Shown here one piece after another: positions 1-64,000 of a stretch of 64,000 nt of DNA. Within the stretch, counting starts at the first letter, position 1, and each line of letters starts with the position of its first letter. Location of the stretch: assembly GCA_965140765.1 (NCBI GenBank), contig OZ223309.1, positions 1,003,470 to 1,067,469 of the forward strand. The letters are read 5' to 3'. Made by a program: the position numbers and the translations under genes. A model generated the notes under the pieces. The model was not told where the DNA came from. It did not search any database and worked only from the letters and a program-made list of their open reading frames with translations. The stretch comes from an uncultured Sunxiuqinia sp. (lineage in GTDB: Bacteria; Bacteroidota; Bacteroidia; Bacteroidales; Prolixibacteraceae).

Positions 1-588
1 ACTAAAGGTTGTCCATACTTTCTTTGGGCCATCTACCGTATCATAAGTTGATAGAAGTGGCGAGCTTCGCGGGCGAATAACTTTTGAGGTGTCGAAATCG
101 GCTGGCGGAACAAAGAAATAATCTTTGCCCGGTTCTTCCTGGTTCAGGAATTGCTTGAACCAAATGCCTTTGCTGCTCGCATGATTGGCGACCAAATCGG
201 CCATCAGCAAAAAATCTTTCTCCAGTGCTTCAATGTTACTCCAGTCTCCCAATTCAGGGTTTATCTTGTAAAAGTCCATCACCGAAAATCCATCGTCACT
301 GCTATACGGAAAAAATGGAAGAATGTGTATGGTAGAAATGCACCCGCGAAAATGCTCGTTGGCAAACTTCCGCAAGGTTTCAAGCGGAGCTTCTCCCTTT
401 TGCTTCACCACATCGCCATAAGTAATCAGTACCACCTTACGCTCATCCCAAAGTGGACGTTGTTTTGGGGTTGGATTTTTTCTCTCTTCAACGAATTGCA
501 AAAAATCTTCAATCCACTTTTCTGATAATGTCTTCCGATAGATCCGGTTTAACCTGTTAATCAGCTTCGTTCTCAATCGTATATGCAT
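1..588 (-). CDS. GH13_18 sucrose-phosphorylase family enzyme, probably glucosylglycerate phosphorylase (5' part only; continues off the window start)
   Basis: Not in the ORF track. Manual translation from ATG at 588: MHIRLRTKLINRL...VLITYGD...HILPFFPYSSDDGFSVMD...DLVANHASS...RPRSSPLL...VWTTFS. These are typical GH13_18 N-terminal motifs, and the gene follows the GpgS-like gene by 5 bp. Confidence 0.85.
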   Translation of the reverse strand, partial: MHIRLRTKLINRLNRIYRKTLSEKWIEDFLQFVEERKNPTPKQRPLWDERKVVLITYGDVVKQKGEAPLETLRKFANEHFRGCISTIHILPFFPYSSDDGFSVMDFYKINPELGDWSNIEALEKDFLLMADLVANHASSKGIWFKQFLNQEEPGKDYFFVPPADFDTSKVIRPRSSPLLSTYDTVDGPKKVWTTFS

Positions 589-593
589 ATATC

Positions 594-1817
594 TTACATC
601 TTATTATCTTGCTCTACTGCATCATTAAAAATATCCAACACATCCGGAATGGCATCCAATACTCGTTTCCACGATGGTATAAACGGAATCAGGTTGGGGT
701 TGTCAAGGTATTCAACTCCGGCGCGATAAATGTTTGCCGCAAAAATATCAACTGTTTGTTCTTCTTTATGGCGATCCATTGCAAGTCCATTAATCGAAGC
801 ATCGGCTGCGTATTGTTCAACCATGTCGAGTGCCATTCGTAGATAAGTAGCTTTTACGGTTCGGAAAATACCTTTGCTAAAAACAGAACCCTGGGTTGCT
901 AATTTGGCATAAATACTCCGTGCAATATCAAAACTCATTTTTGAAAGTCCTGAATTCGGATCGTCGTGCGATTCAGGTTGGTGTTTATGATCGTATCCAT
1001 CGGCAATCTCGACCTGGCAAATCCGGTTGATGGCGTTGTTTCGCTGAACTTCAGAAAGAATTCCTACTTCAAGTCCCCAGTCTGAAGGGATGCGAACTGT
1101 TTTCATAATATCAGCCCGCATCGAAAATTCGCCAGCCAAAATGTAGCGGAAGTGATCCAGAAAGTCGAGATAGTCATTCGCAGGGAACACCTTTTTCAGC
1201 GATCGAATCAATGGAGTAACCATCAAGCGAGTAACACGACCATTCAATTTTGTGCCATCTGAACGGAAATAATACCCCTTACAAAACTTATAGTTGAATT
1301 TTGGATCAGCAACCGGATAAAACAACCGAGCGAGCATGTCGCGCGAGTATGTAATCACATCGGCATCGTGCAGAGCAATGGCTTCTGAACGGCCTGAGGC
1401 AATCATGTACCCAAAACAAAACCAAACATTTCGACCTTTACCCGGATCGCCGGTGTATATTTTATTTTCTTCAAATAGCTTTTGAATGGCTTTCATTCGC
1501 GGGCCATCGTTCCAAATTACCCGGCAACGCCTTTGTTCTGTCGTTAATTCCTTGAAATACTCCTTCGCGTGCAAGTATTGCTCCTTTGTAGCACGGTCAA
1601 GTCCAATGGTTATTTCATTAATATAGGGAACATTTTTCAGGATATTAACAATGTTTTTCAGAGCTGGCTGTTCCAACTCAGAGTATAATGAAGGAATAAT
1701 TAAACCCATCTTTCTTCTTTTCGAAAACTTCATCAATTTCGCTTCCAGGTACTCTAATGTTGAATAATTCAAATTGTGAAGTGTCGTAATTCCTCCATTT
1801 TGGTGAAAATCTCCCAT
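594..1817 (-). CDS. gpgS: Glucosyl-3-phosphoglycerate synthase-like glycosyltransferase (GT-A fold)
   Basis: MGDFHQNG-ITTLH N-terminus, GKGRNVW, ALHDAD (DxD), GRVTRL, LAGEF, DWGLEVG and YDHKHQ motifs; neighbour of a GH13_18 phosphorylase. Confidence 0.75.
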   Translation of the reverse strand: MGDFHQNGGITTLHNLNYSTLEYLEAKLMKFSKRRKMGLIIPSLYSELEQPALKNIVNILKNVPYINEITIGLDRATKEQYLHAKEYFKELTTEQRRCRVIWNDGPRMKAIQKLFEENKIYTGDPGKGRNVWFCFGYMIASGRSEAIALHDADVITYSRDMLARLFYPVADPKFNYKFCKGYYFRSDGTKLNGRVTRLMVTPLIRSLKKVFPANDYLDFLDHFRYILAGEFSMRADIMKTVRIPSDWGLEVGILSEVQRNNAINRICQVEIADGYDHKHQPESHDDPNSGLSKMSFDIARSIYAKLATQGSVFSKGIFRTVKATYLRMALDMVEQYAADASINGLAMDRHKEEQTVDIFAANIYRAGVEYLDNPNLIPFIPSWKRVLDAIPDVLDIFNDAVEQDNKM

Positions 1818-1857
1818 AGTGTTGTGTTTTTAGTTTTAGTTTTTTTGTTCCCAAAAG

Positions 1858-2760
1858 TTATAGAATATCTATTAGTTGTTCGAGTGAAGTGATAATATAA
1901 TCGGGTTGTATTTTTGATGCTAGTTCGTGATCTTTTCGCAGCCGGTAAGCACGCATGTCGCCCGCAAAAAAGCAGGTTTTAAATCCTACTTGTGATGATG
2001 CATATATATCTTTCAGCATGTCGTTGCCAACATACAAAACATCTTGGGGTTTTAGGCCACGCTTTTTAAGTGGTTCAACCAACTCTTCATATATTAAAGG
2101 GTCGGGTTTTCCTTTTAATATTTTGTAACTGAAAACTGACAAGTCTTTTTCAAAGCCATCAATGAATTCGTCGGTTTTTACTCTACCATATAAAAAATAA
2201 TTCATGATAATTGGCGTATAGAATTGAGCATTAGAAACGATGCCGAGCGGATAACCTTTTGTTTTTAAATCGTTGAGTGTTTCTTTCAACCCCGGCATTG
2301 GCCATACTTGGTTGCTCTTCAGCTCAAATAAAAAAGTAAACAGCCTGATATTTGAAAAATCAGATGACTTAATTAAACCATCGGCTTCCGCTTTTTTTAG
2401 GGTGCTGTCCCAAATTTCAACCAAATTCAATTCGGGAAAAGGCGTGCCACTGTCTTTGGCGATTTGTTTCTCAAGCACGATTACTTTTTCAAATATGCCA
2501 TGAATTGACATTAACTTGTTCTCGGGAACTAGAATTTTGTACCCTGAATTACTTAATGCTTCGCTAAACATTGAGACATCGTATGAGTCCTGCATGATGT
2601 CGCCAGACGCCGATATGATTAACGTGCCATAAATATCAAAAATGACAGCTTTTATGTTTTCAGCCTTTTTATATTTTGCTTGCGCATCAGTTGGGCGGAT
2701 GGCAATCGGTTCAATCTTTTTTAAAAAGGGCCGGAGTTTGTCTGTAAACATGAATTGCAA
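1858..2760 (-). CDS. HAD-superfamily hydrolase
   Basis: FDIYGTL motif I, IVSNAQ motif II, KPDP motif III, YVGNDMLKDI motif IV. Confidence 0.8.
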   Translation of the reverse strand: MQFMFTDKLRPFLKKIEPIAIRPTDAQAKYKKAENIKAVIFDIYGTLIISASGDIMQDSYDVSMFSEALSNSGYKILVPENKLMSIHGIFEKVIVLEKQIAKDSGTPFPELNLVEIWDSTLKKAEADGLIKSSDFSNIRLFTFLFELKSNQVWPMPGLKETLNDLKTKGYPLGIVSNAQFYTPIIMNYFLYGRVKTDEFIDGFEKDLSVFSYKILKGKPDPLIYEELVEPLKKRGLKPQDVLYVGNDMLKDIYASSQVGFKTCFFAGDMRAYRLRKDHELASKIQPDYIITSLEQLIDIL

Positions 2761-3204
2761 TTTTGAAATTTCGTTAAAAAAAACAGATATCGGTTAGCAA
2801 GATAGATTCTAATGTCCGTAATTACAACGTTTCGTCAGTGTATCAGTTCATAATTTTACAAATGGATAAAGTTATATCCTGATTTTAACGTCGATTTTTC
2901 GAGAAATCAGGAGTAACTGTGAGAAATTAGCATTTTGCAGGTATGGGTTCAAAGTTAATTCTCAGTTTTACAAAAAGCTTGGTAACGTTCATGCTGATCC
3001 AATTGATCGGTTTGTAAACTGCGAAAAAGAAAGGGATTCATTATTCGAACGTTGCCTAATCCTGACTAGGGACGAGATGCTGTTTAAATTAACTTTAAAT
3101 CAGAGGAACTCGCTTTGAGAACATATTTAAACCATGCAAATTCGACTATTTTTGCAGCGGTTTATTTCTAAAATAATAATAATACTATCCTAAAAATTAA
3201 TAAC

Positions 3205-4863
3205 ATGACCATTAGCGCATTACAAAAAGCAAGGGCAGAATACCAGCCTAAACTTCCAAAGTCTTTAAAAGGTTCTGTAAAAATTGTTGAAGGTGCAGCA
3301 ACTGAATCTGTCGCTGACCAGGACGAAATAAAAAAACTATTCCCCAATACGTATGGAATGCCGATCTTAATTTTTGAAGAAGGAGCGGCTGCGGCATCTT
3401 CTGCTGTTAACGTTGGTGTGATTCTTTCAGGAGGACAGGCTCCGGGTGGACACAACGTTATTTCCGGTATTTTCGATGGAATTAAAAAGTTGAACCCAGA
3501 CAGTAAATTGTATGGCTTCCTTGGTGGCCCGGGAGGATTGGTTGATCATGATTATAAAGAAATTACTGCTGACTTTCTTGAAGGGTACAGAAATACCGGA
3601 GGTTTTGATATCATCGGTTCAGGCCGTACGAAGTTAGAAGAAGAAGCTCAGTTCGACAAAGGACTTGAAATTTTAAAACAACTTGACATTAAAGCGTTGG
3701 TAATTATTGGCGGTGATGACAGTAATACAAACGCCTGTGTATTAGCTGAATATTATGCTGCTAAAAATGCCGGTGTGCAAGTTATTGGTTGTCCTAAGAC
3801 GATTGATGGTGACTTGAAAAACGAAATGATTGAAACCTCTTTTGGATTTGACACTGCAGTGAAAGTATATTCAGAGTTGATTGGTAATATTCAGCGCGAT
3901 GCCAATTCAGCAAAAAAATACTGGCACTTTATCAAATTAATGGGACGTTCGGCGTCGCACATTGGTTTGGAGGCTGCTTTGCAAACACAACCAAATATTA
4001 CATTGATTTCGGAAGAAGTTGCTGAGAAAAAACAAACCCTGGAAGAAATTGTGGAATACATGGCCGGCATTATCGCCAAGCGCGCTGAAAGCGGGAATAA
4101 TTTTGGTGTTGCTTTGATTCCTGAGGGCTTGGTTGAATTTGTTCCTGAGATGAAAGCGTTAATCGCAGAGTTGAATGACTTATTGGCTGAAGGTTCAGAT
4201 TCAGAAAAGAAGTTTAAATCATTTACGGATAAGGCTGAAGGTCGTGCGTTTGTTGCAAGTATTCTTTCTGCGGATTCAGCTAAAGCATATCAGTCATTAC
4301 CTACTTTAATTGCCGACCAGCTGACTTTGGATCGTGACCCACACGGAAACGTTCAGGTTTCGTTGATTGAGACTGAGAAGTTATTGGGTGAAATGGTTAA
4401 ATCAAAATTAGATACCATGAAGTCCAGCGGAGAATTTAAAGGGAAGTTTGGTACACAATACCACTTCTTTGGATATGAAGGACGTTGTGCCGCTCCATCA
4501 AATTTCGATGCTGATTATTGCTACTCATTGGGGTACACTGCTTCAGTATTGATTGGTTCAGGAAAAACCGGTTATATGTCGAGCGTGAGAAATACAACTG
4601 CTCCTGCAGATGAGTGGATCGCAGGCGGAGTTCCGGTAACTCAAATGATGAACATGGAGAAACGCCACGGTCATATGAAGCCTGTAATTCAAAAAGCATT
4701 GGTAGAATTGGATGGGGCTCCTTACAAGTATCTTGTTGAAAATCGTGAGAAGTGGGCAATTGAAACCAGCTATTTATATCCGGGACCAATTCAATATTGG
4801 GGACCAACTGAAGTTTGTGATTTGACAACTGTTACTTTGCAACTTGAGCAAAAAGGAAAATAG
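3205..4863 (+). CDS. pfp: Diphosphate-dependent phosphofructokinase (long PPi-PFK)
   Basis: SGGQAPGGHN, GGFD, IGGDDSNT, PKTIDGD, MGRSASH and GYEGR motifs; 552 aa. Confidence 0.95.
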   Translation: MTISALQKARAEYQPKLPKSLKGSVKIVEGAATESVADQDEIKKLFPNTYGMPILIFEEGAAAASSAVNVGVILSGGQAPGGHNVISGIFDGIKKLNPDSKLYGFLGGPGGLVDHDYKEITADFLEGYRNTGGFDIIGSGRTKLEEEAQFDKGLEILKQLDIKALVIIGGDDSNTNACVLAEYYAAKNAGVQVIGCPKTIDGDLKNEMIETSFGFDTAVKVYSELIGNIQRDANSAKKYWHFIKLMGRSASHIGLEAALQTQPNITLISEEVAEKKQTLEEIVEYMAGIIAKRAESGNNFGVALIPEGLVEFVPEMKALIAELNDLLAEGSDSEKKFKSFTDKAEGRAFVASILSADSAKAYQSLPTLIADQLTLDRDPHGNVQVSLIETEKLLGEMVKSKLDTMKSSGEFKGKFGTQYHFFGYEGRCAAPSNFDADYCYSLGYTASVLIGSGKTGYMSSVRNTTAPADEWIAGGVPVTQMMNMEKRHGHMKPVIQKALVELDGAPYKYLVENREKWAIETSYLYPGPIQYWGPTEVCDLTTVTLQLEQKGK

Positions 4864-4886
4864 TTCTTCATTGAATTAGATAAATC

Positions 4887-4917
4887 AAACCTCTGTGATT
4901 AATCACAGAGGTTTTTT
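4887..4917 (+). terminator. Intrinsic terminator after pfp
   Basis: AAACCTCTGTGATT/AATCACAGAGGTTT perfect inverted repeat followed by T residues. Confidence 0.75.
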
Positions 4918-4969
4918 GTTAAATTCGTGTTTGTTTGGGAGTGAATTTATCCTTGAAAAAAAAATCATC

Positions 4970-5449
4970 ATGAAAAAGATACTTAATGTTCATCGTAATA
5001 ACGATCCGGAAAAATATCAATGTATTGGCTGTTCTCCACATAATCCAATTGGAATTAAATTAGAATTTTGGGATTATGGCGAAAACATTATTGCGAACTG
5101 GAGTCCGCGTCCTGAATTTATGGGTTGGGAGAATGTATTACACGGTGGAATTCAGGCTACTTTGCTTGATGAAATTTCAGCTTGGGTTGTTTATACAAAG
5201 TGTAAAACCGCCGGAGTTACCGCTGAGATGCATGTAAAGTACAAAAAGCCGGTTTATACCAATCAAGGTGAATTAACAATAAAAGGAAAGTTAGTTGAGA
5301 TGAATAAGAGGTTGGCAATTATACATGCTGAAATACTGGATCAGAATAGCCAGCTTTGCGCTGAAGCCGATGTTAAGTATTTCATTTTTCCGGAAAAAAT
5401 TGCCCGCGAAAAATTTCACTATCCCGGAATCGAAGCTTTCTACGAATAA
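4970..5449 (+). CDS. PaaI-family hotdog thioesterase
   Basis: CIGC...N motif and LHGGIQATLLDE; ATG at 4970 preferred over the GTG at 4895. Confidence 0.85.
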   Translation: MKKILNVHRNNDPEKYQCIGCSPHNPIGIKLEFWDYGENIIANWSPRPEFMGWENVLHGGIQATLLDEISAWVVYTKCKTAGVTAEMHVKYKKPVYTNQGELTIKGKLVEMNKRLAIIHAEILDQNSQLCAEADVKYFIFPEKIAREKFHYPGIEAFYE

Positions 5450-5462
5450 TTGTTTCGAGTAA

Positions 5463-5735
5463 TTATGCTTCAGCTGGAAGATTGAGAGTGTTTTTTAAAG
5501 GTCCCCAGGGCGCTGGAATTTCTGTTGATCCATAGCTGCTGATACTATCTTCTTTGTCTTGTTTAATTATAGGAAGCTTCTCTTCACTCTGCTTAATCTT
5601 GGGAGTTGGTGTTATTTCAGCAGGAGCAGTAATCGAAACGCTATCAGGAATAAGCGGCTGATTAATTTTCACCTCATGGGTTAGTTTTAAACCTAGTAAA
5701 TAAAAGACTGATGATGCAAGAATAATTAATTTCAT
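5463..5735 (-). CDS. Small hypothetical protein with N-terminal hydrophobic segment
   Basis: MKLIILASSVFYLLGL signal-like start; fills an intergenic gap; no family recognised. Confidence 0.45.
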   Translation of the reverse strand: MKLIILASSVFYLLGLKLTHEVKINQPLIPDSVSITAPAEITPTPKIKQSEEKLPIIKQDKEDSISSYGSTEIPAPWGPLKNTLNLPAEA

Positions 5736-5953
5736 GTGTTTTTACTTTTTCAATTTAAGTTCGTGCAATTTCGATACTTAATATTGTCAAAATTACCCTT
5801 TTTTATTTCATGTATCCGAAATTTATCGATGAATGACCGATATTTTTCTTTAAATAATGTTAATAGAGCTTTAAATCGTTTATTTCAGTTTAAGAAATTG
5901 GTTGATCAAGTCTTGGATTGATTATATGTTTAGGTGTTGATAGTCAGGTGTTT

Positions 5954-6979
5954 TCAGGCAAGAAGCTGGTTTTCTTCAGGCGAGTTGAGGTCGTGCTCAG
6001 GATAGACAATTCCGCAATCCGCTCTCACACGATCCAGAATTTCAATTAAATCAAGCGATTTTTGGAGCGGCATTAAATTACTCTCGATTTTACCTTCATC
6101 TAAACATTGCATAACGTGCTGTGCCTCGAATTGGTAGCCAGTGCCGTTATTTTGTTCGATCGGTATGTTTAGTTCTTCATTCCTTCCTTCTTCCCAAATG
6201 GTCAACGTTGTAGGCGTAAACCAGCGTTTGTTTAAACGGAGATAACCTTTTTCAAACCAAAACTCAGTTTGGGTAGAGGAGTAAGCTGCAAAGGATGCAC
6301 TTAATGATGCCATGGCACCATTTGAATAGCCGAAGCTCACCAAAATACTCTCGTCGCAATTCGTGAAACCACGTTGGATAAGAGTTCTTATTTGAGTGGG
6401 CTTGCCTAAAGTCAGAAGTGAAGCAAACACCGGATAAATGCCAATGTCGAGCAAAGCACCACCTCCTAGTTCTGAATTATACAAACGTTGTGCGGCATCT
6501 TTTTCGGAATTAAAAGCGAAGTCGGAACGTACGATCTTTATCTGGCCTAATCGTTTCGATTCAATAATTTTCAGGGCCTTAATAAAACTGGGTTGAAACC
6601 GGGTCCAAAAGGCTTCCATTAAAAAGGTATTGTTGGCTTTTGAACAAGCAATCATTTCTTTTACTTCTCTTGTGTTTATTGCAAACGCTTTTTCGCATAG
6701 GGTCGCTTTTTTATGATGAAGACAAAGTAATGCGTGTTGATAATGATGAGAGTGCGGCGTGGCAATATAAACGATATCAACTTTCGGGTCATTTACCAAC
6801 TCCTCGTAACTCCCGTAAGCTTTTTCAAAATTGAATTTAGAGGCAAAATGCTGTGCTCGGTCCAAGGTTCTCGAAGCGGCAGCATAGAGATTAGCTTGAG
6901 GCAGGAGTGCTAAGTCGGCAGCAAATTTTGATGCTATTCTTCCACAGCCTAAAATTGCCCAGTTGTATATTTCTGTCAT
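5954..6979 (-). CDS. Gfo/Idh/MocA-family oxidoreductase
   Basis: WAILGCGRIA Rossmann start, IATPHSHH, CEKAF, GGALLDIGIY. Confidence 0.9.
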   Translation of the reverse strand: MTEIYNWAILGCGRIASKFAADLALLPQANLYAAASRTLDRAQHFASKFNFEKAYGSYEELVNDPKVDIVYIATPHSHHYQHALLCLHHKKATLCEKAFAINTREVKEMIACSKANNTFLMEAFWTRFQPSFIKALKIIESKRLGQIKIVRSDFAFNSEKDAAQRLYNSELGGGALLDIGIYPVFASLLTLGKPTQIRTLIQRGFTNCDESILVSFGYSNGAMASLSASFAAYSSTQTEFWFEKGYLRLNKRWFTPTTLTIWEEGRNEELNIPIEQNNGTGYQFEAQHVMQCLDEGKIESNLMPLQKSLDLIEILDRVRADCGIVYPEHDLNSPEENQLLA

Positions 6980-7127
6980 GCTTGCGATCTAGATGGTTTT
7001 GATCGGGAAAGATATAAAATATTGACAGAATAATTTTCTATCGAATGCCTCGTGTTCAGACAAAAGAATAATTCATAGTGCAAGTTTTTTCATTAACTTG
7101 TGTCAAGTAGGTAGTTTAAAATTGCCG

Positions 7128-7706
7128 ATGGACGAAGAACAGTTAATTCAAGCAATACAGACGGGCGATGAGAGAGCTTTTAAACAACTGGTAGAAAAAT
7201 ACCAGTTGTTGGTCGTAAATACTTGCAAAAGCTTTGTGCATAATATGCACGATGCCGAAGATATTAGTCAGGACGTGTTTATTGAGGTATTTAATTCTGC
7301 ATATAAATTTAGAGGAGAGTCGAAGCTATCGACCTGGATTTACCGGATTACTGTTAATAAATCGTTGAACTTTATCCGCGATCATAAAAAGCAATCACTC
7401 TTTCAATCTATTGGAAATACCTTGTTTGGAACGAGTCAATCGTTGGATGTGAGAGCAAACAGCTATGCTGACCGACCAGATTTTCAGGCTGAAAACAACG
7501 AGCGAAAAGCGAATTTATATCAAGCGATTGATGCTCTTCCTGAACGGCAGCGGATTGCCTTTAACTTAAGTAAGTTTGAAGACTTGTCTTATCGGGAAGT
7601 AGCCGATGTAATGCAATTGTCGGTATCTTCGGTGGAGTCGCTGATTCATCGAGCAAAACTGAATTTGCAAAAATCGCTGTATGCGTGTTATAAAAATGAA
7701 ATATGA
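7128..7706 (+). CDS. ECF RNA polymerase sigma-70 factor
   Basis: DAEDISQDVF, WIYRITVN, region 4 LSYREVA...VESLIHRAK. Confidence 0.9.
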   Translation: MDEEQLIQAIQTGDERAFKQLVEKYQLLVVNTCKSFVHNMHDAEDISQDVFIEVFNSAYKFRGESKLSTWIYRITVNKSLNFIRDHKKQSLFQSIGNTLFGTSQSLDVRANSYADRPDFQAENNERKANLYQAIDALPERQRIAFNLSKFEDLSYREVADVMQLSVSSVESLIHRAKLNLQKSLYACYKNEI

Positions 7707-7754
7707 GAGCAAGCTTTATTGTTTGTTTGGTGTCAAACTAAAAAATGGATAGGT

Positions 7755-8177
7755 ATGGACCAGAAACATGTCAAGGAAAAACTAATTTTTTTTCGGGAAC
7801 AGTCGTTGCCGGAAAATGAAATGAATGATATTCAGGAGCATCTTATTCACTGTAAGGTGTGTAGCTTGTATCTTGATCAATTGAATGATGATTTTGCTAC
7901 TATTCAGTCTGAAAAGCTTGTTTCAGCCGATCCATTCTACTATACAAGATTAAAAGCGAAAATGGAGCAGCATGAGCAGTTGGGAGTCTCATCCAGATCA
8001 TGGGCGCAAGTTGTTGTATTTTCTTTGCTATTGATTTTTGCAATAAGCAGTGGGATCATGCTTGGCAAGAATTTCTCAACTTTAGGTTATCAGAATGAAA
8101 AGGTAACTTCGGAATTATTACTTTTTGATGGAGCGAAGCAAGAGCCGATTGAACAATTTTTATTGACTGAAAAATGA
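7755..8177 (+). CDS. Zinc-finger anti-sigma factor, single transmembrane
   Basis: HLIHCKVC (HxxxCxxC) motif plus one TM helix, directly after an ECF sigma. Confidence 0.8.
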   Translation: MDQKHVKEKLIFFREQSLPENEMNDIQEHLIHCKVCSLYLDQLNDDFATIQSEKLVSADPFYYTRLKAKMEQHEQLGVSSRSWAQVVVFSLLLIFAISSGIMLGKNFSTLGYQNEKVTSELLLFDGAKQEPIEQFLLTEK

Positions 8178-8692
8178 TGATTGCAAAAACAAAACTATTA
8201 GCATGGCTTGTGGTGATTTTGTTGGCTACTAATGTCTCTACAATCTTGTCTTTTGCCTACCATCGATATGATGAGTTGAAGCAGGAGCCAAAAGAGGAAA
8301 TGACACAGATGCCCGGAGAACAACGCACACGCTTTTTTAAGGAGCAGCTCGGATTGACTGTTGATCAGGTTGATCCTTTCAGAGAGGCCAACCAAAATTT
8401 CAATCAACAAGCTCGAAAAATTACGCGAAATCTGGAATTGCTCAGAGCAAGTTTGGTTGAAGAAATGATACGTGAGAATTCTAATCAAATTCATTTAGAG
8501 GAGTTGTCTGAGCAAATTGGCGAACAGCACACTCAGTTAAAAACTGTAACCTACACGTTTTATCTTAGTTTAAAGAAGCTTTGTAATGACGAGCAAAAAA
8601 AGCAGTTAGCTCATGTTTTTAAATCGCTGGTGTCGGCAGATCAGAATATTCAACTTCCCAGAGGAAGGAGGGGGAGACATAAATGGGAATAG
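8174..8692 (+). CDS. Spy/CpxP-like periplasmic protein
   Basis: N-terminal TM/signal, EQLGLTVDQ and LCNDEQK (LTxxQ-type) repeats; overlaps the anti-sigma stop codon. Confidence 0.7.
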   Translation: MMIAKTKLLAWLVVILLATNVSTILSFAYHRYDELKQEPKEEMTQMPGEQRTRFFKEQLGLTVDQVDPFREANQNFNQQARKITRNLELLRASLVEEMIRENSNQIHLEELSEQIGEQHTQLKTVTYTFYLSLKKLCNDEQKKQLAHVFKSLVSADQNIQLPRGRRGRHKWE

Positions 8693-8713
8693 AAACTATC
8701 TGGGGGTTCAATC

Positions 8714-8747
8714 AAAAGCTTTGCAATTTATTGCGAAGCTTTTTTTT
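8714..8747 (+). terminator. Intrinsic terminator
   Basis: AAAAGCTTTGCAAT/ATTGCGAAGCTTTT hairpin followed by a T-run. Confidence 0.7.
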
Positions 8748-8881
8748 GGGAAATAAATTGAATGTAGCGCAAGTATTTTTATGAAAATGTGTCTTACTAA
8801 CAAATATTAAAATAAACATTTGATTAAAATTAAATCACAACAGGCCTGTGAGAACAATCAATAATTTTAAAAAATAAAGAG

Positions 8882-9370
8882 ATGAGAATTAAGGTAATGA
8901 TTTTAAGTGTACTTTTTGTAACAGCACTTTCGGGAGTTGGAATTAGCCAACCAAAGTCGTCAGGATCACTTCCCTGTATTAATGGAATTTCAAACCTAAC
9001 TGATGATCAGAAAAACCAAATAACTGATTTGGAAGAAGATCATCAGAAAGAGATGAACACATATAGAGTTGAGCGCAGAAGTACAACTGACCAGAATTTA
9101 AAAGATCAGGTTTACGATAAGATGAAGCAAGCAAAGAGCAATCATCAGAGTCAGGTTTTACAAATTCTGAATGAGGACCAAAAGAAAGAATACCTAGCTA
9201 TTCAGAAATCGGGCAGAGGGCAATTTAGAAATAACTCAGGAACACGATGTGGCGTCCCCAATGGCAAAGGCTTAGGTCAGGGACGTGGGAGAAAAGGATC
9301 GGGGAAATGCAAAGTCAATTTTCGTGGCAATATAGGACAGGGACGAAATAGAGTGAATAATAACAGATAA
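8882..9370 (+). CDS. Exported Spy-like protein with Gly/Arg-rich tail
   Basis: Signal peptide, NLTDDQK and ILNEDQK LTxxQ-type repeats, GRG-rich C-terminus. Confidence 0.65.
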   Translation: MRIKVMILSVLFVTALSGVGISQPKSSGSLPCINGISNLTDDQKNQITDLEEDHQKEMNTYRVERRSTTDQNLKDQVYDKMKQAKSNHQSQVLQILNEDQKKEYLAIQKSGRGQFRNNSGTRCGVPNGKGLGQGRGRKGSGKCKVNFRGNIGQGRNRVNNNR

Positions 9371-9386
9371 AACAGGGGAGACTGTA

Positions 9387-10226
9387 ATGAAAAAATTAGC
9401 TCATATTTTTTTATTAGTTGGTATTGTATTGTCAGCCTGCGAACAGAGCGAAATGAATGGAGCTGAGTTGTCGGAGCTTTCGTTACTTTCAGTCGGAGTT
9501 GATGGAAACACTGATTTGTTGATTAATAAATTGAAGTCGGCTTTAATTATTAATGCAGTCGGCTTGTCTGATAATGACGTCGAAGGCTTGAAATGGATGA
9601 GGGAACAAGAAAAGCTCGCTGGTGATCTCTATACATTATTCAATTCAAACTACTCTTTGCGGATTTTTGCTAACATCTCGCGTAGTGAAAGTACGCATGC
9701 CAACGCTGTGCTTTATCTCCTAGAGCAATTTGGTATTGAAGATCCAGCGAACGATGAGCCCGGAGTGTTCGCAAATGAAAATTTACAAGCAGTATTTGAC
9801 GAACTGAAATTAGCTGGAGAATTTTCTTTGGTAGAAGCACTTAAAGTTGGAGCATACGTTGAGGAACTGGATATATTGGATCTGGAACAGCGTTTGGAAG
9901 ACACTGCTAACGAAGATATTGAGCTGGTCTATGAAAATCTTTTGCGTGGTTCGTGCAATCATTTGCGTGCTTTTACTCGTGTGTTGGCACGGTCTGGATA
10001 TGAATACCAGCCAACACTGTTAAGCGAAGAATACTTTGAGGAAACGATTGAGGGCGAAATGGAACGAGGAGGAGCGGCAGGTAGTTGTGCTTTAGGTTAT
10101 GACTATGCTAATCGGAATGGCAATTCTTTACGACATGGGTATTATTCAGCCGATTGTGATAGTGTTCCGGCTACCGGAGGAACAGGTCAACAGAATCGCT
10201 ATAGGAATGGAAAAGGAGGAAACTAG
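9387..10226 (+). CDS. DUF2202-like (ferritin-fold) lipoprotein
   Basis: Lipobox LSAC; MREQEKLAGDLY, SESTH, EELDILDL and GSCNHLRAF ExxH-type motifs. Confidence 0.7.
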   Translation: MKKLAHIFLLVGIVLSACEQSEMNGAELSELSLLSVGVDGNTDLLINKLKSALIINAVGLSDNDVEGLKWMREQEKLAGDLYTLFNSNYSLRIFANISRSESTHANAVLYLLEQFGIEDPANDEPGVFANENLQAVFDELKLAGEFSLVEALKVGAYVEELDILDLEQRLEDTANEDIELVYENLLRGSCNHLRAFTRVLARSGYEYQPTLLSEEYFEETIEGEMERGGAAGSCALGYDYANRNGNSLRHGYYSADCDSVPATGGTGQQNRYRNGKGGN

Positions 10227-10245
10227 TATATTTCGATGATAAGTC

Positions 10246-10280
10246 AAAGGGGCAACAATTGAATATTGTTGCCCCTTTTT
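10246..10280. terminator. Bidirectional terminator between convergent genes
   Basis: AAAGGGGCAACAAT/ATTGTTGCCCCTTT inverted repeat with A-run and T-run flanks. Confidence 0.75.
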
Positions 10281-10289
10281 GTTTTACTT

Positions 10290-10856
10290 TTATTCTATGA
10301 GTCTTTTCAGCTCTTGGCTGAAGTAATAAAGTTCCTTTTTGTAGAATTGAAAATAGCTGGTGAGCACATCAATCTTTTCAAGGATAAAATCATTCAATTC
10401 TTCATCATTGGAGATCGCGGACAGTCTATCCAGAAATTCCCATCGATGATTTTCAAACCAGCTTTCGTTTCGTAATTTCCGTCTACCACCATAATTGCTG
10501 TAATAATAGACATAAACATCTGTGGCGTGCTCTTTTGTTGGTTCCACCAATAGTCGCTTTAAACCACCACTTAGAGATCTCATTAAGAGCCAGTAACGAT
10601 TAAATTCCTCGCTGTATTCGCAGAGGTATTTCAGGTTCTTAACTTTAATATAGAATTCATGGATTTCGTGCTTTATTAAGTTGGTTTCAAGCTCATCAAC
10701 TATTGCTGGCGTATGGGTAATAAATTCTTTAACAAACCCATTTTTACTCTGTGGATATGATATATCATTACTTACCCGGTATTCATTGTTAAAATATTTA
10801 TAAAACCTTTGAGCTGGAGTCATATTATCTGGTATTGAGTAGCTAATTTCAGACAT
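10290..10856 (-). CDS. Hypothetical protein
   Basis: 188-aa ORF with plausible composition, ending at the bidirectional terminator; no family recognised. Confidence 0.6.
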   Translation of the reverse strand: MSEISYSIPDNMTPAQRFYKYFNNEYRVSNDISYPQSKNGFVKEFITHTPAIVDELETNLIKHEIHEFYIKVKNLKYLCEYSEEFNRYWLLMRSLSGGLKRLLVEPTKEHATDVYVYYYSNYGGRRKLRNESWFENHRWEFLDRLSAISNDEELNDFILEKIDVLTSYFQFYKKELYYFSQELKRLIE

Positions 10857-11104
10857 TTTAAGCTAATTGTCAATGGGTTATCGGGACGAGTTATTAAACC
10901 CTCATTTTTGATTATCAAGATAGGTTTTACACTGACCGAAATCGATAACTGGTTAACGAGAAAAGGAGTGTTTTATTTTCCAATAACAATAGTGAACGTT
11001 TAACTTGCTTAAATACATGCGATTGAAAAAGTCAGCATATCGTGGGAGGTTCTTGGGGTTTAGCTTAGTGGTTGACTGGCTGATTATTAGTTGCTTGGAA
11101 TGGA

Positions 11105-11136
11105 AAAAGGCAGAGAACTAATAATCTCTGCCTTTT
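11105..11136 (-). terminator. Terminator of the cys operon
   Basis: AAAAGGCAGAGA/TCTCTGCCTTTT inverted repeat about 30 bp past the cysNC stop. Confidence 0.7.
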
Positions 11137-11165
11137 AATATTTAATAGTAGCTTGCGTACTTTCT

Positions 11166-13079
11166 TTATTGTAGAGGGAAAATTTTCTTTTCCCGTATGT
11201 ATTCGATCACTTTTTCAGGGTTATTCCCATTTTGAGTCGGATCAAGGTTTAGTGATGCATTCTCCGGGGCTTCAAAGGTAATATCGACTCCTGGAACATA
11301 CTGGATTGTTTCATCTTCATACAAATCAGGCTTATTCTTTTTACAAAATTCAAGCGACGCATCCATATGAAATAGGTGGAATTGATTTTCACCTATTATT
11401 TCAGCTACTTGTGTTCGTATCGATTCGTCGGGAGAAATAAACGAGCATATCGTGATAATGCCTTGGTCGTTTAATAACCGACAAACTTCTGCTACCCGGC
11501 GCAGATGCTCAGCCCGGTCGGTTGGCGAATAATCCAGCTCTTTAGACAGGCCGGAGCGAACCGAACTTCCATCAAGCAATACAACCGTTGCACCCATGTC
11601 AAATAGTTGCTTTTCAAGGCTGAATGCAAATTCATTTTTGCCCGATCCATGCAGGCCGGTTACCCAAAGAGTAGCTCCTTTTTGGTTGTATCGTTTTTGA
11701 TATTCTTTTTGTGCAATTAATCCTTCTCCTTGTCGGATTTGATCGCGGTGTTTGTCACTAATTTTCGAGGGCAAATCATCCGGGCTTAATTTGTCGATGA
11801 TCATTCCAACCGCAACCGTATTATTGGTTACCGGGTGAATTAAAACAAATGCTCCGGTATTTTTATTCTGTTTATAGGGGTCGAAAAATAGTGGTTTGTT
11901 GGTTGTTAAAACAGCCCGTCCGATCTCATTCAGCTTCAAGTGGTCAATTTCTGATTTTTGAAGGCTGTTGACATCAACTTTGTATTTGACTTGATCGATG
12001 CGCGCTTTTGTATTGTTGTTGGCATGTTTAATGAAAAACTGGGTGGTCGGATCCATTGGCGTTTCATCCATCCAAACCAGCATCGTTTCAAAGTGGCGCT
12101 CAATTCGAGGTAAATTATCAGGATGCACCAACATATCTCCACGAGAAATGTCAATTTCATCTTCGAGTGTAACCGTAACAGCTTGTGGTGGAAATGCTTC
12201 CTCCAACTCTCCATCATAAGTAATAATGCTTTTTACCTTTGACTTTTTACGTGAAGGAAGCACCATGACTTCTTCACCTTTGCGAATTACACCCGATGAA
12301 ATTCTCGTCGAAAATCCACGGAAATCCCGGTCGGGGCGCAGCACATATTGTACAGGGTAACGCAGATCGTCAAAATTACGATCGGAACTGATGTGTACCG
12401 ATTCTAAAAAGTCGAGCATTGACTTTCCTTTGTACCATTTCATTTTGTCGGTTTTGTCGACAACATTATCTCCTTTTAAAGCAGAAATAGGAATGTAGTT
12501 AATATCCGGAATGTCCAACTGTGTCACAAAATCTTTATAGTCTGAGCAAATATTGTCAAATATCTTCTGATCAAAATCAACCAGGTCCATTTTGTTGACA
12601 GCCAATACGACGTGCTTAATTCCCAGTAATGAAACTAAAAACGTATGGCGACGTGTTTGAGTAATTACTCCCTTTGTTGCATCGATTAAGATGATTGCCA
12701 GGTTTGCTGTTGATGCTCCGGTTACCATGTTACGCGTATACTGCTCGTGGCCTGGGGTGTCGGCAATAATAAATTTTCGTCTGTTGGTTGAAAAGTAGCG
12801 ATATGCGACGTCGATGGTAATTCCTTGCTCGCGCTCGGCTTTTAGCCCATCAAGCAGCAAGGCGTAGTCAATATCCTCACCGGCATGTCCCACTCGTTTG
12901 CTGTCTCGCTGTAAAGCTGCCAATTGGTCTTCGTAAAGTCGTTTGCTGTCAAAAAGAAGTCGTCCGATTAAAGTCGATTTTCCATCATCTACTGATCCGG
13001 CTGTTAGCAAGCGAAGTAAATCCTTTTTTTCGTCCTGATCAAGAAATGCCTTTATATCCATGTGTTGTGTAATCTTCAA
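11166..13079 (-). CDS. cysN: Sulfate adenylyltransferase subunit 1 fused to an APS-kinase-like domain (CysN/C)
   Basis: [23 protein letters not shown] and NKMD GTPase motifs; C-terminal domain with VTGLHGSGK and FISP. Confidence 0.93.
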
Positions 13080-13114
13080 TTAATAATTCAAAGTCGAATG
13101 TTGATTGCGGTGGT

Positions 13115-14023
13115 TTAGAAATAGCCTTCGCGTTTTTTCTGTTCCATACTTCCTTCTTGGTCAAAATCAATAACCCGGGTTGTTCGTTCCGAAACAGTAA
13201 CAGTCATCATCTCTTCCACAATTTTTTCAATATTATCTGCTTCCGATTCAACGGCACCGGTAAGTGGATAACAACCCAGCGTACGGAAACGTACTTCTTT
13301 CATTTCAGCTTTGTCTGCCAGTTCTTTGGGCATGCGCTCATCATCAGCCATAATCAGGTTGCCGTCAACTTCTACAATTGGACGTTTTTTTGAATAATAA
13401 AGCGGAACGATTGGAATGTTTTCCAGTCGGATGTATTGCCACACGTCCAATTCGGTCCAGTTTGAGATTGGGAAAACCCGGATTGACTCACCTTTGTGTA
13501 CTTTGGCATTGTAGATGTTCCAAAGCTCCGGGCGCTGATTTTTAGGATCCCACTGGTGAAATTTATCACGAAAAGAGAAAATACGCTCTTTGGCTCTTGA
13601 TTTTTCTTCATCACGACGAGCTCCTCCAAAAGCTGCATCGAATTTGTATTTGGACAAACCTTCGAGCAAAGCCTGTGTTTTCATCACATCGGTGTGCACC
13701 TTACTACCGTGGGTAAATGGTCCGACACCACTTTCAAATCCTTCTTTGTTGTGATGCACGATTAAGTCCCAACCATTTTCTTTGGCATAATTATCGCGGA
13801 ACTCAATCATCTCTTTGAATTTCCATTTCGAATCAATGTGCATCAATGGAAATGGAACTTTACCGGGGTAAAAGGCTTTTTCAGCCAAGCGAACCATAAC
13901 GGATGAGTCTTTCCCGATCGAATATAGCATAACGGGATTTTCAAATTCGGCTGCAACCTCCCGGATAATGTGAATAGCTTCGGCTTCTAATTCACGTAAA
14001 TGGGTCAGATTATATTTATTCAT
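13115..14023 (-). CDS. cysD: Sulfate adenylyltransferase subunit 2
   Basis: [31 protein letters not shown]. Confidence 0.95.
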
Positions 14024-14135
14024 GATATCAATTTTTCAAGCGTATTTGCACGAGCAAGACTGTAAAAATAATTAGGGTGCAAAAATAAGGTATTCTGACC
14101 GAAGTTTAATGAGTATTAACTCTTATTGTCCTTAT

Positions 14136-15962
14136 TTAGAATGGCCAAATCATTGGAATGAGGATGACCGATATAATGAACGCGATCAGATTCAAGGGTA
14201 ATCCTACTTTGGTGTAGTCGCCAAATTTATAGTTCCCAAGTCCTTGTACTAATAGGTTTGTTTGGTAACCTATTGGAGATGAGAAGCTTGCTGATGCTGC
14301 AATGCAGATCGCAATAAAGAATGGCTTTGGATCTACTCCCATTTGAGTTGCTGCTGAAAAGGCAATCGGAAAAACCAGAGCTGCGGCAGCGTTATTTGTT
14401 ATAATCTCGGTGAAAACTGTTGTAATCAAATAGATTGTGATCAGCACACCAACTGGGCCAAATGATTTTGAAAAATTGATAGCGGTTGTTGCAATGCTGT
14501 CGGCTGCCCCCGAATTTTGTAAGGCTTTACTTAATCCAAAAGCACAGGCAATGGTTATTAACACGTCCCACGAAATCGCTTTGGTATATTTTCGGTTGGG
14601 AAGAATGTTAATCCAGGCCATCAAAACTGCAACAATGGCTGCAAAGTAAAACATGTCCAATTTATTCCCTCCAACTTCGGGTAAATAGCGACCAACCGTC
14701 GCACCAATAATCATTAGTAAAACGAGTAACAATGCGAGTAGTCGTTGTCCCTTGTATCGTGGTGGTGGGATTTCCCCAATAAAAGAGGTCAGGTAAAATC
14801 CGGTAGATTCGCCCCAGTTTTTTATGAAGTTCTCGTTAGTTAGAAGTACCAGACTGTCACCTGCTTTCATCCGAAAATCCCCAACGTTTGTTGATATGGT
14901 TTCTCCATTTCTATAAACTGCTAATACTTCGGCCTGGTAATGGTTTAAAAAGTCGAATTGGTCAACTGTTTGATTAATCCCGGGAAAGCGAGGAGCAATA
15001 ACGGCTTCAATTTGTTTGATGTCGGTGCTTTTATAGAATTTACCAAATCCTTTAAGAGCTTTAAATTCCAGTTTGCGCTGTGGAATAAGGTTTTCAAGTA
15101 TTTCAGATTTTACAGCAATAACAAGCTTATCATCCTGATGAAGGATATATTTTCCTTTGCGGGCGTCAATAATTTCATGATTTCTTTCAATCGAATGGAT
15201 AATGATATTTTTTAATTGATGCGTACGTCCTTTATTTATCTCTTCGCCAGCGAGTGAGCTGTTGGGCGGGAGAGTAGCATCTAAAAAATACTCTTTATAA
15301 TCCAGGCTATCTTTTTTATTATTGTCCTTCTTGCCTGGGAGCAGTCGATGTCCAATGAATGCCAAATAAATAAAACCGGTCAGGGCGATCCAGATGCCCA
15401 CTTTACCCAGTTCAAACATAAACAATCCACCAAACCCATTTTCAAGCATTAGGCCATGCACAACCAGATTTGTAGATGTTCCGATTAAGGTACAAATGCC
15501 CCCCAGAATAGTCGCATAAGACAGAGGTATCAGAAACTTTTGAGGAGAAAGGTTCATCTTTTCTGCCCAGTTTTTTATCATCGGAGCAAAAATAATGACT
15601 ACGGGTGTGTTGTTTAAAAAAGCTGAAATGAACGAAACAGGAATCAAAATTTTAGTTAAGGTGATGGGCATTTTACCTCTTCTTTTTGGTAGAAATGCAC
15701 GGGCAACAATGTTCAATGCCCCGGTTTGTCGAACTCCCTCACTAACCAAAAACAGGACAGCTACGGTGAGCATCCCTTTGTTTGAAAAGCCCGCAAGGCT
15801 CTCCTGAGTGGTGATAACTCCTGCCGACATTAACACGACAAGTGCAGAAAAGAGCAGCAGTCCTGGTCGCATCCAATCGTTAATCAGTGCAATTATCATG
15901 ACCACAATAACTGCAATAACAAAATAGCCTTCAAAAGTCATCAATGTTGATTTTTCAAACAA
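14136..15962 (-). CDS. SLC13-family permease with TrkA-C domains (probable sulfate transporter)
   Basis: SAFLNNTPVV, GGICTLIGTSTNL, ITNNAAA and PIGYQTN motifs; first gene of the cys operon; exact start uncertain. Confidence 0.9.
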   Translation of the reverse strand: MFEKSTLMTFEGYFVIAVIVVMIIALINDWMRPGLLLFSALVVLMSAGVITTQESLAGFSNKGMLTVAVLFLVSEGVRQTGALNIVARAFLPKRRGKMPITLTKILIPVSFISAFLNNTPVVIIFAPMIKNWAEKMNLSPQKFLIPLSYATILGGICTLIGTSTNLVVHGLMLENGFGGLFMFELGKVGIWIALTGFIYLAFIGHRLLPGKKDNNKKDSLDYKEYFLDATLPPNSSLAGEEINKGRTHQLKNIIIHSIERNHEIIDARKGKYILHQDDKLVIAVKSEILENLIPQRKLEFKALKGFGKFYKSTDIKQIEAVIAPRFPGINQTVDQFDFLNHYQAEVLAVYRNGETISTNVGDFRMKAGDSLVLLTNENFIKNWGESTGFYLTSFIGEIPPPRYKGQRLLALLLVLLMIIGATVGRYLPEVGGNKLDMFYFAAIVAVLMAWINILPNRKYTKAISWDVLITIACAFGLSKALQNSGAADSIATTAINFSKSFGPVGVLITIYLITTVFTEIITNNAAAALVFPIAFSAATQMGVDPKPFFIAICIAASASFSSPIGYQTNLLVQGLGNYKFGDYTKVGLPLNLIAFIISVILIPMIWPF

Positions 15963-16176
15963 AAGTAAGTTTATTTACCTAACCACCTATGGAGTGAAAT
16001 ACTTAATTTTAAAGGAACACTATGTGAAAAAAAAATACTGTTATAATTTACTCATACCCTTAAAGTTGCCTGTTCTATTGACTGTGAGTGCTTTTTTTAT
16101 TGATATTTTCTTTTGTCGTTTAGGTTGAAAAACATATTTTTGCTGCGCCTTTAAACAAAAAGGCAACATACAGGAT

Positions 16177-16252
16177 GACTCAGTAGCTCAGCTGGTAGAG
16201 CACATCCCTTTTAAGGATGGGGTCCTGGGTTCGAACCCCAGCTGAGTCACCA
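16177..16252 (+). tRNA. tRNA-Lys (anticodon TTT)
   Basis: Acceptor stem GACTCAG/CTGAGTC, anticodon arm CATCC-CTTTTAA-GGATG, GGTTCGAACC T-loop, encoded CCA; 76 nt. Confidence 0.97.
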
Positions 16253-16273
16253 AATCGGAAACCATTCCGAACC

Positions 16274-16309
16274 AAAAGCGCTTAAATCGTTGATTTTAAG
16301 CGCTTTTTT
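16274..16309 (+). terminator. Terminator downstream of tRNA-Lys
   Basis: AAAAGCGCTTAA/TTAAGCGCTTTT hairpin with T-run; small TCGGAA/TTCCGA hairpin at 16255-16270. Confidence 0.7.
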
Positions 16310-16360
16310 ATTTTAGGCAAATGCCAGGATATGCACTGAAAATCAAATTAAAAGGGTCTA

Positions 16361-16404
16361 AATCGAGACCTATGCAAAATGAGGCAAAAAGTTAGGTCTC
16401 GATT
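16361..16404. repeat. 12-bp perfect inverted repeat upstream of the integrase (candidate arm-type site)
   Basis: AATCGAGACCTA (16361-16372) and TAGGTCTCGATT (16393-16404), 20-bp spacer. Confidence 0.6.
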
Positions 16405-16528
16405 GTAGTTTAACTTGCTGATAATTAACATTTAGATTGAGTTGTTTTGGTCTGTTTTGATGTTTTCAAATTGCCCGGTAATGGGTAATTTTGAAAAAGG
16501 AACGAGACCATTTTTTTTCGAACAAAAA

Positions 16529-17740
16529 ATGTTAGTTAAAATGAGAGTAACAATTAATTTTCAATTGAAGAAGTCAAAGGCGCGAGAAGATGACAAATGC
16601 CCTGTTTATTTGCGGTGTACACTTGATGGAGAACGGTTTGAACTGTCAACCGGCATTTTTATTTTACCGGATTTATGGAGCAGGGGGCGACAGGAACCCA
16701 GGGGAAAGACCGAGGATGCTATGGTCGTAAAAAGCCGTTTGGGGAAAGTCACAACAAAAGTACAGGATGCCTTCAATTTTCTGGAATCAACCGAAGAGCA
16801 TTTCACTGTTTTTGATCTGAAAGAAAAACTTTTGTCCCCCAGGAAGAAGGCTGGCCTGATTTCGGTTTTTGATTCCGTAATAAGAGATATAGAAGCGCGG
16901 GTCGGTGTTGATTATTCGAAGGGAACCCTGAAACATTATAAAACGAGCAGGGAACGGATAAAAGGATTTATCAGTTTCCAGTTTAAGCGGCAGGAATTTC
17001 CTGTTTCATCGGTTGACTACGGCTTTATTAATGCAATGGATGTTTATTTAAAACAGAAATTCCGGGTAAAACCGAATACAGCAGTAACCTACCATAAGCA
17101 TTTAAAGAAGGTATTGAACACAGCAATTGCCCTGAATTATATTACCACCAACCCCTACGAACGGTTTAAGGTTGTCAGGAACGAGTCACATAGGGATTTC
17201 CTCACATTGCAGGAACTGGACAAAATAAGGCACAAGGAAATAAGTACCCAGCGACTGGGGCAGGTGCGGGATATATTTGTGTTTGCCTGTTACACCGGGC
17301 TCGGCTATGCAGAGCTAAAGAAACTTGGTCGGGAACACATTCATCAGGGTGATGACGGAGATGAGTGGATCGTTATTGACCGGAATAAAACCGATATCCG
17401 TTGCCGCATTCCCTTATTACCCCAGGCCAAAGAGCTCCTTAAAAAATACGAACGACATCCGGTGTGCGAGATTACCGGAAAATTGCTCCCTGTAAATTCC
17501 AACCAAAGGATGAACGAATATTTGAAAGAGCTGGCAGTTATTTGCGGGATCGATAAAACTTTGACAATGCATGTTTCAAGGCACACATTCGCCACTTCGG
17601 TCACGCTAACCAACGGGGTTCCAATTGAAACCGTTTCCAGGATGCTGGGGCATACTTCAATTAAAACAACGCAGATCTATGCCAGAATTGTTGACAAGAA
17701 AATCTCGGATGATATGAGGAAGTTAAAAGCAATCTTGTAA
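16529..17740 (+). CDS. int: Tyrosine recombinase / site-specific integrase (Bacteroidetes arm-binding type)
   Basis: N-terminal PVYLRCT arm-binding region, CYTGL, SRHTFAT, LGH and TTQIYA catalytic motifs; ATG at 16529 or 16541 preferred. Confidence 0.95.
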   Translation: MLVKMRVTINFQLKKSKAREDDKCPVYLRCTLDGERFELSTGIFILPDLWSRGRQEPRGKTEDAMVVKSRLGKVTTKVQDAFNFLESTEEHFTVFDLKEKLLSPRKKAGLISVFDSVIRDIEARVGVDYSKGTLKHYKTSRERIKGFISFQFKRQEFPVSSVDYGFINAMDVYLKQKFRVKPNTAVTYHKHLKKVLNTAIALNYITTNPYERFKVVRNESHRDFLTLQELDKIRHKEISTQRLGQVRDIFVFACYTGLGYAELKKLGREHIHQGDDGDEWIVIDRNKTDIRCRIPLLPQAKELLKKYERHPVCEITGKLLPVNSNQRMNEYLKELAVICGIDKTLTMHVSRHTFATSVTLTNGVPIETVSRMLGHTSIKTTQIYARIVDKKISDDMRKLKAIL

Positions 17741-17971
17741 ATGATTGGTAACTGTTTGTTTTGATATTGTCTCTAATATTTTGGTTCCATCATTCTGAGA
17801 CAAGAAATAAATCTGTAAGAAAGCATGAGAATATTTGGTTTATAGTATAAATAGGACAGGTGATAATACAGTCTGAAGCAGATTGATAATTATTCGTTTA
17901 TTGGTCAAGGTAATACTGATTTTACGATGTTATGTTTATTTTTCTAATTTTGTTCCAGCATACAAGAACTT

Positions 17972-18559
17972 ATGAACAAAAACGAACAACAACTTGTAGA
18001 AAGGTTAAGAAATGACGATGAAGCTGCTTTCAAAGTTATTTATAACAACTTTTATCCAAAGCTGTATTATTTCGTTTTGGAGTTTGTTCCTTTAAAAGAT
18101 GTTACTGAAAATATTGTCCAGGATACTCTTGTTACATTATGGAACAAGCGCAACCAATTAAAAGACAATTCAAATCTTACTTCATACCTTTTTACTGTAG
18201 CCAAAAACAATGCCCTAAAAAAGTTGCGCGATAAAAAGTACAGCCAAAAGTTGTTTTCCAATACAATAGATGTTGGCGAGTTAGATTTAAATGTAGAAAC
18301 ACTCTCAACTATTGATACATCTGTATGCGCATTCATGGATATTGAACAAATAATACAAGAAACTTTAGCGAGTTTGCCACCCCAATGTCGGAAGGTCTTT
18401 GAGTTCAGCAGGTTTCAAGAAATGAAAAATCGTGAGATCGCTGAGGAACTCAATATTTCCATAAAAACAGTAGAAAAACATATCTCGAAAGGAATTAAAA
18501 CATTTAAAGTTGCCTTGAAGGATTATTTACCATTAGTAGCCTATCTGTTTGTTCTTTAA
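17972..18559 (+). CDS. ECF sigma-70 factor of the PUL
   Basis: AAFKVIY, ENIVQDT, YLFTVAKN, LNISIKTVEKHI; adjacent to FecR and SusC. Confidence 0.92.
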   Translation: MNKNEQQLVERLRNDDEAAFKVIYNNFYPKLYYFVLEFVPLKDVTENIVQDTLVTLWNKRNQLKDNSNLTSYLFTVAKNNALKKLRDKKYSQKLFSNTIDVGELDLNVETLSTIDTSVCAFMDIEQIIQETLASLPPQCRKVFEFSRFQEMKNREIAEELNISIKTVEKHISKGIKTFKVALKDYLPLVAYLFVL

Positions 18560-18652
18560 TTTTCAGTATCTTAATATATAGACAAAAAAATATATAAAAA
18601 ATTAAAGCATTACTGGGGGTAAATGCTGTTTCATGGTTTATTTATAATATAC

Positions 18653-19669
18653 ATGGAAAATTTTGAAGATATATTAAAGCTGGTCACAGGAAATCTGTCG
18701 CGTGAAGAAAAGAAAAAGGTCATTGCCGACATCCACGATAAAAAGGAAAACAAGGAAATATTCAAAAAAGTGAAAATTTTCTGGGCCTTCCTCTCTTCAA
18801 CCAGAAAACTGAACGATTATGAAATTGAAAATGCATACCTGAAGATTCAGGATAAAATCTCAGGGAAAAAAAGGAGATTGGATACAACCCTTAAAATAGT
18901 CTTAAAATATGCCGCCATAATTGTTTTTCTAATAAGCCTCACTACGATTTATTATACAAACAAGCAGCAAATCAGTCATACTGCCCCCAAAAAAAAGTTA
19001 TCATACACTTCTTTTATTACCGAAAATGGACAACGATCTAGAGTCGTTTTACCCGATAGTTCAATAGTTTGGTTAAATTCAGGCACGACACTTTCTTATC
19101 CCAACACTTTTTCGGGGGAGAACAGGAACGTTTCACTCAACGGACAGGCATTTTTTCAGGTTTGCCACAAAGGGAATTACCCATTTTCAGTACACGCGAA
19201 TGGTCTGATGGTAACCGTACTTGGTACGAAATTCGATGTAGATGCATATCCTGAAAACGATGAGATTGCTGTTGTGCTTGAATCTGGCAAAGTAGAACTT
19301 ACACACGAGGGCTTTGAGTCCTTTAACTATATCATGAAACCTGGAGAAAGGGCAAATTACAATATATCTGCTAATTCATTGAACATAGGTCATGTCGATA
19401 CTTCCATTTACTCTTCATGGAAAGACGGGAAACTTATTTTCCGCAACGAACCTATGAAAAATGTGGTTGAAAAACTTAGAAAGTGGTACAACATTGACAT
19501 TGAAGTTGCCGACACAGAAGTTTACAATTCCATCTTTTCCGGGACAATTCAAAACGAAAGCTATGAAGAAATATTCAGGCTTATCGGGGATGTTTGCCAT
19601 GTCAATTGTAAATTAATTCATAATTACGAAAAAGAAGCTAAACCCGAAATAATCATTTCAAAAAAATAA
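18653..19669 (+). CDS. FecR-family anti-sigma factor
   Basis: TM helix, LPDSSIVWLNSGT, LNGQAFFQV, VLGTKFDV, SWKDGKLIF. Confidence 0.92.
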   Translation: MENFEDILKLVTGNLSREEKKKVIADIHDKKENKEIFKKVKIFWAFLSSTRKLNDYEIENAYLKIQDKISGKKRRLDTTLKIVLKYAAIIVFLISLTTIYYTNKQQISHTAPKKKLSYTSFITENGQRSRVVLPDSSIVWLNSGTTLSYPNTFSGENRNVSLNGQAFFQVCHKGNYPFSVHANGLMVTVLGTKFDVDAYPENDEIAVVLESGKVELTHEGFESFNYIMKPGERANYNISANSLNIGHVDTSIYSSWKDGKLIFRNEPMKNVVEKLRKWYNIDIEVADTEVYNSIFSGTIQNESYEEIFRLIGDVCHVNCKLIHNYEKEAKPEIIISKK

Positions 19670-19728
19670 AAAATTATCTAACTTAAAAACTGATGCTTAT
19701 GATATTAAAGTACTAAACAAACGAAAAA

Positions 19729-19794
19729 GGAGATGCAGCTAACATCTCCCTCTTACATTTTTTAATGCCTCTCGCTAGTCAACTTTTGAGGCAT
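19729..19794 (+). promoter_or_regulatory. Two stem-loops between fecR and susC
   Basis: GGAGATG/CATCTCC (19729-19749) and ATGCCTC/GAGGCAT (19765-19794). Confidence 0.45.
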
Positions 19795-19834
19795 AAACAA
19801 CTTGAATTTTAATAATCCAAATCAAAACAAATTT

Positions 19835-22800
19835 ATGAAAAAAATTTATTGTGAATTGATTTCCGGTGTGTTTATAATCTGGAAATCCAAATTATTGAAA
19901 AGAATGAGGATTGTTGCATTATTAATTCTGATTACAATAACCCAAACGTTTGCGCTTGACAGCTATGCGCAAAGTAAACGGTTAAGCTTGAATTTTAAAA
20001 ATGAAAAAATCATTGACATTCTTGATAAGATAGAAGAGCAATCCGAATTTTATTTTATGTTCGATGCTTCAAAAATTGATATAGCCCAAAGGAAAAGTAT
20101 CAATTGCGAAAACCAGGTAATAACCAGTATCCTCGACCAACTATTCGAAAATACCGGGATAACATACCGCATTAGCGACCGCCAGATTGGGCTCATTAGC
20201 ACTAATTTTGAGGATGATGACCAAGAAGTCAAGGTTTCTGGTAAAGTCACCGACTCCTCTGGTTCTCCATTACCAGGAGTAACAGTTGTTGTTAAAGGAA
20301 CAACAAATGGTACGATTACTAATTTTGATGGATTGTATACTTTATCGAATGTCCCTTCTGATGGTATTATTCAGTTTTCGTTTGTGGGTATGAAGATGCA
20401 AGAGATTTCTGTTAGCGGAAAAACTTCTATTGATGTAGTGATGGAGGAAGATGCTATTGGTATTGAAGAGGTTGTTGCTGTTGGATATGGTACACAAAAG
20501 AAAGTAAATCTTACTGGAGCCGTGAGTAGCATCAATACAGATGAATTAGAAAGTAGACCATTAACAAATGCCAGTTTAGCTTTGCAGGGGAAAGTTGCTG
20601 GTGTTTACGCTTTACAACAATCTGGTAAACCTGGAGGTGATGGTGCTATTATTAATATTAGGGGAGTTGGTACATTAAATGACTCAAGTCCCCTAGTTCT
20701 GATTGATGAATTTCCTGGAAATATTAGCGATGTTAATCCAAATGATATAGAATCGATTTCGGTGTTAAAGGATGCATCGTCGTCAGCTATTTATGGTAAT
20801 CGTGCAGCAAATGGTGTAATTTTAATAACAACCAAGCGAGGTAAAACCGGTGAAATGCAAGTTCAGTATAACGGATATTTTGGTATTCAAGAGGCGACAA
20901 GATTACCTGATGTTTTTAATTCACTGGAATATGCGAGAGGCTTAAATGAAGCCAATATTAACTCAGGATTACTACCGAGATTTTCTGAAGAAGAAATTCA
21001 AAAATTTGAAGATGGTAATGATCCGATGTATCCTGACATAAATTATTTCGATGTTTATTATGACAAGGCTACTATACAAGAACATGATATTAATCTTAAT
21101 GGAGGGAGTGAAAATCTTAAATATTCATTTATGTTGGGATATCTAAATCAAGAGGGAATTCTAGTGGGGACTGATAATAAAAAAATAAACTTTAGGTCAA
21201 ATCTTGATTCCTACTTTTTAGATAATAAGCTTCGAATATCTGCAAGATTATCAGGGAATAAAGGGGAAAGAAATGAACCTACTGAGGAATGGAATGCTAA
21301 ATGGGGGGGAACTATTGCACCTATTTGGCCTATTAAAAATGAATTGGGACAATGGGTTGCAGTTAATAATGAGTGTAACTTTTATGGACAAATTATGGAT
21401 GGTAGTACTAATAATACCATTCGATATTTTTATACTGGCCAAATTGATGGAGAATATAAGCTTACACAAGGATTAAGTGCACAAATTACATATGGATATA
21501 GTATTACCGCAGAGAATTCAAACTCTTTTATTGCTAATACGTTATTGGCCAAATTGGATGGAAGTACTATAGCTATTCCAGCATTCTTAACTGAAACAAA
21601 TATCTCTAATACGCAAACTATATTAACCTCATTACTCAAGTATGAAAAAATACTTGATAAACATCAAGTAAAGTTTCTGGGGGGATATTCTGAAGAAGAA
21701 TTTAATTGGAGATGGTTTTTGGCTCAACGCGAAAGTTTTGTTAATAATACACAGAGATATTTACGTCTTGGAAATCCTGCAACTATGAAAAATGATGGAG
21801 GTGCAACAGATTTGGGCTTGCAATCAGTATTTGGACGGATAAATTATGTTTTTGACCAAAAATACTTGTTTGAAGCTAATATTCGGTATGATGGGTCCTC
21901 TAGGTTTGGCAAAGATTTTAGATGGGGAACATTCCCTTCATTTTCTGCTGGGTGGTTAATTTCTGAAGAGAACTTTGTGGAGGACGTAGAATGGTTAAAT
22001 ACGATGAAGATTAGATTGTCTTGGGGACGACTTGGCAATCAAAATATTAATACCCTTTATGCTGCAAGTGATATTTTATCTACAGGTCAAAACTATTCTT
22101 TTGGAGGAACCCTTAGTTCTGGAGTTGCGATTAATGAAATGTCTAATAAAGAAACAACCTGGGAATCAACGGAGCAAATGAACATTGGAATGGATTTGGT
22201 CATAAATAAAGAATTTAGTTTCACGGCTGATTATTTCCAAAAAACAACAAAAGATATTTTAATGCAGGTGCCAATTCCATATACAATGGGGGCGTTATCA
22301 TCTCCATTTCAAAATGTTGGAGAAGTTAAAAATTCAGGAATTGAAATTACCAGTAGTTTCAAAAAACAATTATCAAAAGACTTGAGCTTTAATGCAACTC
22401 TTAATTTGTATCATATAAAGAATGAAGTTGTTGATCTTTATGACAGGGATGAAATTATAAATCAAATGAATATTGTAAAAGAAGGATATGCTATTAATTC
22501 TTTTTATGGATATAAAGTTGACGGGATTTATCAGATATCTGATTTTTCTTGGCAAAACAATAGTGACCCTAATATAGCACATCAGGATCGAAATTATATT
22601 TTGAATGATGGTGTTGTAACAGTTGCCAATTTTAATCCACAACCCGGTGATATTAAATTCATGGATTTAAGTGGTGACAATCATGTGACTATGACAGATG
22701 ACCGCACAGTAATTGGTAAGCAGTTTCCTGATTTAGGTTACTCGTTACAATTAGATATTGACTGGAAAAATTTTGATTTTGGAGTTTTTTGTCAGGGCGT

Positions 22801-23200
22801 GCAAGGAATGGAAGGGTATACTTACCAGGAACTTTCTATTCCATTTAGTAATTTTTCCAATACTGCGGCATGGTGGAGAAATAGATGGACTCCAGATAAT
22901 CCCTCAAATGAGATTCCGAGATTTGTAATGGATGAGACACGTACATTTATACATTCAGAGTTTTACCTAGAAAACGCATCTTATTTCAGGATAAAAAATA
23001 TTGAACTTGGTTATACCCTGAAAGATCATATTGTTTCTGGAATTGGATTGAACAAAGTTAGATTCTATGGAAATATTCAGAATGCATTAACCATCTCAAA
23101 ATATAGAGGATTTGATCCAGAGCAGCCTGTCGGGGAGACACGTGCACATGCTTATCCTCAGGTACGCATTTACACTTTAGGGTTGAATATTAATTTTTAA
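19835..23200 (+). CDS. susC: SusC-like TonB-dependent transporter with N-terminal signalling extension
   Basis: Long N-terminal STN-like region, VVAVGYGTQKK, LKDASSSAIYGNRAANGVILITTK, C-terminal GLNINF. Confidence 0.95.
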   Translation: MKKIYCELISGVFIIWKSKLLKRMRIVALLILITITQTFALDSYAQSKRLSLNFKNEKIIDILDKIEEQSEFYFMFDASKIDIAQRKSINCENQVITSILDQLFENTGITYRISDRQIGLISTNFEDDDQEVKVSGKVTDSSGSPLPGVTVVVKGTTNGTITNFDGLYTLSNVPSDGIIQFSFVGMKMQEISVSGKTSIDVVMEEDAIGIEEVVAVGYGTQKKVNLTGAVSSINTDELESRPLTNASLALQGKVAGVYALQQSGKPGGDGAIINIRGVGTLNDSSPLVLIDEFPGNISDVNPNDIESISVLKDASSSAIYGNRAANGVILITTKRGKTGEMQVQYNGYFGIQEATRLPDVFNSLEYARGLNEANINSGLLPRFSEEEIQKFEDGNDPMYPDINYFDVYYDKATIQEHDINLNGGSENLKYSFMLGYLNQEGILVGTDNKKINFRSNLDSYFLDNKLRISARLSGNKGERNEPTEEWNAKWGGTIAPIWPIKNELGQWVAVNNECNFYGQIMDGSTNNTIRYFYTGQIDGEYKLTQGLSAQITYGYSITAENSNSFIANTLLAKLDGSTIAIPAFLTETNISNTQTILTSLLKYEKILDKHQVKFLGGYSEEEFNWRWFLAQRESFVNNTQRYLRLGNPATMKNDGGATDLGLQSVFGRINYVFDQKYLFEANIRYDGSSRFGKDFRWGTFPSFSAGWLISEENFVEDVEWLNTMKIRLSWGRLGNQNINTLYAASDILSTGQNYSFGGTLSSGVAINEMSNKETTWESTEQMNIGMDLVINKEFSFTADYFQKTTKDILMQVPIPYTMGALSSPFQNVGEVKNSGIEITSSFKKQLSKDLSFNATLNLYHIKNEVVDLYDRDEIINQMNIVKEGYAINSFYGYKVDGIYQISDFSWQNNSDPNIAHQDRNYILNDGVVTVANFNPQPGDIKFMDLSGDNHVTMTDDRTVIGKQFPDLGYSLQLDIDWKNFDFGVFCQGVQGMEGYTYQELSIPFSNFSNTAAWWRNRWTPDNPSNEIPRFVMDETRTFIHSEFYLENASYFRIKNIELGYTLKDHIVSGIGLNKVRFYGNIQNALTISKYRGFDPEQPVGETRAHAYPQVRIYTLGLNINF

Positions 23201-23210
23201 ACTTCTTAAA

Positions 23211-24761
23211 ATGAAAAAAACACATATTGCACTATTGATAATTATCCTTGGATTTACAAATGGATGTGTTGAAGATATTTTAGAAAAATCTCCTTTAGAT
23301 GCTTTATCTCCGGATACTTTTTATCAAAATGAGAATGAGGCAAGAATGGGATTGACAGGTGTTTATAATGGACTTACTGAAGAATATACACCTATAAAAT
23401 GGTATCAGTTTGATTTTATGAGTGATGATGGTTTATGTCATCATAGTTGGCAAGGAAATCTTGAATTTGGGGCGTGGTTACATAATTCATCAAGTTGGGC
23501 TGCACAGGATAAATGGATAAGAGCTTACAAAACTATTGTTCGTGCAAATAGTTTCATTGAAAATATTAAAGAATCAAATATTTCTGATGAATTGAAAATT
23601 ACGATGACAGCTGAAGCTAAGTTTATAAGGGCATTTATGTATTCGGATTTAATACAGTTTTATGGGGATGTCCCTTTAGTTTCATCTGTTCAAACACTTG
23701 AGGAGGCAAAAATACCTCGGACACCAAAAAATGAAGTGTTAGAAGGGATAATTGAGGATTTTGATTTTTCTGCACAAAACCTTCCGTTGGAATGGTCTGG
23801 ATCTAGTATTGGCAGAGTAACCAGAGGAGCTGCGTTAGCTTATAAATCAAGGATATTGCTGTATAATGAAAGGTGGGAAGAAGCTGCTAGTACCTTAAAA
23901 GATGTAATGGATTTAGGAATTTATGAATTATATAATGATTATGCGGGGATTTTTAAAGAAGAAAATGAGAACAACATTGAAGTGATCTTTGATATTCAAT
24001 ATATTAAAGATTTGCATATTCAACCATGGCCTTCGTCGGCTATGGCCTTAGGGTCATGGCCAACACCAAGTGTTACAAAAAGTCTTCTTGATTCGTATTA
24101 TATGACAAATGGGTTACCAATTGATCATCCAAATTCGGGATATATCGAGCAAGATCCGTTTATAAATAGAGATCCGCGTATGCATGCTTCTGTTGTTTTA
24201 CCTGGAACACAGAAGGGATATTCAATTTTTATACCTGCATATGATGAAGTACTGTGTGGAGCAAGACCTAGAAAATATGCTGATTTGTATACTGATAATA
24301 TTGGTAATTGTGGAATTAATACAATATTAATGAGATATGCCGATATTTTACTCATGCGTGCTGAGGCGCTTATCGAAGCTGGAGATTTGTCGCAGGAAGT
24401 ATATGATCTTATAAATATGGTAAGGGTTAGGAGTAATATGCCAAAGGTGGAGGATATAGAAGGTGTTGGATTGACACAACAACAACTAAGAAAGGTTGTC
24501 AGACATGAGAGACGGGTTGAGTTTTTCATGGAGGGTTTAAGGTATGTCGACATGTTGAGGTGGAAAGATGAGTCTCTTGTGCACGATGTTTACGGTTTTA
24601 ATAAATCGAGACTTTCAGATCCCTCAAATCCTGAAAACTGGTATTTTGAAGTTATTAGAGTCGCAGAAAGATCATTTGATCCTCGGAAAGGATGGCTATG
24701 GCCAATTCCTTTGAATGAGATTATGAGTAATGAAAATCTGATTCAAAATCCAGGCTTCTAA
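23211..24761 (+). CDS. susD: SusD/RagB-family lipoprotein
   Basis: Lipobox NGC, EAKFIRA, RYADILLMRAEA, RHERRVEF, PIP...QNPGF. Confidence 0.95.
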   Translation: MKKTHIALLIIILGFTNGCVEDILEKSPLDALSPDTFYQNENEARMGLTGVYNGLTEEYTPIKWYQFDFMSDDGLCHHSWQGNLEFGAWLHNSSSWAAQDKWIRAYKTIVRANSFIENIKESNISDELKITMTAEAKFIRAFMYSDLIQFYGDVPLVSSVQTLEEAKIPRTPKNEVLEGIIEDFDFSAQNLPLEWSGSSIGRVTRGAALAYKSRILLYNERWEEAASTLKDVMDLGIYELYNDYAGIFKEENENNIEVIFDIQYIKDLHIQPWPSSAMALGSWPTPSVTKSLLDSYYMTNGLPIDHPNSGYIEQDPFINRDPRMHASVVLPGTQKGYSIFIPAYDEVLCGARPRKYADLYTDNIGNCGINTILMRYADILLMRAEALIEAGDLSQEVYDLINMVRVRSNMPKVEDIEGVGLTQQQLRKVVRHERRVEFFMEGLRYVDMLRWKDESLVHDVYGFNKSRLSDPSNPENWYFEVIRVAERSFDPRKGWLWPIPLNEIMSNENLIQNPGF

Positions 24762-24766
24762 ACTTA

Positions 24767-24804
24767 ATTGACATATTAGGTCTAACAAGTCCTAATATGT
24801 CAAT
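24767..24804 (+). promoter_or_regulatory. 14-bp stem-loop after susD
   Basis: ATTGACATATTAGG/CCTAATATGTCAAT perfect stem, 10-nt loop, no T-run. Confidence 0.6.
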
Positions 24805-24897
24805 AATCTACCCTCTATCCTGCTCTTGATCAGTATATTGTAGTTTGTCTTTTTAGATATTCGTTGATAAAGTATTCCACTTTAAGTAGTTGTAATT

Positions 24898-27381
24898 ATG
24901 TTAGTACACAAAATAAATATAATGTTTAAATATAGCATTTTGGTTTTAGGGATCATATTCTTTTCTAATGGTTGTAGCCGATATCAGAATATTAATATTG
25001 AAAAGGATATGACGTTTTTTCCTCCTATTAATTCAGAACGAATCCGATTGTTTGATGAAGGATGGCGCTTTTCAAAGATTGCGAATGAAGATGCTATTGA
25101 TCCTGGTTTTTATGACAAATCATGGAGAGTCGTTGATTTGCCGCATGATTGGAGTATTGAAGACTTATCAGAGGGAACTGATATTGTAGGGCCATTTTCT
25201 AAAGAAAAAAGCCAAGGTGGATTAGCAACTGGATTTGTAACAGGTGGAATTGGCTACTATAGGAAAACATTTTCTATTCATGAAAAAGATAAAGAAAAAA
25301 TTTTTACTATATATTTTGACGGGGTCTATATGGAATCAGATGTTTGGTGCAATGGTCATCATTTAGGATTCCATCCTAATGGCTATACTCCATTTTATTA
25401 TGAATTAACTGACTACCTAAATCCTCCCGGGGAAGAAAATGTTTTAGTCGTAAGAGCAAAAAATATAGGTAAAAATAGTCGATGGTATTCTGGTTCAGGT
25501 ATCTATAGGCATGTTTGGCTTAGGGTTACAAAACCTGTTAATATTCCGATATGGGGAGTAGCTATAAATACTCTTAATTTTTCTAAGAATCAAGCTGAAG
25601 TTGGTATTGAGTTTTCAGTTCGTAATCAGGGGAGTGAAGATAGTCCGATTGTAATTCGTCAAGAAATAACTGAGATTGGAGTTCCCTCGGTTTTTGAATT
25701 TGAAGAACATCCCATAAAAGGGAAGGAGTCTTTAAAATATTTCCGAAAATTTTTAATTGATGCCCCTAAACTTTGGACTATGGATAGTCCTAATCTTTAT
25801 ACACTAAGAACAGAAATTATAAAAAATGGTGTTGTTGTTGATACAGAGGAGACAAAATTTGGAATTAGGACATTAGATTTTAGTCCAGAAAAAGGATTTT
25901 TATTGAATGGAGAACCCGTCATATTGAAAGGAGCTTGCATACATCATGATAATGGAATATTAGGATCAGCTAGTTATGATAGGGCTGAACAGCGAAAAAT
26001 TGAAATTTTAAAAAGAAATGGATTCAATGCGATAAGATCAAGTCATAATCCTCCTTCACAACAACTATTGGACGCTTGTGACAGGTTGGGAGTTTTAGTA
26101 ATTGATGAACTATTTGATTGTTGGGAGCATCATAAAATGCCAAATGACTATCATCGATACTTTAAAAATTGGTGGAAGCAAGATATTCAAAGTACACTTT
26201 TACGTGACAGAAACCACCCTTCAATTATTGCATGGAGTTATGGAAACGAAATATATGAAAGAGCAGATTCTTCGGGAATAAGAATAGCTAAACAATTGAT
26301 TTCTTCGATAAAAGAGATTGATGTCACACGTCCTGTTACCCAGGCAATATGTCTTTTTTGGCAGTTTGATAATACCAGCCGTCCTTGGTCTGATAATCAT
26401 GGTGCGTTTGAGTTGATGGACATTCACGGGTATAATTACGAATGGAGGAGATATCAAGAAGATCATCAAAAATTTCCTGAAAGGGTAATTGTTGGAACCG
26501 AAACATTTCCTCTAGAAGTATATGATAATTATCAAATTGCGAGAGATCATCCTTATGTTATTGGTGATTTTGTGTGGACTGGAATGGATTATTTAGGAGA
26601 AGCTGGTCTTGGAAATGCTTCGATAGATTCAACTAATATAACTTATCCTTGGTTTATTAGTAATTGTGGAGATATTGATATTGTTGGTTTCAAAAAACCA
26701 CAATCATATTATCGCGATGTTGTCTGGGGAAATAGTAACCTTGAAGTAGCAGTGGAAAAACCATTGACTATCGGGCATAAATGGGTAATTAGCCGGTGGG
26801 GATGGAGAATTGAATCCCCCTGTTGGAATTGGGATGATATTGGTCAGGAGCTTGATGTTTATGCTTATTCCCAGGCGGAGAAAGTAGAAGTATATCTAAA
26901 TAATAAACTGGTTACGAAACAAATAGCAACAGATACATCAAAGTATGTTTTTCATTTTAAAGTTCCGTATGAACCGGGTGAATTGGTAGTGATAGCTTAC
27001 TCAAAGAACAAAGAGGTAGCACGAAAATTAATCAAAACAACAAAAGAAGTATCTGATATTGCTTTAATTGCAGATAGAAATCCGATAACTGCAAATATTA
27101 ATGACTTATGTTATGTTGAAGTCAGTTTAGTTGACAGTGATGGAAATTTAGTTCGAAATGATGACAGAGTGATTCATTTTGAGATTAAAGGAAGTGCAAA
27201 AATAATTGCTGTAGGGAATGGTAATCCAACTGAAATAAAGAGTTTTCAGTCTGACAGTTGCAAAAGCTTCAACGGAAAATGTGTTGTAGTTCTTCAACCA
27301 TTGGGTAAAACTGGAAAAGTGGAATTGTCTGCATTAGCAAATCATTTACCAGAACAAAAACTAACAATAAACATAAATTGA
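24898..27381 (+). CDS. Glycoside hydrolase family 2 (beta-galactosidase-like)
   Basis: DLPHDWSIE, FDGVYM, RWYSGSGIYR, AIRSSHNPP, WSYGNE, GDFVWTGMDYLGE. Confidence 0.92.
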   Translation: MLVHKINIMFKYSILVLGIIFFSNGCSRYQNINIEKDMTFFPPINSERIRLFDEGWRFSKIANEDAIDPGFYDKSWRVVDLPHDWSIEDLSEGTDIVGPFSKEKSQGGLATGFVTGGIGYYRKTFSIHEKDKEKIFTIYFDGVYMESDVWCNGHHLGFHPNGYTPFYYELTDYLNPPGEENVLVVRAKNIGKNSRWYSGSGIYRHVWLRVTKPVNIPIWGVAINTLNFSKNQAEVGIEFSVRNQGSEDSPIVIRQEITEIGVPSVFEFEEHPIKGKESLKYFRKFLIDAPKLWTMDSPNLYTLRTEIIKNGVVVDTEETKFGIRTLDFSPEKGFLLNGEPVILKGACIHHDNGILGSASYDRAEQRKIEILKRNGFNAIRSSHNPPSQQLLDACDRLGVLVIDELFDCWEHHKMPNDYHRYFKNWWKQDIQSTLLRDRNHPSIIAWSYGNEIYERADSSGIRIAKQLISSIKEIDVTRPVTQAICLFWQFDNTSRPWSDNHGAFELMDIHGYNYEWRRYQEDHQKFPERVIVGTETFPLEVYDNYQIARDHPYVIGDFVWTGMDYLGEAGLGNASIDSTNITYPWFISNCGDIDIVGFKKPQSYYRDVVWGNSNLEVAVEKPLTIGHKWVISRWGWRIESPCWNWDDIGQELDVYAYSQAEKVEVYLNNKLVTKQIATDTSKYVFHFKVPYEPGELVVIAYSKNKEVARKLIKTTKEVSDIALIADRNPITANINDLCYVEVSLVDSDGNLVRNDDRVIHFEIKGSAKIIAVGNGNPTEIKSFQSDSCKSFNGKCVVVLQPLGKTGKVELSALANHLPEQKLTININ

Positions 27382-27400
27382 ATAATAATTTTTAATAAAT

Positions 27401-28435
27401 ATGAATTACAGAAATCTCCTTCTTCTATCTTTTTCCATTTTAGGCTTCTTTGGGGGAACCAAAGCGATGCAGAGATGTATCCAAATTTCTGCCAACACAA
27501 TAGACAGTTCTTTTCTATTAAATGAATATGAGAAAGTGGAAAAAGCGAAATCATTGGATTATGCTTACAAGACATTTGATCAAAAAGAATATGTATACGT
27601 CTTCCCTTATTTTAAAGGAAACGGTGAGGATGGACTCCATTTGGCATATAGTATTGATGGTTATAATTGGAAAGAGTTGAATCAGGGAAAATCAGTACTG
27701 TCTCCAACTATTGGTAGCAAATTACTGCGTGATCCCTCAATTGTAAAAGGGCAAGATGGGAGATATCATATGGTTTATACTTGCGGCTGGTACGATAAGG
27801 GGTTTGGTTATGCAAGTACCAATGATCTTATACATTGGTCTGAACAGAAATATATCCCGGTAATGGAACATGAGCCTGGGGCAAAAAATGTATGGGCTCC
27901 TGAAATTTTTTATGAAAGCAGTAATGAAACTTACTATATTGTATGGTCTACAACGATACCGGGCAAGTTCCCTGAAACTGATGCATCAAGCGAAGACGGG
28001 AATAATCACCGGATGTATTACACTACTACCAAGGATTTTAAGACCTTTTCAGATGCCACCTTGTTTTATGACAAAGGATTTAATGTGATAGATGGTTTTA
28101 TTTTCAAATTTCAAGGGAAATACAATCTCTTTCTCAAAGACGAGACCTTGAACCCGGCACAAAAGAACATTCGCATTGCTACGGCTGATAAGCCAGAAGG
28201 GCCATATACTTATCCATCTAATCCTATTACCGGGGACTATTGGGTAGAAGGGCCGACAGTTTTTGAAAAGGGTGATTCTGTTTTTGTTTATTTTGATAAA
28301 TATAGGGATGGAAAGTATGGGGCAATTAGATCAATAGATTTTGAAAACTGGGAGGATATTTCCAATAAGATTACATTACCTCAAGGTATAAGACACGGTA
28401 GTATTTTTATTGTTCCTATTGAAACTATAAGATGA
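27401..28435 (+). CDS. GH43-like five-bladed beta-propeller glycoside hydrolase
   Basis: LRDPSI, WAPEIFY, VIDGFI, EGPT and RHGS motifs. Confidence 0.8.
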   Translation: MNYRNLLLLSFSILGFFGGTKAMQRCIQISANTIDSSFLLNEYEKVEKAKSLDYAYKTFDQKEYVYVFPYFKGNGEDGLHLAYSIDGYNWKELNQGKSVLSPTIGSKLLRDPSIVKGQDGRYHMVYTCGWYDKGFGYASTNDLIHWSEQKYIPVMEHEPGAKNVWAPEIFYESSNETYYIVWSTTIPGKFPETDASSEDGNNHRMYYTTTKDFKTFSDATLFYDKGFNVIDGFIFKFQGKYNLFLKDETLNPAQKNIRIATADKPEGPYTYPSNPITGDYWVEGPTVFEKGDSVFVYFDKYRDGKYGAIRSIDFENWEDISNKITLPQGIRHGSIFIVPIETIR

Positions 28436-28488
28436 ATGAATTTGATATTTAAATATTCTTTGATAATTAATAATACTAATCTACAGTT

Positions 28489-30048
28489 ATGAGAATAAAT
28501 TACTGGCTTAGAAATATAACAACAATTGTTACAATTTGTTGTTTCTCATTGATTGCGTGTTCAAAAGAAGAGCGTTTTGAAGAAAGTGATCATTTTGCAA
28601 ATACATATTATGTTGATACTGAAAATGGGAATGATAAAAATAGTGGTACAAGCGAGAGTAATGCATGGAAAACGCTTGACAAAGTAAATAGTGTAAAGTA
28701 TGGCGCTGGAGATGTAATAAGCTTCAAGTCAGGACAGATATTTGAAGGAAAATTTGTGCCTAAGGGATCAGGAACTTCAGAAAAACCTATCATTGCTACA
28801 TCTTATGGAGAAGGTAAAAAGCCTATTATTGAAGGTTCTGGTGTGCAACCAGCCACAATTCATCTTTATAATGTAGAGTGTTGGGAATTAGATGGATTAG
28901 AAGTAACAAATTATCATAATACTGTAAATTTAAGAAGTGGGGTATTAATTGAAAATGAAGATAAGGGAATTTTAAATCATATACATTTAAAAGATATGTA
29001 TATACATGATGTAAATGGAAAAAACATTGATAGTAACTGGGGATACGACAGGATAAATGGGGGAGTTATTGTTTATAGTCATGGTACTTCTGTTGAATCT
29101 GCATTTAATGATATTCTAATTAAGGGAAACCATATAGAAAAAGTTGACAGATCTGGTATTTTTATATATTCTACGTGGAGCAGTCGTGATAATATTTCAG
29201 AAGGCTACGGTCGTTGGTTCCCCTCAACAAATGTAATTATTAGAAATAATTATTTAAATGATATAGGTGGTGATGGTATACAAACGGGTGTTACAGATGG
29301 AGCTCTTGTTGAGTATAATGTTGCACATTACTGTAATATGCGTTCAGGAAAGAATAATGTTGCGATTTGGACATGGAATAGTGATAATTCTGTTTTTCAA
29401 TATAATGAAGCTGCATATACGCAAGTTAGAGAAGGAGATGGATGCGGATTTGATATTGATTTTGGCGGTTCAAATAATATAATGCAATATAACTATAGCC
29501 ATGATAATGAGGGAGGATTCATGTTGGTAACGTCATTCGGTAGTTATTCAAATAATGGCGCAATAGTAAGGTATAATATTAGTCAAAACGACAAAGGAAA
29601 GGTGCTTCGCGTTGTCGGTTTAGCAACTCGAAAATGTTATGTTTATAATAATGTAATATACCTTGGATCGAAATCAAATGCTGGTCTTATTTATACGACC
29701 GGTTGGGAAAGAGATCTAGGTGAAGGATATTTCTATAATAATATATTTGTAAATCTAGGTACTGGAGGAAATGAAATCTCATCAGGTACTATTTTTGAAA
29801 ACAATTGTTTTTACTGTCCTAATCTATCAAATTTGCCAGATGATCCCAATATGATTAATTCTGATCCTATGTTTATAAGTTCGAATAGTGGAGGGTCTGG
29901 TATAAACACATTAGAAGGTTATAAATTGAAAAACAATTCTCCTTGTATAAATAAAGGAAAGATAATTGAAAATACAGGAGGCAAGGATTTTTGGGGAAAT
30001 ATAGCACCAATAGATATACCAGATATAGGAGCCTACGAAGAACAATAG
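28489..30048 (+). CDS. Right-handed parallel beta-helix lipoprotein (lyase/hydrolase candidate)
   Basis: Lipobox IAC, YYVD...GND..SG..AWKT, Asn-rich repeats with GGDGI, DGCGFDID, YNYSHDN. Confidence 0.8.
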   Translation: MRINYWLRNITTIVTICCFSLIACSKEERFEESDHFANTYYVDTENGNDKNSGTSESNAWKTLDKVNSVKYGAGDVISFKSGQIFEGKFVPKGSGTSEKPIIATSYGEGKKPIIEGSGVQPATIHLYNVECWELDGLEVTNYHNTVNLRSGVLIENEDKGILNHIHLKDMYIHDVNGKNIDSNWGYDRINGGVIVYSHGTSVESAFNDILIKGNHIEKVDRSGIFIYSTWSSRDNISEGYGRWFPSTNVIIRNNYLNDIGGDGIQTGVTDGALVEYNVAHYCNMRSGKNNVAIWTWNSDNSVFQYNEAAYTQVREGDGCGFDIDFGGSNNIMQYNYSHDNEGGFMLVTSFGSYSNNGAIVRYNISQNDKGKVLRVVGLATRKCYVYNNVIYLGSKSNAGLIYTTGWERDLGEGYFYNNIFVNLGTGGNEISSGTIFENNCFYCPNLSNLPDDPNMINSDPMFISSNSGGSGINTLEGYKLKNNSPCINKGKIIENTGGKDFWGNIAPIDIPDIGAYEEQ

Positions 30049-30099
30049 AACATAAGTTTAATTATTGTCTTAACAGAAAATATAATTTCCTGTGATTAG

Positions 30100-32118
30100 A
30101 TGAAAAAAAGTAGATGTATTATTGTTTTATGTCTTACTGTTATGATTTTAATGGATATAAGTGCTTTAGCTTATAAGCCCTTGGGGGTGAAACATAACAA
30201 AAAAGAATGCTTTAGAATTATCGACAAGGATAAAATTATAATGGTAATTGATAGCTCAGATATGGTTATCGGAAAATTTTTGCCCTGTGATGACGATGTT
30301 CTAGTCGTTACTGATTCATTTGAGTGGAAAGAATGTGATGTAGTTTGCTGGAATCGTACATTTTCTTTGAAACCTGGACAACAGAAACAAAAAGTACGGT
30401 TAACGATGGATTTTCAAGCCTGTTATCAAAGCCAATTCTTGGTGATACCAGGAATTTCCTGGAACGGAAACCACAATGATATTGGAAATGTTTATCGTGG
30501 CTTTTCGTATGGTAACATTCCTTGGTCGTTTGCCTCACATCGTACTTTAATCCCTGGAGGTACTTACTCGGAGGGTGAAATTTATTCTGTTGGTTTGTTT
30601 GCAGATGTTGGAAATCCTAAAATAGGGATTTCTTGTTCATTGATCCCCAATTCTATATCCACAATTCATCGGTTAATCATCCCGGAAGAAGAGATGCCTA
30701 AACGAATCCTCATTCGTGAAAAGGGATTAAGTCAAGGCAGGCAGAATTTTTTAGAACTTGCTCCTGGAGAGAAATATACGGTTACAGCGTGGATTGTAAT
30801 TAATTCATTGGACCAACCCAAAATTGGTTACCATCATTTTATAGATGTTGCCTGGAGAAATTTTTATAGAAAAACTAAAGCATCTCATACAATAGATGAA
30901 CTTTGGAACTTTGGAGTTCACTATGTAAAAAAATATTTGTGGGACAATACACAAAAAATGTTTCATTTGGCGGTTTCATATGAACCAAAAACAAAAGAAT
31001 GGTCGCAGAATGGAGGATTTGCAATTGGATGGTGTGGACGAAATATTGAATTGGCTAATGGCCTGGTTACCGACTACATTAGAAATGGAGATACAACTTC
31101 CCTGAATATTGCCTTGGATTGTATTAATAAATGGGCATCACTCGTAAGTAATAATTCAAAATTGATAGATTTTAAAGGTGACGCAATGAAGCCTTATTAC
31201 GGACTGGCCACAGATGCCAATATGCTTTCAGATGCTGCAACAGGTTTTATGCAAGCTTATTTGAACTTTAAACAATGCAGTATTGATCATCTGGAATTTC
31301 TTGAAATCGGATTGGGTATTTGTAGGAGTGCTCTTGCTATTCAGGATAAAAATGGAAAATTTAACGGGTCAACTTGTCAAAGAGGATCAATAGGAGCATC
31401 TCTGATTCCTCCGTTGCTTACTGCCTATAAAATTAGCCGGAATGACGAATATTTTGTTGGTGCAAAGCTCGCTATGAATTATTATATGCAAGTGTTTTAT
31501 CAGAATGGTTATCTCTGGGGAGGGGCGCTTGACACTCAGAGTGCTGATAAAGAGTCGGTAATTCCTCTCTTGATAGGCAACATACAGTTATTTGAACTTA
31601 CAAAGAATCCCGTTTTTCTAAAACAAGCAGAAGATGTGGCATATTACCTTGCAGCCTGGCAAATAACTCAAACGATACCATATGTTCCCCAATCTTATCT
31701 TGATATAATTAATTATGAATCTTTTGGTGGCACTTCTGTAGCCACAGTCCATATGTGTGCAGATAATTATGCACTATGCACTGTTCCATATTTACTTAGA
31801 TTAGCCAAATATTCAAAGAAGGAAATTTGGAAAGAACGCGCTGTTGCAATTTGGAACTATGCAACACAGGGAATTTCGGATGGAAACTTTACAGATGGTG
31901 ATTTGCCTCCCAGGCCATACGGGAGTGCAGATGAAACATTAAATTACACAGACTGGGGATATGAATTACATCAAGAGGGAATGAATCAAAATAATCCCAG
32001 GGGCTATGGTTCTGGTTGGATGGTTGGATGGATACATGCCATGCGATTTACAATATTAACCAATAAAGAATTACGGGAGTTTATAAAACAATGGTCAGTA
32101 AAACAGATAGAAAATTAA
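30100..32118 (+). CDS. Secreted protein of unknown family, probable (alpha/alpha) toroid carbohydrate-active enzyme
   Basis: Signal peptide, Trp/Tyr-rich helical C-half, GGALDTQSADKES; position in PUL; fold is an inference. Confidence 0.55.
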   Translation: MKKSRCIIVLCLTVMILMDISALAYKPLGVKHNKKECFRIIDKDKIIMVIDSSDMVIGKFLPCDDDVLVVTDSFEWKECDVVCWNRTFSLKPGQQKQKVRLTMDFQACYQSQFLVIPGISWNGNHNDIGNVYRGFSYGNIPWSFASHRTLIPGGTYSEGEIYSVGLFADVGNPKIGISCSLIPNSISTIHRLIIPEEEMPKRILIREKGLSQGRQNFLELAPGEKYTVTAWIVINSLDQPKIGYHHFIDVAWRNFYRKTKASHTIDELWNFGVHYVKKYLWDNTQKMFHLAVSYEPKTKEWSQNGGFAIGWCGRNIELANGLVTDYIRNGDTTSLNIALDCINKWASLVSNNSKLIDFKGDAMKPYYGLATDANMLSDAATGFMQAYLNFKQCSIDHLEFLEIGLGICRSALAIQDKNGKFNGSTCQRGSIGASLIPPLLTAYKISRNDEYFVGAKLAMNYYMQVFYQNGYLWGGALDTQSADKESVIPLLIGNIQLFELTKNPVFLKQAEDVAYYLAAWQITQTIPYVPQSYLDIINYESFGGTSVATVHMCADNYALCTVPYLLRLAKYSKKEIWKERAVAIWNYATQGISDGNFTDGDLPPRPYGSADETLNYTDWGYELHQEGMNQNNPRGYGSGWMVGWIHAMRFTILTNKELREFIKQWSVKQIEN

Positions 32119-32131
32119 TAGAGTACCTTAT

Positions 32132-33211
32132 ATGAAGATTTCAGTTATATTGTTGTTCTTGATATGTTTGTCTTTATCCTGTCAGCATAACAGTTTTAAA
32201 AATAACAGTTACAGGTGGACAGAAAACAAAGTAAATATCTGGTATGATTCCATACCTTGGATTAAAGGATTTAATTACGTGCCCAGTTATGTGGGAAATA
32301 CTACTGAATGGTGGGAAAATCCACTTGACACAAGTATTATCGAAAGAGAACTGGGCTGGGCACAAGATCTTGGTTACACTTCAGCAAGGGTATTTCTTCA
32401 GTATATTGTTTGGAAAAAAGACCCGGAGTCATTTAAAAAGAACTTTTCTCTTTTCCTGAAACTGGCTGCTTCAAAAAACATCTCGGTAATGCCCGTTTTA
32501 TTTGATGATTGTGCTTTTGGAAAGCCCCCCTTGCTCAATCCACATTTGGGAAAACAACGTGAAATTATCCCAGGGATGATTCTTTCAAATTGGACACCTT
32601 CTCCTGGTCAGACACTTGGAACTGACGCCAATGAAATACCACACCTGAAAAATTATGTTGAGGATATTTTAGATACATATGGAGATGATGAAAGAATTAT
32701 CATGTGGGATCTTTTTAATGAACCCATGAATGCTTCAAAGGTGGGAACACCGGCTTTTATAACGAGGTTATTTGAATGGGCAAGGGAAATTAATCCAATA
32801 CAACCTTTATCTATCGCCATCTGGTCAGAAGAGGTAGATGAAACATTAAATAAAGTAATATTGGAGCATTCTGATGTTGTTTCATTTCATCTGTATTCAG
32901 ACCATGTGCATATGTCAGAAAAAATAGCCTCACTTAAAAAATATGAGCGACCGATAATTTGTACTGAATGGATGGCCAGGCCTGTCGGCAGTAACTTTAA
33001 AACAGATTTGCCACTTTTCAAATCCGAGCATGTTGCAGCTTATCAATGGGGATTGGTAAACGGCAAAACACAATGCCAATATCCCTGGTGGAATAAGCCG
33101 GGAGGCGAAGTACATTCTGCCGGTTGGTTCCACGATATTTTATATCCTGATGGAACACCTTACCGGCAGGAGGAGATTGACTTCATCAAAAGTTTTACAG
33201 CATTTGAATGA
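32132..33211 (+). CDS. GH5-like clan A glycoside hydrolase (possibly subfamily GH5_13)
   Basis: Lipobox LSC, WDLFNEP acid/base, FHLY, ICTEW nucleophile, WFHDI. Confidence 0.8.
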   Translation: MKISVILLFLICLSLSCQHNSFKNNSYRWTENKVNIWYDSIPWIKGFNYVPSYVGNTTEWWENPLDTSIIERELGWAQDLGYTSARVFLQYIVWKKDPESFKKNFSLFLKLAASKNISVMPVLFDDCAFGKPPLLNPHLGKQREIIPGMILSNWTPSPGQTLGTDANEIPHLKNYVEDILDTYGDDERIIMWDLFNEPMNASKVGTPAFITRLFEWAREINPIQPLSIAIWSEEVDETLNKVILEHSDVVSFHLYSDHVHMSEKIASLKKYERPIICTEWMARPVGSNFKTDLPLFKSEHVAAYQWGLVNGKTQCQYPWWNKPGGEVHSAGWFHDILYPDGTPYRQEEIDFIKSFTAFE

Positions 33212-33249
33212 TGCTCGATAAGTGATTGTTTTTCTATTTACATGATAAG

Positions 33250-34131
33250 ATGGTTGTTGTGAGTTTTGTCACATTTAAATACATAATAGAGCAAGTAAAC
33301 AACAATTTGCAAAAGTTACAGAGTGATGGAGACGACGAGATTCTAAAAGCAGAAAAAGCAATTGGGATTTGCTCGGTTGCTCTATTGGAATTACGTGAAT
33401 ATGTCTATCATTCGGACTTTAAAAACAAGGAAGAAGAAATCCATTTTTTTAAGGTAATAAAACCTTTTGTGCTCGGGGAATATTTGTACTACTCGAAGCT
33501 TTGGGAGATTTTAATCCGACAATCGGTAACTTCCATTCGAAGAAGGAAAAGACATTTAAGACGCATGATTGCAGAGGCTCAAAATTTTTTTAATGACAAT
33601 TACGAATTTTATCTATACTACCATAGCGGTTCTATCCAACTGGACGACAAGTATTTTACCCGCACGGAAATGAATTGTCCGCTGAATTGCCAGCACTTTA
33701 TCTTTGATCCCTACTTTTCCACCAGCCATGATTATACCCTGGCAGCCATAAAGGCTAATGAAAAAATTGCCGCATATTGCAATATCGAAATCAACCAGTT
33801 AAAAAACAAAGGAAATAACAGGGGGATCAGGACAGATATGTTTTGGTGCCTGGATAAACGGGATTTGATGCAAATTATTTATGGCATTTATTATACAGAT
33901 GCCGTTAATAAGGGAGATATTCATATTAAAGAACTAGTTAAGGGATTTGAATCCTTGTTCAATATCCGTTTATCCGGGTACTATCATACTTTCTACGAAA
34001 TTACCCAATTAAAGAAAGAGCCGCTGGCCTACCTGAATTTAATGAAGGAAACACTGGAAAAACTGCTGGAAGAGTCGGTCGAAAATAAGAGGAGAAAAAG
34101 AAGAAGCAAAAATAATAACATAAAAACCTAA
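33250..34131 (+). CDS. rteC: RteC-domain regulator
   Basis: FFKVIKP N-region and C-terminal W..DK.DL.QIIY...KG...IKEL..GFE.LFNI....YYHTF.EI pattern of RteC proteins; start 33226 (TTG) or 33250 (ATG). Confidence 0.85.
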   Translation: MVVVSFVTFKYIIEQVNNNLQKLQSDGDDEILKAEKAIGICSVALLELREYVYHSDFKNKEEEIHFFKVIKPFVLGEYLYYSKLWEILIRQSVTSIRRRKRHLRRMIAEAQNFFNDNYEFYLYYHSGSIQLDDKYFTRTEMNCPLNCQHFIFDPYFSTSHDYTLAAIKANEKIAAYCNIEINQLKNKGNNRGIRTDMFWCLDKRDLMQIIYGIYYTDAVNKGDIHIKELVKGFESLFNIRLSGYYHTFYEITQLKKEPLAYLNLMKETLEKLLEESVENKRRKRRSKNNNIKT

Positions 34132-34203
34132 TACGGGGTTATCATGAGAAGATAATAGGACTTAAAATATTGATGCGTTAATTTAAATTCTTGTACCGGA
34201 AAA

Positions 34204-34330
34204 TCGTCAAAATTTAAACATCACAGGAATCTAAACAGGACGCCTTCGTTTTAGCGTGGGCTGGGTTTACCTGTGATGTGGGTGTTTGACGATACCTCTG
34301 GTACGGTGTTTCCCGGTTTCACGCTTTTTT
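34204..34330 (+). promoter_or_regulatory. Nested inverted-repeat leader upstream of 34362
   Basis: TCGTCAAA/TTTGACGA (34204-34211, 34285-34292) enclosing ACATCACAGG/CCTGTGATGT (34218-34227, 34270-34279); T-run at about 34324-34330. Confidence 0.55.
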
Positions 34331-34361
34331 TATAACAGAAATTATTACCCATATTTTTTTT

Positions 34362-34634
34362 ATGAAAAAATACCTGACTGACAAGAATATCCAGAATGCC
34401 GATTTAATCGCTGTCTTTCAGCGTTGTCCTTTTGGTAAAACTACTGATGATTGCCTTTTTCTCCCCTATCATCGGTTAAATGATATAGAAGAACAAATCC
34501 GGCAACTAAATGCCCTTGATGAAGATACCCTCCAGCAACTCCGTTCCTTTCACCGTTCGTGTATTATTATAAGAAGAAGTCAAATGGCACCAAACAAGGC
34601 CAATTCAGATGAGTTAGCCGCTAATACTTTCTGA
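34362..34634 (+). CDS. Small hypothetical protein
   Basis: 90 aa, ATG after an A/T-rich leader, RCPF...DC and FHRSC motifs. Confidence 0.65.
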   Translation: MKKYLTDKNIQNADLIAVFQRCPFGKTTDDCLFLPYHRLNDIEEQIRQLNALDEDTLQQLRSFHRSCIIIRRSQMAPNKANSDELAANTF

Positions 34635-34702
34635 TCTTTTCTACTTCAAAACGATTTCTGCTAGGATTATGTTGATATGCAGCTTTTTGTAAAGAAATAA
34701 CT

Positions 34703-34729
34703 CAGAAAAAATACCACACTGTGGTATTT
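34703..34729. promoter_or_regulatory. Palindromic operator box, copy 1 (upstream of excisionase operon)
   Basis: CAGAAAAAATACCACACTGTGGTATTT; core AAATACCAC-ACT-GTGGTATTT; near-identical copy at 37094. Confidence 0.75.
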
Positions 34730-34791
34730 TTTATTTTTGGGAAGCGCACTTTTGGCAAAACTCAAATTACATCAATAAAAAGTAAAAAGTT

Positions 34792-35088
34792 ATGCCGACA
34801 GAAATTGTAACAACCGACGATTTGCGAGAATTCAAAATTGAATTGCTCAAAGAAATCAAACAAATGCTGGCTGCCCATCATGGTCAACCGTTCAAAAAAT
34901 GGTTAAAGTCATATGAAGTAAGAAAACTGTTGGGAATCTCACCAGGGACACTACAAAACTTAAGGATAAACGGGACTTTGCCTTTCACTAAAGTTGGTGG
35001 GGTAATTTTTTATGACAGTGAAGACATTCGCAAAATGATGAAAGAAAACCTGGTGCAGAACCGCTTTGAATTCCGCCGTGGCAGATGA
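34792..35088 (+). CDS. xis: Helix-turn-helix excisionase-like protein
   Basis: IVTTDDLREFK, WLKSYEVRKLLGISPGTLQNLRING.LPF.KVGG..FY (HTH_17 type). Confidence 0.85.
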   Translation: MPTEIVTTDDLREFKIELLKEIKQMLAAHHGQPFKKWLKSYEVRKLLGISPGTLQNLRINGTLPFTKVGGVIFYDSEDIRKMMKENLVQNRFEFRRGR

Positions 35089-35564
35089 ATTACATCAGGC
35101 ACCAAACCGGTTTATTTGAACGGTTTGCGGAAGATGAACGAATCAGTCCATTTCATATCAGTCTTTACTTTGCCCTGTTCCAGTTCTGGAACAGGAACCG
35201 TTTTCGAAACCCGTTCCCGGTATCCAGGGAAGAGCTTATGTTCCTTTCCCATATCGGGTCGGTAAACACCTATACAAGATGTATAAAAGAACTACACCAG
35301 TGGGGGTATATAGAATATTTTCCATCATTTAATCCGAATACCGGGAGTAAAGTCACCTGTATCAGTTTTGATAAAGGTAGTGATAAAGCTGGCAGTAAGG
35401 CTGATGATAATGCTGCTGATAAAGCTTTATATAAGAATACAAACTTTACAAACGGGATAAAACAGGCCCATTACCAAAATTTAAAAAATGGAAGAGAAAA
35501 GGAAAAGCGGAACAACAACCCGCTCCATGTCGAAAACGATAAGGACTACTCGGAACCCTTATAG
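35085..35564 (+). CDS. Winged-helix protein, replication-initiator-like
   Basis: HISLYFALFQFWN...REELM..S.IGS..TY..CIKELHQWGYIEY N-domain, then a low-complexity repeat linker; overlaps xis and the ATPase. Confidence 0.65.
   Translation: MNYIRHQTGLFERFAEDERISPFHISLYFALFQFWNRNRFRNPFPVSREELMFLSHIGSVNTYTRCIKELHQWGYIEYFPSFNPNTGSKVTCISFDKGSDKAGSKADDNAADKALYKNTNFTNGIKQAHYQNLKNGREKEKRNNNPLHVENDKDYSEPL
35369..35428 (+). repeat. Five 12-bp imperfect tandem repeats inside the initiator-like gene
   Basis: TGATAAAGGTAG TGATAAAGCTGG CAGTAAGGCTGA TGATAATGCTGC TGATAAAGCTTT. Confidence 0.7.
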
Positions 35565-36213
35565 CGACATAGCAGAACTCAAAAACGGGATGTACCTGTT
35601 TGATTTTTCCCTGTGCCGGAAGTGGATGGAGGATGTGGGAAAACAGCAATACGGAGTACATTTCAGGCTTTACCCGGAAGATTACAGGGTAATTTACAGC
35701 TTGCTGGTTTATGCCATTGAAGATAAAAAAGAGTCAGCAAAGCTTAACCTGGATATTAAGAAGGGGATCCTCCTGGCCGGGCCAATCGGTGCGGGAAAAT
35801 CTACTTTAATGGCGTTAATAAAATACTTTTTACAACCTGGCAAACGATACCAAATCAAAAGCACCCGCGACATTACTTTTGAATTTGAAAATGAAGGATA
35901 CAAAGTGATTAACCGCTATAGTAAAAACCCGTTAAACCTGAGTTACACCAACCCGCTTCCGAATATCTTCTGTTTTGACGATTTGGGTGTTGAACAAACC
36001 CAAAAACATTTTGGCAACGAATGTAATGTTATGGCGGAAATCCTGCTCAGCCGTTACGATTTGTTTATCTCCAAAGGAATACCGACACACTTAACAACTA
36101 ATCTTTCGGCCTCCGAAATCGAAGAGAAATATGGCAACCGTGTCCGTAGTAGAATGAGAGAGATGTTTAACCTGGTTGCTTTTGACAAAAACGCACAGGA
36201 CAAAAGAAGCTGA
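35527..36213 (+). CDS. DnaC/IstB-like P-loop ATPase
   Basis: Walker A GPIGAGKS, Walker B FCFDDLG, HLTTNL...EKYGNRVRSRMREM; start 35488 or 35527. Confidence 0.8.
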   Translation: MSKTIRTTRNPYSDIAELKNGMYLFDFSLCRKWMEDVGKQQYGVHFRLYPEDYRVIYSLLVYAIEDKKESAKLNLDIKKGILLAGPIGAGKSTLMALIKYFLQPGKRYQIKSTRDITFEFENEGYKVINRYSKNPLNLSYTNPLPNIFCFDDLGVEQTQKHFGNECNVMAEILLSRYDLFISKGIPTHLTTNLSASEIEEKYGNRVRSRMREMFNLVAFDKNAQDKRS

Positions 36214-37093
36214 ATAGACAATTATTTCAGCTAATCCGGTGCACAGGCCGTTCCCCCGGTTTTGGGAACACGACTGCTCATGATTCACAGAATTTTCGTG
36301 TCCCTTTTGAGTACCGGTATGAACAGCCTTTCGCACCGCGCGGCAAGAGCCGGGACTCCGGTTCACTTTGCTCACCCCAAACAGTAAATCTCATTACGCC
36401 TGTCCCGGATTTTCTTTCCTCATACAGTCTATCACGGCAAAAATCCGAAAACCAGGCTTTATTCCGCCTTCCCTCAATTCGCTTCGTTTCCCTTTATCTC
36501 CCGGCACTTCCCCTTTGCCTGCCTTAAAAAAGGTTTTACTGGTTGTTCTCCAACGCCCCGGCACATTCCCCTAACCGGCTCCAATGCTCCCTGGACCCGT
36601 TCGCACACTCACGGAGTACGGTCGCTGTTTCTCGCCGTCACGGGGAAAGAGCTTCCGGGCTTCCCACGGCAAAAGCCGCCCCTCCATTGCCTTACAGGGC
36701 TGCATTTGCCTTTAGCCCGCCCGCATTAAAATAATAACAGGTAGCAATCCTGGTTATCTCAAAAACCAAAAAAGAAATCCAAAGTTAGCCACTCTGCCCA
36801 TGAGCCGACACACCTTGAAAATGCAAGGCCAGGGCAAGTGGCGCGGTATAACAGGTTTAAAGTTTAATGCAAAAACTTTAAAGGTTCCGCACCAGTCCTG
36901 CATTTGCGCCCCGCGTGGCTCCGTTTCGAATTTCTTTTCTTTTTTGAGGGTTTTTCTGTTCTTTTTGAAAATAAGGATGTGTTTAAATCCAATCAAATTG
37001 AACCAAAGGCTATGGCCGCTTTGCTTATTAAAAGCCGACAAACAGAAATGTGTTTTTAAGTAGTTGGTATGGTGTGTTTTATTGATTTCACTT

Positions 37094-37120
37094 CAGAAAA
37101 AACACCACACTGTGGTATTT
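37094..37120. promoter_or_regulatory. Palindromic operator box, copy 2 (upstream of tra operon)
   Basis: CAGAAAAAACACCACACTGTGGTATTT; 26 of 27 bases identical to 34703-34729. Confidence 0.75.
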
Positions 37121-37169
37121 CCCGTTTTTGCGCTTTAGACCTTTGCCCCGGTAACAAAAAACACAAGTT

Positions 37170-37532
37170 ATGTTTGGAATCAACGAAGTCACCTGGGGTG
37201 AATTTACAGCGTTTATCCTGTTTGTTTTGATGGCCTGGTACGGTTTACTGCTAATCCTTGGCTGGATAAAGTCAAAGCAGGGAAACGGACATGAGAGTTA
37301 TGAAGAATACCAGTCCGGCATTACCTCCTGTGAAACCTTACAGCCGATCGTCGTTTCATCACAGGATTATCCATCGGAAATCCTGCCGGTCAACCCTGTT
37401 GAAAATATATCCTTACCGGCTTCACTATATGAAGAAACCGGTTATGACGAAGGTCTGACCATTGACCATTTTGCAGAAAGGAACAGCCCGGTACTGGCTA
37501 AAATGCTTCCTGAAATCCATTATCAACAATAA
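37170..37532 (+). CDS. First gene of tra operon, membrane-anchored hypothetical
   Basis: N-terminal TM helix and acidic tail; directly upstream of traE. Confidence 0.65.
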   Translation: MFGINEVTWGEFTAFILFVLMAWYGLLLILGWIKSKQGNGHESYEEYQSGITSCETLQPIVVSSQDYPSEILPVNPVENISLPASLYEETGYDEGLTIDHFAERNSPVLAKMLPEIHYQQ

Positions 37533-37550
37533 TTACTAAAAATCAAAATC

Positions 37551-37865
37551 ATGAGAAAAAAGATTCAAACGGTTTATCAGAAAAGTGTGGCATTTACTGC
37601 CTTAACAGTCTTTGGGGTTTACAGCAGTTTTGCGCAAAGCTCAGCCGGTATTGACCAGGCTACATCCGAGGTCAGCAGTTACATTGACCCCGTGGCCAAC
37701 CTGATCATTGCCATTGGTGCTGTGGTCGGGCTGATTGGGGGAGTCCGCGTTTACATCAAATGGCAAAGCGGTGACCAGGACACTCAAAAAGCTATTATGG
37801 GCTGGTTTGGCGCCTGCCTGTTTTTGGTTCTTGTGGGAGTTGTAGTACGTGCATTCTTTTCCTAA
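37551..37865 (+). CDS. traE: TraE-like pilin/VirB2 (DUF4134)
   Basis: AGIDQAT..V..Y.DP...AIGAVVGLIGGVRVY.KW..GD.D..K..W.GACLFL. Confidence 0.85.
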   Translation: MRKKIQTVYQKSVAFTALTVFGVYSSFAQSSAGIDQATSEVSSYIDPVANLIIAIGAVVGLIGGVRVYIKWQSGDQDTQKAIMGWFGACLFLVLVGVVVRAFFS

Positions 37866-37876
37866 CAATAGAAAAG

Positions 37877-38170
37877 ATGAAAACTTACACCATCCGGAAA
37901 ATCGATACGAACCTTTACATCAAAGGATTCTCGGGGCAACTGGTCTATTCAGCCCTGTATGGCATTATTGCTGCTTTGCTGCTGTTTGTGCTGCTTTATA
38001 TCCTTATCGGAGCCTTTATTGCGGTTATGGTTTGCGTCCCCCTGTTTTTTGCTTACCTGTACCGCCTGAATAGAATCCAGAAGAAATACGGCCACGCGGG
38101 TTGGGGCAAAAAGAAAATTGCCCGGCAGCTTCCTGAATTTGTCACCATTAAAAAACGGTTTTTGCGATGA
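37877..38170 (+). CDS. traF: TraF-like VirB3 (DUF4133)
   Basis: IKGFSGQ..Y followed by two TM helices and KKYG..G; overlaps traG start. Confidence 0.75.
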   Translation: MKTYTIRKIDTNLYIKGFSGQLVYSALYGIIAALLLFVLLYILIGAFIAVMVCVPLFFAYLYRLNRIQKKYGHAGWGKKKIARQLPEFVTIKKRFLR

Positions 38171-40584
38171 AAGTAAAACCCATAGAAAAGAGCTTGCCCC
38201 TACTAGGCTTTAATGGCAATACCGTAGTTTCGAATAACCTCGATATGGGGTTCGGATTAAGGCTCGAACTGCCCGAGCTGCTATCTAACAGCACGGAACA
38301 GTTGTATAGGTTACATGATACTTTTCAACGGGCGGTAAACCTGTTGCCTGGAAACACCCTGCTCCATAAACAAGATTTCTTTTCTGTGGAACATTTTGAG
38401 GGAAGCAATAAAACTTCAAAAAAGAGGTATCGGGATAGCCTGAATCGGTATTACATGCAACATTTTAACGGGCGATCTTACCTGAAACAGGAATGCTACC
38501 TGTATATCAGTTTGCTAAATGTAGGATTACTAAAAAATTATCTTGGTTCATCCCTGCTGTTTTCCCGCAAACAGAAATTGCAGGAAATAAAAATGAACGG
38601 GAAAATAAACGAGCTGCGTTCCAACCTGGTTTCGGTTTTCGGGCAAAGCGGGATAAAGACAAGGCCGGTTGCACAGGAAGAAGTCATTGGAAATGATGGT
38701 ACAACAGGACTGATTGAGCGGTATTTAACCCTTAATTTCAGGGGAGGTCAGCCATTGCTGGGAGGGATAGACTTCAGGGACAGGCTCCGGGTGATGGACC
38801 GCTTTGTGGAAATCCTTAGTTTAAGCGATTTTTCGCATTTGCCAACAGAAGTAAGGCCAACAAGCGGCCATCCCCAAACCAGCCTCCCAGTTTCCCTGGT
38901 GTACCCGGTGACCTACCACCTGCCGTTTTCACATATAACTAACCAGTTTATCTATGTCCCGACGCAACAGAAAGTAAAAGCCGGATTGGAAAGCAACCAT
39001 AAGAAGATCTACAGCCTGTCTAAATTTTCTTCTGAGAATAAGGTCAATGCAGGGCTGATTGAAGATTTTCTGGATACGGTACAGGTTTCAGGGGAGAAAA
39101 TCGTCAAAACCCATTTTAATGTAATGCTTTTTGACGAATCCATTTCTGAACTGAAAAAATACAAAAGCGAAACCGCCTCGGCCTTTTCGCTAATGAATTG
39201 CTTTCCTTACCAGCACTCCTTTGATTTGCCCCTGTTGTTTTTTGCCTGTGTGCCTTTTTCAACCCAATTACCGGAAACGGAACTGTTTACCACCCAAGTT
39301 CCGCAAGCCTGTTGCCTGACCAATTTTGAAGGAGAAGTGCAAAATTCTAAGTCTAATTTCTTTATCAACCTTTCCAACCGGCAGGAAGGTTGCCCGGTAA
39401 AAATTGATCTTTCAGATGAGCCGATGCAAAAGCACCTGATCCATAACCGGAACAAAATCATTATCGGCGGTTCCGGATCCGGAAAATCCTTTTTTACCAA
39501 TCATCTGTTGAGGCAATATGCAGAGAGCGGAAACTGTCATATCGTTTTACTTGACGTTGGCCGTAGCTATGAAATCCTGACCCGCTATCTGGATGAGAAG
39601 CTAAAAGATAAGGGCGGGGCAAAGCTGATCGAATTTTCCGAGACGAATCCTATCTCATTTAACCCCTTTGTAGTAGACGGGGAGCCGGATATCGAAAAAA
39701 AACAAACCATCCTGTCGGTCATTTATACCATTTACAAAGAGAACCTGACAGAAATGGAAAAGGATGTGATTGCCTTTTCAGTGAACCGCTACTTTGAAAC
39801 CAACATTAAAAAGAAACGATGCTTTAACAGCTATTATGAGTTCTGCAAAGAAATTATTCCCCGCTTGGCCAAAGACGAATCCATAGAGTTTAACAGCAAC
39901 GAATTTTTCTTTATCCTCAGTAAATACTATAAAGGTGGTGAATATGATTACCTGCTGAACAAGCCCATGAACACCGATGAGTTTTTTGCCTGTCCGTTTC
40001 TTGTTTTTGAACTGGATTCGATAAAAGACCACCCGGTAATTTTTCCTGTGGCCACACTGATCATTATGGATATTTTCCTGCAAAAGATGCGCAGGCTGAA
40101 GCGGGTCAGAAAGGTAGTCTGTCTGGAAGAAGCCTGGAAAGCCATTGCGACCCCTCAAATGGCAGGGTTTATCAAGTATTTTTTCAAGACCATACGCAAA
40201 TTCTTTGGTGAGGCTATGGTAGTTACCCAGGAGGTGGACGATGTAATCTCATCACCCATAATCAGGGATGCCATTATCAACAATGCCGATACAAGGATAT
40301 TGCTGGACATGAACAAATTCAAAAACAAGTTTGATGAAATCAGCCGCTTCCTGGGCCTGAATGAATTCCAGAAGGAACAAATCCTGTCCATCAACAAAAA
40401 TCTTCCATCTGACCGGAAGTTCAAGGAAGTATTTATCTCCCTGGGGGAATACTCCCGTGTTTTTGCCCTGGAAGTCAGTAAGCCTGAGTATTTCTGCTAC
40501 ACCACCGAACAAAAGGAAAAAGAAGAAATCCTTGGCCGGCTGAACAAGGAAAAATCCGTACTGGAAGTACTTAGAACCATTTAA
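38167..40584 (+). CDS. traG: TraG VirB4-family conjugative ATPase
   Basis: LHKQDFF, NRNKIIIGGSGSGKSFFTN, LEEAWKAI, RKFFGEAMVVTQE. Confidence 0.93.
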   Translation: MKVKPIEKSLPLLGFNGNTVVSNNLDMGFGLRLELPELLSNSTEQLYRLHDTFQRAVNLLPGNTLLHKQDFFSVEHFEGSNKTSKKRYRDSLNRYYMQHFNGRSYLKQECYLYISLLNVGLLKNYLGSSLLFSRKQKLQEIKMNGKINELRSNLVSVFGQSGIKTRPVAQEEVIGNDGTTGLIERYLTLNFRGGQPLLGGIDFRDRLRVMDRFVEILSLSDFSHLPTEVRPTSGHPQTSLPVSLVYPVTYHLPFSHITNQFIYVPTQQKVKAGLESNHKKIYSLSKFSSENKVNAGLIEDFLDTVQVSGEKIVKTHFNVMLFDESISELKKYKSETASAFSLMNCFPYQHSFDLPLLFFACVPFSTQLPETELFTTQVPQACCLTNFEGEVQNSKSNFFINLSNRQEGCPVKIDLSDEPMQKHLIHNRNKIIIGGSGSGKSFFTNHLLRQYAESGNCHIVLLDVGRSYEILTRYLDEKLKDKGGAKLIEFSETNPISFNPFVVDGEPDIEKKQTILSVIYTIYKENLTEMEKDVIAFSVNRYFETNIKKKRCFNSYYEFCKEIIPRLAKDESIEFNSNEFFFILSKYYKGGEYDYLLNKPMNTDEFFACPFLVFELDSIKDHPVIFPVATLIIMDIFLQKMRRLKRVRKVVCLEEAWKAIATPQMAGFIKYFFKTIRKFFGEAMVVTQEVDDVISSPIIRDAIINNADTRILLDMNKFKNKFDEISRFLGLNEFQKEQILSINKNLPSDRKFKEVFISLGEYSRVFALEVSKPEYFCYTTEQKEKEEILGRLNKEKSVLEVLRTI

Positions 40585-40634
40585 CCGAATGGTATTCTAT
40601 GTACTAAATACTCACTACTAATAATCTTATAAAA

Positions 40635-41285
40635 ATGAAAACAACAATTAAAATTCTGGTGATCCTCCTGATACTCTCGGGAACCTGCCTGACGCAATTA
40701 AAAGCCCAAACACCTGTAACGGATGTGGGGGCAGGAATCCAGCGCGAAGCCCTCTGGGTGGAAGAAGAAGGGATCCTTTCAAAAATCAACCTGTACAATG
40801 TCCTGATCAAAGCACTGAACGGCGATATCAAGGGCCTTACAGGTGAAATCCTGGGCATTGATGAGAAAATGCTGGAAAGCCTGGAGAAAGTTTCCAACCT
40901 GATCAAGGACTACAAACGGGTGCAGGAAACCCGCGAAATCCTTGGAAGGGTGATCGATATTTATACTGAAAAAGTTCCCTTGTTGGTACAGGACGAAAAT
41001 TTTACTGCTCAGCAGGCTGTAGCTATTGTCCAATCCTTTGACCTGGTACTGGAAGACAGCAAACAAATGGTCAACACGGTTCTGAATACCATCCTAGAAG
41101 ACAACCTGTTTATGATGGACGACAAACAACGCTATGACACGATTAACGAAATTTACCTGGGGGTAAAGCAGCACTACGGCACCATTTGCTACCTGTACAA
41201 CAAAATTATGTATGCATCCTACCTGAAAAGCCACGAATCGGGCGACCTGGAAAGTTTTGCTATGTATTACAGCCTCTATAAATAA
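40635..41285 (+). CDS. Exported conjugation protein, TraI-like
   Basis: Signal peptide, AQTPVTD, LEKVS..IKDY..V, M.DKQRY..I pattern; position after traG. Confidence 0.65.
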   Translation: MKTTIKILVILLILSGTCLTQLKAQTPVTDVGAGIQREALWVEEEGILSKINLYNVLIKALNGDIKGLTGEILGIDEKMLESLEKVSNLIKDYKRVQETREILGRVIDIYTEKVPLLVQDENFTAQQAVAIVQSFDLVLEDSKQMVNTVLNTILEDNLFMMDDKQRYDTINEIYLGVKQHYGTICYLYNKIMYASYLKSHESGDLESFAMYYSLYK

Positions 41286-41310
41286 CGGGAAAATGAAAAA
41301 GTCAAATATC

Positions 41311-42015
41311 ATGAAACGAATATTGATAATAGCAGCTTCAATTATCCTGATTAGTTCCGTACATACAAAAGCCCAGTTGCTTGAGATCAAGCCCTGGCAC
41401 GGAAGCTATCCTGAAATGGGAGACAGCTATCCGCTGACGTTTATTGCTTTTAAAGGTTGGCTGATACCCGTTCCTCACGTTTTTGTACGTACCTGGCCCA
41501 CCCATTACTACATTGAAGCGGACGCCATGCCGGTAACCGATGCCACGGAAATCAGCGGGACTACTGTAACTGGTTTATTGCGGATTGTTGCAAAAATGCT
41601 GGAGCGCCATCAGATGGAAGGACGGCATAATGAAACGGTTCAGATTAGAGATAACACTGACCTCCAAAAACAGATCGGGGAAAAAATATTCAACGCAAGG
41701 ACAGACCAGTTGGAAGACCTGTTCGGTCTGGCGCAACGCTTTATCGGACTATACAGCAAGATAGACAGGATCGGTGATTTGCCAAATTCTACAGAAGTAA
41801 AGGAGATTTTCGAGGAAGAAGCCGACTGCCAGTTGATGCATTTTCTGATGGTCAACCTGTTGGAGACCGGCCATGGTGAAAAGCTCGAAGCCTATTCTGA
41901 AATCAATACTACCCTTAATAAACTGCAGGGGGAAGTGGACTATACATATTCCAAAATCCGCTATTTCAGCAATTATAATGCAGAGATTACCAGCTACTCA
42001 TTTTTAACCCGATAA
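41311..42015 (+). CDS. Exported tra-region protein
   Basis: Signal peptide MKRILIIAASIILISSVHTKAQ; between traI-like gene and traJ. Confidence 0.65.
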   Translation: MKRILIIAASIILISSVHTKAQLLEIKPWHGSYPEMGDSYPLTFIAFKGWLIPVPHVFVRTWPTHYYIEADAMPVTDATEISGTTVTGLLRIVAKMLERHQMEGRHNETVQIRDNTDLQKQIGEKIFNARTDQLEDLFGLAQRFIGLYSKIDRIGDLPNSTEVKEIFEEEADCQLMHFLMVNLLETGHGEKLEAYSEINTTLNKLQGEVDYTYSKIRYFSNYNAEITSYSFLTR

Positions 42016-42025
42016 AGAGAAAACA

Positions 42026-42976
42026 ATGTTATTGCAAGTATTAAGTACCAACGATTTTTTCAGTTTTACCGATTTCCTGATAATGCAGGGGGTAAACCAT
42101 GCCCGTGTGCTGGTGGATTTGGCAAGGGCTGTTGGCGGGATAGCTGCTTTCTTTTATATCTCGAAACGGATCTTCGAGCAACTGATTGCCGATAACCCGG
42201 TTTCCATACTGCCACTTCTCAGGCCTTTTGCCCTGGTATTGGTCATCACGTTCTGGGGGCTGTTTGTGAACCTCTTACTGGCTCCGACCAAAGGGCTGAC
42301 CGAACTTTCGGAGGCCGTCTATGTGGATAAAAAGCACATCGTAAAAGAGAAACTGGAAGAAAAGCAGCAGGCTATCCTGGCTACCGATTTGCCCCTGTTT
42401 TATGAAAATGAAGAAAAGGAGGCAGCCCTTTGGGACAAAGGGGTCAACCTGCTGTTGACAACTTACAACATTATAAGCGGGCGGGCCATTCAGAACCAGA
42501 TTAATTTTTATCTGATGGACGCTGTCCGTCAGGTACTGGAATCCCTTTTTGAAGTGCTGGTTTATCTGATCGCTTTTTTGCGGACAGTATTTTGTGTGCT
42601 ATTGGTCATATTTGGGCCGCTGGTTTTTGCCCTTTCCATTTTTGATGGTTTCCAGGACAATTACCTGCAATGGATCGCCCGGTTTGTAAATGTAAATCTC
42701 TACCTGCCCATTGCTTTGCTTATCCTTTCCATCGTTCAGGAAATCCTGATTTATGTGCTGGATCTGGAAATCGCCCAAATCAATGCTATGCTGGTTTACC
42801 AGCCTAAACTGTTTTTTGTCTCCAACCTGGTTGTCCCGGTTTGCGGAATTGTGGGTTTAGCGATGACTCCGAAAATTGCATCCTGGATTATTTCGGCATC
42901 AGGCACGAGGTCGGGAGGAGGCAGACTAGTTCGCACTGCAGCGGTTATGGCCGTTACCAAAGGCGCTATGAAATAA
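42026..42976 (+). CDS. traJ: TraJ VirB6-like membrane protein
   Basis: LARAVGGIAAFFY, LLRPF, IFGPLVFALSIF.GF......WIARF..V.LYLPI. Confidence 0.88.
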   Translation: MLLQVLSTNDFFSFTDFLIMQGVNHARVLVDLARAVGGIAAFFYISKRIFEQLIADNPVSILPLLRPFALVLVITFWGLFVNLLLAPTKGLTELSEAVYVDKKHIVKEKLEEKQQAILATDLPLFYENEEKEAALWDKGVNLLLTTYNIISGRAIQNQINFYLMDAVRQVLESLFEVLVYLIAFLRTVFCVLLVIFGPLVFALSIFDGFQDNYLQWIARFVNVNLYLPIALLILSIVQEILIYVLDLEIAQINAMLVYQPKLFFVSNLVVPVCGIVGLAMTPKIASWIISASGTRSGGGRLVRTAAVMAVTKGAMK

Positions 42977-43040
42977 CATTAATAAAGTTGATGCGAGGTC
43001 AAAAACCGTCTTGGTTCTTGTGTCTTGAATCTAAAAAAAA

Positions 43041-43667
43041 ATGAAAAAAATATTTGACATCCAGCGAAAATTCCGTTTTACGGTCTATGTGTTATTGATA
43101 ATCAGTGTTACGCTGATTGGGGTAAGCACCTATGTGTTTACGCTATCTGCCGGGATGGTGGAATTATCCAAACAGAAAATCTATGTGTTGGATAATGGGA
43201 AATCCCTGCTGGTGGCTCTACGGGAAGACATCTCTGAAAACCGTACTGCCGAAGCCCGTGACCAGGTAAAACGGTTTCATGAATTATTTTTTACCCTCGA
43301 ACCGGATAAAGAATACATCGAAAACAATGTGCGGGAGGCTCTCTATTTGGCAGACCGTTCAGCGATGGAACAATATCAGGCCTTCAAGGAGAGCAACCTG
43401 TATAACCAGGTGATTGCCTCGGATATCAGTATGACCCTACAAACCGATTCCATCAGCCTGGATTTTTCCACCTATCCCTACCTGTTTACTTACCGGGGAA
43501 AACAAAAGATTGTACGAAAGTCCAATGTCACCGTTCGAAACCTTGAAACAACGGGGTTCTTACGCAATATCTCGCGCACGGACAACAATCCTCACGGTTT
43601 CCTGATGGAAAACTGGCGCATTGTGGAAAATAATGACATCGAAACGATCCGGCGCAAATCCTTTTAA
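43041..43667 (+). CDS. traK: TraK VirB8-like protein
   Basis: IYVLDNGKS, EARDQVKRFHELFFTL.PD, RTDNNPHGFL.E.W. Confidence 0.92.
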   Translation: MKKIFDIQRKFRFTVYVLLIISVTLIGVSTYVFTLSAGMVELSKQKIYVLDNGKSLLVALREDISENRTAEARDQVKRFHELFFTLEPDKEYIENNVREALYLADRSAMEQYQAFKESNLYNQVIASDISMTLQTDSISLDFSTYPYLFTYRGKQKIVRKSNVTVRNLETTGFLRNISRTDNNPHGFLMENWRIVENNDIETIRRKSF

Positions 43668-43675
43668 GCTGCACT

Positions 43676-44011
43676 ATGATGAAAAAAGAAAATACAAATC
43701 AAAACCTGAAAGATGTCAGCCGCTTTACCCGGTGGGTGAACGATTTGGACACAAAGGATCAATCGCTGACACCCCGGCGAAGGAAAAGGAGGTGGATACT
43801 CATAACAGGTGGGATTTTTATCCTGTTTTTACTGTCTTTCCTGCTTTTCCCGTCAGCGAACCCCGGTTCTTCAAGAATTTCCTCACCTGAAGTAGGAATA
43901 GAAAAACAAAGCAAGGAACCGGCCGCTCAATCTGCCTTTGATTTACCGGTCGATTCATTTGAAAACCATTTAAAAAGTGTCATCTATGAAGAACTATCTG
44001 AAAAAGAATAA
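43676..44011 (+). CDS. Small membrane protein at the TraL position
   Basis: Single TM helix; between traK and traM. Confidence 0.6.
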   Translation: MMKKENTNQNLKDVSRFTRWVNDLDTKDQSLTPRRRKRRWILITGGIFILFLLSFLLFPSANPGSSRISSPEVGIEKQSKEPAAQSAFDLPVDSFENHLKSVIYEELSEKE

Positions 44012-45128
44012 AGGGCTGTTTCTACTGCCCCTGGGATTAATCCCTTTCCTGGTCCTTATTTTTTATGTGTTGGGCGGAGGGAAAGAAAATGAACAGGTTC
44101 AGCAGCAAAAAGCACAAGCCACCGACGGGGCAAACTATGTATTGCCTGAAGCTGAACAATCCATCGGGATACTGGATAAGATGGAAGCCTACCAGCAGCA
44201 GGCTACCAGAAATGAAACGTTAAATGCCGGTATGAGAGAAAGGGATTCAACAATATTCGCAGGACAAAATCCGGCGGATTCTACAAAAGTTGAATTATCC
44301 CTGTTGGCGCAACAAAACCCAAAGCTGCCTGAAAACTTGCTGGCCCATATCAGACAAAAAGAACAGGAAGCCAAAAAAGAGCTGACGGAACCGGAAAGGA
44401 GAGTGAGCAGGCCTGTTCCCCAAAAGCAATACACAGGTTCCCCTACAAAAAGGCAAAATCCCAAACCCGAAAAGGAACCGGTAAAACAAACCACCGGTAT
44501 TGAGGAACTGGATAAGGTTTTTGACGAGAACAGGACATTGAGCCGTCAAAACGACTCATTGAAGTTTTACCTGCAACAAAGTCAAAACAGGTTGGCAAAA
44601 ATTGAAAAGCTTCAAAATGCAAGTTTCTCGCTTGATAAAAAAGCCGGGACGGATTTCAATCAAACGGAAGAAACAAATAACCTTATCAAAGCAGAGATTT
44701 ATGAAACTACCACGGTACTTGATGGCAACAGGGTAAAGCTCCGTTTGCTGGAAGATACCCGGATAAATGGTAAGGAAGTCCCGAAAAACACATTTATATA
44801 CGGTATCTGCAAAGTTAAAAACGAACGGCTGCACATTGAAATCAGCCGGATGCCGGTCGATGAAGGTTTTCTTCCGGTAAAACTTGCCATCCATGATCTG
44901 GACGGGATGTCTGGCCTCTATGTCTCGGACAACGTTGCACGGAAAGTAACAAAGGAAGTCGGGGGCAGTACCAATACCTCTTCGCTTTTTGGAATGACAG
45001 ACGATCCCCTGACCTATGCAGGGGTTCGCGCTGCCGACCGTACCACACAAATCCTTTTAAAAAGGGTACGCCTGAAAAAGGTAACCGTCCGGAAAAACAC
45101 AATTGTATATCTCATCAATCAAAACTAA
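43986..45128 (+). CDS. traM: TraM VirB10-like protein
   Basis: N-terminal TM, KAEIYET.TV.DG.RVKLRLL, D.DGMSGLYV C-terminal domain. Confidence 0.9.
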   Translation: MKNYLKKNKGLFLLPLGLIPFLVLIFYVLGGGKENEQVQQQKAQATDGANYVLPEAEQSIGILDKMEAYQQQATRNETLNAGMRERDSTIFAGQNPADSTKVELSLLAQQNPKLPENLLAHIRQKEQEAKKELTEPERRVSRPVPQKQYTGSPTKRQNPKPEKEPVKQTTGIEELDKVFDENRTLSRQNDSLKFYLQQSQNRLAKIEKLQNASFSLDKKAGTDFNQTEETNNLIKAEIYETTTVLDGNRVKLRLLEDTRINGKEVPKNTFIYGICKVKNERLHIEISRMPVDEGFLPVKLAIHDLDGMSGLYVSDNVARKVTKEVGGSTNTSSLFGMTDDPLTYAGVRAADRTTQILLKRVRLKKVTVRKNTIVYLINQN

Positions 45129-45133
45129 ATACC

Positions 45134-45937
45134 ATGAAACAATTCATTTTTATCTTGCCCTTTTTGTTTTTCTTTTCAATAGCAGGCAAAGCACAAGACC
45201 GGATTGAGGTCTGCGAAAATAAGGCAATCCACATTATCAGCAATGAAAAAATAACCTACCTGCAGGTAGGTGACCACAACAAAATCATGGCTGAGATTGT
45301 CCCTGAACATCCGAACCTGGTCCGGGTAAAAGCCGTGAAAAACTTCGAAGGCGAATCATCGCTAACCCTTGTAAGCGCAGGTAAAGTCTATTCCCTTTTC
45401 GTAGAATATACCGATACAGATAAGCTATCCTGGCAGTTGGACGATTTTCATTCCCTTAAAAACGGGAACCTGGCAGGCGGAAGAATCCCTGAATATTTGC
45501 TCCGGGAAATCAGTTATCAAATCCTTTCCCAAAATAAGAAGCACATTAAAAAACGGAAGGAGAAGAAAGACGGGATAAAAATCCGGCTGACCAACATTTA
45601 TTTGAAAAACGACCTCCTTTTCTTTGAACTGGAAATCACCAACCAGACCAACCTGGGGTATGAAGTGGAAGGTTTTCACTGGTGGATTGGCGATAAAAGG
45701 CAGTACAAAGCCACTAATGTCCAGGAATACCCGGTTGAACCTGAATACCAGCATTACAACATCAGGAACATTCCCGCCGGAACAAAGCTCCGTGAAGTAT
45801 TTGTATTGCCCAAATTTACGATTCCTGACAAGCGGATACTAACCATTGAAATGCTTGAAAAAGCATTGGGTAATACGGGGAGGAAACTTAGCCTTGAGAT
45901 AAAAAACAGGGATATTTTTCAAGCCAGGACATTCTAA
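45134..45937 (+). CDS. traN: TraN VirB9-like protein (DUF4138)
   Basis: Signal peptide, NLVRVKA, L.NIY...D.LFF.LEI.N, F.LPKFTIPD...L.IEM.EK..GR. Confidence 0.88.
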   Translation: MKQFIFILPFLFFFSIAGKAQDRIEVCENKAIHIISNEKITYLQVGDHNKIMAEIVPEHPNLVRVKAVKNFEGESSLTLVSAGKVYSLFVEYTDTDKLSWQLDDFHSLKNGNLAGGRIPEYLLREISYQILSQNKKHIKKRKEKKDGIKIRLTNIYLKNDLLFFELEITNQTNLGYEVEGFHWWIGDKRQYKATNVQEYPVEPEYQHYNIRNIPAGTKLREVFVLPKFTIPDKRILTIEMLEKALGNTGRKLSLEIKNRDIFQARTF

Positions 45938-45955
45938 CCTTTCAATTTTCGAGAA

Positions 45956-47872
45956 ATGTTGAACGAATCACCGGAATTAAGAAAACTGCACGAAGGTTTC
46001 CGATTTTTCAGTTACCTGTTGCTATTGCTGACCCTGTATATCAACCAAATCCGGTTTTTTGCCAGGAAAGGCCTTTATATTTTGGAGTTTACCGCGGTAA
46101 CCGAAAAGATAACCCACATCCGTTTTCTTGGAGATACTATTCTGGCAAAAGCCGTTTGCCTGGCTTTCCTGGCGATTACCTGCATCGGCACCAAGGCGAA
46201 AAAAGACCGCAATTTAAAGGTTTCTGAAATTGTCATCCAGGTAATTATTGGTTCTGCCCTTTACTGGGGAAGCCTTTTGGTTTTTAAAACGGCAACGGTT
46301 TATTTGCTGCTTTCCTTTTTCGGGTTTGTCATCCTGAATATCGGCTTTGACAATATCTCCAAACTCATTAATGTCAACCTGATGAAAGACCGTTTCAACC
46401 TGGAGAACGAAAGCTTTCCGCAGGAACAGAACTTAAAGGAAAACGAATTCTCCGTTAATCTTGCGACACAGTTTCAATACAAGAACAAAACACATTCCGG
46501 TTATATTAACATCATCAACCCGTTTCGGGGAACTATGGTCATCGGAACTCCCGGCTCAGGGAAATCCTATTCGGTGGTATTGCCTTTTATCAAACAACAT
46601 CTTTCAAAAGGGTTTTCGATGTGTGTCTATGACTTTAAATACCCGGACTTATCCGATATTGTTTACAATTATTTTTTGAAAGCCAGAAAGAAGAAAGTGT
46701 TGCCGGAGCAGGCCCGGTTTTACGTGATCAATTTTGACGATATCCGGAAATCCTACCGTTGCAACCCTTTGGCCCCGGAACTAATGGAAAGCCCTATCGA
46801 TGCCTTTGAATCATCCCGGACGGTATTGTATAATCTAAATCGGGAATGGATACGCAAACAGGGCGAGTTTTTTTCCGAATCAGCCGTGTCCTTTTTTGCA
46901 GCCATCATCTGGTTCCTGAAAAAATACCGTGACGGGGAGTATTGCACTTTACCTCATGCCATTGAACTGCTGCAACTGGAATACGATGATTTGTTTACTA
47001 TCCTTTCCAAAGAAAAGGATGTGGAAAACATTGTCAACCCTTTTATCAATGCACATAAACGCGGGGCTAATGAGCAACTGGAAGGGCAATTGGGAAGCCT
47101 GAAGGTTGCTATCTCAAAGATTATCAGCAAAGAAATTTACTGGATTTGTTCCGGGAATGACTTTTCGCTTGACATTAATAATCCAAAACGGCCAAAAGTT
47201 TTGTGTCTGGCCAATAACCCGCTCCGAATAGAAATGTATGGAGCCGTTCTATCTCTGTTTATTACCCGGATGCTGAAAATCATGAACCGGAAAGGACAGC
47301 ATAAAGTATCGCTGATTTTTGACGAGCTGCCGACCATTTATTTCCGCGGCTTGGACACTTTAATTGCAACAGCGCGGAGCAATAAGATATCTACATTGGT
47401 AGGTCTCCAGACCATTGACCAGCTTATCCGGGATTACGGAAAGGAACAGGCCAATGCCATTCTGACCAACATCGGGAATGTTTTTGCCGGGCAGTCATTA
47501 GGCGAAACCGCTAAATTTATCCAGAACAGGATGGGGAAAATCCTACAGGAACGGCAATCCGTTAACATTAACCGCAATATGCAGTCATCCACTTTCTCTA
47601 CCCAAATGGATTTTCTGGTACCGGAAGGTAAAATTGCGACACTTCCCCAAGGATATATGGTCGGTCAGGTGACCGATAACTTTGGACAGCAAGTCAGTCA
47701 ACGCAACTTCAATTGCCTGATTGACGTAGAGCTGAGAGCTATTGAACGGGAAGAAAAGAAATACCAATCTATTCCCACTATTTACCGCTTTGACAATATC
47801 AATGATGTACTTGAAAATAACCGGAATCAAATCTGCAATGATATTGTCCGCATCCTGAGAAATACCACATAA
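45956..47872 (+). CDS. Type IV coupling protein (VirD4/TraG-TraD family)
   Basis: TM region, INPFRGT..IGTPGSGKS, YDFKYPDL, FDELPTIY, ATARSNK. Confidence 0.9.
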   Translation: MLNESPELRKLHEGFRFFSYLLLLLTLYINQIRFFARKGLYILEFTAVTEKITHIRFLGDTILAKAVCLAFLAITCIGTKAKKDRNLKVSEIVIQVIIGSALYWGSLLVFKTATVYLLLSFFGFVILNIGFDNISKLINVNLMKDRFNLENESFPQEQNLKENEFSVNLATQFQYKNKTHSGYINIINPFRGTMVIGTPGSGKSYSVVLPFIKQHLSKGFSMCVYDFKYPDLSDIVYNYFLKARKKKVLPEQARFYVINFDDIRKSYRCNPLAPELMESPIDAFESSRTVLYNLNREWIRKQGEFFSESAVSFFAAIIWFLKKYRDGEYCTLPHAIELLQLEYDDLFTILSKEKDVENIVNPFINAHKRGANEQLEGQLGSLKVAISKIISKEIYWICSGNDFSLDINNPKRPKVLCLANNPLRIEMYGAVLSLFITRMLKIMNRKGQHKVSLIFDELPTIYFRGLDTLIATARSNKISTLVGLQTIDQLIRDYGKEQANAILTNIGNVFAGQSLGETAKFIQNRMGKILQERQSVNINRNMQSSTFSTQMDFLVPEGKIATLPQGYMVGQVTDNFGQQVSQRNFNCLIDVELRAIEREEKKYQSIPTIYRFDNINDVLENNRNQICNDIVRILRNTT

Positions 47873-47920
47873 TCCCTCACAATAATCAACAAGAATTAAT
47901 CACTAATAATATAAAACGAC

Positions 47921-48589
47921 ATGGAACAAAGTACCCGCATTAAAAAAGATGAAATCCCCTTTGACAAACTGGAAAAAGTTGGGGTAAAAAAAGATTTTAT
48001 CGACCGTATGGATGAAAACGAACTGAGAGATTTTCTAAACGGTTACCGCTCTCAAAAACTTTATACTATCAACGCTACCGTGAACGATGAGCAGCTCCGT
48101 ATCCCGGCAAAACTCCGCTTGCAAAAACAGGATAACGGCGAAGTGGATGTGAAAATCCATCCAATACAACGGTTGTATGTTCCCGATGAATATATGAACC
48201 ATAAGTTTACCAAAGAAGAAAAGGCTACATTGCTGAATGACAAGAATCTGGGAAAAACTATCGAATTAACCGGGAAAGATGGCAAAAAGGACAATTATTA
48301 CCTGGCAATTGATAACAAAACCAATGAACTCATTCCACTCAGAACAAAAAATATCAAAGTACCTGACAAAATAAAAGGGGCAACTCTTTCAGCAGAACAA
48401 AAGCAAAAACTGGCTGCCGGTAAAAAAGTTTACCTCGATAAAATGACCGGAAGAAACGGAAAAAAGTTTGGGGCATCGCTCCAGGTGGATGCAGCCAACC
48501 GGACGATTAATTTCTCTGGTTTCAAGCAGGAAAAAGACCTGGATAAGAAACAGGCTAAGGGTAAAGGTGCAAAACAAAAAGTAGGGTAA
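47921..48589 (+). CDS. DUF3945/DUF4099-like ICE protein
   Basis: IPFDKLEKVG, FTKEEK..L....NLGK, IKGA.LS.EQK..L..G repeats. Confidence 0.7.
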   Translation: MEQSTRIKKDEIPFDKLEKVGVKKDFIDRMDENELRDFLNGYRSQKLYTINATVNDEQLRIPAKLRLQKQDNGEVDVKIHPIQRLYVPDEYMNHKFTKEEKATLLNDKNLGKTIELTGKDGKKDNYYLAIDNKTNELIPLRTKNIKVPDKIKGATLSAEQKQKLAAGKKVYLDKMTGRNGKKFGASLQVDAANRTINFSGFKQEKDLDKKQAKGKGAKQKVG

Positions 48590-48639
48590 TTCCCTGACCT
48601 GAATTAACCTTAGAAGTCAGTAGAAAACAACTTAGGGGG

Positions 48640-48715
48640 AGGGGATTGCAAGATGTGTTTTTATGGCCATAAAAACCTTTCACCTTGTCCCGGCACGCCG
48701 GGAGACATTCCCCAT
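48640..48715. other. Putative oriT
   Basis: GCAAGATGT followed by the 20-bp perfect palindrome GTTTTTATGGCCATAAAAAC (48657-48676) and TCCCGGC/GCCGGGA (48688-48703), immediately upstream of the mobilisation and relaxase genes. Confidence 0.65.
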
Positions 48716-48768
48716 TAATTGAATGCATTCCCCTCTGAAAAGGAAGAAAGTTACCAGAAAATTAATCC

Positions 48769-49137
48769 ATGCGCCCCAGATTGAAAGATAAAGAGAAACG
48801 AAAAATAGTCGTCAAGCTATTGATGAACCGCGAAGAAAGGATCAGGTTGGATTCATTGGTCAAACGGGGAAAGTTTGGTTGTACCAGTGATTTTTTAAGA
48901 GTTAAAATATTTGAAGAGTCCAGAAGGAAAACGATCTCTCTGGACGAAGAGGCCAACAGCCAGTTGAAGAGTTTGGATTATGAGTTGAACAAGATTGGGG
49001 TGAACCTGAACCAACTTTCCAAGCGCATGAACTCGTTTGCGGGGTACCGGATGGGCGACAATGACCGGCAGCTACTTAAAAAGGCTTTTGATCAAATGAG
49101 GAACTGCTTGATATTGCTTCAAAGGCACCTCCACTGA
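48769..49137 (+). CDS. Relaxosome accessory ribbon-helix-helix mobilisation protein (MobA/MobC type)
   Basis: RPRL..KEKR...V.L, SDFLR, ELNKIGVNLNQL.K.MN. Confidence 0.85.
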   Translation: MRPRLKDKEKRKIVVKLLMNREERIRLDSLVKRGKFGCTSDFLRVKIFEESRRKTISLDEEANSQLKSLDYELNKIGVNLNQLSKRMNSFAGYRMGDNDRQLLKKAFDQMRNCLILLQRHLH

Positions 49138-49167
49138 CTCTTCCATGAACCAAAAATCCCAAAGACA

Positions 49168-50082
49168 ATGGTTATTAAGATCCACCAGGCTTGCAGTACG
49201 AAAAACGCATTGTTTTACAATGAGCGGAAGGTTGACCGTCATTGGGCTTCGTTTTATCACAGCAGGAATATGCCTGTCTTAAACCCATTCCTGGGAGATA
49301 AAAATGATCGGTACAGGATATTTCAGGAGATTGAAGACCGAAATACCCGTGTTAAAAAGCCTGGATTGCATATATCCGTCAATCCAACTGTTAGTGATAT
49401 GGTCCGATTGGGTGATGTCGGTATCAGAACTGAGATTGGTAACCTGATGGAACACCTTGGCTACGGGAATCAGCCATACCTGGTTTATAAACACGCTGAT
49501 CTGGAACGGGTGCATTTTCATATTGTTTCTACACGTATCGATTGTGAGACTGGAAAGAGGATCAAAGACAGTTACGAGAAGGAAAAGACCCAGCGGTTCA
49601 TCAAAGGGCTTGAAGAAAAACATCAACTGATCAAAGATGAGCCAAGCCAGAAAATGAACTTTCGGTTTTCCGGTTCGAGTAAAAACCTGAAACAAAATCT
49701 GGAAAGCCTGTTTGCCCAGCTCAACCGAATGGAGTTTATTTCTTCCAGGGAAATGTATGACCAGGCGTTGGGACTATTTCAGGTGGAAATAAGACGGGTT
49801 GGCGGAGGGCATCTGGTTTTTGTAACGGATGAAAATGGCATACCTATCCGGCATCCAATAAGAACGAGTGATTTTGAAGAGAAACCGAAATTTTATTTGA
49901 AGGAAGATGTAAATCATATCGAAAAAGTGAGAATGAACCGCAAAGGAGGATTCCCTGAAAATTTAAAAATAGAATTATTGAAGGCGTTGCTCTATCAGTA
50001 CAATGCAAATTCAAAAGATTTCAATAGACGAGTTCGTAAAAGGACATCTGCCACTCGTCAGAAGAGAGGACGAAAATATTGA
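49168..50082 (+). CDS. Relaxase (MOBP-type HUH)
   Basis: N-terminal FYNE (catalytic Tyr), GLHISVNP, YKH.D.ER.HFHIVSTRID. Confidence 0.9.
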   Translation: MVIKIHQACSTKNALFYNERKVDRHWASFYHSRNMPVLNPFLGDKNDRYRIFQEIEDRNTRVKKPGLHISVNPTVSDMVRLGDVGIRTEIGNLMEHLGYGNQPYLVYKHADLERVHFHIVSTRIDCETGKRIKDSYEKEKTQRFIKGLEEKHQLIKDEPSQKMNFRFSGSSKNLKQNLESLFAQLNRMEFISSREMYDQALGLFQVEIRRVGGGHLVFVTDENGIPIRHPIRTSDFEEKPKFYLKEDVNHIEKVRMNRKGGFPENLKIELLKALLYQYNANSKDFNRRVRKRTSATRQKRGRKY

Positions 50083-50191
50083 TGTAACCCCATCGTTTTA
50101 TTAATCTGGATTCAGTCTCGGTACATGTTAAATTTATGGCTTATATTTACAGATTGTATGTTAAACTATATATAATCCAAACGAACTAATA

Positions 50192-52654
50192 ATGAGACCT
50201 CATTTGTATTTTAAAAATCCAGTAGAAGGAGCAAGAACACTAAAAGGGAGACCAGGTGGAGGTGGCAACGATGATGAAAATCAAAATAAGGGCGAAAAGG
50301 ATTACCGAAATTTGGCATCAACCTTTTCTGATTGCCTAGCAAAATATGAACTGGATTATGAAGAAAGAGTCGAGGGTAGAACAATTGAGATCGAAAATCA
50401 TTTTGATTCCATCGAGTTAAATTTTTTTGCAGGATTCGATGAAGTGAAGTTTAAGGCTTATTATATTGATAATTTTGGACTTGAATTGCTACGATTATCT
50501 CATTTTAACCGTAAGGGATTATTTGCTATTGAAGATGAAAAGAAATTTAACTCTTTCTTTAAACAGCTAAAAATTTTTATTAGTAATCAGGAGAATGATG
50601 AAGAAAAATTGTTTGATGCGAAGATTAAGTTCATTAAAACATTTAAGCTCTATTCAACTGCTGATCGAATAGGAAATATCAATGATTACGCTGTAATTCA
50701 TTTGTCATTTATGGGGATTGGATCTTTCATTGAAGATGATGTTGTCGCACCTCAGAAAAATGGATTGTCGTTGTTTCTTGAAGAAAATGGGATAGAATTT
50801 GTCTTTGAGGAAGAATATGGAGAGATATTTAATATCGACGACGATATACTTAAGTTTATTCTGGATAATTTTGACTTCATTTATGCCACATGTTCAGGAT
50901 CCGGAGCTATTGTAACGCCTAGTAAGTTCAATCTGCCTAAGAGGGAATTTGGTTTTGAAATTACTAACCCATACGAGGAACTACCTATTATTGGGGTGAT
51001 TGACTCAGGAGTTTCAGCTCAAACTCCTTTATCTACTATTTTAATAGGAACAGATGGTGAATATGATACAACAGGAACAGGCTCTTTTAATGATAATGCC
51101 AACCATGGAACAGGAGTAGCAGCATTCGCAGCATTTGGAAATAAATTAATCCCGGGATATAATGGAGCTGTGGAGGCTGATGCTAAAATATTGCCTATAA
51201 AAATTATTGATGGTAGCAGAGGGGCTATCTCCCAGAAACAAATAGTTGATCTCATTTGGAAAGCAAATTTTGTATATGGCGTAAGGATTTTTACGCTGAC
51301 AATAGGCTATACGGATTTTCCATTAAAAGACAATCAGGAATTTTCATCATATGCTGCAATGCTGGACAAAGTGGCCTCTGATCTAGATGTATTAATTTTT
51401 ATTTCTACAACCAATCACGTTATAAATAATTTAGCGGTTAAAGATTATCCTGAGAAATTTCAAATTAGCAACGCTAATATAGCACCACCTGCAGAAAGTA
51501 TGAACAATATGACAGTAGGTGCTACGGCAAATAATTTCGAAGACAATGGTGTTTTTGGCCTTGCGGGAAATCAAACATTCCCGGCATTATATTCGCGTAA
51601 ATTTCATTATAATTTTGCGGATGGCGATGTCTTTAATCGTGCCACAATTAACAAGTATTTACGTAAGCCTGACATTTTAATAGGTGGTGGGGATTATTAT
51701 GAAACTTCTTTGTTTGGAATGGAAGTATTGGATGAACAAGGAAAAACATGTTTGGAAGTATTGTCTTCTGATTTAAGGGAGAGGACATTTAAAGCTTTAG
51801 GAACCAGTTATTCAACTCCTCTTGTGGCTAATCTTGCAGCAAGGCTTCTTAAAATATATCCGGATTTAAATATGCAAAGTGTAAAAGCGCTTCTAATCAA
51901 TGCTTCTAGTGAGATTAAGTTGGGAGATATTTTTGATGGTTTCTCAAATAGTATGAAGGATCGTATTATCGGGTATGGAGAGTTGAATGATCAATTTTTA
52001 TTTTCAGATGATGAAAAGGTAACATTGGTTATTGAAGATGTAATACAGATAGATGAAATTAAGTTGTTTCCCCTTAATCTACCTGAGTATTTAAATGAAG
52101 CGCAAAAGAAAAATGGATTATTAAAATTCTCGACAACCTTGTGTTTCAAATTTCAACCCAAAACGAATAATCAATTAACTTATTGTCCTATCCATTTGAC
52201 ATATGTAATTGGTAAAAATGTAGAGATAGAAAATACAGAATGGGAAGAACGAGTAAATGAAGATGGAGAAGTAAATTTAGTTGAAGTGCCTTCAGGATAT
52301 AATGGGAGTAAGTCTGAAAAATATAGGATGGGCAATAAAGGATGGGTTCAGGACTTTTACTATAGAGAAAAGATCGTAAGTAATGTACAGAAAAATGCTT
52401 TCAATGTTAAACGGCAAGATATTATTGATGAAGACAATACTTTCAAACTAGCTATTAATGCTGCATTTCATAAAACCATGACTGATGCAGATAAAGAGTC
52501 ATTCGAAAAGAAAATTCCATTTAGCCTTGTAGTAACTATAGAACAAAAACCGTTAAAGGATGAAAGGTTGGATTCTTTATATGAAGGACTGATGGCCGTT
52601 AATGAGCTAGAAGCTATATCAAAACTGGATCTTGAAGCTGAGGCTGGTTATTGA
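50192..52654 (+). CDS. S8 subtilisin-like serine protease, IetS-like defence/toxin type
   Basis: Catalytic triad GVIDSG, NHGTGVA and GTSYSTP; no signal peptide; adjacent AAA ATPase. Confidence 0.88.
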   Translation: MRPHLYFKNPVEGARTLKGRPGGGGNDDENQNKGEKDYRNLASTFSDCLAKYELDYEERVEGRTIEIENHFDSIELNFFAGFDEVKFKAYYIDNFGLELLRLSHFNRKGLFAIEDEKKFNSFFKQLKIFISNQENDEEKLFDAKIKFIKTFKLYSTADRIGNINDYAVIHLSFMGIGSFIEDDVVAPQKNGLSLFLEENGIEFVFEEEYGEIFNIDDDILKFILDNFDFIYATCSGSGAIVTPSKFNLPKREFGFEITNPYEELPIIGVIDSGVSAQTPLSTILIGTDGEYDTTGTGSFNDNANHGTGVAAFAAFGNKLIPGYNGAVEADAKILPIKIIDGSRGAISQKQIVDLIWKANFVYGVRIFTLTIGYTDFPLKDNQEFSSYAAMLDKVASDLDVLIFISTTNHVINNLAVKDYPEKFQISNANIAPPAESMNNMTVGATANNFEDNGVFGLAGNQTFPALYSRKFHYNFADGDVFNRATINKYLRKPDILIGGGDYYETSLFGMEVLDEQGKTCLEVLSSDLRERTFKALGTSYSTPLVANLAARLLKIYPDLNMQSVKALLINASSEIKLGDIFDGFSNSMKDRIIGYGELNDQFLFSDDEKVTLVIEDVIQIDEIKLFPLNLPEYLNEAQKKNGLLKFSTTLCFKFQPKTNNQLTYCPIHLTYVIGKNVEIENTEWEERVNEDGEVNLVEVPSGYNGSKSEKYRMGNKGWVQDFYYREKIVSNVQKNAFNVKRQDIIDEDNTFKLAINAAFHKTMTDADKESFEKKIPFSLVVTIEQKPLKDERLDSLYEGLMAVNELEAISKLDLEAEAGY

Positions 52655-52663
52655 TCAAGTTCG

Positions 52664-53674
52664 TTAGCTGTTTTTATGGTGAGATAAAAGCTTCTTCCAA
52701 ACTGCTGTATCAACAGAAAAATCTGGATTGATAGAATCTGATGAAAATAAAGTTCTTTTAATTGCGGTTATTAATGTCCTTTGAATAATAAAATATGATA
52801 AGCCAACCGAATAATTTACAATCTCGGTAAGAGCTTTCTTCTCCTTCATTTTAAATGGGGTATTGTCCAGCGTTTTTGAAATAAGTTGGCGGATCTGTGT
52901 TTTATTTGGAATATCTAATTTCATTTTCACATCAAATCGTCGCAATAATGCTTCATCGATCATTTGCAATTGGTTCGTCGCTGCAATAACAATACTCTTT
53001 TGTGGCAAATAGTCAAATAGTTGTAAAATCGTATTTACAACTCTTTTCATTTCTCCATGATCCTGGCTATAATCACGAATCTTCCCAAGCGAGTCGAATT
53101 CATCCAGAAAAATAATGCAGTCTTCGCTTGTTGCTCTTCTGAATATCTTTGCCAGGTTCTTACTCGTCTCACCTAACTTTGAGGAAACAATTGCTCCTAA
53201 ATTAATGACATACATCATCTTTTCAAGTTCCCCGGCCAATACATATGATGCAAGGGTTTTCCCACAGCCTGAGGGACCGTAAAAAAGAATCTTATTTGAT
53301 ACGGGCAATTCGAATTTATTGAGGACTTCGATACCATGATGTTCTTTGACAAAAAATTCCAGTTCTTCCCTTACATCACTGGAACAAACGAGATTATCAA
53401 AAGAGTAATCAGAAGTAAGTTTTTCAATTATTAATTCATTGATCTCTCTTTCGTCCTCTCTTAAATAATATTTTTGCGAACCAACTTTTGCCAATCCTTT
53501 TGTTTGTTGTGCACGTAATCCTTCTTTTAAAATGGATTGCATTTGCAGCGCGAAATTGACTTTTTTGGTTTTTTTCGAATGCTCTATAAACCGATTTAAC
53601 ACATCAAGAAGCTGTTCCTGATCATTTTCGAGGCCATACCTTGCAATATCTTTTATGAAATCAAACTGACTCAT
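52664..53674 (-). CDS. AAA+ ATPase, IetA-like
   Basis: GPSGCGKT, IIFLDEFD, DHGEMKRVVN, AATN, ALLRRFD. Confidence 0.9.
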   Translation of the reverse strand: MSQFDFIKDIARYGLENDQEQLLDVLNRFIEHSKKTKKVNFALQMQSILKEGLRAQQTKGLAKVGSQKYYLREDEREINELIIEKLTSDYSFDNLVCSSDVREELEFFVKEHHGIEVLNKFELPVSNKILFYGPSGCGKTLASYVLAGELEKMMYVINLGAIVSSKLGETSKNLAKIFRRATSEDCIIFLDEFDSLGKIRDYSQDHGEMKRVVNTILQLFDYLPQKSIVIAATNQLQMIDEALLRRFDVKMKLDIPNKTQIRQLISKTLDNTPFKMKEKKALTEIVNYSVGLSYFIIQRTLITAIKRTLFSSDSINPDFSVDTAVWKKLLSHHKNS

Positions 53675-53679
53675 GCTTA

Positions 53680-53687
53680 CAAAAGTA
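53680..53687 (-). promoter_or_regulatory. Bacteroidetes -7 promoter element for the AAA ATPase
   Basis: TACTTTTG on the minus strand matches TAnnTTTG, 5 nt before the ATG. Confidence 0.5.
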
Positions 53688-53833
53688 ATATATTGAACTT
53701 TGCCTTTACAGAGTTAATGACTTTTTTTTCAACAAACAGATGTTTGTATTTGTTTATCAATCACTTTCGTATGTGAACGATGCCTATCCACTCTCATAAT
53801 AAATAAAGGCAAAAAAGTTAAAAGAAACTTTTA

Positions 53834-56578
53834 TCAATTTCGAAAGAAGAATTTTAAGTAAATATCACCTAACTCCGAATTATATTCCATAGATAGATAT
53901 TTCTCCAATTTTACTTTAATCCTTGATTCTTTACTAAATTGTTTAAAAAAAGTTTCTGACTTTTTATTAAAAAGAAGCCAATCTAACTGGAATTTGTCAT
54001 AATCATATTCGTAGAAATCAAATTTTAGTAACCATTCGCAATATGGAGAAATTTTCACATCCTTGGGAATCAATGTGAGTATGTACCTTCTATCAATACC
54101 AAGACGGTAAACTGCAGATATAAAATTTAAGTAAGTGTAGTTTTTATGTTCTTGTTCAATTGGACTGCTAAGCATTTCCTTGACCTCTCTTGAAATACTT
54201 TGATTAACAAACTTCTTGAATATTTCTTCATTTTCAAGTGAAACCAATTCCTGAAGATATAAATCAAGAAAGATCAATGAGCTAATACTATTTTTTTTTA
54301 GATAATCATTAAAAAAATCTGATATCAATTTTTGTTTCTCATTAGTTACAACCTTACTAAGATAAATCAAATGGTGAAAATCCGAACAAGATTTTTTGTT
54401 GGCAATTTTTAAGATTATCATGTCTGCCAAGCTATCGCTAATTCTAAATTGAGCTCTTTCAATTAATATCTTGCTTATGGTCTTGGGTAAATTGGTGTTT
54501 CTTAAATATGCCTTATTTAGCCATAACTCAATCAGTTCTTCCAATTGTTCCGAAGTGAATAATTCCTTTTTTGCATTGATAAAAAACTTAAGTTCATTAT
54601 TTGAGTTAAAAAATAAATTTGACGAGTTAAATCTCAGAAAATTTATTAAGTTAGACACTAAAGTATCTGTTTGGTTATTTTTTTGCAATGCAGTCTTAGA
54701 CAAAAGAAACAAGCAATTACTGAAGATTTCTGCTACTTTTTGTTTGGCGTCAAAACTCTTTGTATACTGAAAAAATTCTTCTTTAGCTGTGAAACCACCA
54801 AAAATGGACTTTTCATGATTGTTTTGTAAAAAATTATTGAAAATTTCGAGAAGTTCATTCAAACAATCCTGTGTTGTAACTATCTGATTAATATTGTTTA
54901 TGGAGAATATTTTCTGTAGCTTCTTTGGTGAAATAAATAAAATCGCATTTAGTATGTGAAACCCGTTAAACTCTTTTAGATGTCCTCTATATTTTTCAAT
55001 TTTGTGACTAATCAATAAAGCCTCAAATATTTTAGATAATATTCCTGTAATATTTCCATACTTATTGCCGATTAGATAGTTCCATTCATAATATCCAAAT
55101 AGTGAGGCCATTTGAGAAAGTAGTTGTCTCACATAGTTTGGCCCTGAAAAACTCCCTTCATTTTCATAGACATCCCTAATTTCGATTATTTGGGCGAATA
55201 AATCATCAACTCTATAACGAGTCTTTGAAATCAATTTTTCTTCTTTGATTTCAATAATAATCCGATGAACATCTGCATCAACATTTTCTTTTATTTCACA
55301 AATTATCTGGTCTAAATCTATTTCCCTAATATAATCCAGAATGGATTCTTTATCTTTTAATGAGTAATTACCTTTTATATCATAATAGAGGTACTTCAAA
55401 TTATAACTAGCTACAAAATATTTCAGAGAATTTTGTTGCCTATATTTTTCCCTCAAATACCTATAAATGAGGTACGCATCTTTATAATTATTAGATGCCA
55501 AATTATATGCGACGTAGCCCGTTTTAAGGTCATAGTCTTCTTCATTTCCCATTGTAGCATCAATATACTCATAGGCTTGAAGAAATTTCAGATCATGATA
55601 TAGACATTGAATACATTGGCAACTCTTTGCGTGATAATCTTTTTGTATTTGAAAAGTTACACTATTATTATCTAAATAAGGGAAAGGGTAGTTCAAATCG
55701 TAACCAAAGATTCCACCCGCTAACTTCAAACGTGCTTTATTCGGATCCCTATAAGATTCTATGTAAAAAACCAAATTTTGATTTAATCTGTTAATGACAT
55801 ACTCGACTTTATCTTCATAATCTTCAACTGATGCTCTCTCTAAAGACACAACTAGTTCCTTAGAAATCTCAATCCTGTCTTTATCTATTTTTACATTTTC
55901 GAAAAACCAATATAACTCCGGATTTAAAGTATATAAAGTAAAGGTCTCATAATGAAAAGCAACCTCCTTTTCGTCATGGAAAGGATAGAGATTAGAGAGA
56001 GTGTTAGGAGGAATAAAATTAAAACCTTCAAATTTTTGAAAAAAATCAAATAGTTGCTGAACGATATGTTTAGATTCCACAATTACACTTTCCAAACTAC
56101 TTTTTGTTTCAATATCGTAAGTTGAACTATTATCACTCGTTACAACTTCGTTTACTTCTTTAGCAAAATCAGCAAGAATTTTCTCTTTATTATCCCCTTT
56201 GTATGAATTTAACGGCTTTGCATCCTTTGGCCTTATTAGATGTGCAGAAATCTGCGGGACTACTTGCCAATTACATGATTTTACAATCAATGGAAAGACT
56301 GAAATACCTTCTTTTGCCCTTCTCTCAAAAAGTCGGGGAACCTCTTCTTCTCTGATAAAGTCAGAATTTAAAAAATTTGTCGATACAATAAGTACTGCTG
56401 CATCTGCTCTTTCTATGGCTTTTATAATCTCAGGATTAATCTCATCCCCACATTTCAAATCTGAATCAGACCAACCTTTTATCTCATTGGAGTACTTTTC
56501 GAAAATTCGTAGATGTTCTTCAACCTTCTTTTTTTCCTCTTCGTCTTTATGACTATAACTAATAAATATACTTTTCAT
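53834..56578 (-). CDS. TIR-domain protein with long helical C-terminal body (DSR2-like)
   Basis: IFISYSHKD...WSD..L..G.....I..AI..A...VLIVS.NFLNSDFI.EEEV TIR with catalytic-position E79, followed by about 750 aa of helical repeats. Confidence 0.85.
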   Translation of the reverse strand: MKSIFISYSHKDEEEKKKVEEHLRIFEKYSNEIKGWSDSDLKCGDEINPEIIKAIERADAAVLIVSTNFLNSDFIREEEVPRLFERRAKEGISVFPLIVKSCNWQVVPQISAHLIRPKDAKPLNSYKGDNKEKILADFAKEVNEVVTSDNSSTYDIETKSSLESVIVESKHIVQQLFDFFQKFEGFNFIPPNTLSNLYPFHDEKEVAFHYETFTLYTLNPELYWFFENVKIDKDRIEISKELVVSLERASVEDYEDKVEYVINRLNQNLVFYIESYRDPNKARLKLAGGIFGYDLNYPFPYLDNNSVTFQIQKDYHAKSCQCIQCLYHDLKFLQAYEYIDATMGNEEDYDLKTGYVAYNLASNNYKDAYLIYRYLREKYRQQNSLKYFVASYNLKYLYYDIKGNYSLKDKESILDYIREIDLDQIICEIKENVDADVHRIIIEIKEEKLISKTRYRVDDLFAQIIEIRDVYENEGSFSGPNYVRQLLSQMASLFGYYEWNYLIGNKYGNITGILSKIFEALLISHKIEKYRGHLKEFNGFHILNAILFISPKKLQKIFSINNINQIVTTQDCLNELLEIFNNFLQNNHEKSIFGGFTAKEEFFQYTKSFDAKQKVAEIFSNCLFLLSKTALQKNNQTDTLVSNLINFLRFNSSNLFFNSNNELKFFINAKKELFTSEQLEELIELWLNKAYLRNTNLPKTISKILIERAQFRISDSLADMIILKIANKKSCSDFHHLIYLSKVVTNEKQKLISDFFNDYLKKNSISSLIFLDLYLQELVSLENEEIFKKFVNQSISREVKEMLSSPIEQEHKNYTYLNFISAVYRLGIDRRYILTLIPKDVKISPYCEWLLKFDFYEYDYDKFQLDWLLFNKKSETFFKQFSKESRIKVKLEKYLSMEYNSELGDIYLKFFFRN

Positions 56579-56619
56579 TCAATTTGTATATTAATGTTTA
56601 CAAGCTAAAATACCGAGTG

Positions 56620-59600
56620 TTACATAATATTATAACGGCTATTTCGACCCTGTTCTATCCAAAAGTCTACCACTTTGTTTTTTATGCCCCAATAACTTAG
56701 CACAAACGCGATTGTTGATAAATGGAGAAAATACGCTGGTTTATAACTATTGTTGAAGTCGTGCAATTTATACCTTTCAAGGATTAGCAATAATTTTTCA
56801 CTGTATTGTTTCAAACAATCTTCATCCTTTAATTCCCTAACCCATATAGCTACCTTTTTTAAGGTAAATAAGAGGTTAGGATCACTTATGGAAAGTATTT
56901 TTGATAAAACAAGCTCAATACAATTCTCAAATGGGGACACTTTTGAATTTTCAAAAAGATACCGAGTTAATTCTTCCAACGCATGAAAGTAATATTCTTC
57001 GGTATCATCCATGAGTCTTTGAAGCAAACTACCTTCACCTTTCTCAATTGACAATAGACGATCTATTTTTTCTGTAATTTTCTCATAATCAGTTAGTCTC
57101 TTTAAGGCATGTTCTTCTTTAAGAAGGAAGATTCTCATTTCATCCAGCAGGTCTTTAAAATTTAATAATATTTTATTCCGATTTCCCCATTTTTCTATTT
57201 TAGAAAGTTCTCTTCTTAAAGTATTATATAGCGATAGCGTTTCTTCTCTTGACCATTTTATTCCATCGGAAAGAGATTTATTTTTTGTGAAATTGCGTAA
57301 TTGGATGAAATGTTCATTTGTTGCAGACATGCGGCCGTCTTTATCAAATCTTACCCCTGAAGCAAATAGATATTTGCTTTTTAATATTGCTGTTTTTAAA
57401 TTATTGATAATCCTTACATTGTTTTGTGCAAAAATTAAAACAACATACCAAATATTATAACTATCAAATTTGCCAAGATCAGTATTTTCAAGGTATTCTT
57501 TTATTTTTGTTTTTTGTTTAAAATTGATTATCGGCTCCAAATTTCCCAGTAGATACATCGACCGTATGAAATGAGTAGGAATTTCTTCTATCATTTCCTC
57601 TATTTGCAGTTTTATAGATGTTCTTATCAAATATTTTTCGGAATGCTTAATTATTTTTCTGCTCGAAAGAATATATAAATAATTAATAGCTAATTCACTT
57701 TTATGTCTGTTATTCAAAATTGATTTAATTATATGTGCTATGGTTTTATTGGTTGCCAAATAACTTAAACTCTTTTTCACAAATGAATGTATGGGGAAAG
57801 CTATTTCGGAGAACTGCTTACCTTCTCTTAGTTGTAAATCCCAAATTTTTAAAAAAGTGTTTTCCCATTCATTTGCCGGAATAGCTGCAACTATTTCTGA
57901 TAAAAAGTACAGTATGCTATCTTTAATTTTTTCAAGGGTTGCTTCGGATATATATGCTCTATAAAGCGATTGATAAATTTCTGATAATTTCTCGTTTAGT
58001 TTTTCTGAATTGACAAAGTCTTGTCCTATCCTTTTTGTAAAATTACCATCTTGATATTGAAGACTGTAATAAAGGGCAGGAAAAGGAAATTCTTCAAATA
58101 CTAGCTTGAAGGATGGATACCAATCTTTATGGTCTATAAATCTGGCATTTTGAACCTCAAGAAATAACCCCGATTGAATTAAATATTGCACATATTGAAC
58201 CCCCAACAAGAACCTATCATTTCCTGACATGTCATGGTAGAAATCAAAATCTCCTCTCGGATAAGGTCTTATGCTATTATCTATATTCTTGTTGATTTTA
58301 TCAGATAGAATCTCAATATTATTTCGAATGTCTTTAGCTCCAAGCGCTTTAAGCTTATTGATCTCATCAAGAATTTTATCATCTCTTTCCCATCTCACTG
58401 AGCTTCTTGTGAGTAGAAGAAGATAATAGGTATTGATTTTTTCCTGATTTGATAAACTAGAAAAAGATGCCAAATCTTTTACAAAATCTTCTAATAGATT
58501 ATATGCATCTTTTGGGTTGATTTGTGCTAATAAAGAAGCTTTAAGAGCAACATAATGGGCATTAGGTGTCCAATTATTCAGATGGAATAATAAGTCGGGA
58601 AAACTGAAATTGAATGCATGATAAAGAGCTTTTTCATACATTAGTTCGTCATCATTATCCTTCGATAGCTTCTTTTCAAAAATTTTATCAAAAGCCAAAT
58701 TTGGGTTACTTAGAATAGTCCCTCTTATATGCAATAAGTTCAATGGTCTTGCAAAAGGAACCGGGACATTATCTTTAATTTTTTCAAATGTTTGGTCAGG
58801 TATTACGTGCATAGAAAAGATTAAATAGGAGTCGTTTAATGACAATAGTAGTAACTTGAAAAAGAAAGGTAAAATTTCGTGTGAACTAAAATATTTATAG
58901 TTTCTATCGATATATCTCAAAAAATCTGTTGATGTATTTTGCTCATAAACATCAAAATTTTTCACTTTGGAATACGCTTTTAGCTCCCAGAGCTTGTCAA
59001 TATTTTCGATCAGTTTCTCTTCATCCATAGCATGCCCAAACACGCTTTTACTAAGCTCCTCCCATATACTTTTATAAGATTTAATTCTTTCTTCTTCAGT
59101 AACGTTGTTTTTATTGTCTGACAGATAAGTTAGAAATTTTTTAAGTACTACTTTCCCTTCACGGTTTGTTGTTCCTAAAAACTCTCTAATTTCATTAGAA
59201 GCTAGTGAAATTTTGACTATTCGATGATTTTTAAAAAATAGTTCTTTATCAATTGTCAGTTCATCATTTCCAATATCAACTAAATAAATCTTAAAACTAT
59301 TGTTTAAAGATTCTTCCTTGTTATTGGCCGTTTGGTAGGATTTTTTTTCGATAATATCCCTAACCCAATTTATCCATGCAATAAAATTAGGATCTATTCC
59401 GGAAAAACCGATGAGACAAAAGGAATCTTGTAAGAGTGTAATTCTCATTAATTGAGTAAAAGCTTCATGCTTTTGGGGATAGTCTTGATAATCATCTTTA
59501 CAAATTACATATCGTTTATGGACATCTCCGTCAAATCCAAAAAAATTCTCTTCTCTATCCAGGGGGATCGACCCATGAAGTTTAATGATATTCCTGTTTT

Positions 59601-60465
59601 TCTGTAACTCCAATTCCGAAGAATCTTTCACAACATTTATGCGTTCATTGTCTATCTTCGTGGTTAAGGAATTTATTTCTATAGTGATATTCTCATTTGC
59701 TTTTCTCAGTTCATCTATTTTTTCATCTATATTCCCCAGATGATCATTAAAAGCGGGCACAGATGAAGTATCCGAAGAATTTGATTCATGCATTTCCAAA
59801 TCAGGTCGACTTTCTGTCGACTTTTTTGTCATGTATGAGGAAATTTGTTCCTCATTTTTTTTAATTTGGCTATTTAACTTTACTATCTTTTCAGAAATAC
59901 TGTCAAAAATAATCTTTTGGTCTTCATAGGCGCACTCAATCGCATTATCATAATTCGTAGTAAAAATGTTGTTCCACTTCAAAGAGATTAATCTTTTATG
60001 CAGATCTAGGCTATTCAAAGGCACTCTTTTACTTGCTCTTTTTGAATGTAAAAATTTCAAGCTATATTCATCAGTATCTAATGACTTTTCGATGATAGGG
60101 ATATGTTCTTCGATGTAGGCATCTATTGATTCTCGGAAACCTTTTCTCTTGATATATTGGGAGACAAGATCCAAATATCCTTCTCTGCATATTATATCCG
60201 CAATAATAAATTGTTGATTAAATATTTTTGAAGCTTTAGGAATCCCCAACCTATCAATTCCCTTCATTTTTAATTTGTGCTCTATTTCGGGCTTGTACAT
60301 CTCAATTACCATGTCGCAAAGTAGCTCTGACCAGTTTGGGAAGATATTGCTGATGTTTTTGCTAAAGCCAGAGCCAACCAGCAGTGATACTTTTTCTCTA
60401 TCAAGTAAATTTTTTAACGATTTTAGAGCAGAAACCGGGTTGTCAGATAATATTTTATCGTCCAT
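56620..60465 (-). CDS. Large SIR2-like domain protein (sirtuin NADase plus helical C-terminal region)
   Basis: LLVGSGFS, NWSELL, FTTNYD, IKLHGS and LIGFSGIDPNF sirtuin motifs; 1281 aa. Confidence 0.88.
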   Translation of the reverse strand: MDDKILSDNPVSALKSLKNLLDREKVSLLVGSGFSKNISNIFPNWSELLCDMVIEMYKPEIEHKLKMKGIDRLGIPKASKIFNQQFIIADIICREGYLDLVSQYIKRKGFRESIDAYIEEHIPIIEKSLDTDEYSLKFLHSKRASKRVPLNSLDLHKRLISLKWNNIFTTNYDNAIECAYEDQKIIFDSISEKIVKLNSQIKKNEEQISSYMTKKSTESRPDLEMHESNSSDTSSVPAFNDHLGNIDEKIDELRKANENITIEINSLTTKIDNERINVVKDSSELELQKNRNIIKLHGSIPLDREENFFGFDGDVHKRYVICKDDYQDYPQKHEAFTQLMRITLLQDSFCLIGFSGIDPNFIAWINWVRDIIEKKSYQTANNKEESLNNSFKIYLVDIGNDELTIDKELFFKNHRIVKISLASNEIREFLGTTNREGKVVLKKFLTYLSDNKNNVTEEERIKSYKSIWEELSKSVFGHAMDEEKLIENIDKLWELKAYSKVKNFDVYEQNTSTDFLRYIDRNYKYFSSHEILPFFFKLLLLSLNDSYLIFSMHVIPDQTFEKIKDNVPVPFARPLNLLHIRGTILSNPNLAFDKIFEKKLSKDNDDELMYEKALYHAFNFSFPDLLFHLNNWTPNAHYVALKASLLAQINPKDAYNLLEDFVKDLASFSSLSNQEKINTYYLLLLTRSSVRWERDDKILDEINKLKALGAKDIRNNIEILSDKINKNIDNSIRPYPRGDFDFYHDMSGNDRFLLGVQYVQYLIQSGLFLEVQNARFIDHKDWYPSFKLVFEEFPFPALYYSLQYQDGNFTKRIGQDFVNSEKLNEKLSEIYQSLYRAYISEATLEKIKDSILYFLSEIVAAIPANEWENTFLKIWDLQLREGKQFSEIAFPIHSFVKKSLSYLATNKTIAHIIKSILNNRHKSELAINYLYILSSRKIIKHSEKYLIRTSIKLQIEEMIEEIPTHFIRSMYLLGNLEPIINFKQKTKIKEYLENTDLGKFDSYNIWYVVLIFAQNNVRIINNLKTAILKSKYLFASGVRFDKDGRMSATNEHFIQLRNFTKNKSLSDGIKWSREETLSLYNTLRRELSKIEKWGNRNKILLNFKDLLDEMRIFLLKEEHALKRLTDYEKITEKIDRLLSIEKGEGSLLQRLMDDTEEYYFHALEELTRYLFENSKVSPFENCIELVLSKILSISDPNLLFTLKKVAIWVRELKDEDCLKQYSEKLLLILERYKLHDFNNSYKPAYFLHLSTIAFVLSYWGIKNKVVDFWIEQGRNSRYNIM

Positions 60466-60566
60466 TTTGTAAATATATGATTTAGCAGAATAAAGATATT
60501 GAAATAAAAAAAGAGGATTAAGTTTTTCTGGTTATTTTCTCTTTAACTCAAATTCCTGTCAAATTT

Positions 60567-60727
60567 ATTGATCGCTTCCCGGAACGGTAAAGGGGAACTC
60601 GCTTTTCGTGGCTCGTTTCCTTCGGATGCGTTCATTCCGGTTACATCGGAATGACATGCACCCCGTTGACCTGATCCGGGACAGCTCAATGGTGGTATGC
60701 CAAAAATTTAAGTTTAATGGCGTGCCA
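60567..60727 (+). promoter_or_regulatory. Structured upstream element, copy 1 (before ardC)
   Basis: Long imperfect stem 60567-60595 with 60661-60690, plus second stem 60693-60702 with 60718-60727; homologous to 62541-62714. Confidence 0.7.
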
Positions 60728-60788
60728 GAGATCCCCTTGGTTTCTTCAAGGGTGCCAAAGCAAGTCCGAAAGGCATCGGCAGTTTCCC

Positions 60789-61703
60789 ATGAATACTTCA
60801 TTTGACATTTACGAAATGGTTACCAATCTGATTATCGAACGCCTTGAAAAAGGTGTCATTCCTTGGCAGATGCCGTGGAAAGCCGAAACAGGCTTGCCCC
60901 AGAACATGGTTTATAAAAAGGTTTACCGTGGTTTTAACTTCTGGTTGTTGCTGACCGTGGTCGATCAGTTCGGTTCCCCATTTTTCCTGACCTTCAAACA
61001 GGTCAAGGAGCTTGGCGGGCATGTCCTGAAAGGCGAAAAAGGTTTCCCAGTTGTATTCTGGAAAATCCTTGAAAAGGAAGAGAAAGACGGCGGTATCGAC
61101 CAAATCCCGTTCCTCCGGTACTATACCGTTTTCAACCTGAAACAGACCGAAGGGATCGATGAAAGCAAAATCCCGTCCACGGAAGCCTACGATCACAATT
61201 TTGACCCGATCGGGCAAGCCGAGCAGTTGATCGAATACTGGTCTGATTGTCCCGAGATCAAACTAGACCAGTCCCATGCTTTCTATTCACCTACAGGTGA
61301 CTATATCGGGATGCCAAACCCTCGGACTTTCTTTCAGGACGAGCAATTTTACAGCGTTTTGTACCATGAAAGTGTCCACGCTACCGGCCACATTAACCGA
61401 ACAGGCAGGCATGAAAAACTCCCAGACCACAAGTTTGGTTCACAAGACTACAGCCAAGAGGAACTGGTAGCTGAACTGGGTGCTGCCTACCTATGCCATA
61501 TCACCGGTATCCAAAATGCCACGATTGACAACAGTGCCGCATATATCAAAAGCTGGATCGGTAAATTCAAGGAAGATAAAAAGATGTTGCTGACAGCTTC
61601 GTCCCAGGCACAAAAGGCAGTGGACTATATCCTGGAGCACCAATCCAATCCCAACCGGCCAGCAAGCGCAAACCGGGCAGGGCAATTGGCGGAGGCGGTT
61701 TAG
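60789..61703 (+). CDS. ardC: ArdC-family anti-restriction ssDNA-binding protein with zincin-like domain
   Basis: LEKGVIPW..PW, YRGFN, FLTFKQ...GG.V.KGEKG, LRYYTVFN, HESVH (HExxH), EELVAE; ATG at 60789. Confidence 0.92.
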   Translation: MNTSFDIYEMVTNLIIERLEKGVIPWQMPWKAETGLPQNMVYKKVYRGFNFWLLLTVVDQFGSPFFLTFKQVKELGGHVLKGEKGFPVVFWKILEKEEKDGGIDQIPFLRYYTVFNLKQTEGIDESKIPSTEAYDHNFDPIGQAEQLIEYWSDCPEIKLDQSHAFYSPTGDYIGMPNPRTFFQDEQFYSVLYHESVHATGHINRTGRHEKLPDHKFGSQDYSQEELVAELGAAYLCHITGIQNATIDNSAAYIKSWIGKFKEDKKMLLTASSQAQKAVDYILEHQSNPNRPASANRAGQLAEAV

Positions 61704-61717
61704 CCTTCGCCTTTTTT
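61688..61717 (+). terminator. Terminator overlapping the ardC stop
   Basis: GGCGGAGGC/GCCTTCGCC hairpin followed by six T. Confidence 0.65.
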
Positions 61718-61757
61718 ATTCCAGAAAACCATAGTTGAACAATTAAAATCAAATAAT

Positions 61758-62465
61758 ATGAACCAGTTAAAGAGTTTTACCAACTATATACTTCAGATCG
61801 GCCATAAGTACGGTCTACATTCAGTGTTTGAAGATTTCCTTGAAATGACGGTCTGTACCTTATCCTTAGGGGCAAAAGAAGACCGTTACCTTGAGATTGT
61901 GCGGAACTACGAAAAGCCTGATGCTTACTTGATATCTGAAGCTTTTGGGGCGTTGGTAATGGAGATGGACAATAACGGACAAGGTTTGAAAGACTGCTTC
62001 GGGGACTTTTATATGGAATATATTAGTCACGGGCATAACGGACAGTTTTTTACCCCGGAGCCGGTATGTGAGATAATGGCTAGGATTTCGAACCCGTCCG
62101 GGTTTGGCGAGCGTATGGCAGATTGTTGCTGCGGATCGGGAAGGATGTTGTTGGCAGCAGCAAAAATCAGTCGGGATTCACTATTCTTTGGGGCAGATAT
62201 TGACCGGACGTGTGCAATGATGTGCCTGATCAACCTGTGCTTGAACGGGCTTCTGGGTGAAGTCTGCTGGATGGACACTCTAATGAACCGTTTTTATGCA
62301 GGTTGGAGAATCGAACTTCACCCGGAACATTGTGTCCCATACATCAGGGAAATATCAGAAACCGAAAGTTATATGGTTTGGAGACTACCCGAGAAAAGAC
62401 AGAAAATCATTGATAAACAGGTGGCAAAAGCAGGAGTATCCCAGCAGTTGCTGTTTGAGTTCTAG
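61758..62465 (+). CDS. Short N6-adenine methyltransferase-fold protein (HsdM-like fragment)
   Basis: GQFFTP, DCCCGSGRMLL (motif I), GADID; no NPP(Y/F) motif present. Confidence 0.8.
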   Translation: MNQLKSFTNYILQIGHKYGLHSVFEDFLEMTVCTLSLGAKEDRYLEIVRNYEKPDAYLISEAFGALVMEMDNNGQGLKDCFGDFYMEYISHGHNGQFFTPEPVCEIMARISNPSGFGERMADCCCGSGRMLLAAAKISRDSLFFGADIDRTCAMMCLINLCLNGLLGEVCWMDTLMNRFYAGWRIELHPEHCVPYIREISETESYMVWRLPEKRQKIIDKQVAKAGVSQQLLFEF

Positions 62466-62484
62466 GGGGCTATGCCCCTTTTTT
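62466..62484 (+). terminator. Terminator after the methyltransferase-like gene
   Basis: GGGGC-TAT-GCCCC followed by six T. Confidence 0.6.
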
Positions 62485-62540
62485 GTTCGTATGACTTTTG
62501 ATCAGGTAAAACCACTCCATTTAAAATTGCAGGCAAAGTT

Positions 62541-62714
62541 ATTGATCGCTTCACGGAAAAGTCAAGGGCGGCCTCCCTTGGCCAATAGATCCAACGCTTT
62601 GCCGCACTCCGTGCTCGGTCAGCTTTTTGCCCCAGCAAAAACCAGACTTTCACCCTTGACAAGAATCCGTGATAGCTCAATGACCGGTTACGCCGAAATT
62701 TTAACCGGCGTGCC
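62541..62714 (+). promoter_or_regulatory. Structured upstream element, copy 2 (before 62753)
   Basis: Stem 62541-62568 with 62653-62681, second stem 62686-62695 with 62706-62714; covaries with copy 1. Confidence 0.7.
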
Positions 62715-62752
62715 AGATGCCAAAATAAACCTCCAGGGCAGGAGTAAAATCT

Positions 62753-63115
62753 ATGACAAATACAGCTAAAAAGCTCAATGCTGAAAGTAAGGAACAACAA
62801 AACAAAACTTCTTTGGAAGTTGTGAAAAAAGAAGAAAAAGCAGTTTCCGAAGTTCCCTCATTGGAAAAGCGTATCCAGAAAGTGGAAGATTTGAGCATGC
62901 TCATCGAAAAGTGGCGCAAACTGACGGAAACCCGCAGAAACCTTCAGACCTTTTCATTAGGGGCCGATGGTATGGGGGCAACAATTTTCCTCAGGGACGC
63001 TTCCGGTAAGGAGTTCAAGACTTCCAATACCCCGGTTGTGTTAGCTGTGATGGAAGAAATCAAAACCACACTGGATGGAAAAATTAAAGAGGTTGAAGAA
63101 CAAATCAAGTTCTGA
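62753..63115 (+). CDS. Conserved-looking ICE hypothetical protein
   Basis: 120 aa, coiled N-half, FKTSN motif, own upstream element and terminator. Confidence 0.75.
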   Translation: MTNTAKKLNAESKEQQNKTSLEVVKKEEKAVSEVPSLEKRIQKVEDLSMLIEKWRKLTETRRNLQTFSLGADGMGATIFLRDASGKEFKTSNTPVVLAVMEEIKTTLDGKIKEVEEQIKF

Positions 63116-63122
63116 AAAAGAG

Positions 63123-63147
63123 AGAGGCGAAATGCCTCTTTTTTTTT
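63123..63147 (+). terminator. Terminator after 62753 gene
   Basis: AGAGGC/GCCTCT hairpin followed by a long T-run. Confidence 0.7.
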
Positions 63148-63411
63148 GTCGTTATCGAAATAGAAATTTAGCCACCTCCCTGCAGTATATTATGTCTGGT
63201 CAGTTCAAAAGGTATTGACTATTGGTTTTTTTTTAAATTTTTTAAATTGTAAGGTAGATGTTTTTCTCATTGGTTTCTAAAAAAGAATTGGCTAGTGGTA
63301 AAGAGTCATATTCAATTTTCATTCCAATATAAGATGTTGATAATAAAAAGGAAATCATGCAGTGTACTTGACCATAAATAAATAACTTTATCTATCATAA
63401 AGAATTTGAAT

Positions 63412-64000
63412 ATGAGCATTCTCAATTGGAAAATTTTCAGTTTGAAATATGACCAAAAGGAAACTGGTGCTTTTGAAGATCTATCCTACTTACTTTTTTG
63501 TGCAGAATTGGGCAATCGTATAGGTCTATTTCGTTATAAGAATCAGGCTGGAATTGAAACGGAAACCATTACAAAAGAAGGAGTTGTCTATGGATTTCAA
63601 TCAAAATACTACACCACTCCAATTTCAAGCAATAAAGCTGAAATAATTGAATCAGTAAAAAAGGCCAAGCGAGAAAATCTTTCAATAGATAAAATCTTGT
63701 TTTACCTAAATCAAGAATTTTCAGAAAGTACAAAATTTGGAGTAAAGAAACCAAAATATCAGTTAGAAATAGAAGATGAAGCAAAGAAATTGAATGTTGA
63801 AATAGACTGGCGTGTTCCAAGTCATTTTGAGATACAACTTTCATTGGCAGAAAATAAATACATACATAACCTATTTTTCCAGTTAAAATCTAATTCCGGT
63901 GATTTAATTGAAGAGGTAAAAAGACATAATGAAATTATCCTCGCCCCAATAAGAACAGAAATACATTTTAACGATGAGATAATAAAAATTGACAGAATAG
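63412..64000 (+). CDS. avs4: Avs4 (AVAST type 4)-like antiviral STAND protein, N-terminal nuclease domain; truncated by the window end
   Basis: Not in the ORF track. Manual translation: MSILNWKIF...FEDLSYLLFC...FRYKNQAGIETE...GFQSKYY...ILFYLNQEF...WRVPSHFE, open to the window end. This matches the Mrr-like N-terminus I recall for E. coli Avs4 (NW..F...FE..CYLLFC...FRYKNQSGIET...QSKFY...WRV.S.FE). Confidence 0.82.
   Translation, partial: MSILNWKIFSLKYDQKETGAFEDLSYLLFCAELGNRIGLFRYKNQAGIETETITKEGVVYGFQSKYYTTPISSNKAEIIESVKKAKRENLSIDKILFYLNQEFSESTKFGVKKPKYQLEIEDEAKKLNVEIDWRVPSHFEIQLSLAENKYIHNLFFQLKSNSGDLIEEVKRHNEIILAPIRTEIHFNDEIIKIDRI

Follow-up and report, generated by a model that had tools for sequence, protein, structure and literature searches.

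Plasmids can express anti-defence genes before they reach the double-stranded stage from promoters that work in single-stranded DNA (ssDNA) (PMC11541004; PMC12672017). The known representatives are large stem-loops upstream of leading-region operons, which rebuild the −35 and −10 boxes (PMC12672017; PMC11541004). So far, demonstrated cases are confined to enterobacterial plasmids (IncF and IncI), and searches for them use sigma-70 boxes (PMC11541004; PMC12672017). A second related system is EGeRS1 of the pLS20 family of Bacillus, which comprises 325–500 nt. Its fold yielded no promoter, and an ssDNA promoter was rejected by its authors because pLS20 transfers the non-template strand (PMC8708921).

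Like the Frpo/ssi promoters (IncF, IncI, classes 1–3), the Bacteroidota element described here consists of large imperfect stem-loops repeated before anti-restriction and establishment operons. In both cases host promoter boxes appear to be rebuilt by intrastrand pairing with a mismatched melting region, and the duplex form is devoid of a promoter in the direction of the gene. With EGeRS1 it has in common that it is long, repeated, predicted to be structured and located before several establishment and anti-defence operons, and that a constitutive promoter is missing. As folded DNA the element is about 230 bases long. Two co-oriented copies are present on the + strand of the window, i.e. the whole 64-kb stretch of DNA analysed: copy 1 (60543–60779) precedes ardC and copy 2 (62517–62744) precedes a gene for a protein of 120 amino acids (aa). 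They are the only copies in the whole source genome. The original prediction of a duplicated structured element at this place is borne out, as TTGATCGCTTCNCGGA occurs exactly twice in the window (60568 and 62542), and so does AGCTCAATG..GGCGTGCCAGA (60683–60729 and 62674–62717), a string contained in none of 100 shuffles. The element is real but its extent had been drawn too narrowly: it also includes the conserved 5′ flank, two optional parts (the inner domain and a fourth hairpin) and the hairpin P5.

Copy 1 begins with the conserved 5′ flank TTAACTCAAATTCCTGT (60543..60559, − strand), which lies downstream of the −7 box if the − strand is read as non-template strand. This flank is complementary to the loop of P3 and might possibly form a downstream duplex or a pseudoknot. 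The −7 box follows at the base of P1 (60560..60567, − strand), reading CAAATTTA on the + strand and TAAATTTG (TAnnTTTG) on the − strand. The 5′ arm of P1, TTATTGA..GCT TCCCGGA (60565..60583, +), corresponds to the promoter spacer on the − strand, and the 5′ arm of P2, GGTAAAGGGG (60586..60595, +), includes the −33 element (60588–60591; TAAA on the + strand, TTTA on the − strand). The optional inner domain (60596..60660, +) is composed of CCTTCGGATGCGTTCA, a variable hairpin and TGACATGCACC. It is followed by the 3′ arms of P2, CCCCGTTGACC, and of P1, TCCGGGA.AGC TCAATGG (60661..60692, +); at the position corresponding to the −7 box the 3′ arm reads TGGTGGTA and has no −7 box of its own. Three hairpins lead to the gene: P3, GGTATGCCA/TGGCGTGCC, with an AT-rich loop (60694..60726, +), the optional P4, CCCTTG/CAAGGG, between GCCAGA and TGCC (60734..60752, +), and P5, CCGA-AAGGCA-TCGG (60766..60779, +), which ends 9 nt before the ATG of ardC (60789). 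ArdC (60789..61703, +) possesses an ArdcN and an MPTase-PolyVal domain (Pfam E values 7e-33 and 3e-33).

In copy 2 the 5′ flank is CCATTTAAAATTGCAGG (62517..62533, − strand), whose part TTAAAATT is complementary to AATTTTAA in the P3 loop. The −7 box is CAAAGTTA on the + strand and TAACTTTG on the − strand (62534..62541, −), and the −33 element is CAA on the + strand and TTG on the − strand (62563–62565), 21 nt from the −7 box. Both the RNA fold and the DNA fold of the − strand contain the 5′ arms of P1, TTATTGA..GCT TCACGGA, and P2, GTCAAGGG (62539..62568, +). The 3′ arms, CCCTTGAC for P2 and TCCGTGA.AGC TCAATGA for P1, extend over 62653..62683 (+), and the P3 hairpin GGTTACGCCG/CGGCGTGCC over 62686..62714 (+). 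P5, CTCC-AGGGCA-GGAG (62731..62744, +), is found 8 nt before the ATG at 62753. The 120-aa gene behind it (62753..63115, +) belongs to an unknown family, and homologues of it stand behind the element in 21 other copies. Among 432 matches to the promoter pattern in the source genome, copy 2 has the best arm pairing.

With a covariance model about 140 further copies (123 distinct) were detected in Prolixibacteraceae genomes as well as in sediment and wastewater metagenomes, usually two to five per conjugative element. The distance between element and ATG is constant (about 10 nt) before nine different gene families. Most copies are located directly behind the terminator of the preceding gene, and the order of the cassettes differs between loci. 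Viral contigs contained no match to the element, and a model search of 400 genomes across the phylum, in which 8 candidates per genome were scored, revealed none, which is weak evidence of absence. A loose pattern scan of genome contigs mostly gave chance matches, the real ones being only those of L038 and L045. The contigs from a metatranscriptome and other RNA runs were short or genome-like and are useless for start sites because the upstream flank is covered too.

The stems are maintained by compensatory changes. As predicted, TCCCGGA/TCCGGGA in P1 of copy 1 is replaced by TCACGGA/TCCGTGA in copy 2, and in the next hairpin GGTATGCCA/TGGCGTGCC becomes GGTTACGCCG/CGGCGTGCC, with T·G changed to C-G and A-T to G-C. 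Covariation across homologues, chosen beforehand as the test by which the prediction could fail, turned out strongly positive: in the 123 distinct homologues 87.4 % of the cells of the proposed stems are paired, compared to 28–39 % with slid partners, and 30 of 37 pairs are changed on both sides. None of 500 shuffles reached the observed pairing values on any of five measures. For helices 1 and 2 (P1) 88–89 % of the cells are paired and 13 of 16 pairs changed on both sides; the corresponding value for helix 4 (P3) is 82.7 %, and for helix 5 (P5) it is 95 %, with two-sided changes in all four pairs. This strongly covarying hairpin about 10 nt before the start codon has the loop consensus ARGGCA. 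Within P2, an AA of the 5′ arm and a TTG of the partner arm are invariant and the neighbouring pairs covary. P4 exists in about a third of the copies, and its stems differ yet are self-complementary; the inner domain is absent from short variants in an alignment of 24 copies. The complementarity between flank and P3 loop, compared within and across classes, is marginal and clear for two of four classes, and P3 and the flank-loop pairing are mutually exclusive.

The reverse complement of the 5′ arm corresponds to the promoter pattern of the Bacteroidetes sigma-A, TTG/TTT-N19–21-TAnnTTTG (consensus from PMC7366714). These boxes inside the 5′ arm on the complementary strand are new here and were absent from the original prediction. 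Among 100 distinct full-length copies the −7 box TAnnTTTG at the P1 base is exact in 87 and has at most one mismatch in 94, and its "n" positions are the least conserved ones. The −33 element, located 19–21 nt upstream, is TTG in 39 and TTT in 60 copies, and the spacing is within this range in 99 of 100. Where it is TTT, in 60 % of the copies, it stands opposite a mismatch. The 5′ arm has indels without counterpart in the 3′ arm, and they shift the spacing between −33 and −7 only within 19–21 nt. In duplex DNA the boxes of the − strand are complete and directed away from the gene. A sigma-70 scan gave matches at background level, and a scan of the whole source genome for other hairpin promoters revealed no further family. 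The element had been proposed to be an ssDNA promoter or priming signal, or alternatively a cis-regulatory RNA. This proposal is supported overall, and its promoter branch is favoured because the boxes on the − strand are placed such that the folded strand would direct transcription into the gene.

On balance, the element is probably a promoter that functions only in ssDNA and thus an analogue of Frpo for Bacteroidota, although our preference for this explanation is a modest one. Establishment and anti-defence genes would then be expressed straight from the incoming strand. The − strand, which is the template of the genes, would enter the recipient and fold, and the complement of the 5′ arm would become the non-template strand, running from the tip of the hairpin to its base. 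The −33 element would lie within the P2 duplex with P1 as spacer. The helix would end with the T of the −7 box as its final paired base; the A at −11 would face a C, and the rest of the box would be left single-stranded at the fork. The template strand would be supplied by the complementary sequence of the 3′ arm, which continues into the gene and with which the 5′ flank may pair about 12–15 nt further on. Owing to this possible pairing, the folded strand looks like an open complex made in advance, with upstream duplex, bubble and downstream duplex. The minimum free energy structure of the − strand DNA of copy 1 contains all three parts: the duplex upstream, a bubble that spans the −7 box and 16 bp of duplex downstream; in this structure the flank 60543–60559 is paired with 60701–60717. 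Judged from the register of the −7 box and the fold of the − strand, transcription would start near the P3 loop, at about 60702–60706 in copy 1 and about 62695–62697 in copy 2, and the resulting 5′ UTR of about 55–90 nt would contain P4 and P5. Since the 3′ arm by itself lacks a −7 box, the genes would be silent after synthesis of the complementary strand, a silence which the terminators between the cassettes would maintain. A difficulty is the P3 stem, which would sequester the template from about −8 to +1 and must melt. The mismatch opposite the −33 element in 60 % of the copies and the mutual exclusion of P3 and the flank-loop pairing also count against this explanation.

The same layout with unrelated sequence was found in a second family (family B; genome G167 of another Bacteroidota family, three distinct copies read). 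At the base of its covarying hairpin stands CAAATGTA or CAACGnTA, CAA follows exactly 19 nt on, and the flank ATGAATA has its complement, TATTCAT, 13 nt beyond the hairpin. No relaxase was found near these copies; a homologue of the type IV coupling protein (T4CP) with 23 % identity is encoded 5–13 kb away on the opposite strand, which speaks against an ssDNA promoter. More speculatively, both families may have converged on a direction-switching promoter, which would be a pre-formed open complex on the incoming strand and an opposite-way promoter once double-stranded. A bubble of 12–15 nt containing the −7 box could allow the sigma-A polymerase to fire without melting DNA, and antisense transcription across the preceding cassette at the duplex stage would actively shut the set down.

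The genes behind the element encode ArdC, DUF6573, RadC-JAB, YspA-SLOG and DUF4326 proteins and are typical establishment cargo. The surrounding ICE contains RteC, TraG, TraM, T4CP and relaxase, and the neighbouring recombinase is an ICE tRNA-site integrase with an arm-binding domain. In five of five loci the element points the same way as the tra, T4CP and relaxase genes and lies downstream of them. Repeats resembling an oriT are present at 48657–48703, upstream of the relaxase operon. By analogy to RP4 and F, the orientation of the relaxase and these repeats suggest that the template (−) strand of the genes is the transferred strand. With the putative oriT at about 48.7 kb, the cassettes beside the relaxase would enter late, in the last quarter, and not in the leading region, which is a point against the ssDNA promoter.

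In comparison to Frpo/ssi, the element differs in its phylum and sigma factor, with TTG/TAnnTTTG spaced by 19–21 nt instead of TTGACA/TATAAT spaced by 17 nt. A sequence relationship is not apparent, and with a different sigma consensus in the host there is no reason to expect homology to Frpo or ssi1–3. Here the −7 box is located at the fork of the stem base, perhaps followed by a downstream duplex, additional hairpins P3, P4 and P5 precede the ATG, and the cassettes are downstream of the relaxase and not in a demonstrated leading region. From EGeRS1 it is distinguished by a canonical promoter in the fold and by a template strand that is the presumed transferred strand. Several candidate structured motifs in Rfam, e.g. 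STAXI, are tied to mobile elements and possibly function as ssDNA. They too are conserved multi-stem structures, found in Bacteroidota close to genes for anti-restriction, SSB or integrase proteins. The comparison with Rfam proposed together with the original prediction shows, however, that no Rfam 15 family matches either strand of the element: in a search of both strands of the window a tRNA was the sole match at the gathering threshold, and even at E ≤ 10 the only match in 60400–62900 was a chance snoRNA outside the element.

A possible but rather doubtful alternative is that the whole element is a structured 5′-UTR leader RNA which controls translation or stability of the establishment genes, e.g. 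as the binding site of a protein or ligand. The transcript would come from a weak or non-canonical promoter on the + strand just upstream, and the boxes on the − strand would be a coincidence or a separate feature. The covarying stems, including P5 with its constant distance of about 10 nt from the start codons of unrelated genes, are well compatible with an RNA, as are the conserved unpaired stretches, the possible pseudoknot between flank and P3 loop and the folding z-scores of the element (−3.9 and −4.7). On the promoter required, the copies speak in both directions. The sequence TAnnTTTG on the + strand within 90 nt upstream is absent in 99 of 100 copies, whereas type 2 copies have a fair + strand promoter, TTTG-N20–21-TAAAATTG, just 5′ of P1. 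Its −7 box is near-consensus and overlaps the conserved flank, and the promoter would fall inside the RNA if the flank belongs to the fold. In a sense-strand leader RNA G·U should be tolerated far more than A·C. An excess of G·U is missing on the sense strand of P1/P2 (42 G·U, 68 A·C), and sporadic G·U and A·C pairs are about equally frequent with 80 and 106, counts that exclude three fixed sites and are not phylogenetically independent. Without a clear bias, this comparison was rejected as a test that could assign the strand by itself. Two conserved U·G pairs on the + strand are equally compatible with RNA. EGeRS1 of pLS20 is a precedent on this side, showing that a repeated structured element before establishment genes need not be an ssDNA promoter (PMC8708921). 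It leaves unexplained why the reverse complement of TTG-N19–21-TAnnTTTG is found in the 5′ arms of two unrelated families; moreover, a deletion of GA from the 5′ arm has no compensating change in the 3′ arm, and an Rfam relative is lacking. Should it be an RNA, the element would remain a large and well-supported new structured motif.

It is unlikely that the element is primarily a single-strand initiation signal, whose fold would be used by the host RNA polymerase or a primase of the element to make a primer for the complementary strand, with gene expression being secondary. Such a role is compatible with an ssDNA promoter, and Frpo is described as having both (Masai and Arai 1997 as cited; PMC11541004; PMC12672017). 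With the presumed oriT the copies would be close to the 3′ terminus of the strand being transferred, and a primer made there could therefore be elongated around nearly the entire element. However, neither the constant register to the start codon nor the repetition before each cassette is necessary for a priming site.

Very improbable, finally, is an ordinary double-stranded promoter firing leftward to give an antisense or divergent transcript, with an unrelated hairpin, e.g. a recombination module for cassette shuffling: the −33/−7 boxes are complete on the − strand of the duplex, copy 1 faces a SIR2-like gene starting at 60465 and cassette order varies between loci, but such a promoter has nothing to drive because the upstream neighbour is in most loci co-directional and ends in a terminator, the covariation of P1–P2, which needs a single strand including the promoter region, stays unexplained, and neither an integron-type integrase nor core sites of attC were seen. 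Integron attC sites are imperfect inverted repeats that close promoterless cassettes at their 3′ end, beside an intI gene with attI and Pc. They were rejected as candidates, since the element is tied to the 5′ end of genes and preceded by a terminator, and the recombinase is an ICE integrase. A relaxase-like nick sequence, ATCCG in the stem, was also discarded, three copies before genes being unlike an oriT, and the Bacteroides FopS/GibS sRNAs are unrelated regulators of PULs.

If the element is indeed an ssDNA promoter, it would be the first such family described outside Proteobacteria. The strategy would then be general and have evolved independently for each host polymerase, and a search rule for early genes in conjugative elements of Bacteroidota would follow from it, namely a hairpin with the reverse complement of the host promoter as its 5′ arm. 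The element would also provide a compact scaffold for studying promoter recognition by the unusual sigma factor of Bacteroidota. The uncharacterised genes behind it, DUF6573 and the family of 120–132 aa proteins, would be marked as candidate anti-defence factors.

Both window copies of the element, a folded DNA unit of about 230 bases found before establishment genes, lie on the + strand. With the flank and the final hairpin counted in, copy 1 occupies 60543-60779. A distance of 9 nt separates it from the start codon of ardC (60789-61703, + strand), whose product possesses the domains ArdcN and MPTase-PolyVal; for copy 2 (62517-62744, + strand) the distance is 8 nt, to the start of a gene encoding 120 aa (62753-63115, + strand). 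The interval between the copies contains ardC, a terminator, a gene for a 235-aa N6_Mtase-like protein and a second terminator. At the 3' end of ardC (61688-61757) the terminator is strong, GGCGGAGGCGG..CCTTCGCC followed by a T run. The Mtase-like gene starts 38 nt past it (61758), with neither an element copy nor an obvious promoter, and its pairing with ArdC is conserved in many loci. A genome-wide search revealed no third copy in this organism. The shared strings quoted in the original prediction are each present in the window exactly two times and are missing from all shuffles, and the compensatory base changes listed there are correct. The element corresponds to no described RNA: none of the Rfam 15 families matched it, whichever strand was searched, even at E<=10. 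The original observation is confirmed, and the analysis extended it.

The folded structure of the element is real. The 5' flank, conserved and reading ACTCAAATTTCCGnCAAAG in the common type, precedes the long stem P1 (TTATTGA..GCT TCCCGGA with TCCGGGA.AGC TCAATG), on which P2 (GTAAAGGGG with CCCCGTTGAC) is stacked; an optional inner domain is absent from short variants. The P3 hairpin (GGTACGCCA, an AT-rich loop, TGGCGTGCC) is followed by CAGA, an optional hairpin P4 and, after TGCCAWAAWAAG, the hairpin P5 with the loop ARGGCA about 10 nt before the ATG. The covariation expected among homologues was found in 123 distinct sequences, where 87.4% of the stem cells are paired in comparison to 28-39% with slid partners, both partners have changed in 30 of 37 stem pairs, and the observed values were not attained in any of 500 shuffles. 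Pair 25-182, for example, is UA in 61 and CG in 34 sequences, and pair 409-445 is GC in 79, CG in 22, AU in 10 and UA in 5. The evidence for P3 is weaker than that for P1, P2 and P5 because the search pattern fixed parts of it. Furthermore, a TGCC directly ahead of the A-rich stretch is complementary to GGCA of the P5 loop (60753-60775 and 62718-62740), and TGCCA is present twice, on either side of the P4 insertion site; judged from sequence, the 5' UTR could form a pseudoknot or bind a protein here.

Bacteroidetes promoters consist of TTTG at about -33 and TAnnTTTG at -7 (PMC7366714). On the + strand such a canonical promoter is absent from the 90 nt scanned upstream in 99 of 100 distinct copies, TAnnTTTG being present in one. 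The eight bases at the start of the element (CAAAGTTA or CAAATTTA), however, are the reverse complement of TAnnTTTG, exactly in 87/100 copies and with at most one mismatch in 94/100; the six specified positions are conserved to 85-96%, the two 'n' positions only to 71-78%. Inside P2, 19-21 nt upstream of this -7 box on the - strand, 39 copies have TTG and 60 have TTT, and the spacing is never outside that range, even where 5'-arm deletions of 1-2 bases are unmatched in the 3' arm. The TTG of the 3' arm and the opposing AA are invariant, while adjoining pairs covary. In duplex, the - strand boxes of copy 1 (TTTA-N20-TAAATTTG, 60560-60591) face a divergent SIR2-domain defence gene starting at 60465, whose promoter they could be.

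The original prediction had offered a single-stranded DNA promoter or priming signal, or a cis-regulatory RNA. We regard, with moderate confidence, a promoter for Bacteroidota sigma-A active only in single-stranded DNA, followed by a structured 5' UTR, as the most likely mechanism; its geometry is deduced from sequence. The hairpin would fold on the - strand, which is the template of the gene. The complement of the 5' arm could serve as non-template strand since it runs 5' to 3' from tip to base, and the complement of the 3' arm, running on into the gene, would be the template; Frpo-type promoters have the same geometry. The T of the -7 box TA would form the final P1 base pair, the A at -11 would face a C, since the conserved + strand U.G (80/123) is an A.C mismatch on the - strand, and the remainder of the box would be unpaired. 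In duplex the 3' arm reads TGGTGGTA at the -7 position, so that no duplex promoter would point toward the gene. From its distance to the box, the transcription start is predicted where the P3 loop opens with an A-rich stretch, near 60702-60706 in copy 1 and 62695-62697 in copy 2. In the minimum free energy (MFE) DNA fold of the copy 1 - strand, P1-P2 is double-stranded, the -7 box lies in a bubble, and the flank pairs with the P3 loop region over 16 bp; among 85 copies the MFE is this flank-loop state about as often as the P3 hairpin. The flank-loop pairing may be under selection: flanks and P3 loops change together across four classes, although the own-versus-other difference is clear for only two of the four.

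That the fold acts instead as a leader RNA of the sense strand is possible but rather unlikely: sporadic G.U pairs (80) are no commoner than A.C pairs (106) with three fixed sites excluded, nor in P1/P2 (42 versus 68), although these counts are not phylogenetically independent. Such a lack of G.U excess would be unusual if the sense strand folded as RNA, and it is compatible with a fold of the opposite strand. A mainly priming role appears improbable, and a leftward promoter in duplex DNA more improbable still.

The demonstrated single-stranded DNA promoters, classes 1-3 with sigma-70 boxes, are those of IncF and IncI plasmids (PMC12672017, PMC11541004); our literature search found none described for Bacteroidota. 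Repeated structured sequences before the establishment genes of pLS20 were judged not to be such promoters because the fold contains no promoter and the transferred strand is the non-template strand (PMC8708921). In the element, by contrast, a promoter was found in the fold, whereas transfer of the template strand is something we only infer.

The window contains a Bacteroidota ICE located behind a tRNA gene. The ICE comprises, in this order, an integrase (16442) followed by a PUL, rteC (33226), TraG (38167), TraM (43977), T4CP (45956), DUF4099/DUF3945 (47921) with a 122-aa gene behind it, and the relaxase (49168), then defence cargo and the cassettes. A 1365-aa open frame directly after the cassettes extends beyond the window (63406-64000 and 1-4100 of the fetched locus L284). 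Chromosomal genes that are RND-efflux-like by ORF sizes only start about 5.7 kb past the window end, which places the right end of the ICE about 5 kb past it, at about L284 4100-5700. In each of the five loci that include transfer genes as well, the element has the orientation of the tra, T4CP and relaxase genes and lies downstream of them; in one locus (L220) it starts 93 nt after the relaxase gene. Repeats resembling an oriT lie upstream of the relaxase operon: a candidate oriT at 48657-48703, within the 180-nt gap that precedes the 122-aa gene and the relaxase, combines a perfect palindrome of 20 bp (GTTTTTATGG/CCATAAAAAC) with a GC hairpin (CCCGGCacGCCGGG). In RP4 and F, the strand that is transferred serves as template for the relaxase operon. 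By analogy, the - strand would be transferred here, as the promoter model requires, and the cassettes would enter late, not first.

A first covariance model, built from the two window copies, detected about 20 copies, often clustered, in 9 of 61 related genomes, and an improved one detected copies in 8 of 12 Sunxiuqinia species. An exact-pattern scan of metagenomes matched 113 stretches, and in the 80 of these that were retrieved the covariance model found 125 copies, many not matching the exact pattern; one Prolixibacteraceae MAG possesses 11. No copy was found in viral contigs or in a 400-genome sample of the phylum, where few candidates were scored per genome, so that absence is weakly supported.

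Among ArdC homologues elsewhere in the phylum, a genome of another family (G167) contains a different repeated element, family B, with four matches. The three distinct copies that were read precede a degenerate ArdC copy with one internal stop and another gene, and share with the first element the plan but no sequence likeness beyond the motif. The hairpin base reads CAAATGTA, CAACGGTA or CAACGTTA, the reverse complement of TAnnTTTG or TAnnGTTG, CAA follows exactly 19 nt past the box, and the stem covaries (ACTTGAG/CTCAAGT versus ACATGAG/TCATGT). ATGAATA in the 5' flank is the complement of TATTCAT, which lies 13 nt past the hairpin; pairing of the two leaves 12-13 unpaired bases per side. As the promoter pattern occurs at about 4e-5 per base in the window's own genome (432 matches, counting real promoters, in the 10.3 Mb of its two strands), its presence at the same exact place in two families, the second noticed post hoc, is unlikely to be chance. 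For family B, a T4CP homologue with 23% identity is encoded on the other strand at a distance of 5-13 kb, which does not fit the model simply. In another Bacteroidota family (genome G143), a third conserved leader that looks structured (..GTCAAC..GTTGAC.., GGTCAGCAAGGG.T.ATGGCGCACCCCATGCCGCTAAAGCGTCATG; L307 about 1100-1497, L309 about 1090-1482) precedes, in the same orientation, two ArdC genes situated behind an SSB-like gene and a terminator; it has no TAnnTTTG on either strand.

The distance from the element to the ATG is fixed, and the downstream genes belong to nine families, among them DUF6573 (43 copies), ArdC (33), a 120-132 aa family (21), RadC-JAB (13), YspA-SLOG (4), DUF4326 and a small zinc-finger protein. 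These genes are typical establishment or anti-defence cargo. Most copies begin 50-60 nt past the intrinsic terminator that closes the gene before them, so a separate promoter is needed for every cassette. The preceding terminator and the next bases (CCCCTTTTTTGTTCGT) are conserved between cassettes with different genes (L174, L180, L185, L199, L203, L213, L217 and window 62464-62495). Terminator, element and gene thus seem to travel together as modules, probably via recombination between the repeated elements.
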